Assembly: GCA_964036045.1 (NCBI GenBank) | Contig: OZ038378.1 | Location: forward strand, 173,910,001-173,974,000 | Direction of reading: 5' to 3' | Source: Eutreptiella sp. 'Long Island Sound 2002' | Taxonomy: Eukaryota > Protista > Euglenida | DNA: 64,000 nt | Shown here: in pieces, positions 1 to 64,000 of the stretch | Numbering within the stretch: position 1 is the stretch's first letter | Layout: the number at the start of each line of letters is the position of its first letter | Translations under genes and position numbers: made by a program | Notes under the pieces: generated by a model | What the model was told of the DNA's origin: nothing | The model's database searches: none | The model's input: the letters and a program-made list of their open reading frames with translations, nothing else

Positions 1-1829
1 ACGGTTGGAAGTGGTCCGATAGTCCACTGCCACAATGGGACGGCACAGGAATGGGTGGCGTGTTTTCTTGTATGATACCTTATCCGGTATAGGCTGTGCA
101 GTGGGGCCAGGCCCGTTGCTGCTGCCTTGCTAGCGCCTCCCAGAAGGGAAAGGCCCTGCAGCCGCCGGTGGTGACAATTGAGGTCTCCTTTTGGGCGGTT
201 TGGGTCTTCATGGCTCTTTATAAATTGGGGGCTTACTCTCAAGGGATGGGCCGGGCTGGGAGGAAGGCACCCATCCCAACGTGGTCGACGGATTTGTACA
301 TGCACCACCTTGTTGTCCAAATCCATATTAGAAGATTAATTCACAGGACGCTAGCATTTCGCCAGTGACCACGCGGAGAACAATGGTGTTTTGTGGCAGA
401 GTGACAGGGTGGCCCTGTCCAAGGTGCGCCTTTGCGGTGCGTTTGCTGAAATTACACCCAAAGTACTGTTTGAGATGCCAGAGTGATTCTGGAGGGTCGC
501 GACCATCGCTTCATTATGGCCAAGCTACGGTCTGCAACAATCTGTGACGGCGCTTCCGCCGCTGTATTCTTGACAGTTCACTGAGGGCGTTTCCCAGAGT
601 GATCCCGGAGGGTGACGACCATCGTCACTTTATGGCCAAGGTGTGAAACGATATCTACATCCCCTGCACGTCTTTGTCATGGATATCCATACCTCACAGT
701 CCTCACAAGTCTTTTGTTTTGTTTCTCTCTTTTACCCGAAATAAAGCAGGTGAGACGCCGTCAAGGCATGACAGTCACATCCCGCTGCAGCCGCCGGTGG
801 CAGTGTACAAGTTTCAAGTATACATCCCACCGTCCTCTGATGGCATGTGGATCCTCCACACGGGATAATACATGCTGTACTTTATCTGCCACACAGATCC
901 GGTCCGTCTGACCGAGCGCTTACGAGGCACACGTAAGTCTGAGAAAAAAAACAATAAAACGGTGCGCCCTGTCCGAGCTGGCCCTTGTCCCAGCCATGCC
1001 TTGTCCATTACCCCCCCCCCCCACCCCTGCCCCTTGCAAAAACAACAGTAGGCGTTGTTTCGGCAACTTTTGGAACTTAATCGTCGTTCTCGCAAGGTAG
1101 GGGGGTACAAGCCCCACGTTATCCAAGCTATGCCTAGTTTATTCTAAGCTTTGTCCAAGCTGCGCTATCCTTATTGGGCACCAAAATTAGTTTAGTTTTT
1201 GTGTCACCATCAGAGGCCACCTTGTTTGTGGTATCTTCTGAAGTGTCCGCATGTACGCGAATCCAGTCTCTGCCAACCCAATGATCCAACCTGGCTCCCC
1301 CTCCCGAGTGTGTGTGGGGGGTGCATCACCACCCTTCACCACCATTTCCTGTTTCATGTTGAAACAGTCGTCTCCCACAGGGGGCTGATACTCTTGCTGA
1401 GAGCGGAGTCCTGTGGCAGACCGTCAGTTTGCGGTTATTTCCTTGTTTCCACTCATGTTAAGCACAATGTCACAAAGATCAAACAACATGACCCGCAAAG
1501 GTGTTCTGCTGGAAGAAATTGATGCCTCTGTCGTATGCGCGCACGATAAGCCTTGCCTAGCCTGGTCTACACCACACCCGTTGCTCCCTGTATGCTCCCC
1601 ATTAGTGACGTACCTCATTTCCAAACATTTTGCTTTTAGTGGAGTGCACTTGCTGTGTGTTAGGCTCGGCCGTCCTGAGCAATGCTGTATTTGGGCTGAG
1701 GCTTTGTGTAACCTGAACCAAGAAGGGTTCCTGGAGTGCAACAGAAGCCCAAAATGCCCAATCGATCCAATGTCCAACAGTATCCAACATGTTGATTGTG
1801 GTGCAGTCAAATCAGTAGCCAGCGTTGTA

Positions 1830-2265
1830 CCCCCCCCCCCCCCCTTGTCTAAGCTACGCCCTTGTCCAAGCTACAGTAGGTCTGTCGGTGGGGACCTATT
1901 GCTGAACTTTCCACTGTTCTATGGCCAAGCTACAGTAGGCGTAGGGACCGTATTAATTTGGTACCTAATTTTAATTCGGTACCAAATTTAGTGCAACCAC
2001 ATAAGACATGGGTTTGACGAATTTGCCGGGTACATACGGTCATGTACACATTTGTTGTGAGTGTTTGCCCACTTGAACCCACATAACTCTGATTTTGGGG
2101 GTATTTGTGCATTATATTCCCCCTTCTTGCACTAGCTCACCATGCAATACGTGTGTGTCGGTAGTTGTATATGTCGCGCGCAAGCTACGCCCGTGTCCAA
2201 GCTACAGTAGGCGTAGGGACCGTATTAATTTGGTACTTTGGCGTAGCTTAGACAAGGGGGGGGGG
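1830..2265. mobile_element. MITE-like element with terminal inverted repeats and TA flanks
   Basis: Left end Cn-TTGTCTAAGCTACGCC (1830-1860) is the reverse complement of right end GGCGTAGCTTAGACAA-Gn (2240-2265). TA lies on both sides (1828-29, 2266-67). An internal direct repeat CCAAGCTACAGTAGGCGTAGGGACCGTATTAATTTGGTAC occurs at about 1925 and 2197. Related end fragments occur at about 1125-1165, 3120-3145 and 3950-4010. Confidence 0.7.
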
Positions 2266-3218
2266 TACGTTACTGTCTCTAGGGTCTTTAGTTCCGAAAG
2301 GTTTGCACAGTATTGCATGAGGTATCCCCACATCCCTGCAAGGGCTTGGTGTGCTGGTGTGGTCCATGTAATGTGATTCTCCTTGCCCAGCGCGTCATGC
2401 CCAGACTTGTACGCCACAGCAATGTCCCATAAATGCAAAAGGTGAGCAACATGTGCTGGCCTGAGGCAAGAAACAATTCATCTGCTGCACATACCCTACA
2501 AGTACAGCCTCTCCCTGCAATGAGAGGTATCAAATGTGATTGTCCAACCAGTGTGTTCCTTCAGCCTGTCTCTTAAGGGTTCAATTGATTTGGGCACCTG
2601 GGGGCACCCTGGCAGGAGTGGAAAGAGCACAGTGGGCAGTATGTGTTCTGTGTTAGGGGCAATAGGTCGTTTCTGGGATAATTGCCTCAAAGTTGTGCGT
2701 GGTGCACGCACGATATAAGTGCTGTGTCTTGCCCCCCTGCCGAAAATGGTGCAGAGCCCAGAAGGAGTCAAACGAAAGGACAAAAGGGAAAGAATCAGTG
2801 TGGTTGTTAGAAGTCCCTTTCATGAAAATTATCCTGCAGATGCACACACCAGCGCGCACAAGTCAGTGCTGGAGTCAGCAAACCCAGCATGGACTCGGCG
2901 TGTGCATCTGGATGCACCTGGTCAACGGCACGGGCAACCGCCCGTCTCTGGGACAGCTGACCCTGGAGTAGTCATACAGGGCAAGTCATCCAAGGGCTCC
3001 GTTGATACAAGCAAAACACGTTCGGACCCACAGAGGGTCAGAATGAGTGGCGAGAGGCCAATAGGCGCCGCCAAAGGCAAACCAACCAACACCATGGCCT
3101 TGTGCCAACCCCCCCCCCCCCCCCCCCGCCCCTGTCTTAGCTATGTTTAGCCGCAGTCACTGAGAGCCAAAGGAGTGCTTGAGTACAGTGACAGTGGCTG
3201 GCAGGACAGACAGTAAGT

Positions 3219-3710
3219 CCCCCCCCCCCCCTTGTTGTTCCCCACCCCTTGTCGTTCCCCGGAGGGGGGGGGGGGGGCTGGGGGACCGTCACTTGGTCAA
3301 CACAAAATTTTTCGTTGCGGCTCATTGTTGTGTGGGTGACTGTGTTGTCTGCTTGCGCCTGCCAAGCCTCCTACCAAGAAGGCAAAACCACCACCCAAGA
3401 GTGCTGCCCAAAGCATTCCAGTGGAAGGTGGAGAGCATGTGCAAGAGTTCAAGGTGAGGAGCAGGACCAAGAAATTTTACACCGAGCCGGTCAAGGAGTA
3501 GGTCTCCGTACATTGGCAGCCCTTTGAACGCATCCTATGCTGAATTCTTTCGTTTTATGGTTTTATGGTGCAATTTCTGTGCCTGCAAATGTGCGTGTAC
3601 GGTGGTGGTGCGGTCCCCGAGGGGGGTGGGGGACCGTCACTTGGTGACCGTCCCCCAGGGGGTGGTGGGCGACCGTCTTCCCTGGGGTGGGGAACGACAA
3701 GGGGGGGGGG
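3219..3710. mobile_element. MITE-like inverted-repeat element
   Basis: Cn-TTGTTGTTCCCCACCCC (about 3219-3248) pairs with GGGGTGGGGAACGACAA-Gn (about 3683-3709). The motif GGGGGACCGTCACTTGGT is repeated internally. Confidence 0.5.
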
Positions 3711-4227
3711 AGGTAGTATGCAGGCACCTCTGGTGCCGCCGCCTCGCATATCTTTCTAATTGTGCCAACGATGTTTGATTGTAGATATGGATGCCAGAGT
3801 GACGGATGGATAATTGGTGTTCACCTAGATTGTTCATAGCATATCCCTTCGGACACCAGAACTGATGCAGTGTGAATGATGATTGCACCGTGTCTTTAGT
3901 GTCTTTAGTGTTGCTCTCGCAAGGGGGGGGGGGGGGGGGGCTACAGAAAGGAATAGGGACCGTGTTAACTTGGGACTTTTCCGTAGCTTAGACAGGGGGG
4001 GAGGGGGGGGCTACTGTGGTGTGCAGCCATGTGCTGCACCCGGGTGGTATACTGTTGTTGGGAGCCAACATGGCTCAGCTAAATTTCACATTGCAACGCG
4101 CACACCTTCGCAACGTTGCTTTTTTCAGCGCAAAGTCGTTGGTCTCTGTACCGCTGCACGCACCATCTCTTGCCCCTTTGTGGTCCCGCTTTGTCAGTGT
4201 CAGTGTAGGATGTCAGCAGCATGACAC

Positions 4228-4464
4228 ATGGGGCAAGATGACACCTTCTTGCCACCAAACACATTCGCTGTCGATGAGATCGCCTCATGCCTGTTTGCAT
4301 GTCAGACCCAGATCGGCCGTGTCAGCCACAATGCTGATGAAGCACATGGCCTTGTAGGGCGCCTGCTAGAGGCTGCCAAGGAGGAGGCCACCCATGCCTT
4401 GAGCGCCGCCCATGAGGAGCTCAAAGCCATCACGCATGTGTTCGATGTGATTGGCAAAGTCAAG
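4228..4464 (+). CDS. Probable internal exon (helical/coiled-coil), likely upstream part of the cyclase-like gene
   Basis: Open frame MGQDDTFLPP...EAAKEEATHALSAAHEELKAITHVFDVIGKVK with coding-like codon usage, an upstream AG and a downstream GT. Exact borders and linkage are uncertain. Confidence 0.4.
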
Positions 4465-4818
4465 GTCCAAGCCTTTGCTTCGTGGAGCGTACACCCTATC
4501 CCCAAGGGGGGCGTGCCGCCTTTTTTCAGAACGGTGGGTGCCTCCTTCCGATGGGACCGCCCCTGCCTGTGAGAAAACCGCTTTTTCAAACACCAGCACA
4601 AAGGACAGCATGGTCTATGGCAGCGTTCGGAATATCAGAGCCTGCTTGGTGTTACACACTTGGTATGCGTGATACTGGCAGTGATACCAACTGGGGGCAG
4701 TGGGCCAACCTTGTGCAACACAGAATTCCGTTTCTCCCTACCACAGAAGTCCCATGAATTGCATGATTCATGCGTCATCCCACATACACGAATGGTCCTC
4801 CTGTGCCCCTGTCCGCAG

Positions 4819-4855
4819 CCACGTGAGAGAAGTAGCAACAAGTGCCCTTGACAAG
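4819..4855 (+). CDS. Possible micro-exon (HVREVATSALDK)
   Basis: CCGCAG| acceptor and AAG|GTAC donor. It ends in phase 0, compatible with the exon at 14942. A diverged duplicate lies at about 5763-5830. Confidence 0.3.
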
Positions 4856-4980
4856 GTACAAAGCCCGAACAGCAACCATGGACACAAGTGGACACAAGTG
4901 GTTTGTACACTACATAACGTGCTTTACTACAACTCCAACTCCAACCCCCTCTCTCCCTCCCTCCATCCGCTAAAGTTGTA

Positions 4981-5386
4981 CCCTGGGGTGGGGGTAGGTT
5001 CCGGAAAAAACGGATATCACGAGGGGGTTTGCAACCCCCCTCCCCTTTTCACAAACTGCGGTGTGGGGGAGGGGTTTAAGGGCATTTTACGGCGCCACCC
5101 CCCTGTTTTTCTGAATATTGCCCATGGTGACACACTTTTTGATCTCTGATGAGCATTCTTCCAAAAGCCAAAGGGCATCCCCTTAGGGGCTAGGGAAGGG
5201 TCAATGCATTGCCCTCACGCCGTTGTGCGACACAATTCAGTTGTTTCCCAAACCCCCTGTTTATGCCCCTGCACAGCGAAAACCCCTCTTCGCCCCCCCC
5301 CCCCCCCAGCTTTTTTAAAATTTGGATTGGAGGGGGTTTTAATAATGTCATCCGATTTCTGAGAACCCTCCTCCCCACCTCTGGGT
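4981..5386. mobile_element. MITE-like element with imperfect TIRs
   Basis: CCCTGGGGTGGGGGTAGGTTCCGGAAAAAACGGAT at the left resembles the reverse complement of ATCCGATTTCTGAGAACCCTCCTCCCCACCTCTGGG at the right. Confidence 0.4.
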
Positions 5387-5869
5387 GCACCGGTCGCAAA
5401 CACTGTGTGGCAAAGACATTTAAGTAGGTTCGAAGGAAATGAATTGTTCGAGATGTGGAATGGGGACCCAAGGACCCTACTGGAGCACGGGAGGGGCCCA
5501 AGAACCCGGATGCGGCACCCAAGGACCCCAACGCTGCATTGGAAGGGACCCATGGACCATGGGAGGGTACTCAAGGGCCCCAGTGCTGCATGGGAGGGGA
5601 CCCAAAGATCCCAGCATTCTTCATGATGCAAAATGGGAAGGGCCCTTAGAACCCCAGTGGAAAATGAGCTTAGTGTGCACGCACAGGGCGCTGGGGCAAA
5701 TGCCTGAGAAGGGTCAGGCCGTCAACATACAATTGCACTGTAGGAAGCAGCGGGGAACCTCGGTCTGCGGCCCAAGAAACGGTAGCACGTGCCCTCGGTC
5801 AGGTACAAAGTCCGAACAGCAGCCACATAAATGGTTCCTGGGTCGGCAGTTTGAAGGCTCCCTCACTCA

Positions 5870-6524
5870 CCTCCCTCCCCTCCTCCCTTCCTCCCTTCCT
5901 CCCTTCCTCCCTTCCTCCCCTCCTCCCCTCCTCCCTTCCTCCCTTCCTCCCTTCCTCCCTTCCTCCCTTCCTCCCCTCCTCCCTTCCTCCCTTCCTCCCT
6001 TCCTCCCTTCCTCCCTTCCTCCCTTCCTCCCTTCCTCCCCTCCTCCCTTCCTCCCTTCCTCCCTTCCTCCCCTCCTCCCCTCCTCCCTTCCTCCCTTCCT
6101 CCCTTCCTCCCTTCCTCCCTTCCTCCCCTCCTCCCTTCCTCCCTTCCTCCCTTCCTCCCTTCCTCCCCTCCTCCCTTCCTCCCTTCCTCCCCTCCTCCCT
6201 TCCTCCCTTCCTCCCTTCCTCCCTTCCTCCCTTCCTCCCTTCCTCCCTTCCTCCCCTCCTCCCTTCCTCCCTTCCTCCCCTCCTCCCTTCCTCCCCTCCT
6301 CCCTTCCTCCCTTCCTCCCTTCCTCCCTTCCTCCCCTCCTCCCTTCCTCCCTTCCTCCCTTCCTCCCTTCCTCCCCTCCTCCCTTCCTCCCTTCCTCCCT
6401 TCCTCCCTTCCTCCCTTCCTCCCTTCCTCCCCTCCTCCCTTCCTCCCTTCCTCCCTTCCTCCCTTCCTCCCCTCCTCCCTTCCTCCCTTCCTCCCTTCCT
6501 CCCTTCCTCCCTTCCTCCCTTCCT
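5870..6524. repeat. Octamer microsatellite (CCTTCCTC/CCCTCCTC)n, left block
   Basis: About 650 bp of near-perfect polypyrimidine 8-mer, seen directly. Confidence 0.97.
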
Positions 6525-9500
6525 CTCTCCGCAGGGAACCCATAACGCCTCAGGAGAGGCGATGTGTTTACACGGCATTATCACAAATTCCACAGGTACA
6601 GGACGACAACAGACAGTGAAGAGAACCAGAGACGTGGTGCGCACAGGTGCGACAAGCAAGCGAACAAACAAGCAAGATACACAACAGCAAGAAAAGGAAC
6701 ACAGACACAGGCAAAAGGAAATAAGACCAGGCGCATGAACCTGGCACCTGATATGACAGCGCAAAGACCTGCCATAGTACGCAGGCATTAAGACCCGAGA
6801 GATGAAACGGGCAGGCATACCACAGGGCACACAACACACTCCAACACACATCGGCCCAGCGCAACAACACTGGTATGTTACTCAGGACGCACAAGCGGAA
6901 GCTGGCGATCCGGTAACAAGGCCAAGAGGCAGCGATTCGAACACCGCAATGGTGGAGTCGACGCGCATGAGCAGCCAAGCGGCAGCCCGCGAACGGCGTG
7001 ATCATGGCCCGGAAAGCCGAAAAATTCAATGACAGACCGCAGATGCCATAGAGAGAATGAGAGACAATCATAATACACACAATAAACATATGGATACACA
7101 CACAGAGGGGACAAGCACAAAGCACAGGGGGCAAGAAACAACAAGGGGCACCACGCAACCCCACACCCTCATACAGATCCACATGGCGTCGGTCCCAGGG
7201 TCCCCAGGACAGCTCGCCAAAGTCCTCACACTGAATACATTTGTCCAGTGGGGAGACACAGAAGTGCGCCAAGGAAAAGAGCTGATTCAATGGACATCAG
7301 TGGACGATGAAGAAAGATGGGTGGACCTGGCGATTGCCATGCATGAAGGGGCGGTGCCAGCCAAACTATTGGCACTTTACACCATACCAAAGGAGGGACT
7401 CACGGACACAGCCAGGGCTGCCATGGCCCTACGGGACGAACAGGTATGTGTCCAATCCTACCACGCAGCGCTGGAGGCCATCACGGAAGAGCAAGTCACG
7501 GGGCTCCAAAGAACAATGAAATGAGTAGGAGCGGACATGCAGACATTGGAAGGATTGGGAGATCACCACCAGCTGGCGGTAGCACAAGAAGTCCAAAGGA
7601 TGGCCAAAGGAGAAGGAAGTAAAGTGATCGGCAACAAACACCTCCAAGTGGGAGGAGAACAAAGTACACACCAAGCATGGAAGAAGCACATAGCCAACGT
7701 GGCGCGCATGGCTGGATTTGTGGCAAAAAAGCTTGAGGCGGACAAGCCACCAAACAAGAAGCCAGCGGTGGAGCCCGAAGATGAAAGGGACATATACATC
7801 CAGCGACTTCTTGATGAACAAGCAGAGCTGGTAACACAATTGGAAGAGCAAAAGAACAAGCGCCAGACAAGGGCATCGCCGAGCAAAGAGGAGCTGACAG
7901 CAAAGCTGAAGCAAGCAGAAAAGGCAGCGGCAAAAGCACAGAAGGATCAACAAAAAGAAAGACTACGACAGCAGTTGGCGGCGATGGAGGAAGACAGCTC
8001 TGAATCTGAAGATGAGACGGACCGCTTGATGAGACTGCTGCAGAGCAAAAAGGAAAAGCACAAGGCCAAGGACCAAGATCAAGCAGGCGATGTGGGGAAA
8101 AAGAAAGGGGGCGAAAAAGAGAAAGAAACGGATATGAGACGAATGATCCGCAACCTCAAGCGCAAACGAGAGCCGGATGAGGATGAAGAAGATAGCGAGG
8201 ACAACAAATACGTGGACATCAGGGAGGAACAGCAAGTGCTGAAGGTGATACAGCTGACAGGAATACGCTGCAGCAACCCCAACCGAGTGGCACAATTCAT
8301 CAATGAAAAGTTCAAATTCCACAACCTGGCGGACATGTGGCCGGCACTATGTGCTGTGGTGGATGGCAGAAGTGAAAGACCGCTGCTGCTGGCGGTGGAT
8401 GCGGCCAGCTATGAGGCATACATGGGAGGAAGAACGATGAGGCAAGCAGCCCTCAAAGGAGTGGCCATGTCCATGAAAGTAGAAGAGTGCCGATGGGGTA
8501 CAGTGACATGCCACATAGCCAAGGATCAAGCCACACCGGTAACGAGAACAAGGCCAAGCAAAGGAGGAGACCCGGCGATCAACATCACGTCAGCAGGTCT
8601 CAGTGGGACCCTGGGCCGACTTGTTATCCTCACAATGGCGCCACACACACCCACAACACCGTTCATATCTATATGGGGGATGGGGGAACAAGAACACACA
8701 GGGGGACCAGTCATGTTTGATATGCACATAGACGAGCACATGCTGAGACAGGCAGTGCAATATAAAGGGATGTGGGTACAGAAGGGTGGCACCAGGGCCT
8801 ACACAGCGGAGGCAGCGAGTGCAGGCAACAAGCCAAAGCACACCATGCAAGTAGGGGGGAGCCGGCCACTGCACCCAGGGGTACTGGACACCCCGGGAAT
8901 GTCCATGGCATGGGAGTATCGTCGCACCACGAGTGGGCGGCCACAAATGGGCCAAACCCTGAAACAACCACATGGACCAGTGGTGAACCCCCGCATGCAC
9001 CCCTGGATGATCACGGGCAATGAACGCACACAAGTGGCACACAGGGTGGCCATAACCACTCTGGGGCTGGAATGGCACATGAACCCAGATGGTGTCAGCA
9101 GGCACTAGAAGAGCATCCAGCAACGAGGTCGGCCACAACACATTACACTCACAGCACAAGCACACAGGGCGGAGACGGTGCACACAGTACAGTCAGGGGA
9201 CATGGAGTTCGGGGGAGCCATGTTTCGCCTACAAATATCCCACAATTGGTGGGGACACTATGGAGTGCAAAGATACACTGCACAGGGGATCATGGGAACG
9301 GCAGGGGAATGGGTGCTGCCAGCATATGATGTATTTGTACTACAGTGGACCATCCTGCGCAAAAGAGTGTGGCGCAGAAAAGATGGTGGTAAAGGAAGGA
9401 AATGTGCACAGGTGTGGGCGAGCATGAAAGGCAATGAGAGAGCCTTGTTTGAAGAGTGGGCCAGGGCCTGGGGCACAAAGGAGGAGGATATATCCACAAT

Positions 9501-9649
9501 GGAACTGCGATGCACAATAACACACAGCGATGGGCACACCATCTGCAGTGCATACCTGCACCCACAAACACAACTGCCCCAGATGCACTATACGACATCC
9601 ATATGGAGTGGGATGCCTAAGATCTTGTCACAAGGGCGGGGAGGGAAGG

Positions 9650-10245
9650 TAATCATAACAGGCATGTTTGTCAATGCGCAAAGCATGACGGCAAGCAAAT
9701 GGCAAGAGATAAAGACAATGGCACTACGGAACAGAGCCACCCTTGTGGCGGTGGCGGAAATATGGGGGGTGGAGAAACGAGACCCCCTGTTCATGGGGTA
9801 CAAGAGGCGAATATCCAAGCACATGGGGATCGGGAAGGGGATTGGGGTGTGGATGCATACAGATAGGGTCACGCACATGGAGAAAGTGCATGACGACAGA
9901 TGGGCCATGGCTGTGTTGGCACGAATGGCACACCACACCATACTACTCATAGTAGTGCACATGCCACAACGCAATGCACCAGGTGACTACGCCAAGTGCC
10001 TGCAAACACTCACGGCAGTGTACGCATTGCATGCATATGCGCAGTGTATCATATGTGGTGATTGGAACAGATATGTCCCCACACACACACCCACAGCACA
10101 GTGGATGCAGGACAGAAGAATGTACGCGCACACCACAGGACATGAGGCGAGAGACCATAAAGACTGGGTGATCACGTCCCAGGCCATGGAGCCAGATGTG
10201 GTGCACTACAGTGGGGGAGTGGCGGACCATCCGCTGGTGCAGTTT
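9650..10245 (+). pseudogene. Apurinic-type endonuclease (APE/EEP) domain of the LINE
   Basis: Motifs FVNAQ, VAVAEIW, GIGVWM, VVHMP, ICGDWN, KDWVIT and VADHPLV match the conserved N, E, GDFN, D and SDH blocks. Confidence 0.85.
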
Positions 10246-11119
10246 AAGGTGAGGATGGGGAGGGGGTGGGACAGTGACACCGCACCGGTGGGACACAAGC
10301 CCACGGGAGTCAATGCGTGGGGACCGGGGGACAGACAGAGTTGGGGCACGGTGATGGAGTGTATCAGTGGGGCAGGACTCACTGTGCAGCAATGGGTGGC
10401 CATGTACCGGGAGGTAGTGGCAGCAGTGGATGAACTACGGGTGCAAAGGCAAGCAGAACAATCCATCCGAGAGGCCATGCAACAGGAGAGTCAGGGGGGG
10501 GGGAGGGGGGACGGGGAATTGGGTGGACGTGCCGGAGGTGCTCACCATGCTCCATGATAAGGTATGGCTGGCGAAAATGCAAGAACGCCATGTCCTGGAA
10601 CATATACAGCAAACGGGGGCCACCACCAAAATCCTGAGGATCAAGAAAGCAAGCAAACTGGTCCAGCTTACCAAGGTATGGGACACCATGACACACACAG
10701 TGGCCACGGGAGAGAAAGTGAAGGAGGTGGTGGCGAAAGAGGCACAGAGAAAAAACACTCTGCCAACAGCCAACCCAAGTGTGGAATGGGTCAGCAGGCA
10801 CACACCAACGGGAGAAGACAGGGGATGCTATGACAAAGTGACCAGAGTAGAGAGGGCCAGGGTGACAGAAGAGTCAGCAGGTGAGGTGAGACACACGCTG
10901 GGGTACCCCATGCAGTATGGTGAGGGCAGGGAGCTGGCAAGGGCGCAACGCAACCTAACGGTAGCGGCGGATGGGGTGGCGGCAGGGCTGTCCATCCACG
11001 CAGAGCTGGCATACCAGCACATGCAGGCGAGGGTTCTGCTAACCCCCATTGACAAACTGCCAGCAGAATGCACCAGATTTTTGCACCTGCCTTTTGAAAA
11101 ACAGCCTGGTATCGTTTTA

Positions 11120-11870
11120 AACAAACACACACGACCCATCATGCTGGGATCGGCAATACCCAAGCAGGGGCAGAAGCTGCTCCTCATGAGGAGCCAGCGG
11201 TACAACACCCCGGAGGACCTGCACATGTTGCAGCATGCAATCTTAAAGGGCCTGAACTGCCAGCACTTGCGGCGGCTAACCTACACCAGCATCTTCACAC
11301 AGCTAAGGGATACAGGGGAAATCTGGACCTCAGCAATGGGTATGGGCAGACAGACAGGGAACTGGTGACCAAACAGGTGGCGCAAGGGGGGAATCTGCAA
11401 TGGGCATGGAGGCAACAGAGCCAACTGTATGCACGCATCACAGCCTACGTGGTGACGGCCATGGGCCTCTCCATGGCATACTCAGTGACGGGGGGACTGG
11501 TACAGGGTGGGGGCATGGACCCCTATTTTTACATCTGGAATTCTCTGTTTCTGGCAGGACCAGGGATCGGGGAGGGGGGGATCTCACTGAGACTGTGGGA
11601 GTCCATGGCACGCCTACACATACAGTGTGTGGTGGATGATACCACACTATGGGGGGCCACGACGCAAGGCCTACAACACAGCGTGAACAGAACCATAGCA
11701 GTGCTCAAAGCCATGAATGCGGCGTGCAACCCCGACAAGTTTGGCCTCATCCATTATGCATACCGCAACCACAAAATCACACCACGGGCCTCCACCATCC
11801 AAGTGGAAGGAACCACGGTACACGCGGCCAAGCGTACCAAGTACATCAAATTCCTGGGGGGCAATGCAAA
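11120..11870 (+). pseudogene. Reverse transcriptase domain of the LINE (frameshifted at about 11310)
   Basis: TRPIMLGSAIPK (domain 2), LDLSNGY (motif A), GLVQGGGMDPYFY (motif B), CVVDDTTL (motif C, YADD-equivalent), ACNPDK and IKFLG. Confidence 0.85.
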
Positions 11871-12437
11871 TGTGCTCACGGCAGCGGGGGAAGACATCCA
11901 GGGAATAAGGAAACATGCACGCCACATCACAGCACAGACATGCAGGCATGTACCCTCGCTGGCCATATTGAAGGCCCTAGTGGCCGGATGCATACTGGCC
12001 AGATGGCTATACAAGCGCAGTGTGGGGTGGCCGCAGCATGTCAATGGGAGGGGGCATGCAGGGGAAACCAAGACAGTACTGGGCATCATGTGCAACACCA
12101 TGCGGCGAACACTATACCTACCCCTGAAAACCCCCAAGCAATTTTTTGTGCATGCAAAAGGCTTGGCGGTGACACCACCACTGCAAGCATTTTGGGAAAA
12201 CAATCTGATGGACATGTACAAAACAACAAATGCCAAACACCAATGGGTCAGGGAAACCACCCAAATGGCAATCATCCGGCCGTGGGGAGGAATGGGAACG
12301 CTACGGGGGGTGGATACAGACTATGACAAGCTATACCGATGGTGCACGGAGCACCAATGGAAACCGGTGATACACCATGAGGGAGCACAGTGTGACACAT
12401 GGGAATGTCATGCAAGCGTGAAAAGCATACCACACAG

Positions 12438-12880
12438 AGTACTAGTAGTAGTGGGGGATGTGAGTGGCAAACAAGGAGAGACGATATGGGGCCTGGGGGC
12501 AGTGGCCAGTGACCTGCATGGCACCATAGTGTGGGAAGGGCAAGCATGGATGGATCTCATGCATGGCAGCACAGATGTACTGGAAGCCACTGCAGTGGTG
12601 GAGGCATGCAAGGCGATACATAGGGCGACGAGCACCAGAGGGGAGAGCGTCGACCTGGTGCTGGCCTTTTGTGACCACAAAGGGGCGGCAACAGCCCTGG
12701 CACACCACACACTCACACACAGGGGGGGCAACCTCATGGATCGCACAGTGTGTGACTTCTACGACTTAGCACAGAGCATGCCACTCAGAATGGGATGGTG
12801 CCCAGCATAGCACGACACACAGTTACAAGGCGTGCTAGCCATGGCCAATAAGGCAGCGGACACCAAGGCCAAACGAGCAC
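12438..12880 (+). pseudogene. RNase H domain of the LINE
   Basis: D-E-D-D pattern VVGDVS / VLEATAV / AFCDHK / WCPA*H...ANKAADTKAK, with a TAG inside the His loop. Confidence 0.75.
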
Positions 12881-14470
12881 AAAGACACAGGGAGGGCAGC
12901 CACTGGACCATGCCGCAGGCATGGGTGGCAGGGCACACATTCGCATGGTACCACAAAGGGCGTAGGGTGATGGGCATAAAGCGCATGGTCAGGGACAGCA
13001 TGGTGCAGGCAGGAGACTCAGTGCCGTCCGAACAGGGGTACACACCAATGGAGCATGTGCAGGAGAGAAGAGAGGATGCCAGCCTACGACACCAGTGGGC
13101 TCAGTGTACATTTCGCCATCCCAGAGACCAGGCGAGTGCCCTGTTAGCGGCATTTTTTGAAAACACCAGGGACATGTACATAGACACGGAAGGACACGGA
13201 GAATGTGAAGCGTGTAAGGGAACATATGCATGCAGAGTGACACATGCACACCAGAGATGCCCCAACCTGTGGCACAGTGTCGTACAGGGCATGGGGGCTA
13301 TTGCGCGAGTGTGCAAAGAACACACCAAGCGGGGGGTACAAATACGCCAGGTGTGGGGGGGGGGGGGTACAACTCACGGGACAGGGCACCACAGTGCTAC
13401 TGCTATGGGTACCGCCTAAACACAGCTGGTGGTATGAGCAAAGCATGCACACAGAGGGTATCACCCTGTGGCCCATGTACACAGCGTCGGTACCCAGCAC
13501 GGATGTGGTGGCGGCGATGCAAGTGCTCAGTGTGGAGCCCGCACGCCACCTATGTTTACGCATCATGCACACGCAAGGCATGTATATATGGCATACAGCG
13601 ACTGCAGACACAGAGCTGTGGAGAGAGTATTGGGCCCTGCCTGCAGGGCAACACTACGCGGCTATGATGCATACAGATGACAGGTGCAGGTACCAGGAAG
13701 GGGAGGGGCAAGAGACCACCATCCCAGCACCACTGCTATGGGCATTGCTCGCAGCAGTATGGGGAACAAAAGTGCGGATGGCAGCAAAGGGGGTACAGAA
13801 CATGCGGCTGTGCAGCATCCAACATGCAGCGTGGGGTTCCCACAAAAGGATAGGAAGCCTACCCCTAGGGGGCTTACAAAGGGTAACGGCGCCACCCTTT
13901 GGGATGGGCCTGTGCTACATAGCAGTCACCAAGGGAGGAGTGACACCGCAGCAGAAGCAGTGGTATGAGAGGGCAGAAGCCCAATGCAGGGTGATGCGAC
14001 GAGTAGTATGGGAGGGACACGGTGCATACATGGTCATGTGCCTAACCGGGGGGGCCCAGGCGACAGAATGGGCCCATGCAGTGCAACAAGCGATTGACCG
14101 TGTGCAGATGACATAACCTCACTGTCCTGCAAGTGGCAAGGGAGGAGCCAAACGACACCTCCAGTATCCGCAAGCAAGAATGTGGGGCCCCACACCATGG
14201 GGCAACCAGGGAAAAGGGAAGGGTAAAGGGTGGCAATGGTGAAAGCAATGGTGAAAGCAGCGCACATGCACAGACAATAAGCCCGTACGTGGATGCATGG
14301 AAGAATGAATGAATGCGACCGCTCAGTGCGTGCTCCAGTGCGTGTGCCGGGTAAGGGATGAGGAGGGAATGCAGTGATAAGCCGAGGAAACACAGCAAAA
14401 GCAACGGGCCCTGGGCAGACGGTGTAGCGCACCGGAACAAGCGCAGTGCATCCATCCATCCATCCATCCA

Positions 14471-14893
14471 TCCTCCCTTCCTCCCCTCCTCCCCTCCTCC
14501 CTTCCTCCCTTCCTCCCTTCCTCCCTTCCTCCCTTCCTCCCCTCCTCCCTTCCTCCCTTCCTCCCTTCCTCCCTTCCTCCCTTCCTCCCTTCCTCCCTTC
14601 CTCCCTTCCTCCCTTCCTCCCTTCCTCCCTTCCTCCCTTCCTCCCTTCCTCCCCTCCTCCCTTCCTCCCCTCCTCCCTTCCTCCCTTCCTCCCTTCCTCC
14701 CTTCCTCCCTTCCTCCCTTCCTCCCTTCCTCCCCTCCTCCCTTCCTCCCTTCCTCCCTTCCTCCCTTCCTCCCTTCCTCCCTTCCTCCCCTCCTCCCTTC
14801 CTCCCCTCCTCCCTTCCTCCCTTCCTCCCTTCCTCCCTTCCTCCCTTCCTCCCTTCCTCCCTTCCTCCCCTCCTCCCTTCCTCCCTTCCTCCC
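14471..14893. repeat. Octamer microsatellite (CCTTCCTC/CCCTCCTC)n, right block
   Basis: About 420 bp of the same 8-mer as 5870-6524, running into the polypyrimidine tract of the acceptor at 14941. Confidence 0.97.
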
Positions 14894-14941
14894 CCCTCTC
14901 TCCCTCCCGCTTGCCTACTGCACCCCCTTCCTCCTCCCCAG

Positions 14942-15309
14942 GCCGGCTTAGCGGAGGTGCTCGGGACGCTGTGCCAAGTCAACGACCAGTGCACGGAATT
15001 GGTCGTGGAGCGCGACACCCGAGAGAAGGAGCTGCACGACCGTGGGCTGAGGCTGCAGTCCCTGAAGGCCGAGTGTGCTGCGCAGAGGGAACGACTTGCA
15101 GAGGCTTTGGGGACGGGCCGCAGAGGCTATGGATCACAGTTGGCGCTCCTGGAAGCGGAGCGGCATCGGCCACCCACGGGGGTAGTCACCATATGCCACA
15201 CTTCCATCCAACACACGCAGGAGATGTGGACGAAGGACCCGGAGCCAATGCTGTTGGCCGTGCGGCGCTGCTTCGAGATCCTGCGGACGGAGCTCGCGAA
15301 GTGCGACGG
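14942..15309 (+). CDS. Exon: coiled coil plus N-terminal part of a class III nucleotide-cyclase-like domain
   Basis: CCCCAG| acceptor and GG|GTGTGT donor. PPTGVVTICHTSIQHTQEMWTKDPEPMLLAVRRCFEILR resembles the kinetoplastid-type cyclase start (PTGxVTLVFTDIxxSTxLWxxxPxxM). Confidence 0.75.
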
Positions 15310-17024
15310 GTGTGTTCCTCTTTGCAGCCAGTACCAAAGGAGGCCAAAATACAAAGAGTAATTGTGGAAATATTTGGGGAACTTGCAGCGCGGCTGTTCA
15401 GGAGGCTGCAGATTTGGAGCTGAAACATCAAAAGTAGGGTTGTTGCTGCCTGCCGCAATTCAGTGATCGCTAGGCCTGCGGTGCTGCGTGGTGCAGTATA
15501 ATGAAACGTAGGCCTGGAAAGTACAGGGGAACATCGAGGGCATCAAAGTCTGATAACAGAATGCTCAACCGCCAACTGCTGGGCCATGATTAAATTGAAT
15601 TTCAAGGGGCGAACGCAAAGTTTTAAAATGATTCTAGTGCCTTATGCCCCACAATTACAGACATCTTCGCAACAACTTGGGTACGCAATGAATTTCGGGA
15701 CTTTGGGATTTCAGCTTGCAGGAGCAGGTCGCCAGGAATTCAAGCAGGGTCACAGTCTGTGGCCTGAATGGGATGGTAGTCAGGGCTCCCCTACATGAAG
15801 AGTGGCACGTGGACATCGATTGACCTCTTTTCTGTGTCGCTTTCTTGCATGTACAAAAGCGGTTTCCGCATTTTTTCGATGCCAATTGTTTCCCACTCTG
15901 TTGACTTGATCCGCTGTCAAGTCTGTGCTGAAACACCACTCGACCGAAATAGATCCCCCACGGAATTTCGTTCCCCCGTTACGGGCGGTCCCGGTGCACT
16001 GGTGATCCGAATACGACGGGTGTCTGCCTCTGCCCCCAGGGGTAGATGGGGGAGCGCGTGCGACGCACCCTTTTGCCTGTTGCGTGGTGCGCAGTGAGCC
16101 ATCGCATCGGTGGTGCGCGGGGGATGACTATGCGGTCCCCTCATTTTCCCCGCGCGGGCTCAGCCGCTGTTGCATGCGTTGTCTGGACGTGTCGCGCAGC
16201 CCCCGCTCCCCCTTGTGCAAAGGGGATAAGAAAACGAGCCACGACCCGAAACTGTAGCAACACCAAATGGAAATGGGCTGCGGTCTCAAGCAGAACGTTG
16301 TGAGCAAAGCCTCGGTTGAGAGGCGTGGCCCACAGCCTCTCAACCCACTCATAAAACAGGCCATGAGAACTCCTTGACCACAAAAGTTGTGGTGAGAAGA
16401 CTGATTGTCAGGTGGCGTCGCCGTGCCGGGACAAGGCCGTGGTAGCGCCGATGGCGCGGGTGCAGTACCATGGAACGGCAAAATGTCTGTGTTGAGGAGG
16501 CGGAGCACGTGCACCTGCACATTGGTTGTGCACCTGCGCACCGAGCAAGGCACCGCGTTAGCCGAAACATTGGCTAGTGTCAGCTGGTCAGAAATTCTCC
16601 ATTTTTCCAGTCGGCTAGTTCAGCTTGCAAACGTGGGGGAAAGGTGGCGAGGCTGTGGAAAAATGAGAAAAGTGTGGGTTGGGGAAAATGGGGAATTTGT
16701 CTGAAATTGTCGCACTTTTCTACGATTTTCCTCCCATTTCCTACCAATTTCACACATTTCTTCCACATTTCCCATTTTGGCAATTTCTCACAATTTCCCA
16801 TTTCCGCCCATTTTTCTCTGTTTCCCCTTATTCCCCCCCATTTCCCCTCATTTTGCCACCATTTTTCCATTTTCCCCATCTTTCCGAGCCCCTGCAGCTC
16901 GCCGGCTAATTCGGCTGCGGCTAGCGCGGATGCTTGACCGAGGCGATCGATGCATCCCCTGGCCCCTGCCCGGTGCATGTGGCACGTCGTTGATGTGCGA
17001 TACACCCGCGAATTGCAACAACAG

Positions 17025-17287
17025 GCGCAACTTTCGAGCGACAGAGGACTCACTGAGCGTTGCCTTTCATGACCCGTTCCGGTGCCTGCAGTGGTGCACG
17101 CAGGTGCAGCTGGGGCTGATGGTTGCGGAGTGGCCGAAGGAATTGGGGAAGTACGAGCAGAGCAAGGTGGTGGCGGACGCAGAGAGCGGCCTGATCCTCT
17201 TTAACGGCCTGAGGGTCAGGATGGCGTTCACTTGCGGCGTCCCGATGCTTTCGGAGGACCCCGTCACTGGCGAATTGCTGTATACAG
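17025..17287 (+). CDS. Exon: central cyclase-like domain
   Basis: CAG|...|GTACC borders, in phase with both neighbouring exons. Translation RNFRATEDSLSVAFHDPFRCLQWCTQVQLGLMVAEWP...LFNGLRVRMAFTCGVPMLSEDPVTGELLYTG includes the GLRVRM and DPVT signatures. Confidence 0.85.
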
Positions 17288-17767
17288 GTACCGGGGCGCT
17301 GTGGTGTTGGTGTAAGGGAGAGTTACTGAATGGCGGCGGTGGGCTGCCGAATTCGTCCAGAACCAAAATGCGACCATTCTGCCTGCTAGGCCTGACAACG
17401 GGAACACTGTCCGTAACCGTGTGCGAAACAAACAACAGTTTGCATTCTTTCTGGGTGGCTGTGGTACCGCAGGTTTGTAGCGGGTGTGTAACGAAGTGTA
17501 ACGGGGTTGTGGCGGCTGTGTGCCAAAGCGGCATTCGGTTGTAACGGGTGTGTGGCAAAGTGTAACAGGGGGTGTAGCGAAATTCGATAGAAATGTAACA
17601 AAGTATAACGGAAGTGACAGGCTCACCCCTGCCACGCCCCATGTGATGGGCGCTGGTTACAGACCGCCCTTGCCCATGCCCCGCAGACCCATGGCTCAAG
17701 GAGTTCTCTGGCGTGTGCTGTGCACTGGGTGTGTGCAGAGCAGTACCCCACATCCCCCGTTACATAG

Positions 17768-18111
17768 GCCCCGTCCTGAACAAGGCCAGGTGCATCAGCG
17801 AGTTCGCTGCGGGGGGCGAGGTGTGCATGGGGCAGTGCGCCTTTGAGGTGCTGTGCTCCAGCAAAGTGCTGCTGAAGGACTACGTGGTCCGCATCAAAGG
17901 CGAGGAGTGCCTCGTGGATGGGGCCGTGGAGCGCATCATCAGCGTCACGCCACAGCAACTCGACCGCCGGTTCGACGGGAAGCAGCCGGAGCCCAGCCCC
18001 TCGCATCCGAATTCGCCTGCAGTGCGGAGTCTCCGGCAGACGCTTTTGGTGCGTGACATGCAGCACACGGTCGTTTCTGCGCAGCTGAAGACGCTGCGGG
18101 AGCAACACGAG
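17768..18111 (+). CDS. Exon: C-terminal part of the cyclase-like domain and start of a coiled coil
   Basis: TAG|...|GTCGTT borders, phase-compatible. GPVLNKARCISEFAAGGEVCM matches the GPxVNxAARxxxxAxGGQ motif. Confidence 0.85.
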
Positions 18112-20245
18112 GTCGTTGCCCGAACCCCCTGCACGACGTTGCGTCTCTGCCGTGGCGCGCTGCGTCCCTCGTTGATGTCCTCTACCCCCTGCACCACACT
18201 GCGTCTCTGCAATTCGAAAATTGTTCCCCAGTGCGGCGGGCGCGGGGGTACAGGGGAGAGGGAAATTTTGCCGTTAAGAAAAGGGGCGGAATCCCCCCCC
18301 GGCGGAATTTTCATGCGGTGCCGGTGATCCATCCCCCCAAGCGGAACCATCCAGAGCCCACCAGGACATAGCTGCTATGTCAGCAAATAGCAGCAAGATT
18401 CAGGATTCCTGGAGGTGGCGAAATTTTCCCCATCCGAAATCCTCCCTGTCGAAATTGTCCCCTGACCCCCCCCCCCCCCCCACCCATCGGTAGGGGAGCT
18501 TTGGGCCGGTAAAGGGTATTGGGGAAGGGGGTTAGGAATTGGGCCTCCGTGTCAGGGCTGCCTTGCCCGCGTTCTGCAGTGTTCGGTGTCATCATTCGAT
18601 GAGGAAATCAAAAAACCAGAAGAAGATGGCTGTACTCATGAGGGTGGTGCCGGTGGTGATTGGGTTTGCTTTGTTTTGCATGAATGGCGATACTCTGATA
18701 AGGAATGGTATTCTCGTGCGCTGCGGACCACTAAGAGACACCAACACTGCGCCATCCCTGTTTAGCGGAAGTCCCTAACGGACCGTGCTCCCGAATGGAC
18801 ACGTCACCTGCACCAACATCACGTGATACGTATGGTACATATTGTACCACGCAGATATGAAGAGGAGACCGTCTGCGTCTTCCACTGATGCTGGTATTGG
18901 GTGTCGCCCGTGTGTAGCAGAATTCAAGGCCGACCCCAACCGGGGCATGCAACCGAGGCGTGTTGAAAATTCTAGGCAGATGCGGGGCTTGAGGCGCTCG
19001 CAGCCCTGAGGGATGCCCCGCCTCTCCACTCTTGGTTTGAGTAGGTCCGTCATGAGGGGCGGCGGTGGGTCATCAGTAGAAGTTCGCATCTCGACAGAGG
19101 CGCTGCAGGCAGGCTTGTACGCAAAGTGCAGAGGCCAGTTGCTCTGCTCCATCTGCGGATGCTCCCGGTGTGGCTTCCGAAAGCATAACAAAGTGTAATG
19201 CTCCTGTCCTGGGGCACGTTGCATAACGTAACGGATGTGTGTGGCATGATGTCATGGATGTTCAGCAAAATGTAACGGGTTTGTAGTAAAATCCAACGGA
19301 TGTGTGTATCAAAATGAACGTATGTGTAGCAAAATGTCACCACAGCGGAACAACATATTTTCGAAGGGGCTGAAACAGACAAGGTTGGGGGCTGTGCTCT
19401 CAGAGAGACATGACATGTGTTCACACTGTGGCAGAGTAGGTGCCCTCGGAATCGCATTTTGAGCCATGTAGCCAAAGATATGGCCTATTCTTGGTTTGCC
19501 GCTGTCGGCATTTGGAGCTTCTGGGGGCCTTTTTGGGCCGTTTCCGGGACATATCATAGAGTTAGAGGGCCGCAAAGAGCTCGTTGACACGGGGAACCTC
19601 TCCAGCTCACCAAGCATGAACACCAGGTCTGGCACCTTCAATAGCGTCCCTGTGTAGAGCTCATACGCTGCCAGCACGTTCCACTGCTCCCGGACGTCAT
19701 GCACAAGCACTTGCGCGCCAAAGGTGCGCCTTCCATGCACACTGACACTCCAACTCAGGGCTGCCATTTATCAGCAGGATTTTTCTTTTTCTCTTTGTTT
19801 GCGTTTTTTCCCCCCTTCTTTTTTTTCACTAAGGACCGCCCTTATGGACAGCCCCCTGGAGGCGTGGTCAACGGCCAACCGTTAGTGGTGAGCCGGCACG
19901 GCGCTGAATGGCTAAAATTTGGTTCATTTGAAGGGTCATGTGTCATGTCTACACCAGTGACACCTTTCAGGTGGATGTACACTGCAAGACTTGCGGTGTG
20001 CAGTGCCACAGTGCGGGTTGCCCTCTCATGTCAGTGTTCGCATTTGTTGGGTCAAGTTTAAACCAACGATTTTTTTGGAAACAGAGTCACCCTGCTCCCA
20101 ATTTGAATCGAATGCGGTTGGTGCCGGTGATGCTCGGGCCCTTGCGGCACTGAAGGAACCATCCCTTCCGCCCACACTCCACCCGTCAAATTGCCCCGTG
20201 CACCCCATTACTCCCGGCACCGCCTCCTCTTTCGCCTGTCCCCAG

Positions 20246-20914
20246 GAGGCGCGGACCACGTACCGATCAGAGAAGGAAGAGCTGATGTTGGAGGTGCGCG
20301 ACATGGCACGGAAGCTGAACAAGCAAGTGTCCCTGAATCGGAAGTTGGACGCAGCAGTGGGGGAGCTGAAGCAGCGGCTTAATGAAGAACACGTCCCATT
20401 GGACATGGGCTCTGACAGTGAGTCCAACCATAGTGCCCGAAGCGCTGGGAATGCGTCTGACACGGGGGCGTCACGACGCCCAGGCAAGGGCCCGGACGAC
20501 AGCGCTGCCCAAGCGCAACCCAACGGGGAACCCCTGGACAAGGTTTCCGAGGGCGACGGTGCCCCAGCTGACGCGGATGCGGATTCATGCGAGGAGGATG
20601 CGGATCCGCGGGAAGAGGATGCGGATCCGCCGGAGGAGGATGCGGATCCGCGGGAGGAGGGTGCGGATCCGTGGGAGGAGGATGCGGATTCGCAGGAGAG
20701 GGATACACCGCAAGGTGAGCCTTTGGTGGGCGGAAGCACTGGTGCAGATGCCGCGCCCGATGCTGCGCATGGGCACTGCACTGAGAAATGCCAAGAGTGT
20801 CAGGATCACGCACTGCAGGTGGAGCACCTCCAACAGCTGTGCGCCGACAAGGACAAGGCCTATTGGATTGCGCAGAAGGAGCTTGCCAGCCTCCGGCAGC
20901 AGCTGGACTCCAAG
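20246..20914 (+). CDS. Exon: coiled coil and acidic repeat region
   Basis: CCCCAG| acceptor, phase 0 join LREQHE|EARTTYRSEKEELMLEV. It ends at QLDSK with a putative GC donor (AAG|GCATGG). Confidence 0.7.
20591..20695 (+). repeat. 21-bp coding minisatellite (EEDADP[R/P/W]) x5
   Basis: GAGGAGGATGCGGATCCGCGG units lie inside the exon. Confidence 0.9.
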
Positions 20915-23003
20915 GCATGGCCCTGCTTGTCCCTCTGCTGGTGCCAATGTTCGTTTGCCATGAACTGGTGCAGGCCCGAGCTGTGGCCAATGCGCCGTAC
21001 TCGGCGACGCGAGCTGCGCACGACCGGCAGTGTGCCTGAACCGAAACCACCTGGACCTGGGGGAACACGTGGTGCACGGCCGGGCATCAGAGACTGGGAT
21101 ATTGGATTCCCGTAGTTGAATTATACAACTGATTTCGGGCGGCAGGCGGCAGGTGGCTTTGGGGGGCCATGCGTTTTCAGATTGTACCAAAGGGCCCAGC
21201 ATTGAGCTATTGGAAGCTCCAAAGACCCACGGTGGAGAGTTCGCCCCCAGGGTCTGATACCCATGCTTGGAAACATGCAGTTGTGTCAGCCAGTGGTCCC
21301 CAGGAACAGGACGCATGCCCCGAAAACCCTCGTTGGTGTGCTGTTGGTTACCTCGTCGGTGGCTTCATCCTGCCATTATCAGTTAATGCGCATTTACTGG
21401 GATTGTCGAGTTTTCAACTCTCCTAGGAGTCGGGGGGGGGGGGGGGGGGGTTGGGTTGGGTTGGGCTGGCGGCCTCATGCAGGAGCAGGCCCTCGGGCGT
21501 GGGCGTCCTTCCCTGCCCTACCACGAGGCTGAACTGCCTGACTGTCCGGTTCCAAGGCCGAGCGGACTATCGACAGCCACCAGACCCCACCGAAGCGCAG
21601 GTGGGCGGAAGATACCGTCGTCCTGTGTGTAGGCGCGCGCGCGGGCCGGGCGTGGGCTGGGCGGCAGGGTGCTGGGCGCGCGGGGCTCGGTTCTCTGGCC
21701 ACTCACAGCGCACGTCGGGTCACACGGACTTGCCGCGCCTGGCCCACATGCTCTGGGCGCTGGGGCCCTGGGGTCTTGGTCTCCCCTCCCCCCCCCCCCC
21801 CCTTCCTTCTTCTCGGGGCGGGGTGTCACCGGGGGGGGGGGGCGTTGTTCCGGGGGGGGGGTTTCTGGTGTCCTAACAGGCAGGGCAGTCAGGAGGCACA
21901 CGCACAGCAGGGCACAACGCGGGGGATGCCTCTTTTAGTGCTGCAGCAGGTTCACGCCGTGGGTGGCAGCTCGCCGCGCAAGGGCCAAGCGTGCGGCACC
22001 CCCGGGCTGACGTAGAGCCACAGGTCCCGAATCGGGTGTGGCTGCATGGGTTCAAACAGAACCAGTGCCGCACTCCCAGGCGGTTCACCTGTGAGGAGGG
22101 CATAGCCTCCGGAGGAGCGCAGGGCGGTCAGTTCTGCCAGCTGAGCCTGTACCCAGGGCAGGCGCGTAGGTGGCGCTGCTAGCAGGGTAGTGGCCTCTGC
22201 TGGGTGCCAGTCTGGTTCAGCTGGAAGGGCCACCTGGAGGGGACCTGAGCAGCGCACGCGCCACTTGACCAGTCCGCGTACCAGTGAGGCTATAATTATA
22301 GAGTATTCTCAATTTAGACCGGTCTCCGCTTTGTCTGCGGACACTGTGAGGGGTCGGGGGGGGGGGGGGGGGGGCTGGAACCCCATGCAAATGGGGGGTT
22401 CTGGGAAAGAGGTTCCAATGATAGGGACCATTATTTTCATTGGCGCCGGATGGAACATCCTGTCAAGGGTGGCGTACCACACAAATGTCCGCGATGAATG
22501 CATGTCCACCACAGAATGATGTGAGAATGCCAAAATTTACAATTCTCCCCAGGGTTTGTGCATGCAAACCTGTCACAGACTGCAAATCAAGACTGAGTAT
22601 TGGGACCAAGCTGGTGGGGAAGGGAACATGGCGTGATGTCCACTATTTTACCAGCTCGATGAGCATCGCCCTAAAGGACCCTGTTGAAGGACATCCCCCA
22701 AGATGTCTCCATTTTCTTGTGCACTTCTTTGGTACTTGCCATTAGCGGGGGGGGAGTACTTGCCTTTCGTGCAAAAAAAACTTGGCACTCGCCGTTGCAG
22801 GAAAAAGAAAATCGCTCAACTTACAACAAAACAAATTACTTGGCTTTACAGCAAAAAGACTTTCTATTGATTGATGGAATATTCCCCACTATGGGGCCCC
22901 CTTAGACGGCAGGGGTTATGTAGCCACTTCGATTGCACATCGTTTTGTGGGCCCCAAGACGGCAAGGGTTTTGTTGCCACATTGATTCCTCCTTACCCTT
23001 TTC

Positions 23004-23711
23004 CATTCGTAAAGCATGTCATTTGCCCTTCGAAGGGCACCAGGAATGTGTAGTCCAGGTGGGGTTCATTCCAGAACGGCTGGTAGGTTGCCGTCTATTG
23101 CAACCGTTTACATGTTGTGTGACCTGCGCTTGTTGGTCGAGGTCTATTGTGCGGGGGCTGGGGGGAGAGGGGGGGGGGGGGGGGGGGGCTCGCAGTTTTG
23201 TGGGTGAGACTGAAATGCCTCCCCCTCTGCTCATATGGGCGTCCACTCCCCTGCCAGCGGTGGCAGGTTCAGGCATTCCTGCATGTGAAGTGGACGCCAC
23301 GGAGTGGGTTTGGAAAACGAGCGCCCGGTCCAGGGCCCGGAACGTGCGCCCTTCGAAAAGTGTTTGAGAACGGTTTGTTCCAAATGAAATGAGGGCACCA
23401 GTGACCATTTGTGGTGGCATAAGGGAACGTCAGGGTGCACATCCAAGCGCATTTTCCCAGACAAGCAGCGTGGAACCTCCGGAAGACATCCGAAGGGAAG
23501 TGGGGGGGGGGGTGCCTGGACAATAGGGGCCATCTCCACACGTTCTGCTAATCCAGGCTGTGTTCAGTGGGTTAAATCACTGCACCTCAAAATTCAAGGT
23601 CATGGGTATTGTACAGCATGTCTTTCCTCTATGGTAAAGAAGGATGCCGATTACTGTGCACGCCGGAGGCGGTAGGACTCTCTTTGAGGGGGCTATTGGA
23701 TGAAAGAAAAA
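23004..23711 (+). repeat. About 700-bp repeat, copy 1 of an inverted pair
   Basis: Near-identical to the reverse complement of 26671-27374. The same peptides appear on opposite strands in the ORF track. Confidence 0.9.
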
Positions 23712-24119
23712 TTAAAAGGCAAAGCAAGGAGCCCAAGAAGAAGTGCCATCTTACCACAGAACACGCTGAGGCAACTGCCAAAAACCGGTTGTCGGTAGAC
23801 CATCAACCGTCGGCGGTTGGTGGTCAACCATCAGCGGCACGGGGCTACCTGCCAGCGGCTATCTGGCTATCTGGGGGTGTCCGTCACAATGCAAACGCGA
23901 ACCATCCCTCAAGGTACGCCCTGTTGTAATGGGGACGGGGTGCAGGGCCAATGACAACAACAACAATTTGAGAGTGAGCCGTAGCATGACATCCGTTGCA
24001 TTCCGTGACCCACACGTCCCCCATGCCCCCCATCCCACAGCCCGCACCACCATAACCCTCTGGCCCCTGCCCCCCAGTGTCCCCCAGCCTCTGTCTACCT
24101 CCCGTCCGTCCTCCGCCAG

Positions 24120-24977
24120 TGGCAAGTGCCCGAGCGCTGCAGCAGCGCAGCGTCCGCCGTGTCGTCCGGGCTCGACGACGATGCCCAGGGGGACGCCCCC
24201 ATACACACGCCGCTCCGGAAGGTCGACGTCACCCTGAAGCCCTGGTCCGCCGCGGCGCACAGGCCGCGTCCGCTCTCGAAGAGGCCGCAGAGCGCCCCCG
24301 CGGCGCGGGGTAAGGCCGGCGTCGCGAAGAGCCCGTCCGCTGCGCACGGCTCGCCTCAGGGGCCGTTGCGGGACGGCGCCGAACGGCGACACAGCGGAAG
24401 CGCGGCCGGGAGCGCGGCCGGGGCCGCGCGGCTGCTCACTCCCTCACCCCCCGGCGCTGGCGTCGCGATCCATCCGAGAACCGTTGCCTTCGGTGACGGC
24501 AAAGCCGCGCCAACGACCCCCGGCTCCTCCACCGCCATCGTCACTCCCGCCTCTAATGCCCCGGTTGCCGTCGCCGTGAGCACCGCCACGGCCTCACAGG
24601 GCCCCCGGGGCTCCGTCCACCCCGTGAACACCGCCGCTGCGCCGCAAAGCGCCCGCGGCTCCGCAGCTCCCGCGGGCACGGCGACTGCGGTGCCCAGCGC
24701 AAGGGCCTCCGCCGCCCCTGCCACCCCCGTCGCGGCCTCGCAGAGCACAGGCGACCTACCCGGCCCGCCGCACGCGCTGCAGGTGCCCAGCCCTCCGCCG
24801 TCGCGCCGCGTGCACTCGGCCATGCCTGAGAACCCGGTCGCGGTGCTCTCGGACCCCAGTTACGGCGCCGTGGGCGCGGCCAAGCCCAAGACCAAGCTGC
24901 CCACCTCGGGGCTGGTGCCATGCCCGAAGCGCCCCATCCGCCGGTCCAAGTTCCCCACCAACTACGCCGCCAAGTGA
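24120..24977 (+). CDS. Probable terminal exon (Ala/Pro/Ser-rich, likely disordered)
   Basis: CCGCCAG| acceptor in phase 0, CpG-rich coding composition, 285 open codons ending at TGA. Confidence 0.65.
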   Translation, partial: WQVPERCSSAASAVSSGLDDDAQGDAPIHTPLRKVDVTLKPWSAAAHRPRPLSKRPQSAPAARGKAGVAKSPSAAHGSPQGPLRDGAERRHSGSAAGSAAGAARLLTPSPPGAGVAIHPRTVAFGDGKAAPTTPGSSTAIVTPASNAPVAVAVSTATASQGPRGSVHPVNTAAAPQSARGSAAPAGTATAVPSARASAAPATPVAASQSTGDLPGPPHALQVPSPPPSRRVHSAMPENPVAVLSDPSYGAVGAAKPKTKLPTSGLVPCPKRPIRRSKFPTNYAAK

Positions 24978-26670
24978 CGGGGGGTGCGGACTGCATGGGG
25001 CACAACGCGGGAGGCGGCCAACGGAGTGGGGCTGACGTTCTGTTGCATCAGAAGCCGACCCCCTCGGCGCCCGGGCATGACGAAGTGTGACTGTACCCAG
25101 GCTAACGGTCGCTGCACGGGTCGAGGTAACCCAAAAAGGGGGGGCTAAAGGTGGGGACCGGACAGGGGCCCGCGCCGAACGGCATTCCCCGTCACGGACT
25201 GGGGGCCTGGTACTGGAACGCGGGCCCTTCTCCCTCCCCCACCCTCCACCTCCCTTCCGCCCCCACACACCACCAGTTCACATGAGGTGGCGAACACCGA
25301 ATGGGCAGAGGGGTCCTTTAGGGGCCTTTTCTTTTGTCTTCCCCTTAAGGAATCCCCCCCCCCCCCCCCGCCCGCCCGCCCGCCCGTTCTGTACATTGTG
25401 CACATTGTGCCCGCCCGCCCGCCCACCGTCGGGGTAATTGCCGACCACCGTCGGTTGATGGGCTACTGCCGTCTATTGACCACCCACCGCTGTCGGATAA
25501 CCGCCAACCGCCGTCGATTGGCAGCCAATCTCCAGACCACAGATCCGAGAGGCAGTCTCTTTCCCTCAAGCAAATTCCTGCGAATGGCACAGGGCCCTAA
25601 GCTCACCCAGTGACCCACAGCGCTGTGCAGACACCTGTGCTCATGATGTCTTTCTTTTTCCAGCGGCTGCACTGATCAACGAAGGAATTGCAGGGGCATA
25701 TGCATCGGATTTTGTTGGTCCAAAGACACGCCTGCGGTGCTACGGGCCTGGGGAAAAGGTGCCTCGGTCCAAAATAGGCAGTTTTTCACGACCCGGCAGT
25801 TTTTTTTCATGTACAGTAACCCCCATGCCTAAGCCTTTGCTCAGAGGGCAGCAAGTTTGCCCCCAGTTCGCGAGAAGCTAACCGTCACCCCACAAATGGC
25901 ACGAGGCACTTCTTCGGATAGCAAGTCGCTATCTCGTAGACTGCCCCACTCTGAAGGGCAAAGCAACAGCGATGGTGGATGCAGCTTGGCGAACCCATAC
26001 ATCTTCAGGCCCATCAGAATGGCGTACCCTGCACAGTGCTGCGAATTGCGTGTTTGGGGAGGGTGGGAAGTGGCAGCAGCTCTGGTGACCAATTGCTGGA
26101 ATGTGAAGGTGGGGTGTCGCGAAGAATGTAGAGGCCACGTGGAGGTGGCCCGTTGTCATATGACGGATGTTTGTTGCGGGCCTCTTGGGCTCCAGTTATT
26201 GTCAACAGAAGATGACATGCGCATGGTATGACTTGTGCCTACCAGGCCCCACATGAGTGCACAGCACACTGCTCTACAGTGAGGGATTGCCGCGGAGTGA
26301 AGGCACTGGTGTTCAGGAGGCAAAGTGTTCCGGGGAAGCTTCTTCCAGGAATAGTGTCCTCATTGTGTGGAAAAGCTCTTATGGGGTGGTCACGGGCTGT
26401 ATTGAAAGGGAAGGGGGTAGCACAGGGCTCTTGTATTTGTGAAACATTTGGCTCTTGTATTCGTGGAATAATCACTTGAGCGCAGGTGTGCCTCAGGCGT
26501 GCCTCAGTGTCCCTGACTGTCTCACATCAAGGCACTGCATATGAGTCTGCACAGCGTCCCAACGCATCTTGACCCAACCACACCACATCCCTCAATTAAC
26601 CAATTTTTGTGTGTTCCATAAAAGTTGCCATTGGCCGTTGGCCATTGGCAGCGTAATCACGTTTCTGACC

Positions 26671-27374
26671 ATTTTCTTTCAGCCAATAGCCCCCTCAAAG
26701 AGAGTCCTACCGCCTGTGGCATGCACAGTAATCGGCATCCTTCTTTACCATAGAGGAAAGACATGCTGTACAATACCCATGACCTTGAATTTTGAGGTGT
26801 AGTGATTTAACCCACTGAACACAGCCTGGAACAGCAGAACGTGTGGAGATGGCCCCTATTGTCCAGGCAACCCCCCCCCCCCCTTTCCCTTCGGATGTCT
26901 TCCGGAGGTTCCACGCTGCTTGTCTGGGAAAATGCGCTTGGATGTGCACCCTGACGTTCCCTTATGCCACCACCAATGGTCACTGGTGCCCTCATTTCAT
27001 TTGGAACAAACCGTTCTCAAACACTTTTCGAAGGGCGCACGTTCCGGGCCCTGGACCGGGCGCTCGTTTTCCAAACCCACTCCGTGGCGTCCACTTCACA
27101 TGCAGGAATGCCTGAACCTGCCACCGCTGGCAGGGGAGTGGACGCCCATGTGAGCAGAGGGGGAGGCATTCCAGTCTCACCCACAAAACTGCGAGCCCCC
27201 CCCCCCCCCTCTCCCCCCAGCCTCCGCACAATAGACCTCGACCAACAAGCGCAGGTCACACAACATGTAAACGGTTGCAATAGACGGCAACCTACCAGCC
27301 GTTCTGGAATGAACCCCACCTGGACTACACATTCCTGGTGCCCTTCGAAGGGCAAATGACATGCTTTACGAATG
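26671..27374 (-). repeat. About 700-bp repeat, copy 2 of an inverted pair
   Basis: Reverse complement of 23004-23711 with scattered substitutions. Confidence 0.9.
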
Positions 27375-29713
27375 AGAACAAGAGGCCATTGTATTTGTAC
27401 AACAGTGTTCCTTCGGCCAATGCAACAGACACCTCTGTAATCATTGCAAAGCACACTTTTCCGTGCATTTACAAACACCTACGCGGGATATGTGCACTCT
27501 TTAGGAGGCCTGGAGGGGGAAGGGAGATTAGTGGTATCATCTCACTGCAGAGAGATTCGAAATGGTGACTGCAAGCTGCGGACTTGTGGTGAAAATGGCG
27601 AGTACATCTTTGTATTCCTGTCGGCCAAGAAAATTTTTTTTTTGCTTTGAACCAGGGGGCCCCCCAACACACACTCCTAATTGCGCCCCACCCCCCAACA
27701 CACAACCCCCCTGTTGAGACCACAGAAGTTCTTCCGGTGGGGATTTGGCGCATCCCGTTGTTGGAGCCTTTTTTGTTTGGGGGGGGGGGTTGTAGGATCT
27801 AGCCATGGGGCTCCAACGACCCCCTTCCAGTTAGGCTGAAAACCCAGCCACCCCTGCTCCACAAGGGGCCAAGGGGGCGGTTCATAGGGTTGGAAGGGAA
27901 GGGGGGCACCTATTTGAGACTTTGGTAGGGCTAGGTCTGATACCAACCCTCACCAGGTGTGAATATTGGTACCGAGCCGACGGGGAAAGGACTCTGCACA
28001 ATGCACACCTTGCCCCTTGCACGGTACACCATGCACACCGCAAATTGCACTGCATTGCGGCAGCATCGGCAGCACGTGGCCTGCAACTGATGAGTGCGGC
28101 CGCCTCAAAGCCGATTGGCATTCCCTATCAGCCTCCGCCCAGCACCCAGGCACTTCAGCCCCCAGCCAGACCCTAAGTGCGCACGCAGCAAGACCACAAC
28201 GTCAATAGATCATCAGCACCTTTGGCAATGCACGGTTGTGCAGCGCAATGCAGCATGAGGTTGGCACATGGCACAAGAGCTTTGTGCCATGCGCAGAGAC
28301 CGGAAGTGTTGCCTACATCAGTCTGCACTAAGGACGGTTCTTAAGGGCGGCCCTCCGGGCTGGGGGTGGGCTGTCGACCGTCGGTTGAGGGGACGCACCG
28401 ACTTCTGTCCCACTTTGATTTAAAAGCTCCTTGTTATCGGGTAATGGTAAGTGGGGTTGGTGACTGCCTACTCGTCGTTGTTGACGTCCCCACTGTCAGT
28501 GGCTGCTGCGCCGTGCGACATTTTTTTTGTGCCACGTGACGGAACCATTTTGTTTTCCATGAAGGGCGCAACTGTGCAAAGCCCCAGGCCCCTCAAATGA
28601 TCAAGTGACCCAACATCAGACCCTGTACCGAATTCCATTGTTAGAGGAAACATGCCCTGACCTTTGGAAGAGGGTAGGAACACACCAGCGATTCTCGAAG
28701 GTGGAAACAGATGCTCTGTTGCAGACGAGTACATGCCGATGCTGGTTTGAAAGGGACCTCCCGATCCTCCGTCCAGGTCCACCTGCTTTTGAACCCCCAT
28801 CCCCCTCCCTTATGCCCTTGTGGATTACAACCCCATCCTTTTCGCAGCCACTTTGGGATGGTCCAGAGGCCAAAAGTTTATTTCTCTCCAAAAGTTATTT
28901 CTCTGTGGCCATTTCCAGGGGGGAGGGTTGCTCAGCAATGGCTCATGGAGGGAAAGGGAGGTGTGCAATGTAAACACCGTGCAAATCCTTGAATCTGGGA
29001 CATTTCAAAAGTAAGTGGCACTGGTTGGATATTTGTAAGGGGACCCTTTGCATGTAGTGCAAAGTTTCTGTACTACTGGAAGCAACCGAAGCTTACTTCA
29101 AGCCTTATTCTGTGTACAATAATCCTGCAGCATTGCTTGCCCATTGCATTACCCCGTGCTGCCTTGTTCACATGGGTGCACAATGTTGTCAAACATATGG
29201 AGGTGAATGCAGCAAATGCTGAGATATTGTAGTAAAATAGTGAAGGGCATACTCAAGGAGAGTGCAAGAGGTTTGCGCAAGAGAAGAAGAGATTAGAGTT
29301 GATAGTGACAGCTTGCTTGCTACAGTTGTTAACCGAGAGTGTGCAGGGATGTTGCGTTCATGATTGTAATTTGTATTGTATGGAGCATGTATGCTGATAT
29401 GATTGCCAAAGGATTTGATGTTGTCTCTAAGTGTACAAAGCCATCAGGGAATGCCCAAGTAGGCCACAACGTCATGCAAAGAATGCACCCAACAACCATT
29501 AAAATCACTTTTTTTTGGCAATTCAAGGATGTTTTGCTAGGCACCCCTGACAGACCAACAAGTCGAACCATTATGCCCCATGGCTTTGCATGGCTCCTCT
29601 TCCCCATAGAATGGCAGAAGGTAAACAAATAATGATTTGCCTGAAAACACGACATTCAAGGCAAACAGTCCATTCCTTTGTGGGGGCATTTTCCTCTACT
29701 CAAGCGTGCTCAA

Positions 29714-30000
29714 AGGGGGCGTTTTTGCACAGCGTGCACAAAGCGCCAAATATTACGGTGTTTATCCCGGGAACACCCCTGAAAAGCACCCACATACAGA
29801 AGCATGCATGATCGATTCAAAACAGCATGGGGTGCAGAATTCAGGACCTTGGGACCCGTGGCAAGCATCAATCTAAGAAAAAAAGAAATCCCTGGTGTAC
29901 GAGCAGGGGCTGTAGGGTGCAACACTCAGGACCCTGGGACCCGTGGCTACCGTTGGTGGAAAACAGCTGATTTTTCGCACAGCGCACGGTGCGCCCCCAA
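29714..30000 (+). repeat. Dispersed repeat of about 280 bp (second copy at about 48226-48495)
   Basis: Shared GGGGGCGTTTT..GCACAGCG, GGGAACACCCCTGAAAA, TTCAAAACAGCATGGGGTGC and two CAGGACC.TGGGACCCGTGGC blocks. Confidence 0.85.
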
Positions 30001-31029
30001 AGCTGTGGGCTTTTCATACCTAAGGTCTTAGTTGTTGTGGGGTGTGTGCTAGGTATTGCAAGGTGCTCTGTGGTGTTTGTTGGGTGTTGTTGTCACATGT
30101 CCATTGGGTGTTGGTGGGCGCATTGGGCACCGTTCACTGTTAACGAGTGACGTCAAGTCATGTTGAATGTTGTTGGGTGCACATCGGTTGCTATCGGGTG
30201 TATGCCATGTGCTGCTGGGTGCATTTTGGGTGCAATGGATGTTATCGAGTGTGCGTTGGGTGGGAATAATATGTCAATTTTTGCAACTTTGGCGGTCCGG
30301 GGCCACCTTGGTCCCAGATTTGGGGTCCGGCCATTCCTGCAAATCCCTGGCCGGACGGATTGTTTGGGACTCATGTCCTTGGCCGGGTGCATTGTGTGGG
30401 CCGCGCGCCCCTAGCTAGGTGAGTGTCCTGGCACTGCTAATGGCTGTGCGTTGGCTACATGTTGGGTGCCAGAATTGAACACCAGTGCCGTTGGGTGCCG
30501 TTGGGTGCTCGTTGCGTGTTGGTAGGTGCAGATTTGGTGGCATCGCCTGGTGTTCGGTGTTCGCATTACAAGGTATGTTAGTGTGCTTGGCCCATGTGGG
30601 GCAACATACCCCCCAAGGTGCTGTCACGTGTGTTGGGTGCTGCTGGTTGTACATGGGGTGTCGCAAAGTGCACCAGATGGTATTTGATGCCTAGCAAGCA
30701 GCAAAATACACCCACCCACCACCATCTACCGCGTGGCCGAATGGAGCCAACTTGCTACTAGGGGGAGCGTTAACGCGCCGGGCATCTTCTTTGACCCGTG
30801 CCCCACCGGTGGCCTTTTAGAGGGTGCACTAAGGGGGCGCACTTAGCGTAGTGCAACCCCAATGAGTTGCATCAGTCAGTCCGTATTTTGTTGCATTTTA
30901 CACAATTTTGCATTCGGAGGCAAGTCCGTCAGCCCCCCTATGGGCCATGGGAGCATGTCCCGCCTCATGTTTGGACTGACCAAAGCAACTCGGCCGCCAC
31001 GCAAGATGAGGCAGAGGATGAGGTAGAAG

Positions 31030-31145
31030 TGTGTGTGTCGTGTTGCCAGAAGCGCTCCACCGTCACAATTTGTGATGAGTGTAAGGAGCACTATTGTACT
31101 GAATGTATTGACACCCACACTTGTGGGACCAATGTTGTTTGTTAA
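31030..31145 (+). pseudogene. Cys-rich zinc-finger fragment (B-box or piggyBac-CRD-like)
   Basis: CVSCCQKRSTVTICDECKEHYCTECIDTHTC followed by a stop. No upstream catalytic domain was found. Confidence 0.35.
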
Positions 31146-32698
31146 GTGTGGCCCCTCGAGTTGGGGTTCAGGTCTCCCACCCTTCAGTGCGGCCACTTGA
31201 GTGGTCCGTCATGCACAACAGGGGGATTCTTTGATTTTGAGGTGGGTGGCCATGATGGGGCCTACAAGGGTAGGGGGCATGTGATTGTCCCATCTGTTGG
31301 GCGAAAAAATGGGAATGTAATTGATCACCGACAGTCATACAACGGCTTGTGCTTAGGGTTCCTGGGCTATAGGAGGGAGTGATGTTTTGGGGGTAAAGCA
31401 TTGTGATAGATGGCCGGAAAATTCATTTAGATGCCGGGCAAACATACCCTCCCTGCCTTCTCCATGTGCATCGGCACTGTCAATCTATGGCAACGGCACT
31501 GTCTAACACATTGCCGATGGCAGCACCACCCATCATGCCATCAACACCAACGGCAGCGGTAGCGTTGTCCCCAACCGCCATGACCGCTGCCATCGAGATA
31601 GAGAGCAGCAAACACATACCTGGACCGCGGCACCACCGCCGATGCGTGCAATATACTGGCGAGGCCCAGCCCATGGCCTTGTCTAGCGCATGCAGAGCCC
31701 TTTTGAGTGCCACTGCTCTACAAGTTTGAGACAGGGTTGCCAGCCAGAAGCATCCTCGAGTTGTTGGCAAGTGCACTGACTTCATTAAAGGTCGGGCCAG
31801 GCCCGGGCCTTTGGGGTTCCTATGCCAGGCAAGTCTCACCTCACCTCACCTCACCTGCACCCTTGCCCTGGGGTGCAGGGTCCAGCCCCGTGGAATCCTT
31901 CCTAAAAACATACCCTGGTTCACCTAATCCCAAAAGCCCCCTGTGCTCTCTGCCACAGGGGGAACCGGCCCCTTGTGAGCAAGATGCGCAGGAGACACAC
32001 AAGGGAGGTGCACGGCATTGCAAGTGGGCTCCCCCAACCCACAAGCTGCCATTCTGGGGGAGCCCAGTGACAGTCACAGGTTAAAGACCCTGTTGGTATG
32101 AATGAACCAGATCTCCCGAGGGGCAGGGTTGCAGGCATCTGGAGCTCCACTGGGTAGATTTTGAAGTAGCCCAACCCCATGCAGTGTTTCCATAAAGTGC
32201 TGGGTGTTGTTGGGTGCCAGTTGGGTACCACGGGACGTGTTCCATAAAGGCCAGGAAGCCTCTGGTAGGGTACTGTGTAGAGCAACTGGTGTCCAGTGCA
32301 CTGATTTTCGTACGGTCTTCTTGATGGGCCTAGTTTTCGGGGACAGTGTTTGTGCAAGGCTGTGTTTCCTGGCAAGATTGCCTTTGAGGCAACACGGTAC
32401 CTCCCAGAAGTGCCATGAGCACCCCGGGGAACCCGCTGGGCCCTGTTTGCGGCCCTGTTTGCGACGTCCCCCCCCCCCCCCGGCTCTGTGACCTGCGTGC
32501 CCCCCCCCCCCCCGCCGCCGTTTTGAAAAGTGGGTGGGTCGCATTGGAACTGGTCCAAACAGGGCATGCGCGTTTCTGAGGAACCTTTGGTGCAGGGCAC
32601 AGAGCAGAGGACACGGCGCATACGGCACAAGACAGAAGGCCAAATTTCCCCCACAGCATTGACCCCTTCCGGACCAGATCCCATTCTCATCTGCCGTC

Positions 32699-32724
32699 AC
32701 ACTCTGAGTGTGTCTTTCTATTTG
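32699..32724 (+). other. Genomically encoded spliced-leader-like sequence (SL relic)
   Basis: ACACTCTGAGTGTGTCTTTCTATTTG, 26 nt. It aligns without gaps at 19/26 to the Euglena gracilis SL as recalled (ACTTTCTGAGTGTCTATTTTTTTTCG), including the TCTGAGTGT core and terminal G. It ends 41 nt before the ATG. Confidence 0.7.
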
Positions 32725-32765
32725 GCGTGGCGTGCAATCGCAAGGGCTGTAAGCGCGCGCGCGTC

Positions 32766-35219
32766 ATGAGCCGGGCGCCATCCGCTCGCCCGGAAGTCTC
32801 TCCATCCGGAGACCCCCCGTCCCACAGGGACCCTGAGATCGAATCTCCGAACTTGCCGTCACTGCTGCGCCAGGCCGCATCAACGGGAACAGATGATGCC
32901 GCGCTTCGCGCCGCGCTGTCGTCGCGCGCGGCGCTGTCGCACTGGCTGCAGAGCTCGGGGGTCCAGGCCGTGCACTCTGCCATGGAGTCGCTGGTGTGTC
33001 CGGAGTCCGCCGGCGCAGCGCGCGCGCTGGTGCGTGAGGCCCTGGACCGGGTGTTCCAGGACACGGCCGCTAGTGCAGCGGACCTCTGGGTCCCTGCGGC
33101 GCTTGCAACGGCGCTGCCGCTGTTGTACCAGGGCCTGCCGCGGGATCAAAAGGGGGCGTGCGTTGTGCCGCACCCACACCCGCTCGTGAAGTGTGAGGCT
33201 CCGAAGAACAGTATTATGATGACCGGGACGGGGGTGCAGATGTACGAGACCGGGAGGGCGTGCGACAACTGCGACGGGCACATCACAGACCAGTTTTTCT
33301 GGAAATGCAGCGAAAGTTGTCAAGTGGACTTCTGCCGGCGGTGCTACGCGGAGATGGAGGAGCTGTTCAAGGGCCGCGACCCGGCGCACATGGAGTGGGT
33401 GGTGCGGTTCATCCCCGCGTGCGCGCGCGGCCTCCTGGACGCGCGACCCGAGCAGCGCGAGCGCTTCGTGCAGGCCCTCGCGCGCGACTGGCCCGCGGCC
33501 CTGTTCGAGCGGCTGGTCAGCGCTGTCGTGGACGTGGCGGACGCGGGCGTCGTCCACATCGAGGACAACGCCGACATTGCGAGCGGCACCGCGTTCTGGG
33601 ACACCGTGGCCCTAATGCAGATGCTGTACGCAGCGAACCACCGGGGGTCACGGTCCGTCTTCCTGGCGGGGCCCACCCTCCCCAGCAGCGCCTTCGTGCT
33701 GCACGGCATCGGCAAGTGCGAGGCCTTCTCCGACTGGCAGCGCTGGAGGAGCACCCCCCAAGACGTGGACATGTACGACCTCGTCGTGCGCGCGGACCCC
33801 TTCGAGGTCACGCCGCCGTTCACTTGCTTCCTCGCGCACAACAACCTCGTCCCCGTGGCCTTCCGCCGCGCCTGTCTGTCCTACGACACGCACGCGGCGC
33901 CGGACCTGCTCCACAAGCCGCGCTTCACGAGCTTCAAGAAGGTGGTGGTGCACCGGGACCCCCCGGAGCGGCTGCGGGCGGGGCTTATCCAGACCCTCGG
34001 GCGCGGGTTCGCCACGGGCACGCACGTGCGCCTGCATGGGCTCACAGGGGCCCCAGAACTGAACGGCCAAGTGGGTCGTCTGAAGGAGTGGGACCCGGAG
34101 GCTGAGAGATGGACAGTGAGGCTCAGCGTCGGGCTGAGGCGGGTCCGGCCCCAAAATCTGATGCACGCCGGTCCCGCTAGGGGCGGGTCCGACGGGGCTG
34201 CTGACGGCGGGGACGGTCCGCTTGCGGATGCGGCACCGGACCCCGTGCACATCGCGCAGCCGCTCGCTGTCACGTTCGACGGGGAGGTCGCGCAGGGCCA
34301 AGGGGTGGTGCGCGAGTTCCTGCCGCTGGCGCTGCAGGTGGCGCTGCGGGCGGACCCGGCCGCTCCGCTGTGGGAGTGCGCGGCGGAGTCCCGGGCGCAC
34401 TGGTTCGGGGGGGCCGCGGCGGGGCCGGAGGCCGCGGCGGCGTTCCGCGCGTGCGGCGCGGTGCTGGGGCACGCCATCCTCATGGACGTGTTCCTGCCGC
34501 CTGCCTTCCCGCTGCAGGTCTACGCGCTGCTGCTCCGGGACCTGGGCTCGCCCTGCGTGGGCCCCTGGACCCTCAACGACATGGCGATGCTGGACCCCCA
34601 AATGGCATCGGGCCTCGAGCACCTCATCGAATACGAGGGCCCCGACGTCGCCGACGTGTTCCCCCTCGACTGGCCCCGGGCCCACGAGCTGGCGGAACTG
34701 GCCCCCGCCGCCCGCGGCGACTACGTTCAGCGGTACGTCGAATGGTACTTCGACGAGCGCTTTGCGGCGCAGGCCCGGCCCTTTTGCGAGGGCTTTCGGG
34801 CCGTCGTGGGGCACTCGCGGCTGCTGCGGTGCCTCGTCAGTGCTGAGCAGCTGCAGCAGATCATCTGCGGAGCAGAGCAGCCGCTGGATGTCGCGGCCGT
34901 GCGCGCGGGCGCGACGTTCACGGGCTGGGGCGACCCGGACCAGGCGTACCTGGAGGCCTTTTGGGGCATTCTGGAGGGGCTGGCGCCCGACGAGCGCCAG
35001 CGGTTCGTGCTGTTCGTCTCCGCCAGCTCGCGGATGCCGCTGAAGGGCTGGGGGGACTTCCCGCTGCAGCTGCAGAAGCATGGCGTTGGGGACGAGCGGC
35101 TGCCGACGGCGTACACCTGCTTCCATCTGCTGCTGCTGCCGGTGTACTCGTCGGTGGCGGTGCTGCGCGCGCGCCTGTTGCAGGCCATCCAGGAGACACA
35201 GGGCTTTGGTCTGGGGTAG
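32766..35219 (+). CDS. HECT-domain E3 ubiquitin ligase with ZZ-like zinc finger and SH3/KOW-like module; intronless
   Basis: Uninterrupted ORF of about 817 aa. It contains CDNCDG...CSESCQVDFCRRCY, GTHVRLHGLTGAPELNGQVGRL and HECT motifs (VTFDGEVAQGQGVVREFL, FCEGF, ELQQIICG-like EQLQQIICG, FWGIL, FVLFVSAS, RLPTAYTCFHLLLLP with the catalytic Cys at 35118, LLQAI). Confidence 0.92.
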   Translation: MSRAPSARPEVSPSGDPPSHRDPEIESPNLPSLLRQAASTGTDDAALRAALSSRAALSHWLQSSGVQAVHSAMESLVCPESAGAARALVREALDRVFQDTAASAADLWVPAALATALPLLYQGLPRDQKGACVVPHPHPLVKCEAPKNSIMMTGTGVQMYETGRACDNCDGHITDQFFWKCSESCQVDFCRRCYAEMEELFKGRDPAHMEWVVRFIPACARGLLDARPEQRERFVQALARDWPAALFERLVSAVVDVADAGVVHIEDNADIASGTAFWDTVALMQMLYAANHRGSRSVFLAGPTLPSSAFVLHGIGKCEAFSDWQRWRSTPQDVDMYDLVVRADPFEVTPPFTCFLAHNNLVPVAFRRACLSYDTHAAPDLLHKPRFTSFKKVVVHRDPPERLRAGLIQTLGRGFATGTHVRLHGLTGAPELNGQVGRLKEWDPEAERWTVRLSVGLRRVRPQNLMHAGPARGGSDGAADGGDGPLADAAPDPVHIAQPLAVTFDGEVAQGQGVVREFLPLALQVALRADPAAPLWECAAESRAHWFGGAAAGPEAAAAFRACGAVLGHAILMDVFLPPAFPLQVYALLLRDLGSPCVGPWTLNDMAMLDPQMASGLEHLIEYEGPDVADVFPLDWPRAHELAELAPAARGDYVQRYVEWYFDERFAAQARPFCEGFRAVVGHSRLLRCLVSAEQLQQIICGAEQPLDVAAVRAGATFTGWGDPDQAYLEAFWGILEGLAPDERQRFVLFVSASSRMPLKGWGDFPLQLQKHGVGDERLPTAYTCFHLLLLPVYSSVAVLRARLLQAIQETQGFGLG

Positions 35220-36671
35220 GGCAGCAGATGGTGGTGGTGGTGGGGGGGGGGGGGGGGGGGGGGGCGTGTGGCCCGCGGTGGACAACGCCGGGGCTGCCGA
35301 TGCGCCGAACGTGGCGACGGGGTCACTTTTGAAGGCGAGGGAACGCGGCTGCATGCCCCGAATTGTCGCCGCGGCCACAATCCCGCTGCTGCTTCAGCAC
35401 TCCTGCAGGTTGATGCATGGGGGGCAGTGCCGGTGCAGGCCAAGACTGGTCCACCGGGGATCGCACGGCTGTAGCAACAGATCCACACCCCGAATGGGGC
35501 GGGTGGGGTAGAGCGCACGCAACCCTCAGCCCCCCGTTCTGAGGCACCACTGCCTCCTTTATCCGCTGCCGCTGGGTGCTCTCCCATGGCACGCGGCACG
35601 GAGGCCGCAGCAAGCACACATGACACCGACGGATGCCGGGAGCACACCCTCCCCTATTCACCTGACCGTGCATGCACACAAACCCCATGGTCGCCCGCCG
35701 TCACCTGAAGCTGGCACACAGCCCTGGCGATGTCCTCTGACCATTGGTCGCCAGGAGCAACGTCTGGGGCGGATGACCATGATCAGGACATGCTGGACAC
35801 CCTGTCACTTTCCCCAGTGCGCTTAGCCCCCTTGGTTTAGGAAATACACGACAGTCCCTCCCCAGAGATCACAGATGACGTGGAGAACATCTATGCAGTC
35901 CTGCTGGTTCAACAACCACCTGAATGCGTGGCCTCTGAGGGCCAACCAGCCACCGGACCCCACAATCCCTGCGCAAGCTCGCCCCTCTGAGTGTGAACCA
36001 GATATACAGCCTGCCAGTTGGTGGGTAGGTCAGTGCTTGGCGCTGCCAGGCCTAGCCTGAGGATGGAAGCAGGAACCTTTTCCTGCTCACACCACCATGG
36101 TGTACAGAATGGTGCAGGTGGATGCGGGCCACCCGCATCAGGGGGCCATTGTGGGACATGGGCAAACGTCCGTTGAGCAATTGTAACCGTTTCAGCTGGC
36201 AGAGCCTCTTGTCATACAGGCAAGTTTCTGGCTCTCATCACAGCCATTTCTCGGCGAGAGGGGTCTCGATGAGGGACAGGTACCAAGCCCATTACAGCCC
36301 CCCCTCAGCACTCCTGCATTTGTGGCTGGATGGTGGGTCCTGCATGGGCCCTTGCAGTGTCAGCAGCTGCGGCCCTGCACCCTGGACACGCCGTCCGTTC
36401 GGCAGTCCAACGCTGCAGAATAAGTTCAAAGCAGAAAAGCGCCGCATGGAGGACTTAAGGACAGCATCGTTCCCTGACAAACATTCTTCAGCCATTCGTC
36501 ACCATCGTGAATGTAGGAGGGTAGGTGGAGGAGTTCACTTCCTGGGCAATCACTGCTTTGATGAATTCACTCTCTCACTCAACCATTTAGGCAAGCACTC
36601 ACTCACCAATTCGCTCGCTCGCCCGCTCGCTCGCTCACGCGCTCACTGACTGCTCACTGACTGACTCACTC

Positions 36672-38020
36672 ACAAAGTCCCGCAGCAAATGTGTGTGGTG
36701 TGAAAGGAAGAACTTTTTGAGGCTGTGGAATGGTAAAATTCGATGCGTACCCTACGTTTGTGGTGCGTACCAACCCCCCCCCCCCCTTCCCCCCACCTTT
36801 TCAACATTCCTGCACACCACAAAGACTTCATCAGATAGGTGCTATGGCTCCGCCTCCCTGTGGGGGAGCGGCAAAAAGATTGGAAACCGGATGACGTGTG
36901 GTGCCCAATTGACGGTGAGCTAGAGACAATCGACCACGCACGCACGGAGTGCTCCTTGCTCAAAGTCGCTTTTGACACTATTGCCAAATGCTTCCCCACG
37001 GCCACTGTAGAGGAACGTCCAACCGCCCTGCTTTCCTCCTTCCTACAGTTTTCCTTTCAGTGCCCGACAGGCTTCCTGGCCTGGGCGGCGGTATACGCCA
37101 ATTGGCAGGTCCGCCAAAAGAAAAAATACCAACGACAATATTCAGCTACCTGGTCCCGCTTTGTTTCTATTTGGATTGCCACCTTGAAACTATGGGCTAC
37201 ATGTCCATCGAGCATCCCTATTTCTGATCATGACCTGCATCTTTTCATCGGAGCGCTACAGTCGCTACTCCATGATGGAGTGCTACAACACCCCCATGTG
37301 CGTGTCACACCTCCCACTCCCCCGCCCAGCAAAAAACAACGCAAAGAAACAGCGCGCCGACTGCGCAAACAGCAACGGGCGGCGGAGCTGGAAGGAATTT
37401 TTGACACCCTCTCCGCGGACGGATACACCCTGGTTTTCACGGATGGCTCATCCGCCGAAACGGAAGGTGTGGGCCGGGTAGCAGGATATGGCATCTACGC
37501 GCACCCTGACATCAGCATCTCTGCATATGTCCCGGTACACTTCCGGCAGACAAACAACACGGCAGAACTCCTGGCCGTGGTTCGGGCATTGCAAATCCTC
37601 TCTTTTGGTAAAGTCGCTATTTGCACAGACAGTGAGTACGTCTTCCTGGGAGCCACTGGCGCGGCGCGCCGGTGGAAACTCAGGGGATGGACGGGAAGCA
37701 GCGGTCCGGTTTCTAACGTTCCTCTCTGGGAACTTCTTCTGGACACCCTCAGTGCACACACAGGCTCCATCAAGTTTATTAAAGTGCCGTCCCATGTGGA
37801 CATTCTAGGGAACAACGAAGCTGATAGATTGGCTGAACAGGGAAGGCTCTCCCATCCCAGATGCCCTGTACTTAAGACCCCGTCGCGGGACTTCATCATG
37901 CCCACGTACACCCCTCCCACCAAGCGACAGCGCAGGACCACTGTCGCCGAGCTGAATTCGATTGTGCAAGTTTTGAATTTTTCCCCTTACAAAGACAGTA
38001 TGGGAGGCAGTGTGGTATAG
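36672..38020 (+). mobile_element. 5'-truncated non-LTR retrotransposon fragment: zf-RVT-like motif followed by RNase HI domain
   Basis: KDFIR*VLWLRLPVGER...CPIDGELETIDHARTEC, then VFTDGS, TNNTAELLAV, ICTDSEYV, W..RGW..SSGPVSN..LW and KVPSHVDILGNNEADRLA (intact D-E-D-D plus His). It starts right after a (CTCA/CTCG)n repeat. Confidence 0.8.
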
Positions 38021-38078
38021 TGGTTAACATCGTCGGATGTAGTCACGTAGATCGCCGGTTCGAACCCGGCCTGTAGCA
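38006..38078 (+). ncRNA. tRNA-derived head (SINE-like or tRNA pseudogene, Tyr-like position GTA)
   Basis: 73 nt with canonical spacing, A box TGGTATAGTGG and a perfect T arm GCCGG-TTCGAAC-CCGGC. The acceptor and anticodon stems do not pair. Confidence 0.6.
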
Positions 38079-38309
38079 GTGCTCCCCCCCACCGGCCTCG
38101 CCCAACAGGGGACTGGGGCCCCTCCCGTTTCTATCTATTTTTTCACATTGGCCTGGTCTATTTTCTTAATGCGCTGTTTTAGTTACATACACCATCATCA
38201 ACTAGCAAAAATGTGCCCGGCCACCTGCAGCAGTGCGCCCCGCCACCGCCCACGCCCGATGGGAGGCTGCCACCCCACCCGTTGCTTGCCCTTGCCCGAG
38301 CCTCCGCGG

Positions 38310-38381
38310 CTCGGGCGGCGGGGTTCGAACCTGGGACCAGCGCCGCTGGAATCCAGGGTGCTTCCACTGAAGCACGGGGCA
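38310..38381 (-). ncRNA. Second tRNA-derived head, opposite strand
   Basis: The reverse strand reads GTGCT-TCAGTGGA-AGCAC (D-arm-like), CTGGATTCCAG and B box GGTTCGAACCC. The stems are degenerate. Confidence 0.5.
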
Positions 38382-39039
38382 CCTCACCAGAAATATGATC
38401 CCATAAGCACACAGCCACATGGCACACATGCATCTGCAACGCATTCTGATTTCTGAGCCTTAATGTATGTTACTCCCTTCACTCTTTGAAACTAAACAGC
38501 GACAGACGGGGTAAGGCCGAATGAGTGCCATGCTTTGCAGCCCAGTCAGCTCGCATGTGACACAGTGAATGCAGTCCACATTTATGGACGACTGCTTATA
38601 TTGATCCAGGTTGTTCGCTAGAGTCGGCAGCAAAGGACAAGCACACCAGTGACCCACGGAGCTAACCGCAACGCCTCGCTGTATTTTACATAGTGGAGCA
38701 CCCCAACCAAGAAGGGGACACGTGCATTGATTGGATTTCACAGTACTGCTGGACTAATGGCTGGGATTGTCTATGGCGGGGACATTCAGTCTATCAGAAC
38801 CGACCATTGATCCCCCCCCCCCCCCCAAAACCCCCCAGTTCTAACCAATTTTTGCCAAAAACCCCCCAGTAAGGTTTGGATTTTCCTTTTGGTGAGATTT
38901 GGGGGTGTTTTCTGGTCGGGCTTGGGTTTCTTTGTGGTAAGATTTGAGGTTCTGTTTGGTGAGATTTGGGGTTTTTTTTTGGTAAAACCGTCTCAAGCTC
39001 TGCATTTTGGCTACGGACCCGAAGCCCACAAAATTTTTG

Positions 39040-41260
39040 TGGCCCCTTGAGTTGCGGATAGGGACTCATGAGTCCACAAAGTTGTGTCCCCTCGAGTTGG
39101 GATGATGGCTTCCCAGGCTTCAGTGTGTCCCCTTGAGTTGGGGTGATGCACTGCCATGCTTTGGTGTGGCCTCTCGAGTTGGGGCGATGGACTCCCACGC
39201 TGTGGTGTGGCCCCTCTAGATGGGGTGATGGAGGGTTCTGTATTTTTTTTTAGATGCGGATTATTTTTTTTAGAGGAAATATTTTTCCTTAGCTAAAAAA
39301 AATATTCCGCACTAAAAAAAAATATTCCGTGCGAAAAAAAAATACTCCGCGCTAAAAAAAAATACTCAGACATTTTTTTTCTGCACGCAGTATTTTTTTT
39401 TAGCGCAAATGCCGCAAATTTTAGAAGTGGTAAAAAAAAGTGTTATGGGTGATTCCCTCGGCACCTGTGGGGGACGTGGTGTGTGCGGGGACCCCATGAC
39501 AGCACGGGTGATGAAGCAAGTTTGATTTTGACCCCCCCCCCCCCCTCAGCTTGGACCACCAACCCCCCGCCCACCCCTCTAGACCCCCTCTGGAGCGCCA
39601 GATTAGCAAGACGAGGCGCTATACAAATGTTGTTTGTTGCCCAGACATGTTCAATGCAATCGTCAGCCCGCGGACAAGGGGCCCCTGGCGCGAACAGGGG
39701 TCTTCCTTCGCTGGGGGACGTATGCAGAGAGTTCATCGCAGAGGATCACAGGTACTATCTGAATTTTGTAAAGTAGGGTACTCAGCCACCTTGGCCAGAG
39801 CCCATGTGCACAGATTCATCTGCTCAGAGAACAGGGGTCTTCCTTCACTGGGGGACCTATGCAGAGAGGTCATTTGAATGGATCATACATAATGTCTGAA
39901 TTTTGTGAAGCAGGGTACTCAGCCACCTTGGCCAGAGCCCAGGGGCACAATTTCAAGGGTGGGGATAAGGTGCTCGCAGTGGAGGGCTCTGAGTGCACGA
40001 TCAAGTGGCAGACAGAAAAGAAAGCCAGTTCCCATTCTATTACAGATGTGTTTCTTACTGCTCTTCATAGCATTCCGAGTTCGGATAGTGCATCAGAGGC
40101 CCCTTTGTATCTGGAGTCTGAGCACGAAGCCACTGACCCAAAAACGTCCCTACGCTCAGCTGCCCAGCACAATACCCAGACACAGGGTGATCCAGCCAAG
40201 CTTTTTCTGCTCGTTTCTTCTGAAGTACCACGTGCCACTCACGTGGCTGTGCTGCAGTGTCTGACAGCCATAGTTATCAAATCCTTACAACCCTGCATCC
40301 CAGCACAAAATTTTGTGCATTTTCTGCGGCTTTCGCAGTCTGCCCAGGAAGTCCCAAGTTCCAGATTCCTTGCTCAGACTCTGAGAGGTGGTATTCAAGC
40401 CTTACTCAGTCGGTGCACAAGTTTGCCCATAATTGCATGCTCAAGTGTTGCTCTTTCCAAATGTCTTCAGATGATGGGTCAACATAGGCCGACCAGGGTG
40501 CACACAGGGAGGGATGCTGGTTCTGTATTTGTTTGGGTCATGTCCAAGAATCCATGGCACTCCAGCCCTTGTCCACAACGAAGGCGTCTTGTGCATCAGT
40601 TACACAGTGACAGGTTCCCATGCCATCAAGTGGGTTGCATTATCCATCATCCTCACGTAACCTAAAGTGTACTGCAACAGCACGTTCGGAAAGTGCATCT
40701 GGCATCAGGCAATCTTGTTGGCAGTGGTGTCATACTGGGCGTCATGTTGTTCCTAGATGCAACGCAGTGTGAATCAGTGGTTTCTATTGCATGTTGCCTG
40801 TAAGGGCAGGGCAGGGACGTGGGGGTAGCGTTACCCGTTATTTTATTTTTTTTAGATGCGGAATATTTTTTTTTAGAGGTTGTATTTTTTCTTAGATCTC
40901 AAAGTCTCTTCCTGAAACGTTGTTGTATTTTTTTTTAGATTTGCAGCGGATTATTTTTTAGAGAGCCATCTAAAATTTTGATCACTTTCCACCTTCTTTT
41001 TAGATGTTTTGTATTAAATTTTAGATGTTTTGTATTTTTTTTTTAGAGGTTCTATTATTTTTTAGCGCATCTAAAAAAAATATTTTCGCATCTAAAAAAA
41101 ATATTATCTCGTGATGGAGCCACATTGAAACGTGGGAGTCTGCCACCCCATTTCGGGGGGCCACAGTGAAGTGTGGGGTCCATAGCTGCAACTAAGAGGG
41201 CCACGCCGAAGCGTGCGAGTCCATCACCCCCACTCAAGGGGCCACACCAAACAAGCTTTT
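39040..41260. mobile_element. Foldback-like element with long, internally repetitive inverted ends
   Basis: The left end has 41-bp-type units GTGTGGCCCCTCGAGTTGGGGTGATGGACTC followed by T8AGATGCG/CGCA-CTA8 blocks. The right end (40830-41260) has the same blocks in mirror order and orientation. Confidence 0.55.
40290..40625 (+). repeat. Dispersed repeat with an inverted copy at about 46490-46830
   Basis: Long colinear matches such as GGGAGGGATGCTGGTTCTGTATTTGTTTGGGTCATGTCCAA on opposite strands. Confidence 0.85.
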
Positions 41261-44200
41261 CGAAAATTTAACTGAGTTCTGCGTATAAATAGTGATGCAA
41301 AAGGCAATGTCATTTTTTGTTGTCATTTGCGAGTGGCGGTTACAAGCAAATGAGCTTCACTTGTTGAAAAATGGTCCACGGAGGTCCAAAAAGGTCCGGA
41401 AAAAAAAACAGTGAAAAATAATGGAGAATTCAACCATAATTTCAAAACAACCCAATTTTTTGTTAAAACAAAAACCTCAAAAGGCTCTCCCTCGGAGTAA
41501 AAGCATAGAATAAAGAAAGGGTGGACAAAATTCAAGGCAGCAGTGTGCGGAGAAGATCAATGGTGTGAATTAGGTGGTGAAAACTACCACCGTAGAAAGT
41601 GAAAGGTTTTTTTTGCACACGGCATTGGCCGTCACCTTTGACTGCATTCTCAATGTTCCAGTGTGACATCATCATGATACATCAGCATTGCTTGCTCACA
41701 TTGTGTATGTACATCAGCTGCATGGGGGAGGTTCTGCTGGTGGTCTGAGCTGAAAATAATTTCCAAACTTCAGGGGAGTAGAAGGGTTGAGGTGTATCGG
41801 AGATGATGAGACGAAAAGAGGAATGAGTCTTTGACCTGTTTTGTGTTTGCTTGCCTTTTTTTGGTGCCTTCATGGCTGATTTTTTCTTTTGTGACTATTG
41901 TGGGAAGTGGCTCTGGTTCGTGATATTTTGGTGCCGTTTTTTTTAGTACCGATGATGATGTGCCCATGGGTGAACCTGTCATGTTCCATAGATTGCCACT
42001 GAGTGTGGGAGGGAGACAGAATAGCAGTGGGTTGTAGAAAGTAAAAGGTTGGGTTTACGGCCGCCAACACCGTAGGGCCAGTCCCACCTTTCATATTTGG
42101 TTCACACTTGAAACCTAGGATAGGAAGCAACAAATAACCAGAGAATAAGAAAATAAAATGTAAGAGAAAAAAAATTCAGCTATTTGATTCAAAAAGTTAT
42201 TTGTTATGGGCAAAAGGTATTTCTTTGTTGGGTAGACATCAACAAAAATAGCAAAAAAAAGCAAAATTGGCTCGCACTGCTTTCATCAGCATAGGGAGTA
42301 GCAAAGAAACGTTTGGTATCAACAACTTTTTCGCCGCCGCAACAAAGGTCACATCCCGTTTGAGCAAAGCTAGATGTGCCTTTGTTGTCAACATATAAAG
42401 CCCTTCTCATCCTCCTCTCTCCTTAATGGCAAGAAAATAATAATTTCAAAAACCACATCATTTACCTGAATGATGTTCTCTACGATTTCGTTTAGCATTT
42501 TCAAATGCAGCGCCCAAACCAAAGTCCCCTATTCTTACTATTTGAACCTTCTCCATTGAGGTGATACACAACTTACTGAAGGGTAGAACAAGCTTTAGGC
42601 CTTTTGGGTGAAACGTTGTGGTGTGCATTTTCAGCTTTACATGTGCTTTGGCTATTTCGCGATAACGCGGCAAGCGACTTTGGCTATTTTCGAAAATGGC
42701 GACTCTTCAAATCCTTGCATTGATGATTTCCTTGAAATCGAAAACTTACACTTCATTTTTGTATATTGATAAGATTGCAATCTACCTTTAGAGGCTGTGA
42801 AATGCTATCACCATGTTATATATAACGCTGTTGTCTACACGGACATTTTGTTTTGCGAAACATAGTAACAAAAACATCTTGTTGGCTAAACATGAACTTA
42901 GTTTTTTAAAGGCACGGAGATACTGCTACTGACATCGAGCCCTGGGACAACTCCTTTAATGAGGATGGCGGGGGGGGGAGGGGGAGGAAGGATGTGGGTG
43001 ACGGAACTATGCAACAGCTGGAGGTTGCGTTGGAAGAGCACTTCGACGGACTCATGGAGGGGGGACAAGGCATTAAATGATGCCTTACATACCATTGTAA
43101 GGACATGCCTTTATTGCGCCACTTTTGTGTATACTTTCTAACCTGTTGGGTTTGGCCGCGGCACGTTTTTCTCGCCATACTAGACCGTGTTTCAGAAAAA
43201 GACATCACCAATCGTTTTTTGCTGTGCGTTGTGGCAGGTCCGTTTCGGTTAAGGTTCGGAATCGGTTTCATGCAAAAATAACTGATTGTTTTCAATGATT
43301 TTTATAAAAATAACCAATTATTCCGATTATATGACAGAAAAATAATCGGTTATTTTCGATTGTTGTCTCTACAAAATGCAATTATTGCCCAAAAGCCGTG
43401 AACTGTTACCTAAGGGATAGTGAACAGGAAAATAGAGGTGAAAGACATGCCAAACCTTTGACTTTTATCCCAAATTGCCTGTGATTTTGCAAAATCCTCT
43501 GGTTTTTGATAAGAAACATTTCATGGTGTATCAACAAAATATTTCTTTTTCATACATAACCTGTCCAATTAATTGGTTTATACCACTTTTCGAAATAATC
43601 AGTTTTACCGATTATTTGTCACATTAGACCCAATTAATCCAATTAATCCGATTATCCGATTAATTGGTAAAACCGATTCCGAACCTTAGTTTCGGTGTGT
43701 ATCATGAGCTCTTTCCTGTAATCGGATTGTGTGTTACCCGTCCTTTTTGTTGAAAGCTGAAAAGTCACGCTCTGCTTGCTTTTGTCTCCCAAAAACAATT
43801 TCTGCGTTTTGATGATCCTGAAATAGGAAATATGTATGCAAAATGGGCAGTACGCCCATTTCGGGGTGCTCTGGTGACTAGAGCAACAAGTTGAACAAAG
43901 ATGAAAGGCAGAAACATTTTTTGACCTTTTACAGCAACCCACCTTTTTAGCTGAACGATAGATGGGAAAGAAAAAAGTTCTTGAAAAGCCATATTTTCAT
44001 AAAGATGCAAGGTTTGCACGTGGATTCGGGATGGTAGGCAAAAATCCGGTTTTGCGGCTCCAAGCTGGAGGGCCACCGGAAAGTTAGAACATTGCTTACA
44101 ACTACGTCTGCTCCCATTCTGCAATGGACCCATATTAGTTGTTAAATTTGAACCTTGGCATTGCACTTACCATGCAACTTGAGCCGCCTAAGACTTACAA

Positions 44201-46678
44201 AGCTTGCTCCATATAGCCCTTCTCATTTCTACTGATATCCCTGAAGAAGCAAAACTTTGGAAATAAGTTTTGCTAAAGTGCGGACTCACTTTTCCATGAC
44301 ACCTTAGCATTGGAGACAAAGAATATTGCACAAAATTCCAGCTTGTAGAAGATTGCACGAAAATCTAGCCTGTGGAAGTTCCGCTTTGCTTCAGAACTTC
44401 CGAGTCTACAATAGCAATAGACGTGTTGTTGATGATATAGTATGACTTTACAAAAATTGGACATGTTTCGTGTTACTATATTGATGCACAATTTTGCTTT
44501 GCTCAATGTTGCCACCAACAAAGGCAATAATGTCAATTTTGGAATCTAGATGAAAACATTATAAAACTTTGATCTCTTTATCGTACGATGATTAAATTTT
44601 AGCCTCAAACTGCTGTTCCTTCTTGCAACAAATGGTCCTTTGGCTTTGTTTTAAATTTGTTCTGAATCAGCTGTAGAATAATTTGAAAACATTGTATTAA
44701 CAAAAACTCCTTGGTTTTTGATGTTGAAACCTCCGGTACCTCTACCGCTCTTGTTGCATAGATGTCCATGAATTTTTCTGCCGATTGTTCAAATCTTAGC
44801 GGTTACAGAGCTCATTTAGCGCCCGAGAGCTGCATGTAAAACCAAAAATGAAAAAGAGAAGCTTTGAAGCACAAAAGAGCGCAAGAAGTTGGTGCACTTT
44901 CCAGCCAATTCTGTGCGCACATGTGGTCTTGAGACATGCCAACCGTGCAATGAAGACATTTGGTTTCTCATGTATTTTTCATTTGAAAGATCAATATTTG
45001 CAAGCGCCTAGAGGTGTCGAAATTGGTATCATAGCTAGCAATACCATTTGCACATGACCGGCTGTCGGTAACAACATTAGTAAAATCCATGTAGGACCCT
45101 GTAAACAACCAACCCCTACAATGTACTAAAAAGAAACCCAAATGTATTCAAAAGCACCTGAAATTTACAAAAAAGAACCCTCCGCAATGTACTAAAAACC
45201 CTGGCCAAAACCCTCCGTTTTAGCCTAACCCTGCCCCCCCCCCCCCCGGGTTAGTAGAAGAGGGGATGTTTTTTTTTGTACAAAAACGGGTGATTTTTCA
45301 GCACGAACTAGGTCTGCTTGGTGTGGAGGGGGTGTTGGTGAGGTGAGGCTGAAGGTGCTGTGTGTTTCGTTGCGGTGCTGGCTGGTGGCCGGCATATGCT
45401 TGTCTTGTGCTGTCTGGGAAGGTTAGGCGGGTATCGCAGCTGTGTGCATGTGTGTGTGTGTATGAATCAAACAGTGCAAGACAGCCATGCTATATGCAGG
45501 CGAATGAGGGGCGAATGAAATTGTGAGAAATAGAAAACAAATTCATGCCCGTGTCCAAAAGGTGAGTGGTAGGGCCTTGTACCTCCTTCCATCGCTCTCT
45601 CTTTTTTAATTATTTAACGGGGGCCTGGGGGTGCTGGGAGGGGGGGGGGTGCCGGGGGCTCGAGACATGGGAAAAGGGGCTTTTTCTATTTGGCAGACCT
45701 AAACGTTGTAGAAAGCGGTGAAACTGGGTGTTTTTTCAAGTACAAAGCGCGGGGTTTTTTGGTACATCTCGGGTTTTTTTTGCATTCACCACCCAGCAGA
45801 CCATCCCCCACCAAGCACAAACACGGCAACTAGCCCAACAGCAAAAGCACCATCAATTATGTCCGTGTGCAGGCAAGTGTGTATACCATGACCCTTCAGG
45901 CTTTGCCCTGATCACCAATTTGCCACAGCTGCTGTCACTTTGTCTGTTCCATTCTGCACTCCCAGGCTGCGCCTTGATGTCAGCAAGTCTTGTTCTTTCA
46001 AGCAGACACAGTTGCTGCCCTGCTTTTACCCACACCCCTGTTGTATGGGGAAATTTTTTTTTAGATGTGAAATCATTTTTTTAGATGCGCTAAAATTCAA
46101 AGAAACAGGTAAAAATTAAGTCAAATCAGCTAACAAATGAGCAAAAACAGCTAAAAAATGAGCAAAAACCATCTAAAAAAATTTCTCATCTAAAACAAAG
46201 ATTCTCTCCTGAAAAATAAGATTCCAACAAAACCAACAATCTAAAAGCAGTCATTCGCGTGTTTAAAAATGTCAAAAAATCAGAATATTGTTTTTTGATG
46301 GCCATCTAAAAAGTGAGATTTTGGTGAAACTAAAAGAACGCAAAGCCGGGGGTGGGGAGGGGAGGCAGAAATGCAGTTCCTAGGGGCACCCCACCAGATG
46401 AATCATCCACATTCCTTAGCAAACGCTGAAAAACAAGGCACAAAGCAAAGAATAGCAAAGAATGCCAACAAGACCGCCGGATGCCATAGTGCAGATGGCT
46501 GAGCACTTTCAGATGGCGTCGGAACCTGCCACTGTGCAAATGATGCACAAGACGCCTTCCTTGTGGACAAGGACTGAAGTGCCATGGATTTTTGGACATG
46601 ACCCAAACAAATACAGAACCAGCATCCCTCCCTGTGCACACCCTGGTCCGCCTATGTTGACCACCATCTGAAGACATT

Positions 46679-46729
46679 CCCCCTAGCACCCCAGGGGTAA
46701 CGCGGGGATGCACAGTGCAAAAAAAAAAT
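46679..46729 (+). mobile_element. 51-bp poly(A)-tailed retro-insertion with a 13-bp target-site duplication
   Basis: ATCTGAAGACATT at 46666-46678 and 46730-46742 flanks CCCCCTAGC...CAGTGC-A10-T. The homologous copy at about 40460 lacks the insert. Confidence 0.85.
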
Positions 46730-48618
46730 ATCTGAAGACATTTGGAAAGAGCAAAACTTGAGCATGAAATTATGGGCAAAATTGTGCACCCACTGAGTAG
46801 TGCTTGAAAACAACCTGCACCGAATAATGCCTCTGAACAAAGTCCGAGATAATTTCGAATTTCGGGAAAAGCAGTGTGATTTGCTGGTGACCACGCGTCT
46901 ATTGTCTGTTGCACAATTCATTAAGGTGTACCCAATTAGGCAAAGCCCAACCTTCAGCATAGGGACGTGCTCCATGTTTTTGGATCGGATGGAGAACTGT
47001 GTGCAGGGTATGGTACTCCTTGCTTTGATGTTTCTGAACTGTGCTCTTGCAGACGATGTCGAATTGCCTGTCGCTCTCCTGATACCGAAGGCGAATTTTA
47101 TGGACTACCACTATTATCTACTGGGCTCGTTCGGTAGGTTGTGTTGTTACATAACCATCAATCCGATCTTCCGGATGCTCCTACGAAGCATCCCCACAAT
47201 TAAGAGAATTGTGCACAGCACGTGTCACCAGGCGTTCAACGAACTCGTGCAGGAGTGGTGACATGTCGACAACAATGTGCCCAATGAGGGGGTGGCGGTG
47301 TCACGCAGAGTATTGCCATGGGGAGAAAAAACTGTCACAGGCATGTCCCAGCCCCTCTTTCCCTCTGCAATCGGCACACAACTGCGTCGCGGGACACTCT
47401 TGACCGCATCAACCGTGTCACAAAACCAGCGGTATGACAGGTTCGCCGTGCTTAGATACGCAAAGCTTGTCTACGCTCTGGCACTGGTCGGACTGTCGTT
47501 TTCTGACTTCGGGTGTGTGTGCAAAGGGGGAGGGGGGCAGAGCTGGGTTGGGTCTCCCGAGGGGCTTTATGAACGTCGGTGCGGCCGGTAGAACAATTCC
47601 AGCGGTTCCAGCCAGTACACTAGGAGGGAGCGTTGGCGTCCCGGGAGCGCGTCGGGCATCTTTTTAAGCCAAACCCGCCTGGCAGTGCCTGCGCAAGGGC
47701 CATGATCTCGTTGCAACGCAGGGGCCGCAGGCAGGGCACAAAGCGCTCCACGGGATGCACATCTTGGGACGCATGTGCAGCAGTGTTCGGCAGTCCAATA
47801 AGGGCGCATCCCTTACACCGTCGCCTTCGCATTCAAAGGTCTGTACACGTGCCCTTGCTGATCCCTCTTTTGGCCGTTTTTTGTCGACTCCAACGGAGCC
47901 TACATGTTACACCATAGGCACAGCGCAGCAGGGAGGGGGAAACGTGGGTTCAGCACGTCGAAGCGGGTGGGGGCCAGAGCTTGGTTGTCTGGCGGACCTT
48001 TGTGCGCACCGTGCGAAGATGCAAGCAGTGAGAGCAAAGCAAAGAAAGGCAAGCAAGCAGCAGAATGGGGCCAGACACATGCAGAAGGGAGGGGCAAGGA
48101 AGGAAGGAAAGCATATTAAGGAGCGTAGCTTGGGGGCGCTTGGTCCCGCCTGTGCTACCCTGATGGGTTGCGATGCTGGGCACCTCCTGTGTCGGCAGAG
48201 CCAGAGGCTCCACCACAGCACCCATTTGGGGGCGTTTTCGCACAGCGCGTGCACAGCGCGGGCACAGCGCCAATTATTACGTTGTTTATCCTGGGAACAC
48301 CCCTGAAAAACACCCACCTACATGATCATGATCATCAATTCAAAACAGCATGGGGTGCGGAATTCAGGACCCTGGGACCCGTGGCAAGCATCAGACTGAA
48401 AAATAAAAATCCCTGGTGTACCAGCAGGGGCTGTAGGGTGCAGAATTCAGGACCCTGGGACCCGTGGCTACCGTTGGTGGAAAACAGGCGACTTTTCGTG
48501 ACAAGCAAGGGCATTTGTGTGGCAGTTGCACTGGGGTGCATAGTTTGTGATGACCCCTGCTACAGCAGTGATGCACCACCCTCTGCTTGATAGTGCAGCG
48601 AGGGCAGGGTGGTAGCTG

Positions 48619-48621
<3 letters not shown>

Positions 48622-48711
<90 letters not shown>
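48622..48711. repeat. (TG)n microsatellite
   Basis: About 45 perfect dinucleotide units. Confidence 0.98.
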
Positions 48712-48712
<1 letters not shown>

Positions 48713-49570
48713 CGCTGGCAGCTCGGGACGTGGGAAAAGACGCCTCAAATGCCGCACCGCCAGTGAACGCGGTGCAGGCCCTACAAAACAAAAACAGGAG
48801 CAGCACAACCAACGGGCCCAGCCCGGGCCTGGCCAAGCGAGGGCCCAGGTTGCATTGCACAGCGTGGTTCTGCGCGGTGCACTGCGCACGGACACTCGGA
48901 TTTTCAATCCTGGGGGGGGTGCTTCAATAGCACGCTGGGAAGCCTACGGGCATGGCAATTCCCCCGCTGAGGTCCCTGGTATCAGAGTCGGCTTATCCTC
49001 AGTGCGTGTCGTGTCTGCTACCACGGTTCTCTGTGGGGCATTCGTCGAACGGGACTGCTCTGAAGTTTGACTCCTAGAATCATCTCCAGTACCACATGAT
49101 GATGGAGCACCAACAGCTCATTTTGGTCTGGACCCCAACCCCCAATCTTTTCCCCACAAAAGAACTGTGTGCTGACAAGGACGGCACCAGCCCCAAACCA
49201 CGAAAAAAAACTTCATATTCATTGACAACAAGAAAAAGGCACCACCAAATTCCATGGCCCCAAAGGTTGTGGAAACCACGCCTTGTGTTGTTCTGACAAA
49301 GGGCGTTGTTCTCGCAAAGGGGGGGGGGATTAGTCAGGAATTCCACCCAAGCTCCGGCCGCGCCTGCCATCACAGTCTTCATTGCCTTCAGTTCAATGCC
49401 GTGACAAGTGTTCCGGCGTTTGAGCAGCCGAAGGGGGGCAGAGGGGGGAGGGGGTGTCCAAAGGCAGCTCTCGAGACATGAGGGGTCAGTGCAAAGGGTC
49501 CAGGTGAGTGGGTACATTGTATGTTAGCGGTAGTATGCAAGGGGTCATCCCTGGGGTGTTGCCCTAGCCC

Positions 49571-49726
49571 TGCCCATATATAGGGGCCTTTTTGGCAGTG
49601 CAAAGTGTCCCCATGCCCCTATATAGGGGCCTTTTTGGCAGTGCAAAGTGTCCCCATGCCCCTATATAGGGGCCTTTTTGGCAGTGCAAAGTGTCCCCAT
49701 GCCCATATATAGGGGCCTTTTTGGCA
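49571..49726. repeat. 43-bp tandem repeat x3.6 with a palindromic core; related cluster at 50370-50452
   Basis: Unit TGCCC(A/C)TATATAGGGGCCTTTTTGGCAGTGCAAAGTGTCCCCA. GCCCCTATATAGGGGC is a perfect 16-bp palindrome. Confidence 0.92.
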
Positions 49727-51101
49727 CTGTGCATAGCAGGAACTGCTTACGAATGCTTTGTTGATGTTGTTCTAAGGGTCCAAGAGGCCAGCCACACAGT
49801 GTAAGTGTGCTCCCTGTCACAAGAAGGAGGGGCTGACGTCTACCTACAGTATCTGACCACTGCATGTGCCCTCACGTGAGCCACTGACAGCTTCGGTTTG
49901 TTTGGGCGTCGTGGGTAGTGATTTCGGGCCGATTTCAGAGCAAAAATACCCCTGCAAAGTTCCCCCCCTCCCCCTGCAATCTACCTCTGGTTGGCATGCC
50001 TACCTTATGGCTGGCTTGCCTACCTGGTGATTGGCTGATGACGTGATCCGAACACTATTGAAACAATATGTCAACCCAACATTACCTTGTCGACCTTCAG
50101 GGCCAGGCTGTCAGAACCATGCTGGCTTCCACACCCGGTGGCCTGCCAAACTCCCCCATCCTCCCAAGCGCACGATGATCCCCCCCAACCCCCCGGGGAA
50201 GGGCACCCAAATGACCCCCCCCCCCCAGCACGGGGGAGGGGGGGATTGCAAGGGTACATGAACCCAATCCCAACAACTGCCCAAGGCCCGTCCCATTCCA
50301 CTTGCAGTACACAAGCAGCACACATCATCAGCATGGGATTGCATCACTCAGGCGCCCCATCATCAACCGGGGCTTTTTGGCAATGCAAAGCGTCCCCATG
50401 CCCATATATAGGGGGCTTTTTGACAGTTCAAAGTGTCCCCATGCCCATATCCACTGGCACAGTGTGGAGATCCTTTCCCAAGACCACACCACTTTGAATT
50501 TTTGGACATGATTGACTGTCATCACAAGCACTGAGTGAAGCTGCGAAGGCATATGACGAGCACCAGCAAATTTACAAAAAGTGCCCCCCCCCCCATCTGG
50601 TTCAAGGGGGGGGGGGCAGAGTACTCCTTTGGAGATTCGTCGAACTCACTCCCAAGGCACGAGAGCGGCCCTTGTGTGCGCTTCTCAGCAGGGCTTTTGG
50701 TGGGCACTAGACCGCAACCCAAAGGTACATCGGGTGGAGGGATGATATGAATCTCTGTACGCAAATCATGCATTGCTAAAGCGAGGGGCACAGTCACACT
50801 GTTCACACATACTCACAGAAACGCAAAGCTCTTGGACTTTGATCTGCAGGCTTGTCTGTATGAAGTGCTGACACACAGTATGAGTGGGTTTCTGGGCATA
50901 TATTAAGAAGGCATGCAGAGTAGATATGATCACACATAAGTGTGAGGGTACACTATGAGTGCGGTCCAGAGCGTTCGCATTGTGGTATCAGTTTCGATGG
51001 AGTGTTCAAGTGGCTGATTCTGTGAAGCAAATACAAAATGCCAGTGGTTCTCCAGGCAGATACAGGGCCGAAGTGTCGGTGAGCTCAGGTGTCAGATACT
51101 T

Positions 51102-51107
51102 GGGGGG

Positions 51108-51151
<44 letters not shown>

Positions 51152-51541
51152 CGGAATGTGTGAAATTTGGTTCGGCGAAATTCAGTGCGGAGAAAATTTG
51201 GCACCAAGTCTTAAATGCCACTGGGAAATTTGGTACAAAAATCCCCAGATCGTGGCACAACAAGCACAGACCAGTGAATGGTTGTTGTTATGTCTTGGGG
51301 TCTGCTCGATGCTTTGCACGTTCCATGTGCACGTTCCCATGAAGATTACGTCCTCCACAATAAAGGGGGGGCCAATTGACCAAACAACGACACTATCAAA
51401 ACACCCTCCCAAAGTGCCGAAGGGGCGGGAACAAAGTGTGGCACAATCACTGAACACCCAGAGATCCTGAAAATACCGCGGCATAATTTGGCACAATTTT
51501 ACTGTGTCAAATTTCGCCCATTCCGAACCCCCCCTCCCCCC
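51102..51541. mobile_element. MITE-like element
   Basis: Gn-TTCGGAATGTGTGAAATTT at the left pairs with AAATTTCGCCCATTCCGAA-Cn at the right. Confidence 0.6.
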
Positions 51542-52334
51542 GGTACACAGCTCACCTTGTGTCCTGCTGTGTACTGCTGTGCAGAGCCGTGCACCTTGAT
51601 GCACGGCTGTGGACAGGGGCCCTGCGCGGCTGTTTACTGGTGCACGGCTGTGCACTCCGGCCGTGTACTGCTGTGCACTGCTGTGCACCGCTGTGGCCTC
51701 ACGCCTGCACCCCGACGCTTTGGGGGTATTGAGTGCGTGGTTGGCGCCCAGCCTATGAAGCTACGGGCCGCTGGTACGCAGTGGGCTGGCCCCCCGTGGA
51801 GCATGGGGCGGGACAGGACCGCTCACTGCGGAGCACATAGACACATCGTATGGCTGTGCGTGAGGGGGGGGCAGGCCAGACTTTCAGGTGGTGTATATCG
51901 CAGTCCGCACGGGTACACGGGTAAAAATTTTGAGATACACACGGATGCACACCATACATTTCTGAGATACACAGTGAGACACACGGCAGTCTTTGAAACG
52001 ATCTTTGTCTTGAACATCGTAAAGTGCCCCAACCAATGGGACGCCCTGAATCCAGACCCAACGAGGGGATTGGAGTGTGGCAAAGTACACAGCGTTCTGA
52101 CCATCATGAGTGAATGGGAAACAGAGATGGAGGAGTGGGGACAGGAGAAACACCCCAATACACCCCGATCCACACGAAAAGATTTTGCGACACACACCGA
52201 TACACACTTCCAGAAACTGCGATACACTCGATGCACAAATCTCAAAATCTGCGATACACACTGACTGAACGCCTGGCACAGGCCCTGTGGCCCACGCGCC
52301 GCCGCGGAATGCCATCGCAGGACCGTGGGGCAGA

Positions 52335-52826
52335 CTAGGGACTGTCGCAGGGCCACTGGTCACCGGCTCCGTTTGGGGCGTGCACGTCCAACAGCACCAG
52401 TTTCTCGTCGTTGTCGTCGCGCGCGCTGATGCTGACCCACATCGCCGCGAGCACCATAAGGGCCGCCCCGGCGGTGGTGGCTCCCGAAGGGCACCCCTCG
52501 ACGCCGACCAGCAGCCCCAGGGCGATGGCCGTCGGCGGCTCCATCGCCAGAAACGTCGAGACCACTACGGGGCTGACGTACTTCGACACGACGGTCGTCC
52601 CCAAGTACCCGACGAAGATGGCCAGAGCGCCCGCGTGCAGCGGCACGTTCCACTGCGGGTGGAGGAAGCCGAACAGGCCGCCCCAGATCCCCGTCGTGGG
52701 CCGCGCGCCGAGGGACAGGCCGATGGCCAGTGTGGCGGCGGTGGCGACGGCCATCGTGATGTTCATGAAGAGCACGACGGGGATGTGGTTGCGGGTGGCG
52801 GCCATGGCCATCAGTAGCAGGCACAC
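52335..52826 (-). CDS. EamA/DMT-family transporter, last exon
   Basis: CCGCAG| acceptor. Hydrophobic helices VCLLLMAM...VSKYVSPVVVSTFLAMEPPTAIALGLLVGVE...AGAALMVLAA, ending at TAG. Confidence 0.85.
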   Translation of the reverse strand: MCLLLMAMAATRNHIPVVLFMNITMAVATAATLAIGLSLGARPTTGIWGGLFGFLHPQWNVPLHAGALAIFVGYLGTTVVSKYVSPVVVSTFLAMEPPTAIALGLLVGVEGCPSGATTAGAALMVLAAMWVSISARDDNDEKLVLLDVHAPNGAGDQWPCDSP

Positions 52827-55800
52827 CTGCGGCGGTCGGTACAGGGATGGCGAAGGCCAAAGCGTCCTTCATGAGGCCCCAACATCCCCACACCGTCCCC
52901 ACTCCCCGCCCACACACTCCCCACACACTCCACACACCCTCCCCATCCTCCCCACGCCCTCCCCACGCCCCTCACACACCCTCCCCATATCCCCCGCACA
53001 CCCTCCCCACACCGTCCTCAAGACTGGCGAGGCGTTGGCCGGCCCTGATGTACGCCTGCATCGCGGGCTGTCAAGTCCTCCCTCTCTAGACGGCACAGCA
53101 TCACAAAGTGCCAGCTGCACACCGTGACAGTGTGCCAGCTGCACACCGTGACAGTGTGCCAGCTGCAAACAAAATAGAAAGCGAGCAGCACAACATCGCA
53201 GAGTGCCCGCATGGCAGCGTGACAATGTGCAGTTGCACAGCATCACACCGTGCCTGTAGCACGTCATGACAGTGTGCGTCATGACATTGTGCCCACTGCA
53301 CGTTGTGACAGTGTGCCTGCTGCTTAGAATCACAGAGTGCCTACGGCGTAGCATTACTGGGTGCCAGCTTTGCGGCATCACAGACTACCTGCAGCGGAGC
53401 GTCGCAGCGTGCTAGCTACGCAACGGTATAGAGTGCCTGCAGCACATCATCATAGAGGGTCCCAGAGTGCGTGCTGCACAACAGTACGGTGAGCTTGCTG
53501 CACAGCATGACAGTGTGCCTCCCCTTTGCTGTGTGCCAATGTGCAGAAGGGTAGAAACGCTCCCCCTCTACCCTGTGCTCGTGCACATGGGCAGAAGCAA
53601 CCCCGGCCTGCCCGGTGCCAACGAGCCCTACGCCGCCAAGGGCCAGCCGCACCTCGGGAGCGGGAGCAAGCAGTTCGTTGTGAGGGCTGTGGTCAAGGCC
53701 ATGGCACGCAGCAGCACCCTGCGTGACAAGCGGGGCATGGCCCTTCGTCGCCGGGGGTAGGCGTCACCCAAGGGAAACACGGGGAGGGGCCGTCAAGGGC
53801 TTGGGGTGGGCATTTCGTATGGCAAGGCCAGCTGATCAGCGGAGTCGTCAGGGACACCCCCCCCCCCCCTCTCCCTCCCTCCGTGTCCGAGACAGTGCAG
53901 AGGCAGGGGTGCGAGCAGGGGCCGAGGCATGGGCGGTGGGCCTCAGGGTAGGTTGTGTGAGGGACAGTGGCAGGGCAATGGCAGGTGCGGGCAGGGACTT
54001 TGGTGGAGGCAGTGCGAGGGGCTATGTCAAGGGCAGATTAGGGGGCTGCGGGAGGAGAGGAGACAGGGTCCGGGTGGCTCCGGGGGTGCTAGGGTGGGGC
54101 CTCGGGGTGGAGCCAGGGGCGCTCTCTGTGCCAAGGGCCAAGGGTGCTTGGAGGGTGTGGGCGGGGGGGGGGGGGGGGCAGTGTGGGGATTTGGATTTGG
54201 ATTTGGATTTGGATTTGGGTGCCCATCTTAAGGCTCACAGGACGCCCGGGGCAGAGCACGGTGGCGTCCCTGACGACTTTACAGATCGATTACCCTCCAG
54301 GCCCTAGGGGACGGGCCTCTGCTTGCGTTTCCATTTGCACCCTGGAGGCTCTCTGGGAAGCCCCCTGGGAGGCCCCGCTAGACGATGGCGGTGACGGAGA
54401 CCTCCGCAACATCCACCTCGACCTCAGCCCTGATCTGGAGGTGGCCGAGGACGACAGGTACCTTTTCAGCTAAGCGCCCCTCCCGCCTCCCCCACTCACC
54501 TCCGCTCCCTCTCCCGCCGGCTGCAGGCTGAGCTCTCAGCGTCAGCACAACCCCAGGCCAGGCACCACCACTCAGGGCAGGGAAGACTGGCTTGGTGAGC
54601 AGCGGAACCCTGGTCCTGGAACCCCGCACCGCAGCTGTACCCGACCTTGCCCCAACTCCGCACTTGGTGCCCACACGTCCCCCGACACCTAGGGCCCTCG
54701 CCCCTTGCCCCTGCCGTGCACGGAACGAGCACTGGTAAGCGGCATGTTGGCTTTGTGCTGTGTTGGTGCCAAGCTTGCTAGCCTTGGTATTCGCCGGGGC
54801 CGCCGCGCCCAGGGAGGCGAGGTCATGGCCCACCAGGGCGCGGCCCACGGCCCACAGCCCACAGCCCTTGGGCGTTTACTAGTCACTGGCGGGTGTGCCG
54901 GTGTTCTCTGGGCACCCCGTGGGGCCCACACGGGCGAGGTTACAGCCCACCGGGGCGGCTAATGTGGCATGGGCCGGCGGCGGGGTTGCACCGGGATCCC
55001 TCGATCAGCAGCGCTCGGCGCCTGGCAGCGGAACCAGAGGGGGCACTGGCGCGTTGCGGCGTCGGACGGGGAGGGGTCCCAGTTTCCAGAGAGGTGCCAG
55101 CAGAGCGGCTACGTCCGCCGGCGACGTCCCCCGGTTCCAATGCAGGCGGGAGGAACGCCACAGCGGGACGTTGAGGCCGTAGCGCCAGCAGAGAGCCTCG
55201 TGGAGCGTGGCCCTTGCAACGGCGAGGCCCCGGGGGGCCCGTTGCAATGGCGAGCACACCCACTCACGGTTTGTTTCAGCAGCCGTCCAGTAGAGGAAGC
55301 ACCCCATGAGGATCCAGGGACTGCTGCGTTCATGCGGCTTCAGGCGACGCCTGGCACACCTTCCCCAACTAGTTAGGTTAGGACTACAGGTGGTCCCTGC
55401 ACGGGGAGGGGGGGGTAGGGGGGGGGGCTCACAGTAAAAAGTTCTCCCCAACCCTTGGCATTTGGCCATTTGTGACCCTGTGCCATTGTGCCAAGCCATG
55501 AGGCTTTGATGACAGGTGATCCCATGTGTGTTGGGACCATAGGTTGAAAAACCCTGTCGTCCGTTGCGGGGGAGCCCCGGTGGTGTACCCCTTCGCACGT
55601 GGATGCCTTTGCCCGTGCCTGGGTCGCTGCCCGGGGGCTCGTGCAGGCCTGGCGCCAACGCCCACAGGTGCAGGTCGCGTTCCACGAGCCCTGAGCCCAG
55701 GTTTGCGGGCACCAGCACAGCAGCTGCCAGCGAGGAGGTTCAGGGTCCACCCCACCCCCGTTCCCGGCGAGCAACGTCAGGGCCAGTGGGAACGCACCGC

Positions 55801-56384
55801 CACCAAACCCAAGGGGAACGGCCACCCCAGTGATATGTTCGGGCAGGGCGCGACCTGCATCGCGGACCCCGACACGCCTGAGCCGCAACCCCCGCGTCGG
55901 GTCATCGGGTCGTCAAATCTGCACCTCCCCAGAAGGCGCACGCCAGGGGACGACCGGTGTCGGGCCGTGAGCCATTCAGCGCGTGCCTCTACACAGCTGT
56001 AACGCAGTGTCACCCCCGAGCCCCCCCACCCCCCACCCCTTAATCCAACCCCCCACCCCCCAACCCTGCCCAGGGACGCGGCAGACGCTCCCTCCCCCTC
56101 CGGCCCAGCAGCGGACGGGGTATGCATTTCACGCATGGCTGGCCGATACGCAGAGTTTTCGGGAAGCCATCATGCGCCTCCCGGGCGGCCTGCGAGCCTT
56201 GATATTGGCTTAAAATCAAATCAAATCAATTCTCCCGCACCATCCCTGCACCCTCCCCACACTCTCCCCACCCACCCCCACCCCACACCCTCCCCACACC
56301 CTCCCCACACCCTCGGGTGGTAGGAGGGCCCACTGGGGTGCAACTCAGTGTGAGGGAGCTGGTGTTCCACTTGTTGTTAGTGGA

Positions 56385-56750
56385 GGTGTTGGTGTTGGTG
56401 TTGGTGTTTCTGTTGTCATTGGTGTTGGTGTTGGTGTTGGTGTTGGCATTGGTAGTTGGTCGTTGGTGTTGGCGTTGGCGTTGGTGTTGGTGTTGGCGTT
56501 TCTGTTGGTGCTGGTGTTGGTGTTGGTGTTGGCGTTGGCATTGGCGTTGGTGTTGGCGTTGGTGTTGGCGTTGGCATTGGCGTTGGTGTGTTGGTGTTGG
56601 CGTTGACGTTGGTGTTGATGCTGGTGTTGGTGGTGGCGTTGGTGTTGGTGTTGGTGTTGGTGTTGGTGTTGGTGTTGGTGTTGGTGTTGCCGTTGGTGTT
56701 AGTATTGGTGTTGGTTTTGGCGTTGGTGTTGTGTTGGTGCTGGCGTTGAG
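56385..56750. repeat. (GGTGTT/GGCGTT)n hexamer microsatellite in an EamA intron
   Basis: Seen directly. Confidence 0.95.
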
Positions 56751-56917
56751 GTGGAGGACGGTGAAGCGGTCCGGCTGCACAATGCCAAAACGCTCGCATG
56801 TGGGGAGGGTGTGGTGGAGGGTGTGGGCAGGATGTGGGGGAAGAGCGGGGATAGATGCGAGGAGGACCAGAGGGACGGGGACGGGGACGGGGATGGGGAC
56901 GCCACAAGGGAACAGAC

Positions 56918-57250
56918 CGCGTAGGACGCCACAAGCCCCATGCCGTCGCCGTACAGCATGTCCCCACGGCTGATGGCCTTGGTGTCGGCCATCCCCCCAA
57001 AGACTACCCCCGCCATGCCCACCATCGCGAGTCCGACGCCCATGAGCTCCCCCGGGCTCACGGGTCGCAACGCCAAGAGGCGCAGGACGATGATAAGGAG
57101 TGGGTGGAGGTTGCAGAACAGCACCGCCTGGGGGATGGTGGTGTACGCGATGGCGATGTTGCAGCAGAGCCCGTTCAGTGCGGTGTACAGGCCGCACTGC
57201 GCGAGGCACACCCACGACAGGGGGTTCGTTAGGAACGCCTTCTCTTCGGG
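56918..57250 (-). CDS. EamA/DMT-family transporter, middle exon
   Basis: TTCAG|...|GTCTGT borders, 111 codons in phase 0. YTTIPQAVLFCNLHPLLIIVL...GELMGVGLAMVG...GDMLYGDGMGLVASYA. Confidence 0.85.
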
Positions 57251-57883
57251 CTGAACAACACAAAAATGAAGGGGGCGCGGAAGAGCAGCGCCGTCCTTAA
57301 TCCACAAAAACAACGGCCCCGTTAGGCCCAGATTGTGGAGAAGCACTTGTAGAGAAGACCCCTTCAACCGCCGTGCCCCCCAACCGCCGTCGGTTCCTTC
57401 CAACCGCCGAAGGTTACCCTCCAACGGCCGTTGGTTACCACTAATCGCCGTCGGATAGCCTCCAACCGCCGTCGGTTACCACCAACCAATGACCTGTCCT
57501 TAAGGACCGTCCCGAATAAACAAAACAAGGGACCTAAAGGACACCCCTGCGCAAGACCAGGAAGAGAATTGCTCCAAGGCAACCTCCTGTGGGCTCCCGT
57601 GCCCCGGGCCATTTCCCGCCCAACCACCAGCGGGGGCCTAGTGGCCGTCACGTGACCGTGCGTGACTGTGGGTGCCATGACGCGACCGTGATGCACCCCC
57701 CCACTCCCCCTCCAGACCTGAAGCTGCCAGGCAAGCATGTATTAAAAGAGAGGAGGAGGGCGGGGGGGGGGGGGGGGGCGGAACCCAAAAGCTTGGAGAC
57801 CCAAAAAGGCCCAAAAAAATCAATTTCAGTAAAGGTTCAGGGTTTTCCCTCTCTCAAATCTGGGTCCAGGGGGGGGGGGGGGG

Positions 57884-58140
57884 GTATGCCATAAAGGCCG
57901 AGTAGGTATGCCGGTTAATACTTGTGTGTGTGGGGGGGGATATGCCATAATGGGGGAGTGTACATGCCAGTGAATAGTTGTGTATGTGTGTGTGGGGGGG
58001 TTAATCCATAAAGGCGGAGTGGATATGCCGGTTAATACTTGTGGGTGGGTGGGGGGATGCCATAACGGCGGAGTAGGTATGCCGGTTACTACTTGTGTGG
58101 GGTGTATGGCATAAAGGCGGAGTAGATATGGCGGTTCATG
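57884..58140. repeat. Degenerate minisatellite of about 55-60 bp, x4-5
   Basis: Recurring ATGCCATAAAGGCGGAGTAGGTATGCCGGTTAATACTTGTG. Confidence 0.75.
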
Positions 58141-58870
58141 CTTCCGCGTGTACGCACTGGTTTGCGTTTTCAGAAGGAAAAAGTCTGAATTGTTGACCCC
58201 AACACCTGGCGTCTGCCCCTTGGTCCAGGGGGGGGGGGGTAACCCCCCCCCCCTCTCCTCCTCCAATGGTTTCAGCCTCCTTGCTGCCTGGCAAGGGTAC
58301 TCCCTCTCTCGCTACTCACGACCGAGTCCCAGGTGGACATCTGTTGCCATGTAGGGAGTTGCCCATCCCAAGTTGTCGATTGCCACCAATCCCTTAAGTG
58401 CTCGAGTAACTCCCTCAGCAACGCACCCACATTGCAGACATCATTTAGGGGGAATGGGATTGACTTCGCAGGTCGAAATCGGAGGGGGATTTCAAATGCA
58501 AATAATTTTTGATCTTTGACCCACCCCCACACCCCCTCTGACACCCACACACCCCATCTGATACCCACCCCCCCCTCTGACATCGGACACAGCCCCTCCT
58601 CCGACCCATTATCACAGCCCCGACTCCCCTCCTCTTACCCATCCACACACCCACGCAGCCCCGGAGTTCACAGCCCCACAGTGACATGCGAAATCGCGAA
58701 TGAAAGGCTGGTGCAATGCGGGTCTGGCGCGCTTCGCGTACCTTCGGCATGACGACGGGGGGAAGGGGGGCTTATCGAACCCGAAGACACGACAACGCAC
58801 GCGCAGTTTACCCGGAGATAAGACGCCACACGGCGCGCGCGCGCCTCAGCCCCACGACCCCGTCGCACAC

Positions 58871-59532
58871 CTCCAACCCGTGCCTGCACAGCCACCAGAC
58901 GCTGATGGGGGCAAACAGCACCGTGCAGATGCCGGTGCGCCAGCCGCTCAACAGGACCGTGGCCACCAGTCTCGCCTCCGCCGGGATGGCGATGAAGCGG
59001 AGGATCGGGGCCAGCGACCCGAAGCACACCACGACGACCGCCAAGATCCCCACCCGATCGCAGGGCGCGCGTACTCCACGAACGCGTAGTACAGCGTTGG
59101 GGCGCCCGGGGCCTCCGCGCCCTGCGACACGAGGACCAGGGACTTGAGCCGGGACGGCAGCGCGATGCAGTCCGTCGCGGCCGCGTCGGCCCCACCTGGC
59201 GGCAGGAGCAGCACGTTGAACTCCTCGTCAGTGCCGACCAGGTACCAGTCGGTGCTGCCGCGAGGGCTCCGAATGCAGCTGAGGTCCGCGCCCGTGAGGT
59301 CGCCGGGGGCCGCGCACGCGTGGCGCACGGCCGAGGGCGACAGCAGGGCTTCGTACGGCAGCATCGGGCTGGCGGGCCCCGACGCGGCGGAGTCGCGCGC
59401 GCAGGGAGGCAGCAGGGGGGACGCGACGCCGGGGGTGTGGGGTGCGGCATTGGGGACCAGCACTGCGCGGGAGGTGCTCAGTAGGGTGTCAACGAACACG
59501 GCGCTGCTTCCGACGGTCGGCGACAACACCTC
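58871..59532 (-). CDS. EamA/DMT-family transporter, upstream exon (N-terminal soluble region plus first helices); one-base gap in a G run at about 59050
   Basis: ATTCAG|...|GTGTGC borders. Adding one G in TGGGGATC restores PAIGWGILAVVVVCFGSLAPILRFI...LSGWRTGICTVLFAP and gives 221 codons in phase 0. The start exon was not identified. Confidence 0.75.
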
Positions 59533-61209
59533 CTGAATCGCATCACATGGATGGGGGAAAGCGCGGACACACACACCGAGCTATCGTTGGTCCCGAGTAT
59601 GGAATACCGCGGCATGGGTCACGGCACGCCAATGTCAACACCTGCAGCAACGACTGGGCGCCAACAAGTGATGGCGTGCAGTGATACAGCGTGCCCACCA
59701 CCACACGACTCCGCGCCGCGCCGCACCCTACCCCACCCCACACAACACCACACCACACCACACCACACCACACCCTGAGTACTCCCCAGTTCCTATTCAT
59801 GCGCTGGGTGCCGGGTGCGAAACTCCGCACGACAGGGCCCGGGCACTGCCCTAGCGGCGGTGTACTAATAGTGTCAGGTGTGCGCACGCCCCAGTGCCAA
59901 ACACCACCCCCAGGGAGCCCGCGGCCCCCTAGTACCGCTAGTACCCCTAGTAGCGGCCGCCTAGGCTTCGGGAACGGTCAGCGACCCCTAGTGAGGACGG
60001 CTGGCACAGCCTCCCCCTCCTCTCCCCCAGCGCGCCCGCCCCGCACACAGGGCCCTCCGCAAAGCCTTGGCACGCGCCTCCCCCACGCTGAGTGCTTCTG
60101 CCCCCCCTGCCGCCGCCCCCCGCCCGCCCTTGTGCCCCCCTCCCATTCCCACCTGCACCCCCGTCCCCACAGAAGGAGTGGCCGACGGCGTGGAGGCCCC
60201 CCCACAGTGGGGCTTCGCCGGCAGCGTCGCGGCCAGGTGTGTGCCAGTGATAGAGGGACAAGGGGCGTAGCGGGGAGACGACCGTGCGGGGGAAAGAGGG
60301 GGCTGAAATGGTAGAGAGGGGGCAATGGGGCGGTCCAGTGAGACCTGTACCCTGCCCCCCCCCCCCCCTCCCCATGTACGATTGCGCTCCCGCCGCCGTC
60401 CCGGCGCGCCCCCCATCCACCCTTTCTCCTTGCACCCCTGCAGGGGCCACATCACCACGGCCAGGGAGAAGGGCCTGCCTCCCTGCGCCCGCCCGCCCCC
60501 ATTGCCCCTCAAGAGGGCCGGCCGGCGGCATGGGGGCCCCCCGAGGTGGGGCTTCACCAGCTCAGCCGCGGCCACGTTTGCCAGAGGGTAGCGGGAAAGG
60601 GGGCCGAGGGAAAGCGGGTCGTGGTGAGAGCGCGGGGACCTACAAGGCAATAGGGAGTGGTGGGACGGCCCGTGTAGGATCCCCCCCCCCCCTATGTGCC
60701 AACACTTGTGGGTGGTGCCCTATGCTAAGCGGAACCCTCCCATACTTGTGGGTTGTGCCCTATGCTGGGCGGAACCCTCTAGAAAAGGGGCATGGGTCCC
60801 CGCAACCCCCCGGAATGGGCGGCGTGGCCCCGCTAGTGGAGCGCTTCGAGGCCACGCCGCCCTTGCGCGGCCTTGGGTTTGTCTTGGGTTTTTTGGATTT
60901 TGAATTGAATTGTGTTTATTTGAGCTTGGCCTCTGTGGGCGCCCATCCGACTGGACACCTCGGTAAAGGTAACAAATATCCTTTGAGTATGGGCTCTGGG
61001 GGGGCGCACTTAACTGGACCTGGGGGAGCCCCTTACCCCCGTTAAGCATTAGTTACGGCGGTAGTGCAGTGTGTTTGCGATATTAATCAGCACAAATTTT
61101 TGCCCCGTAGACATGCCCCCTCCGGTGGTGCGCTCACCCTTGGGGCTGCCGTTGGGGGATCGGGGGCTGTTACCCCTCCTGGACACCTTCTGTGGTGTAG
61201 GTGCCGGGT

Positions 61210-63810
61210 TGGTGGCCAGGGGGCCTTATACCTTACCCAGCTGGGCGGGACTCCCTGTCCCCCCGGCCGGTGGGCCCGCGCCGCTGGAGGTTCCCGCCCC
61301 CCGTGGTCGCTCACCAGACAGCGACCACCGCCTGGGCGGGGCTCCCCGTCCCCCCAACCGGCAGGCCCGCGCCGATGGGGACTACCATCCCCCACAGGCA
61401 CTCTTAAGGCAGCGACCAGCGCCTGGGTAGCACTCCCTGTTCCCCCAAGGTCTCCGGTACTGCTTGCTTACCCTGCCTGCTTGCTTCCCCCAAGGACTAG
61501 TTGGGGTAGACGGCCAGGTAGACGGGTATAAGATGGGACCCGTCTTATACCAGTGGAGGCGAGGACTTAGTACGGTCCCCGGACCCAAAAAACCAGCCCG
61601 GACCTCTATGGATGGGAGAACCTGACGCGGGGACAACCTGACAAGACACATCTCGGTAGCGACCACCGGTGGGCCCGCGCCAATGGGGGCTGCTATCCCC
61701 CTGAGGCGCTCTTTAGGCAGCGACCACCAGCTGGTGGGCGCGCGCCGATGGGGGCCCCAGGCGCTGTTTAGGCAGCGACCGCCTATTGGGCAGGACTCCC
61801 CGTCCCCCCAGCCAGTGGGCCCGCGCGGATGGGGGCTGCCATCCCCCTCGGGCGCTCTTTAGGTAGCAACCACTAGCCGGTGGGCCCGCGCCGATGGGGG
61901 CTGCGTCCCCCCAGCCAGTGGGCCCATGCGGATGGGGGCTGCCATCCCCCTCAGGCGCTCTTTAGGCAGCAACCACTAGCCGGTGGGCCCGCGCCGATGG
62001 GGGCTGTGTCCCCCCCAAGCGCTGTTTAGGCAGCGACCGCCTCCTGGGATGGACTCCCCGTCCCCCCAGCTGGTGAGCCCGCGCTGACGGGGGCTGCCGT
62101 CCCGCACGGGCACTCTTAAGGCAGTAAATACCTCTTGGGCAAGACCCCCCGTCCCCCCAGCCTGTGAGCCCGCGCCGTTTTGGGGGCTGCCGTCCCCAGA
62201 CGGCGCTCTCTCGGCAGCAATCACCTCCTGAGCAAGACTCCTTTCCCCCCAGCCGGTGGACCCGCGCCGATGTGGGTTGCCATCCCCAGTAGGCGCTCTT
62301 TAGGCACCGGCCACCGCCTGGGCGGGACTCCCGCCCCTGGGCCCGCGCCAATGGAGGCTGCCATCCCCGGCAGGCGCTCTTAAGCCGAGAACCACCTCCT
62401 GGGCAGGAACCCCGTCCCCCCGGCCTGTGAGCTCGCGCCGGTTTGGGGGCTGCTATCCCCACACGGTGCCCTCTAGGCAGCAACCACCTCTTGGGCGGGA
62501 CTCTCCGTCCCCCTAGCCACTGGACCCGTGCCGATGGGGGTTGCCATCCCCTGCAGGCGCTCTTTAGGCAGCGGCCACCGCCTGGGCGGGACTCCCGCCC
62601 CTGGGCCCGCGCCAATGGAGGCTGCCATCCCCTGCAGGCGCTCTTAAGCCGAGAACCACCTCCTGGGCAGGAACCCCGTCCCCCCGGCCTATGAGCTTGC
62701 GCCGGTTTTGGGGGCTGCTATCCCCACACGGTGCCCTCTAGGCAGCAACCACCTCTTGGGCGGGACTCTCCGTCCCCCTAGCCACTGGACCCGTGCCGAT
62801 GGGGGTTGCCATCCCCTGCAGGCGCTCTTTAGGCAGCGGCCACCGCATGGGTGGGATTCCCCGTCCCCCCCGGCCCATGGGCCCGCGCCAATGGGGGCTG
62901 CCGTCCCCCAGGCGCTCTTTGGTCGGCGACCGCCTCCTAGGCTGGACTCCCCGTCCCCCCAAACGGTGGGCCCGCACCATTGTGGGGGCTGCTATCCCCA
63001 GCAAGCACTCTCTAGGCAGCCACCACCTCCTAGACGGGGCTCCCCGTCCCCCCAGCCGGTGGGCCCGCGCCGATGGGGGCCGCCATCCCCCACAAGCGCT
63101 CTTAAGGTGGAGACCACCTTCTGGACGGGGCACCCTGTCCGCTCAGTTGGTGGGCCCAAGGCGTTGTGGGGACTGCTATCCCCAGCAGGCGCTCTCTAGG
63201 CAACGACCACCTCCTGGGCGAGACTCCCTGTCCCCCAGCTGGTGGGCCCGCACCGTTTTGGGGGCTTCTATCCCCCACAGGCACTCTTTAGGCAGCGATC
63301 ACTCCCTGGGCGGGACTCCCCGTCCCCCTAGCCGGTGGGCCCGCGCCGATGGGGGCTGCCATCCCCCATAGGCGCTCTTGAGGCAACGACCGCTGCTGGG
63401 CGGGACTCCTTGTCCCCGCAGTTTGTGGGCCCGCGCTGTTGAGGGCTGCTATTCCCCGATAGGAGCTCTCTTGACAGCTACCGCCGCGTGGGCGGGACTC
63501 CCCGTCCCCCCAGTTGATGGGCCCTCGCCGTTGGGGGCTGATGTCCCCTTGTAGGCGCTCTTTGGGCTGTGACCGCCGATTGGGTAGGACATCCCAGCCG
63601 GTGAGCTTGCGCTGTGTGGGGGCTACTATCCCCCGTTGCGCGCTTTTAAGACAGCGGCCGCCACATGGGCACGACTCCCCGTCCTCCCATCTAGTGGGCC
63701 TGCGCTGTAGAAGACTTCTACCCCCATGGGCGCTCTTTAGGCAGCGGCCACCACCTGGGCGGAACCATTTGTCCTCCAAGCCGGTGGGCTAGTACCATTG
63801 GGGGGTGCTA
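61210..63810. repeat. GC-rich satellite, monomer of about 90 bp with a local 265-bp higher-order unit
   Basis: Consensus of about GGTGGGCCCGCGCCGATGGGGGCTGCCATCCCC..GGCGCTCTTTAGGCAGCGACCACCTCCTGGGCGGGACTCCCCGTCCCCCCAGCC. Identical blocks start at 62443 and 62708. Confidence 0.92.
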
Positions 63811-64000
63811 TCCCCCCATAGGCGCTCCGTAAGTTTGTGCCGTGCCCTTTGCAGGGCCATGTCGCGATAAGTATACTGGCGCGTAGACCCCTAAGGTCGG
63901 CCGCCGCAGGCCATCCCCGCGAGTGCTGGAGAAGGGGCCGGCGCCCCAGCACTGGGCGGCCCGGTGTTTAGGGAACGTGGTGCCCATGGATGAGCGGCCC

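Follow-up and report, generated by a model that had tools for sequence, protein, structure and literature searches.

A young family of non-LTR retrotransposons (LINEs) in a euglenid alga very probably inserts specifically, and almost only, into C-rich polypyrimidine microsatellites by target-primed reverse transcription, as judged from the sequences of its copies and their junctions. One copy lies in the window, the 64,000-nt stretch of genomic DNA analysed here, where a (CCTTCCTC)n array surrounds it and an 11-bp target-site duplication (TSD) marks its ends. Tabulated over genomic copies, the flanks are not random sequence: C-rich polypyrimidine repeats adjoin all 27 copies that were read at both ends and all of the 31 3' ends that were read (out of at least 71 copies), and single-side sets of 20 5' and 20 3' junctions lie without exception within C-rich pyrimidine repeats. 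The orientation is identical in 27/27 pairs and 31/31 3' ends, with the sense strand of the element on the pyrimidine strand. On each side, the 50-nt flanks are at least 90% pyrimidine in 22 of the 27 copies, compared with a fraction of 0.0001 of background 50-mers; this arrangement is far beyond chance. The repeat type is equal on both sides of a given copy and varies among copies from 3-mers to 38-mers, and the arrays therefore predate the insertions. Some copies are segmental or tandem duplicates, including C25:6.03M with 6.045M and C4:25.12M with C1092, so that the 27 pairs represent ~25 independent insertions.

The first-pass annotation of the window had proposed the pyrimidine octamer as the target. 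Pyrimidine microsatellites are indeed found at every copy examined, but the octamer as such is not the target: (CCCT)n is used most often, followed by a range that spans (CCCCT)n, (CCT)n, (CTCTCC)n, (CCCCTG)n and complex C-rich repeats with units 10-38 nt long. The octamer array in the window is one acceptable target variant among several. The features of the window copy and its surroundings are as follows:

5858..6525, + strand: left block of the target (CCTTCCTC)n microsatellite, ~83 units (TRF, sequence)
6515-6525, + strand: left TSD copy, CTCCCTTCCTC, the last 11 nt of the left block (TSD search)
6526..14472, + strand: LINE copy, 7,947 bp (aligned copy pairs, TSDs, pairwise alignment)
6526..6534, + strand: element-terminal motif TCTCCGCAG (55 genomic 5' ends; TSDs stop directly before the motif)
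6526..7056, + strand: 5' untranslated leader, 531 nt (ORF lists)
ATG 6562, stop 6736-6738, + strand: uORF of 59 codons within the leader (ORF lists)
7057..14116, + strand: remnant of the 2,355-aa ORF (window ORF list compared with the intact ORF, L071:843-7910)
7522-7524, 9106-9108 and 12808-12810, + strand: in-frame stops in the ORF remnant (comparison with the intact ORF)
near 10494 (+1), 11322 (-13) and 13355 (+4), + strand: indels in the ORF remnant (comparison with the intact ORF)
9637..10264, + strand: APE-type (EEP-fold) endonuclease, predicted, ORF aa ~861-1070 (AF2 model, structure matches)
11123..12304, + strand: reverse transcriptase (RT) domain, ORF aa ~1356-1754 (profile of relatives)
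12409..12907, + strand: RNase H1-like domain, predicted, ORF aa ~1789-1955 (AF2 model)
13198..13260, + strand: Cys/His cluster C-x2-C ... H-x4-C, 3' of the RNase H domain (read from the translation)
14449..14472, + strand: 3' tail, (CATC)6 (TRF)
14473..14908, + strand: right block of the (CCTTCCTC)n microsatellite (TRF, array called at 14471-14908, 55 units)
14473-14483, + strand: right TSD copy, the first 11 nt of the right block (TSD search)

Much of the earlier description holds: octamer arrays lie directly on both sides, the (CATC)n tail merges into the right one, and a body of ~7.9 kb encodes APE, then RT, then RNase H, the domains being supported by fold and profile evidence. The left junction had been placed at GGAACC, which is 9 nt too far downstream. 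The string of a pyrimidine tract, CTCTCTCCGCAG and GGAACC is present at 6520-6540; nevertheless, TCTCCGCAGGGAACC is common to all 55 5' ends in the genome and the TSDs stop just before TCTCCG, so that the element begins at 6526 and takes in the AG at 6533-34. Both element boundaries were set by the 27 aligned copy pairs together with the TSDs. The motif at 6526-6534, which holds this AG, is pyrimidine-rich like the target. Likewise, ATG 6562 had been taken as the main start, whereas it opens only the short uORF and the main ORF runs from 7057. Downstream of the right array, an apparent host exon (14942-15361) is found on the same strand as the element.

In pairwise alignment, the window copy is 97.4% identical to an intact copy (G000:C15, L071), which has a single ORF of 2,355 aa; relative to it, the window copy is defective, with three frameshift indels and three in-frame stops, and is a dead member of the family. 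The 2.28-Gb genome contains no fewer than 71 3' ends of the family and 55 complete 5' ends, at 95-100% identity; at least 40 copies fall in this identity range and some reach 99-100%. The share of full-length copies is accordingly high (55 of 71). The hallmarks of LINEs are present: LTRs are lacking, the 3' tail is a simple repeat, TSDs are found and some copies are 5'-truncated, one of which also adjoins a C-rich repeat. A sister subfamily has the same termini and is located in (CCT)n. Since the intact ORF coexists with nearly identical copies, the family looks recently active; it is young and autonomous, and probably still active.

The junctions suggest how the target is used. TSDs of 9-14 nt were found in 19 of the 27 pairs, complex targets among them. 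The tail comprises (CATC)5-8 in the family and exactly six units in 25 of 31 copies; it is followed by C in 31/31 and continues in register as CC(T/C)CCC. The tail unit differs from the target unit CCTC in a single base, and the tail enters (CCTC)n in register. The endonuclease would nick the bottom, purine strand; in (CCCT)n the nick would fall between two GAGG units, to within 2 nt, since the CC common to tail and target blurs the exact position. The 3' end so freed, of GAGG type, could pair, in register and with three of its four bases, with the (CAUC)6 tail of the RNA and would then prime cDNA synthesis, as the junctions imply. The cut in the top strand falls 11-14 nt downstream, as is evident from the TSDs. 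Finally, the first bases of the element, the pyrimidine-rich TCTCC, may pair with the target and thereby give an exact full-length 5' junction; this pairing is suggested by the 1-4 nt ambiguity of the 5' junctions and by the high share of full-length copies.

The informative complex targets show no donor microsatellite units between TSD and TCTCCG, which favours an RNA that starts there, as from an internal promoter. A conceivable but rather doubtful alternative is that the element is co-transcribed from the upstream host sequence or array and that its 5' end is made later, either by a self-cleaving ribozyme or by a cDNA switch at TCTCC. Target-specific LINEs commonly lack promoters and depend on co-transcription, as established for R2 and R1; R2, RTE and L1Tc carry a self-cleaving ribozyme at the 5' end. 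The resemblance of the terminal TCTCC to the target, with its ambiguous junctions, would fit, as would the conservation of the first ~50 nt, which are ~87% identical between the two subfamilies as compared with 72-73% for the rest of the leader. The missing donor units, however, argue against co-transcription, and the ribozyme version gains little from the 5' region: within its 650 nt no Rfam ribozyme, HDV-like or other, was found at E≤10, barring a chance-level match to the hairpin ribozyme (E 4.2), and the predicted fold of the first 161 nt is not more stable than that of shuffled sequences (z -0.49). A ribozyme of a new type may nonetheless be present.

Spliced-leader (SL) trans-splicing of the element RNA, through the host tract and the AG at 6533-34, had also been put forward. 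The SL is present in 5,458 dispersed genomic copies, yet its 3' end is joined to GGAACCC in none, as against 55 copies with the unspliced TCTCCGCAG (tested at this one AG). Since the AG is located 8-9 nt within the element, new copies come from RNA that retains the bases in front of it. Trans-splicing at this AG is thus not borne out for the transposing RNA, and the AG itself belongs to the conserved 5' terminus of the element, not to the host. In full, the proposal concerns expression: the element would lack a promoter and be co-transcribed with the host, and the microsatellite plus CAG (6532-6534) would act as an SL acceptor to yield a capped SL-GGAACCC mRNA. Each insertion does put a long pyrimidine tract directly 5' of the conserved ...TCTCCGCAG and the following G, and the sense strand of the element is T-poor (AT skew +0.3), so that the only pyrimidine tract is supplied by the target; moreover, the host performs SL trans-splicing, its genome holds SL-headed retrocopies in the thousands, and the apparent host exon of the window lies on the strand of the element. 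All the same, this proposal is improbable, given that the retained 8-9 nt indicate a transposition template unspliced at this position, that spliced junctions are absent in spite of the abundant genomic SL, and that the AG is lost in 4 of the 55 family 5' ends and altered in the one sister-subfamily 5' end, which has CGCAC in place of CGCAG (G to C at the AG).

The AG may still serve a translatable, non-transposing mRNA. In that case, by landing each time in sense orientation within a long polypyrimidine array, the family would build a strong trans-splice acceptor from the target tract and its own conserved terminal CAG, and its choice of target would make up for a missing promoter in a host that trans-splices: any read-through transcript would become a capped, SL-bearing mRNA for the protein, while only unspliced RNA, with its TCTCC end paired with the target, would be copied into full-length insertions. 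Independently, the target may be recognised as a structure, C-rich pyrimidine/purine DNA being prone to form triplexes or i-motifs, which would account for the acceptance of so many unrelated repeat units. That the choice of target has either of these bases is a long shot.

Specific insertion itself is hardly in question: absence of targeting, with the repeats being the element's own tail, a post-insertion expansion or a passive build-up in repeat-rich, low-recombination DNA, is almost certainly wrong, for although CATC is one base from CCTC, which makes a tail-seeded expansion conceivable, and some copies stand in tandem in a single array (C25:6.02-6.05 Mb and C25:12.83-12.87 Mb), this reading is already contradicted by the paired flanks and the TSDs, with repeats upstream of the 5' end as well, units matched within but not among copies, TSDs made of target sequence and a fixed orientation (27/27) with junctions exact and in register.

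The protein of the intact copy consists of an N-terminal region of 860 aa, the APE endonuclease, the RT, the RNase H domain and a Cys/His C-terminal region; family and atlas searches gave no match for the N- and C-terminal regions. In the AF2 model, the APE domain has a pLDDT of 75-95 throughout, and its best PDB matches are the endonucleases (EN) of LINE-1 ORF2p, TRAS1 and R1Bm (E 1e-9 to 1e-11). The motifs GDWN (10054) and DH (10219) are found in the window, the asparagine of GDxN is invariant in the APE alignment (A1), and a relative (P0048) matches Exo_endo_phos (PF03372) at 1.9e-5, above the cut-off. The RT carries QGG (11491) and a VVDD box (11626). A profile of relatives (A2) matches structures of the R2 retrotransposon RT at 1.4e-10; RVT_1 scores E 0.24 on the family protein itself and 9e-7 on a relative (P0002). 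For the RNase H domain, Pfam gave no match by sequence, but the AF2 model matches RNase H1 structures in Foldseek (TM to target up to 0.79, E 6e-7), and the acidic residues D (12445 region), E (12577) and D (12664) are conserved, with D and E invariant in the alignment (A3). The Cys/His cluster, which has no family match, is likely a zinc knuckle such as many LINE ORF2 proteins have at the C terminus. APE and RNase H are hence assigned by predicted fold and RT by profile, Pfam barely detecting any of them. On these models, the element is an APE-type LINE with an EEP-fold endonuclease N-terminal to a LINE-type RT, and the predicted RNase H1-fold domain C-terminal to the RT gives it the architecture of the I, Tad1, LOA and ingi groups.

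The well-studied APE LINEs of Euglenozoa are ingi and L1Tc of trypanosomatids, which have a poly(A) end and a 5' Pr77 promoter/ribozyme and are not microsatellite-specific. The euglenid family shares with them the host phylum, a target duplication of the 12-bp class and a single long ORF that encodes APE, RT, RNase H and, at the C terminus, a zinc-finger region; it differs in its (CATC)6 tail, its microsatellite target and the lack of a ribozyme match in the 5' 650 nt (Rfam). SLACS, CRE and CZAR are retrotransposons of kinetoplastids, hosts with SL trans-splicing, and have a biology that is linked to the SL; SLACS and CRE enter SL RNA genes by means of a restriction-like endonuclease, whereas the euglenid family has an APE endonuclease and enters microsatellites. 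Nor does it resemble an SL-headed LINE with a trans-spliced template, no family copy having been found to start with the SL at the tested AG.

Closer parallels in targeting are Kibi, specific for (TC)n, and Koshi, for (TTC)n, which are microsatellite-specific APE LINEs of fish in the Tx1/L1 group (PMC3812793). Like these, the euglenid family is an APE LINE specific for polypyrimidine/polypurine microsatellites, with the same array on both sides and a fixed orientation; unlike them, it accepts a C-rich and looser target ((CCCT)n and many related units), encodes an RNase H domain within one giant ORF, and lives in a euglenid. At E≤1, its RT profile gave no match to human L1 ORF2p structures. Waldo, specific for (ACAY)n, and Mino, for (AC)n, are R1-clade LINEs of insects (PMC3812793) and likewise APE LINEs with microsatellite specificity. 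The euglenid endonuclease fold matches the R1Bm and TRAS1 enzymes as well as that of L1; however, target motif and host kingdom differ, the R1 clade has two ORFs instead of one, and no sequence relationship to Waldo or Mino is detectable beyond generic domains.

The C-rich target is new for the known class of microsatellite-targeting APE LINEs: (CCCT)n and its relatives join (TC)n, (TTC)n, (AC)n, (ACAY)n and (TAA)n, and a euglenid joins the hosts. With its sharp target, in-register tail and fixed TSD, the family lends itself to work on how a repeat is read by an APE LINE, and it is a possible safe-site integration tool for Euglena. By its sequence, the lineage is very divergent. Only 146 protein matches at E≤0.001 were obtained among 1.84 billion representatives, nearly all of them unnamed fragments, and a word-index search returned one named protein, from fish, at 9e-7. 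A lineage too divergent for standard family models helps to explain the large share of "unknown" repeats in Euglena, whose published genome comprises one third "unknown" repeat and only 1.5% LINE (PMC11252322).

Within the 2.28-Gb host genome, the window (G000:C1:173,910,001-173,974,000) contains an A-rich, T-poor stretch (AT skew about +0.3) lying between two octamer arrays. The features of this copy of the element, an APE-type non-LTR retrotransposon (LINE), are as follows (window coordinates):

5858-6525: octamer array (CCTTCCTC)n with CCCTCCTC variants, left block, 83 units (TRF)
7522, 9106 and 12808: in-frame stops
near 10494 (+1), 11322 (-13) and 13355 (+4): indels relative to the intact ORF
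14449-14472: (CATC)6 run (TRF and sequence)
14471-14908: octamer array (CCTTCCTC)n with CCCTCCTC variants, right block, 55 units (TRF)

That the octamer array adjoins both sides of the element, as the first-pass annotation had stated, was borne out by TRF, and the element boundaries could be corrected: the two copies of the target-site duplication (TSD), CTCCCTTCCTC, occupy 6515-6525 and 14473-14483, so that the element comprises 6526-14472. The ATG at 6562, previously noted as the first in-frame ATG, opens only a 59-codon upstream ORF, and the main ORF runs from 7057. In an alignment, the copy is 97.4% identical to an intact copy on contig C15 (L071). The coding stretch of the window copy is split into at least six reading-frame pieces and, given the frameshift indels and in-frame stops, this copy is dead.

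Targeting of the octamer itself had been proposed for the family; the junctions support this specificity in a generalised form, directed at pyrimidine microsatellites, of which the octamer is but one among several. Reading of 20 5' and 20 3' junctions, and then of 10 more of each, yielded 27 copies with both flanks, corresponding to about 25 independent events once evident duplicates are considered (C25:6.03M / 6.045M; C4:25.12M / C1092). Every copy examined is surrounded by C-rich polypyrimidine repeat, and the sense strand of the element is always the pyrimidine strand. Most often the array is (CCCT)n, but (CCCCT)n, (CCT)n, (CTCTCC)n, (CCCCTG)n, the window octamer and complex C-rich repeats with units of 10-38 nt also serve as targets. 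On each side, the 50-nt flanks are at least 90% pyrimidine in 22 of the 27 copies (mean C content 66-70%), against a background in which 0.0001 of window 50-mers reach this level. The repeat unit type is identical on the two sides of one copy but differs from copy to copy; the arrays are thus targets that existed beforehand rather than products of the element. The 5'-truncated copy at C16:22.788M is also joined straight to C-rich repeat, and the truncated copies L062, L066 and L067 have 3' flanks of the same kind as the other copies. Three copies (L032, L091 and L068, at G000:C1:146.86M, C1:64.29M and C1187) lie in (C7-9TAC)n arrays with mutually similar outer flanks, the upstream flank 'gatagtatgcacgaa..tcgcc' being common to one pair and the downstream flank 'ggctcgcttcgctcgacagacgg' to another; it seems that another repeated element carries this array and takes repeated insertions.

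The junctions are highly regular. Measured as the longest suffix of the 5' flank equal to a prefix of the 3' flank, the TSD is 9-14 nt long, mostly 12-13 nt, in 19 of 27 pairs, irregular-sequence targets included (for example, CCGCCATCGCCC, CCCCTTTGATCCC, CTGGACCCCCTCC and CCTCCCTCGCTC), and it always ends directly before TCTCCG. At the other end, CATC is repeated exactly six times in 25 of 31 copies, and the next base is C in all 31. The flank most often continues as CCTCCCTCCC, which keeps the tail in register with (CCTC)n; the CATC unit differs from that of the target by one base. From these junctions, in which TSD size, register and orientation are observed directly, we infer that the purine strand would be nicked between GAGG units, and that the resulting GAGG-type 3' end may anneal to the terminal (CAUC)n of the RNA and so prime reverse transcription. 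A second cut would then fall ~12 nt downstream, and TCTCC, with which the element begins and which resembles the target, may contribute to the exact 5' junction.

A genome search with the central 3.6 kb of the element revealed no fewer than 40 additional family copies, which are 95-99% identical. The genome contains 55 5' ends (pattern CTCCGCAGGGAACCCATAACGCC, up to 2 mismatches) and 71 3' ends (pattern GCACCGGAACAAGCGCAGTG then CATCCATCC, up to 3 mismatches), and approximately three quarters of the copies thus have a complete 5' end, a high share for a LINE. The intact copy L071 (G000:C15:328,011-335,9xx) has a 531-nt leader followed by a single ORF of 2,355 aa. A sister subfamily was observed at G000:C1:33278071-33279671 (L092) and G000:C3:55733543-55735543 (L093); its leader is 72-73% identical to that of the family, with which it shares the start TCTCCGCA and the (CATC)n tail, and it stands head-to-tail behind the 3' end of another copy within a (CCT)n array. 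Its only full 5' end in the genome is duplicated at C1:33.28M and C3:55.73M and is therefore counted as one event. Several short copies retain both termini and miss most of the interior, namely G000:C13:29185824-29189564 (3.7 kb; L094, L062), C22:17931394-17932773 (1.4 kb) and C11:26408479-26410885 (2.4 kb); in L094, the first ~46 nt are fused straight to mid-ORF sequence. Such copies may be deletion derivatives still able to be mobilised. Tandem family copies occur within single arrays at G000:C25:6022614-6045127 and C25:12827218-12867658; the identical junctions at C25:6.03M and 6.045M indicate that at least some tandems arose from unequal exchange and not from repeated insertion.

The constant 5' end also bears on how the transposing RNA is made. 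Where the target is complex enough to be informative, TCTCCG follows the TSD with no intervening donor-array units. This makes an RNA starting at TCTCCG, such as an internal promoter would produce, more likely than simple read-through. The first ~50 nt of the leader are more conserved between the two subfamilies than the remaining leader, as would fit a functional 5' end, whichever its function. The idea of an HDV-like ribozyme found no support: Rfam searches of the whole window and, in permissive mode, of the 5' leader matched no ribozyme or other RNA family, and RNA folding of the 5' end is unremarkable.

Spliced-leader (SL) trans-splicing of the element RNA at the AG at 6533-6534 had been suggested. 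The acceptor-like string, a pyrimidine tract followed by ...CTCTCTCCGCAG|GGAACC, does exist in the window, but the AG belongs to the element and not to the host: TCTCCGCAG is where the element itself ends, being found at each of the 55 5' ends and outside the TSD. The RNA copied into new insertions therefore keeps 8-9 nt upstream of the AG, without having been trans-spliced there. The SL of euglenids, ...TTTCTGAGTGTCTATTTTTTTTCG, published for Eutreptiella (PMC3621762), occurs 5,458 times in the genome (24 nt, up to 1 mismatch), dispersed and on both strands, as opposed to 0 occurrences of a reversed control. The organism thus uses the leader, and retro-copies carrying it are common; this abundance implies that trans-spliced RNAs have left very many retro-copies. 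The junction expected from splicing is the SL 3' end, ...TTTTTTTTCG, directly before GGAACCCATAACG (window 6535); the SL 3' end joined to GGAACCCATAACGCC (up to 2 mismatches, whole genome) was found 0 times, versus 55 unspliced ends. The AG is lost in 4 of the 55 family 5' ends, and the sister subfamily keeps CTCTCCGCA, but with C replacing the G of the AG. Trans-splicing of the transposing RNA is accordingly not supported. A variant, in which read-through transcripts are trans-spliced at the AG into a non-transposing mRNA, could draw on the long pyrimidine tract and CAG|G that are re-formed at every insertion, the element having no pyrimidine tract of its own; we regard it as improbable. Apart from this, in the 3' flanks of several copies, at C15 (L056), C18 (L076), C24:21.85M (L073), C869 (L063) and window 14909-14941, the target array stops 0-30 nt from a CAG with unique sequence behind it, a pattern that would be expected if such arrays were intron or outron 3'-end pyrimidine tracts on the sense strand of genes.

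The assignment of APE, RT and RNase H domains holds, although the lineage is very divergent in sequence. Pfam yielded only RVT_1 (E 0.24) on the window ORF pieces and the intact ORF, a phmmer search of the PDB with the element protein gave no match, and a profile of the RNase H region found none by sequence. Of 1.84 billion representative proteins scanned exhaustively with HMMER, only 146 reached E<=0.001, almost all of them short fragments without a name from ENA assemblies; a word-index search with the RT profile added one named fish protein (9e-7). Domains can be recognised in two relatives (Exo_endo_phos, 1.9e-5; RVT_1, 9e-7), and solved R2 retrotransposon proteins score 1.4e-10 against the RT-region profile. 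In an AlphaFold model covering ORF aa 801-1200, aa 861-1070 are predicted with confidence and match, in fold, the endonuclease domains of LINE-1 ORF2p (human), TRAS1 and R1Bm (E 1e-9 to 1e-11); the model for aa 1700-2050 resembles RNase H1 structures, with a TM to target of up to 0.79. Catalytic-type residues are kept among the relatives (N of GDWN, DH, VVDD and the RNase H D/E/D), and an Atlas feature search reaches clusters carrying Exo_endo_phos, RVT_1 and RNase_H. No Pfam family was found for the N-terminal 860 aa or the C-terminal 400 aa, and an ESM Atlas search with the N-terminal 800 aa gave no usable match; a Cys/His cluster in the C-terminal 400 aa resembles the usual LINE zinc knuckle and may represent one. 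By tblastn, the intact ORF matched nothing in fetched stretches of two other LINE loci of the same genome, one of which, headed by an SL, was apparently covered at its edge only.

Microsatellite-specific insertion is shared with the APE LINEs Waldo (ACAY)n, Mino (AC)n, Kibi (TC)n, Koshi (TTC)n and Dong (TAA)n (PMC3812793). The family differs from these five in its new and looser target class, in a tail that stays in register and departs from the target unit by one base, and in its single giant ORF with RNase H from a very divergent euglenid lineage. For Euglena gracilis, the published assembly paper lists automated repeat classes only (LINEs 1.5%, unknown 32.7%; PMC11252322), and no description at the level of families was found.

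At the host locus, the assembly contains no empty paralogous or allelic site, and the downstream flank of the window copy is unique in the genome. Window 5100-5400, shortly before the left array, belongs to an old dispersed repeat, of which the genome holds more than 250 candidate copies that are about 72-78% identical. Open frames on the + strand at 14942-15361 and near 20250-20900 look like putative coiled-coil exons. Further repeats in the window are:

48622-48711: (TG)45 run
51102-51149: G run of 48 nt
56385-56748: (GGTGTT)60 array
61801-63827: GC-rich satellite of ~2 kb, unit 91-92 bp, with higher-order periods of 183 and 264
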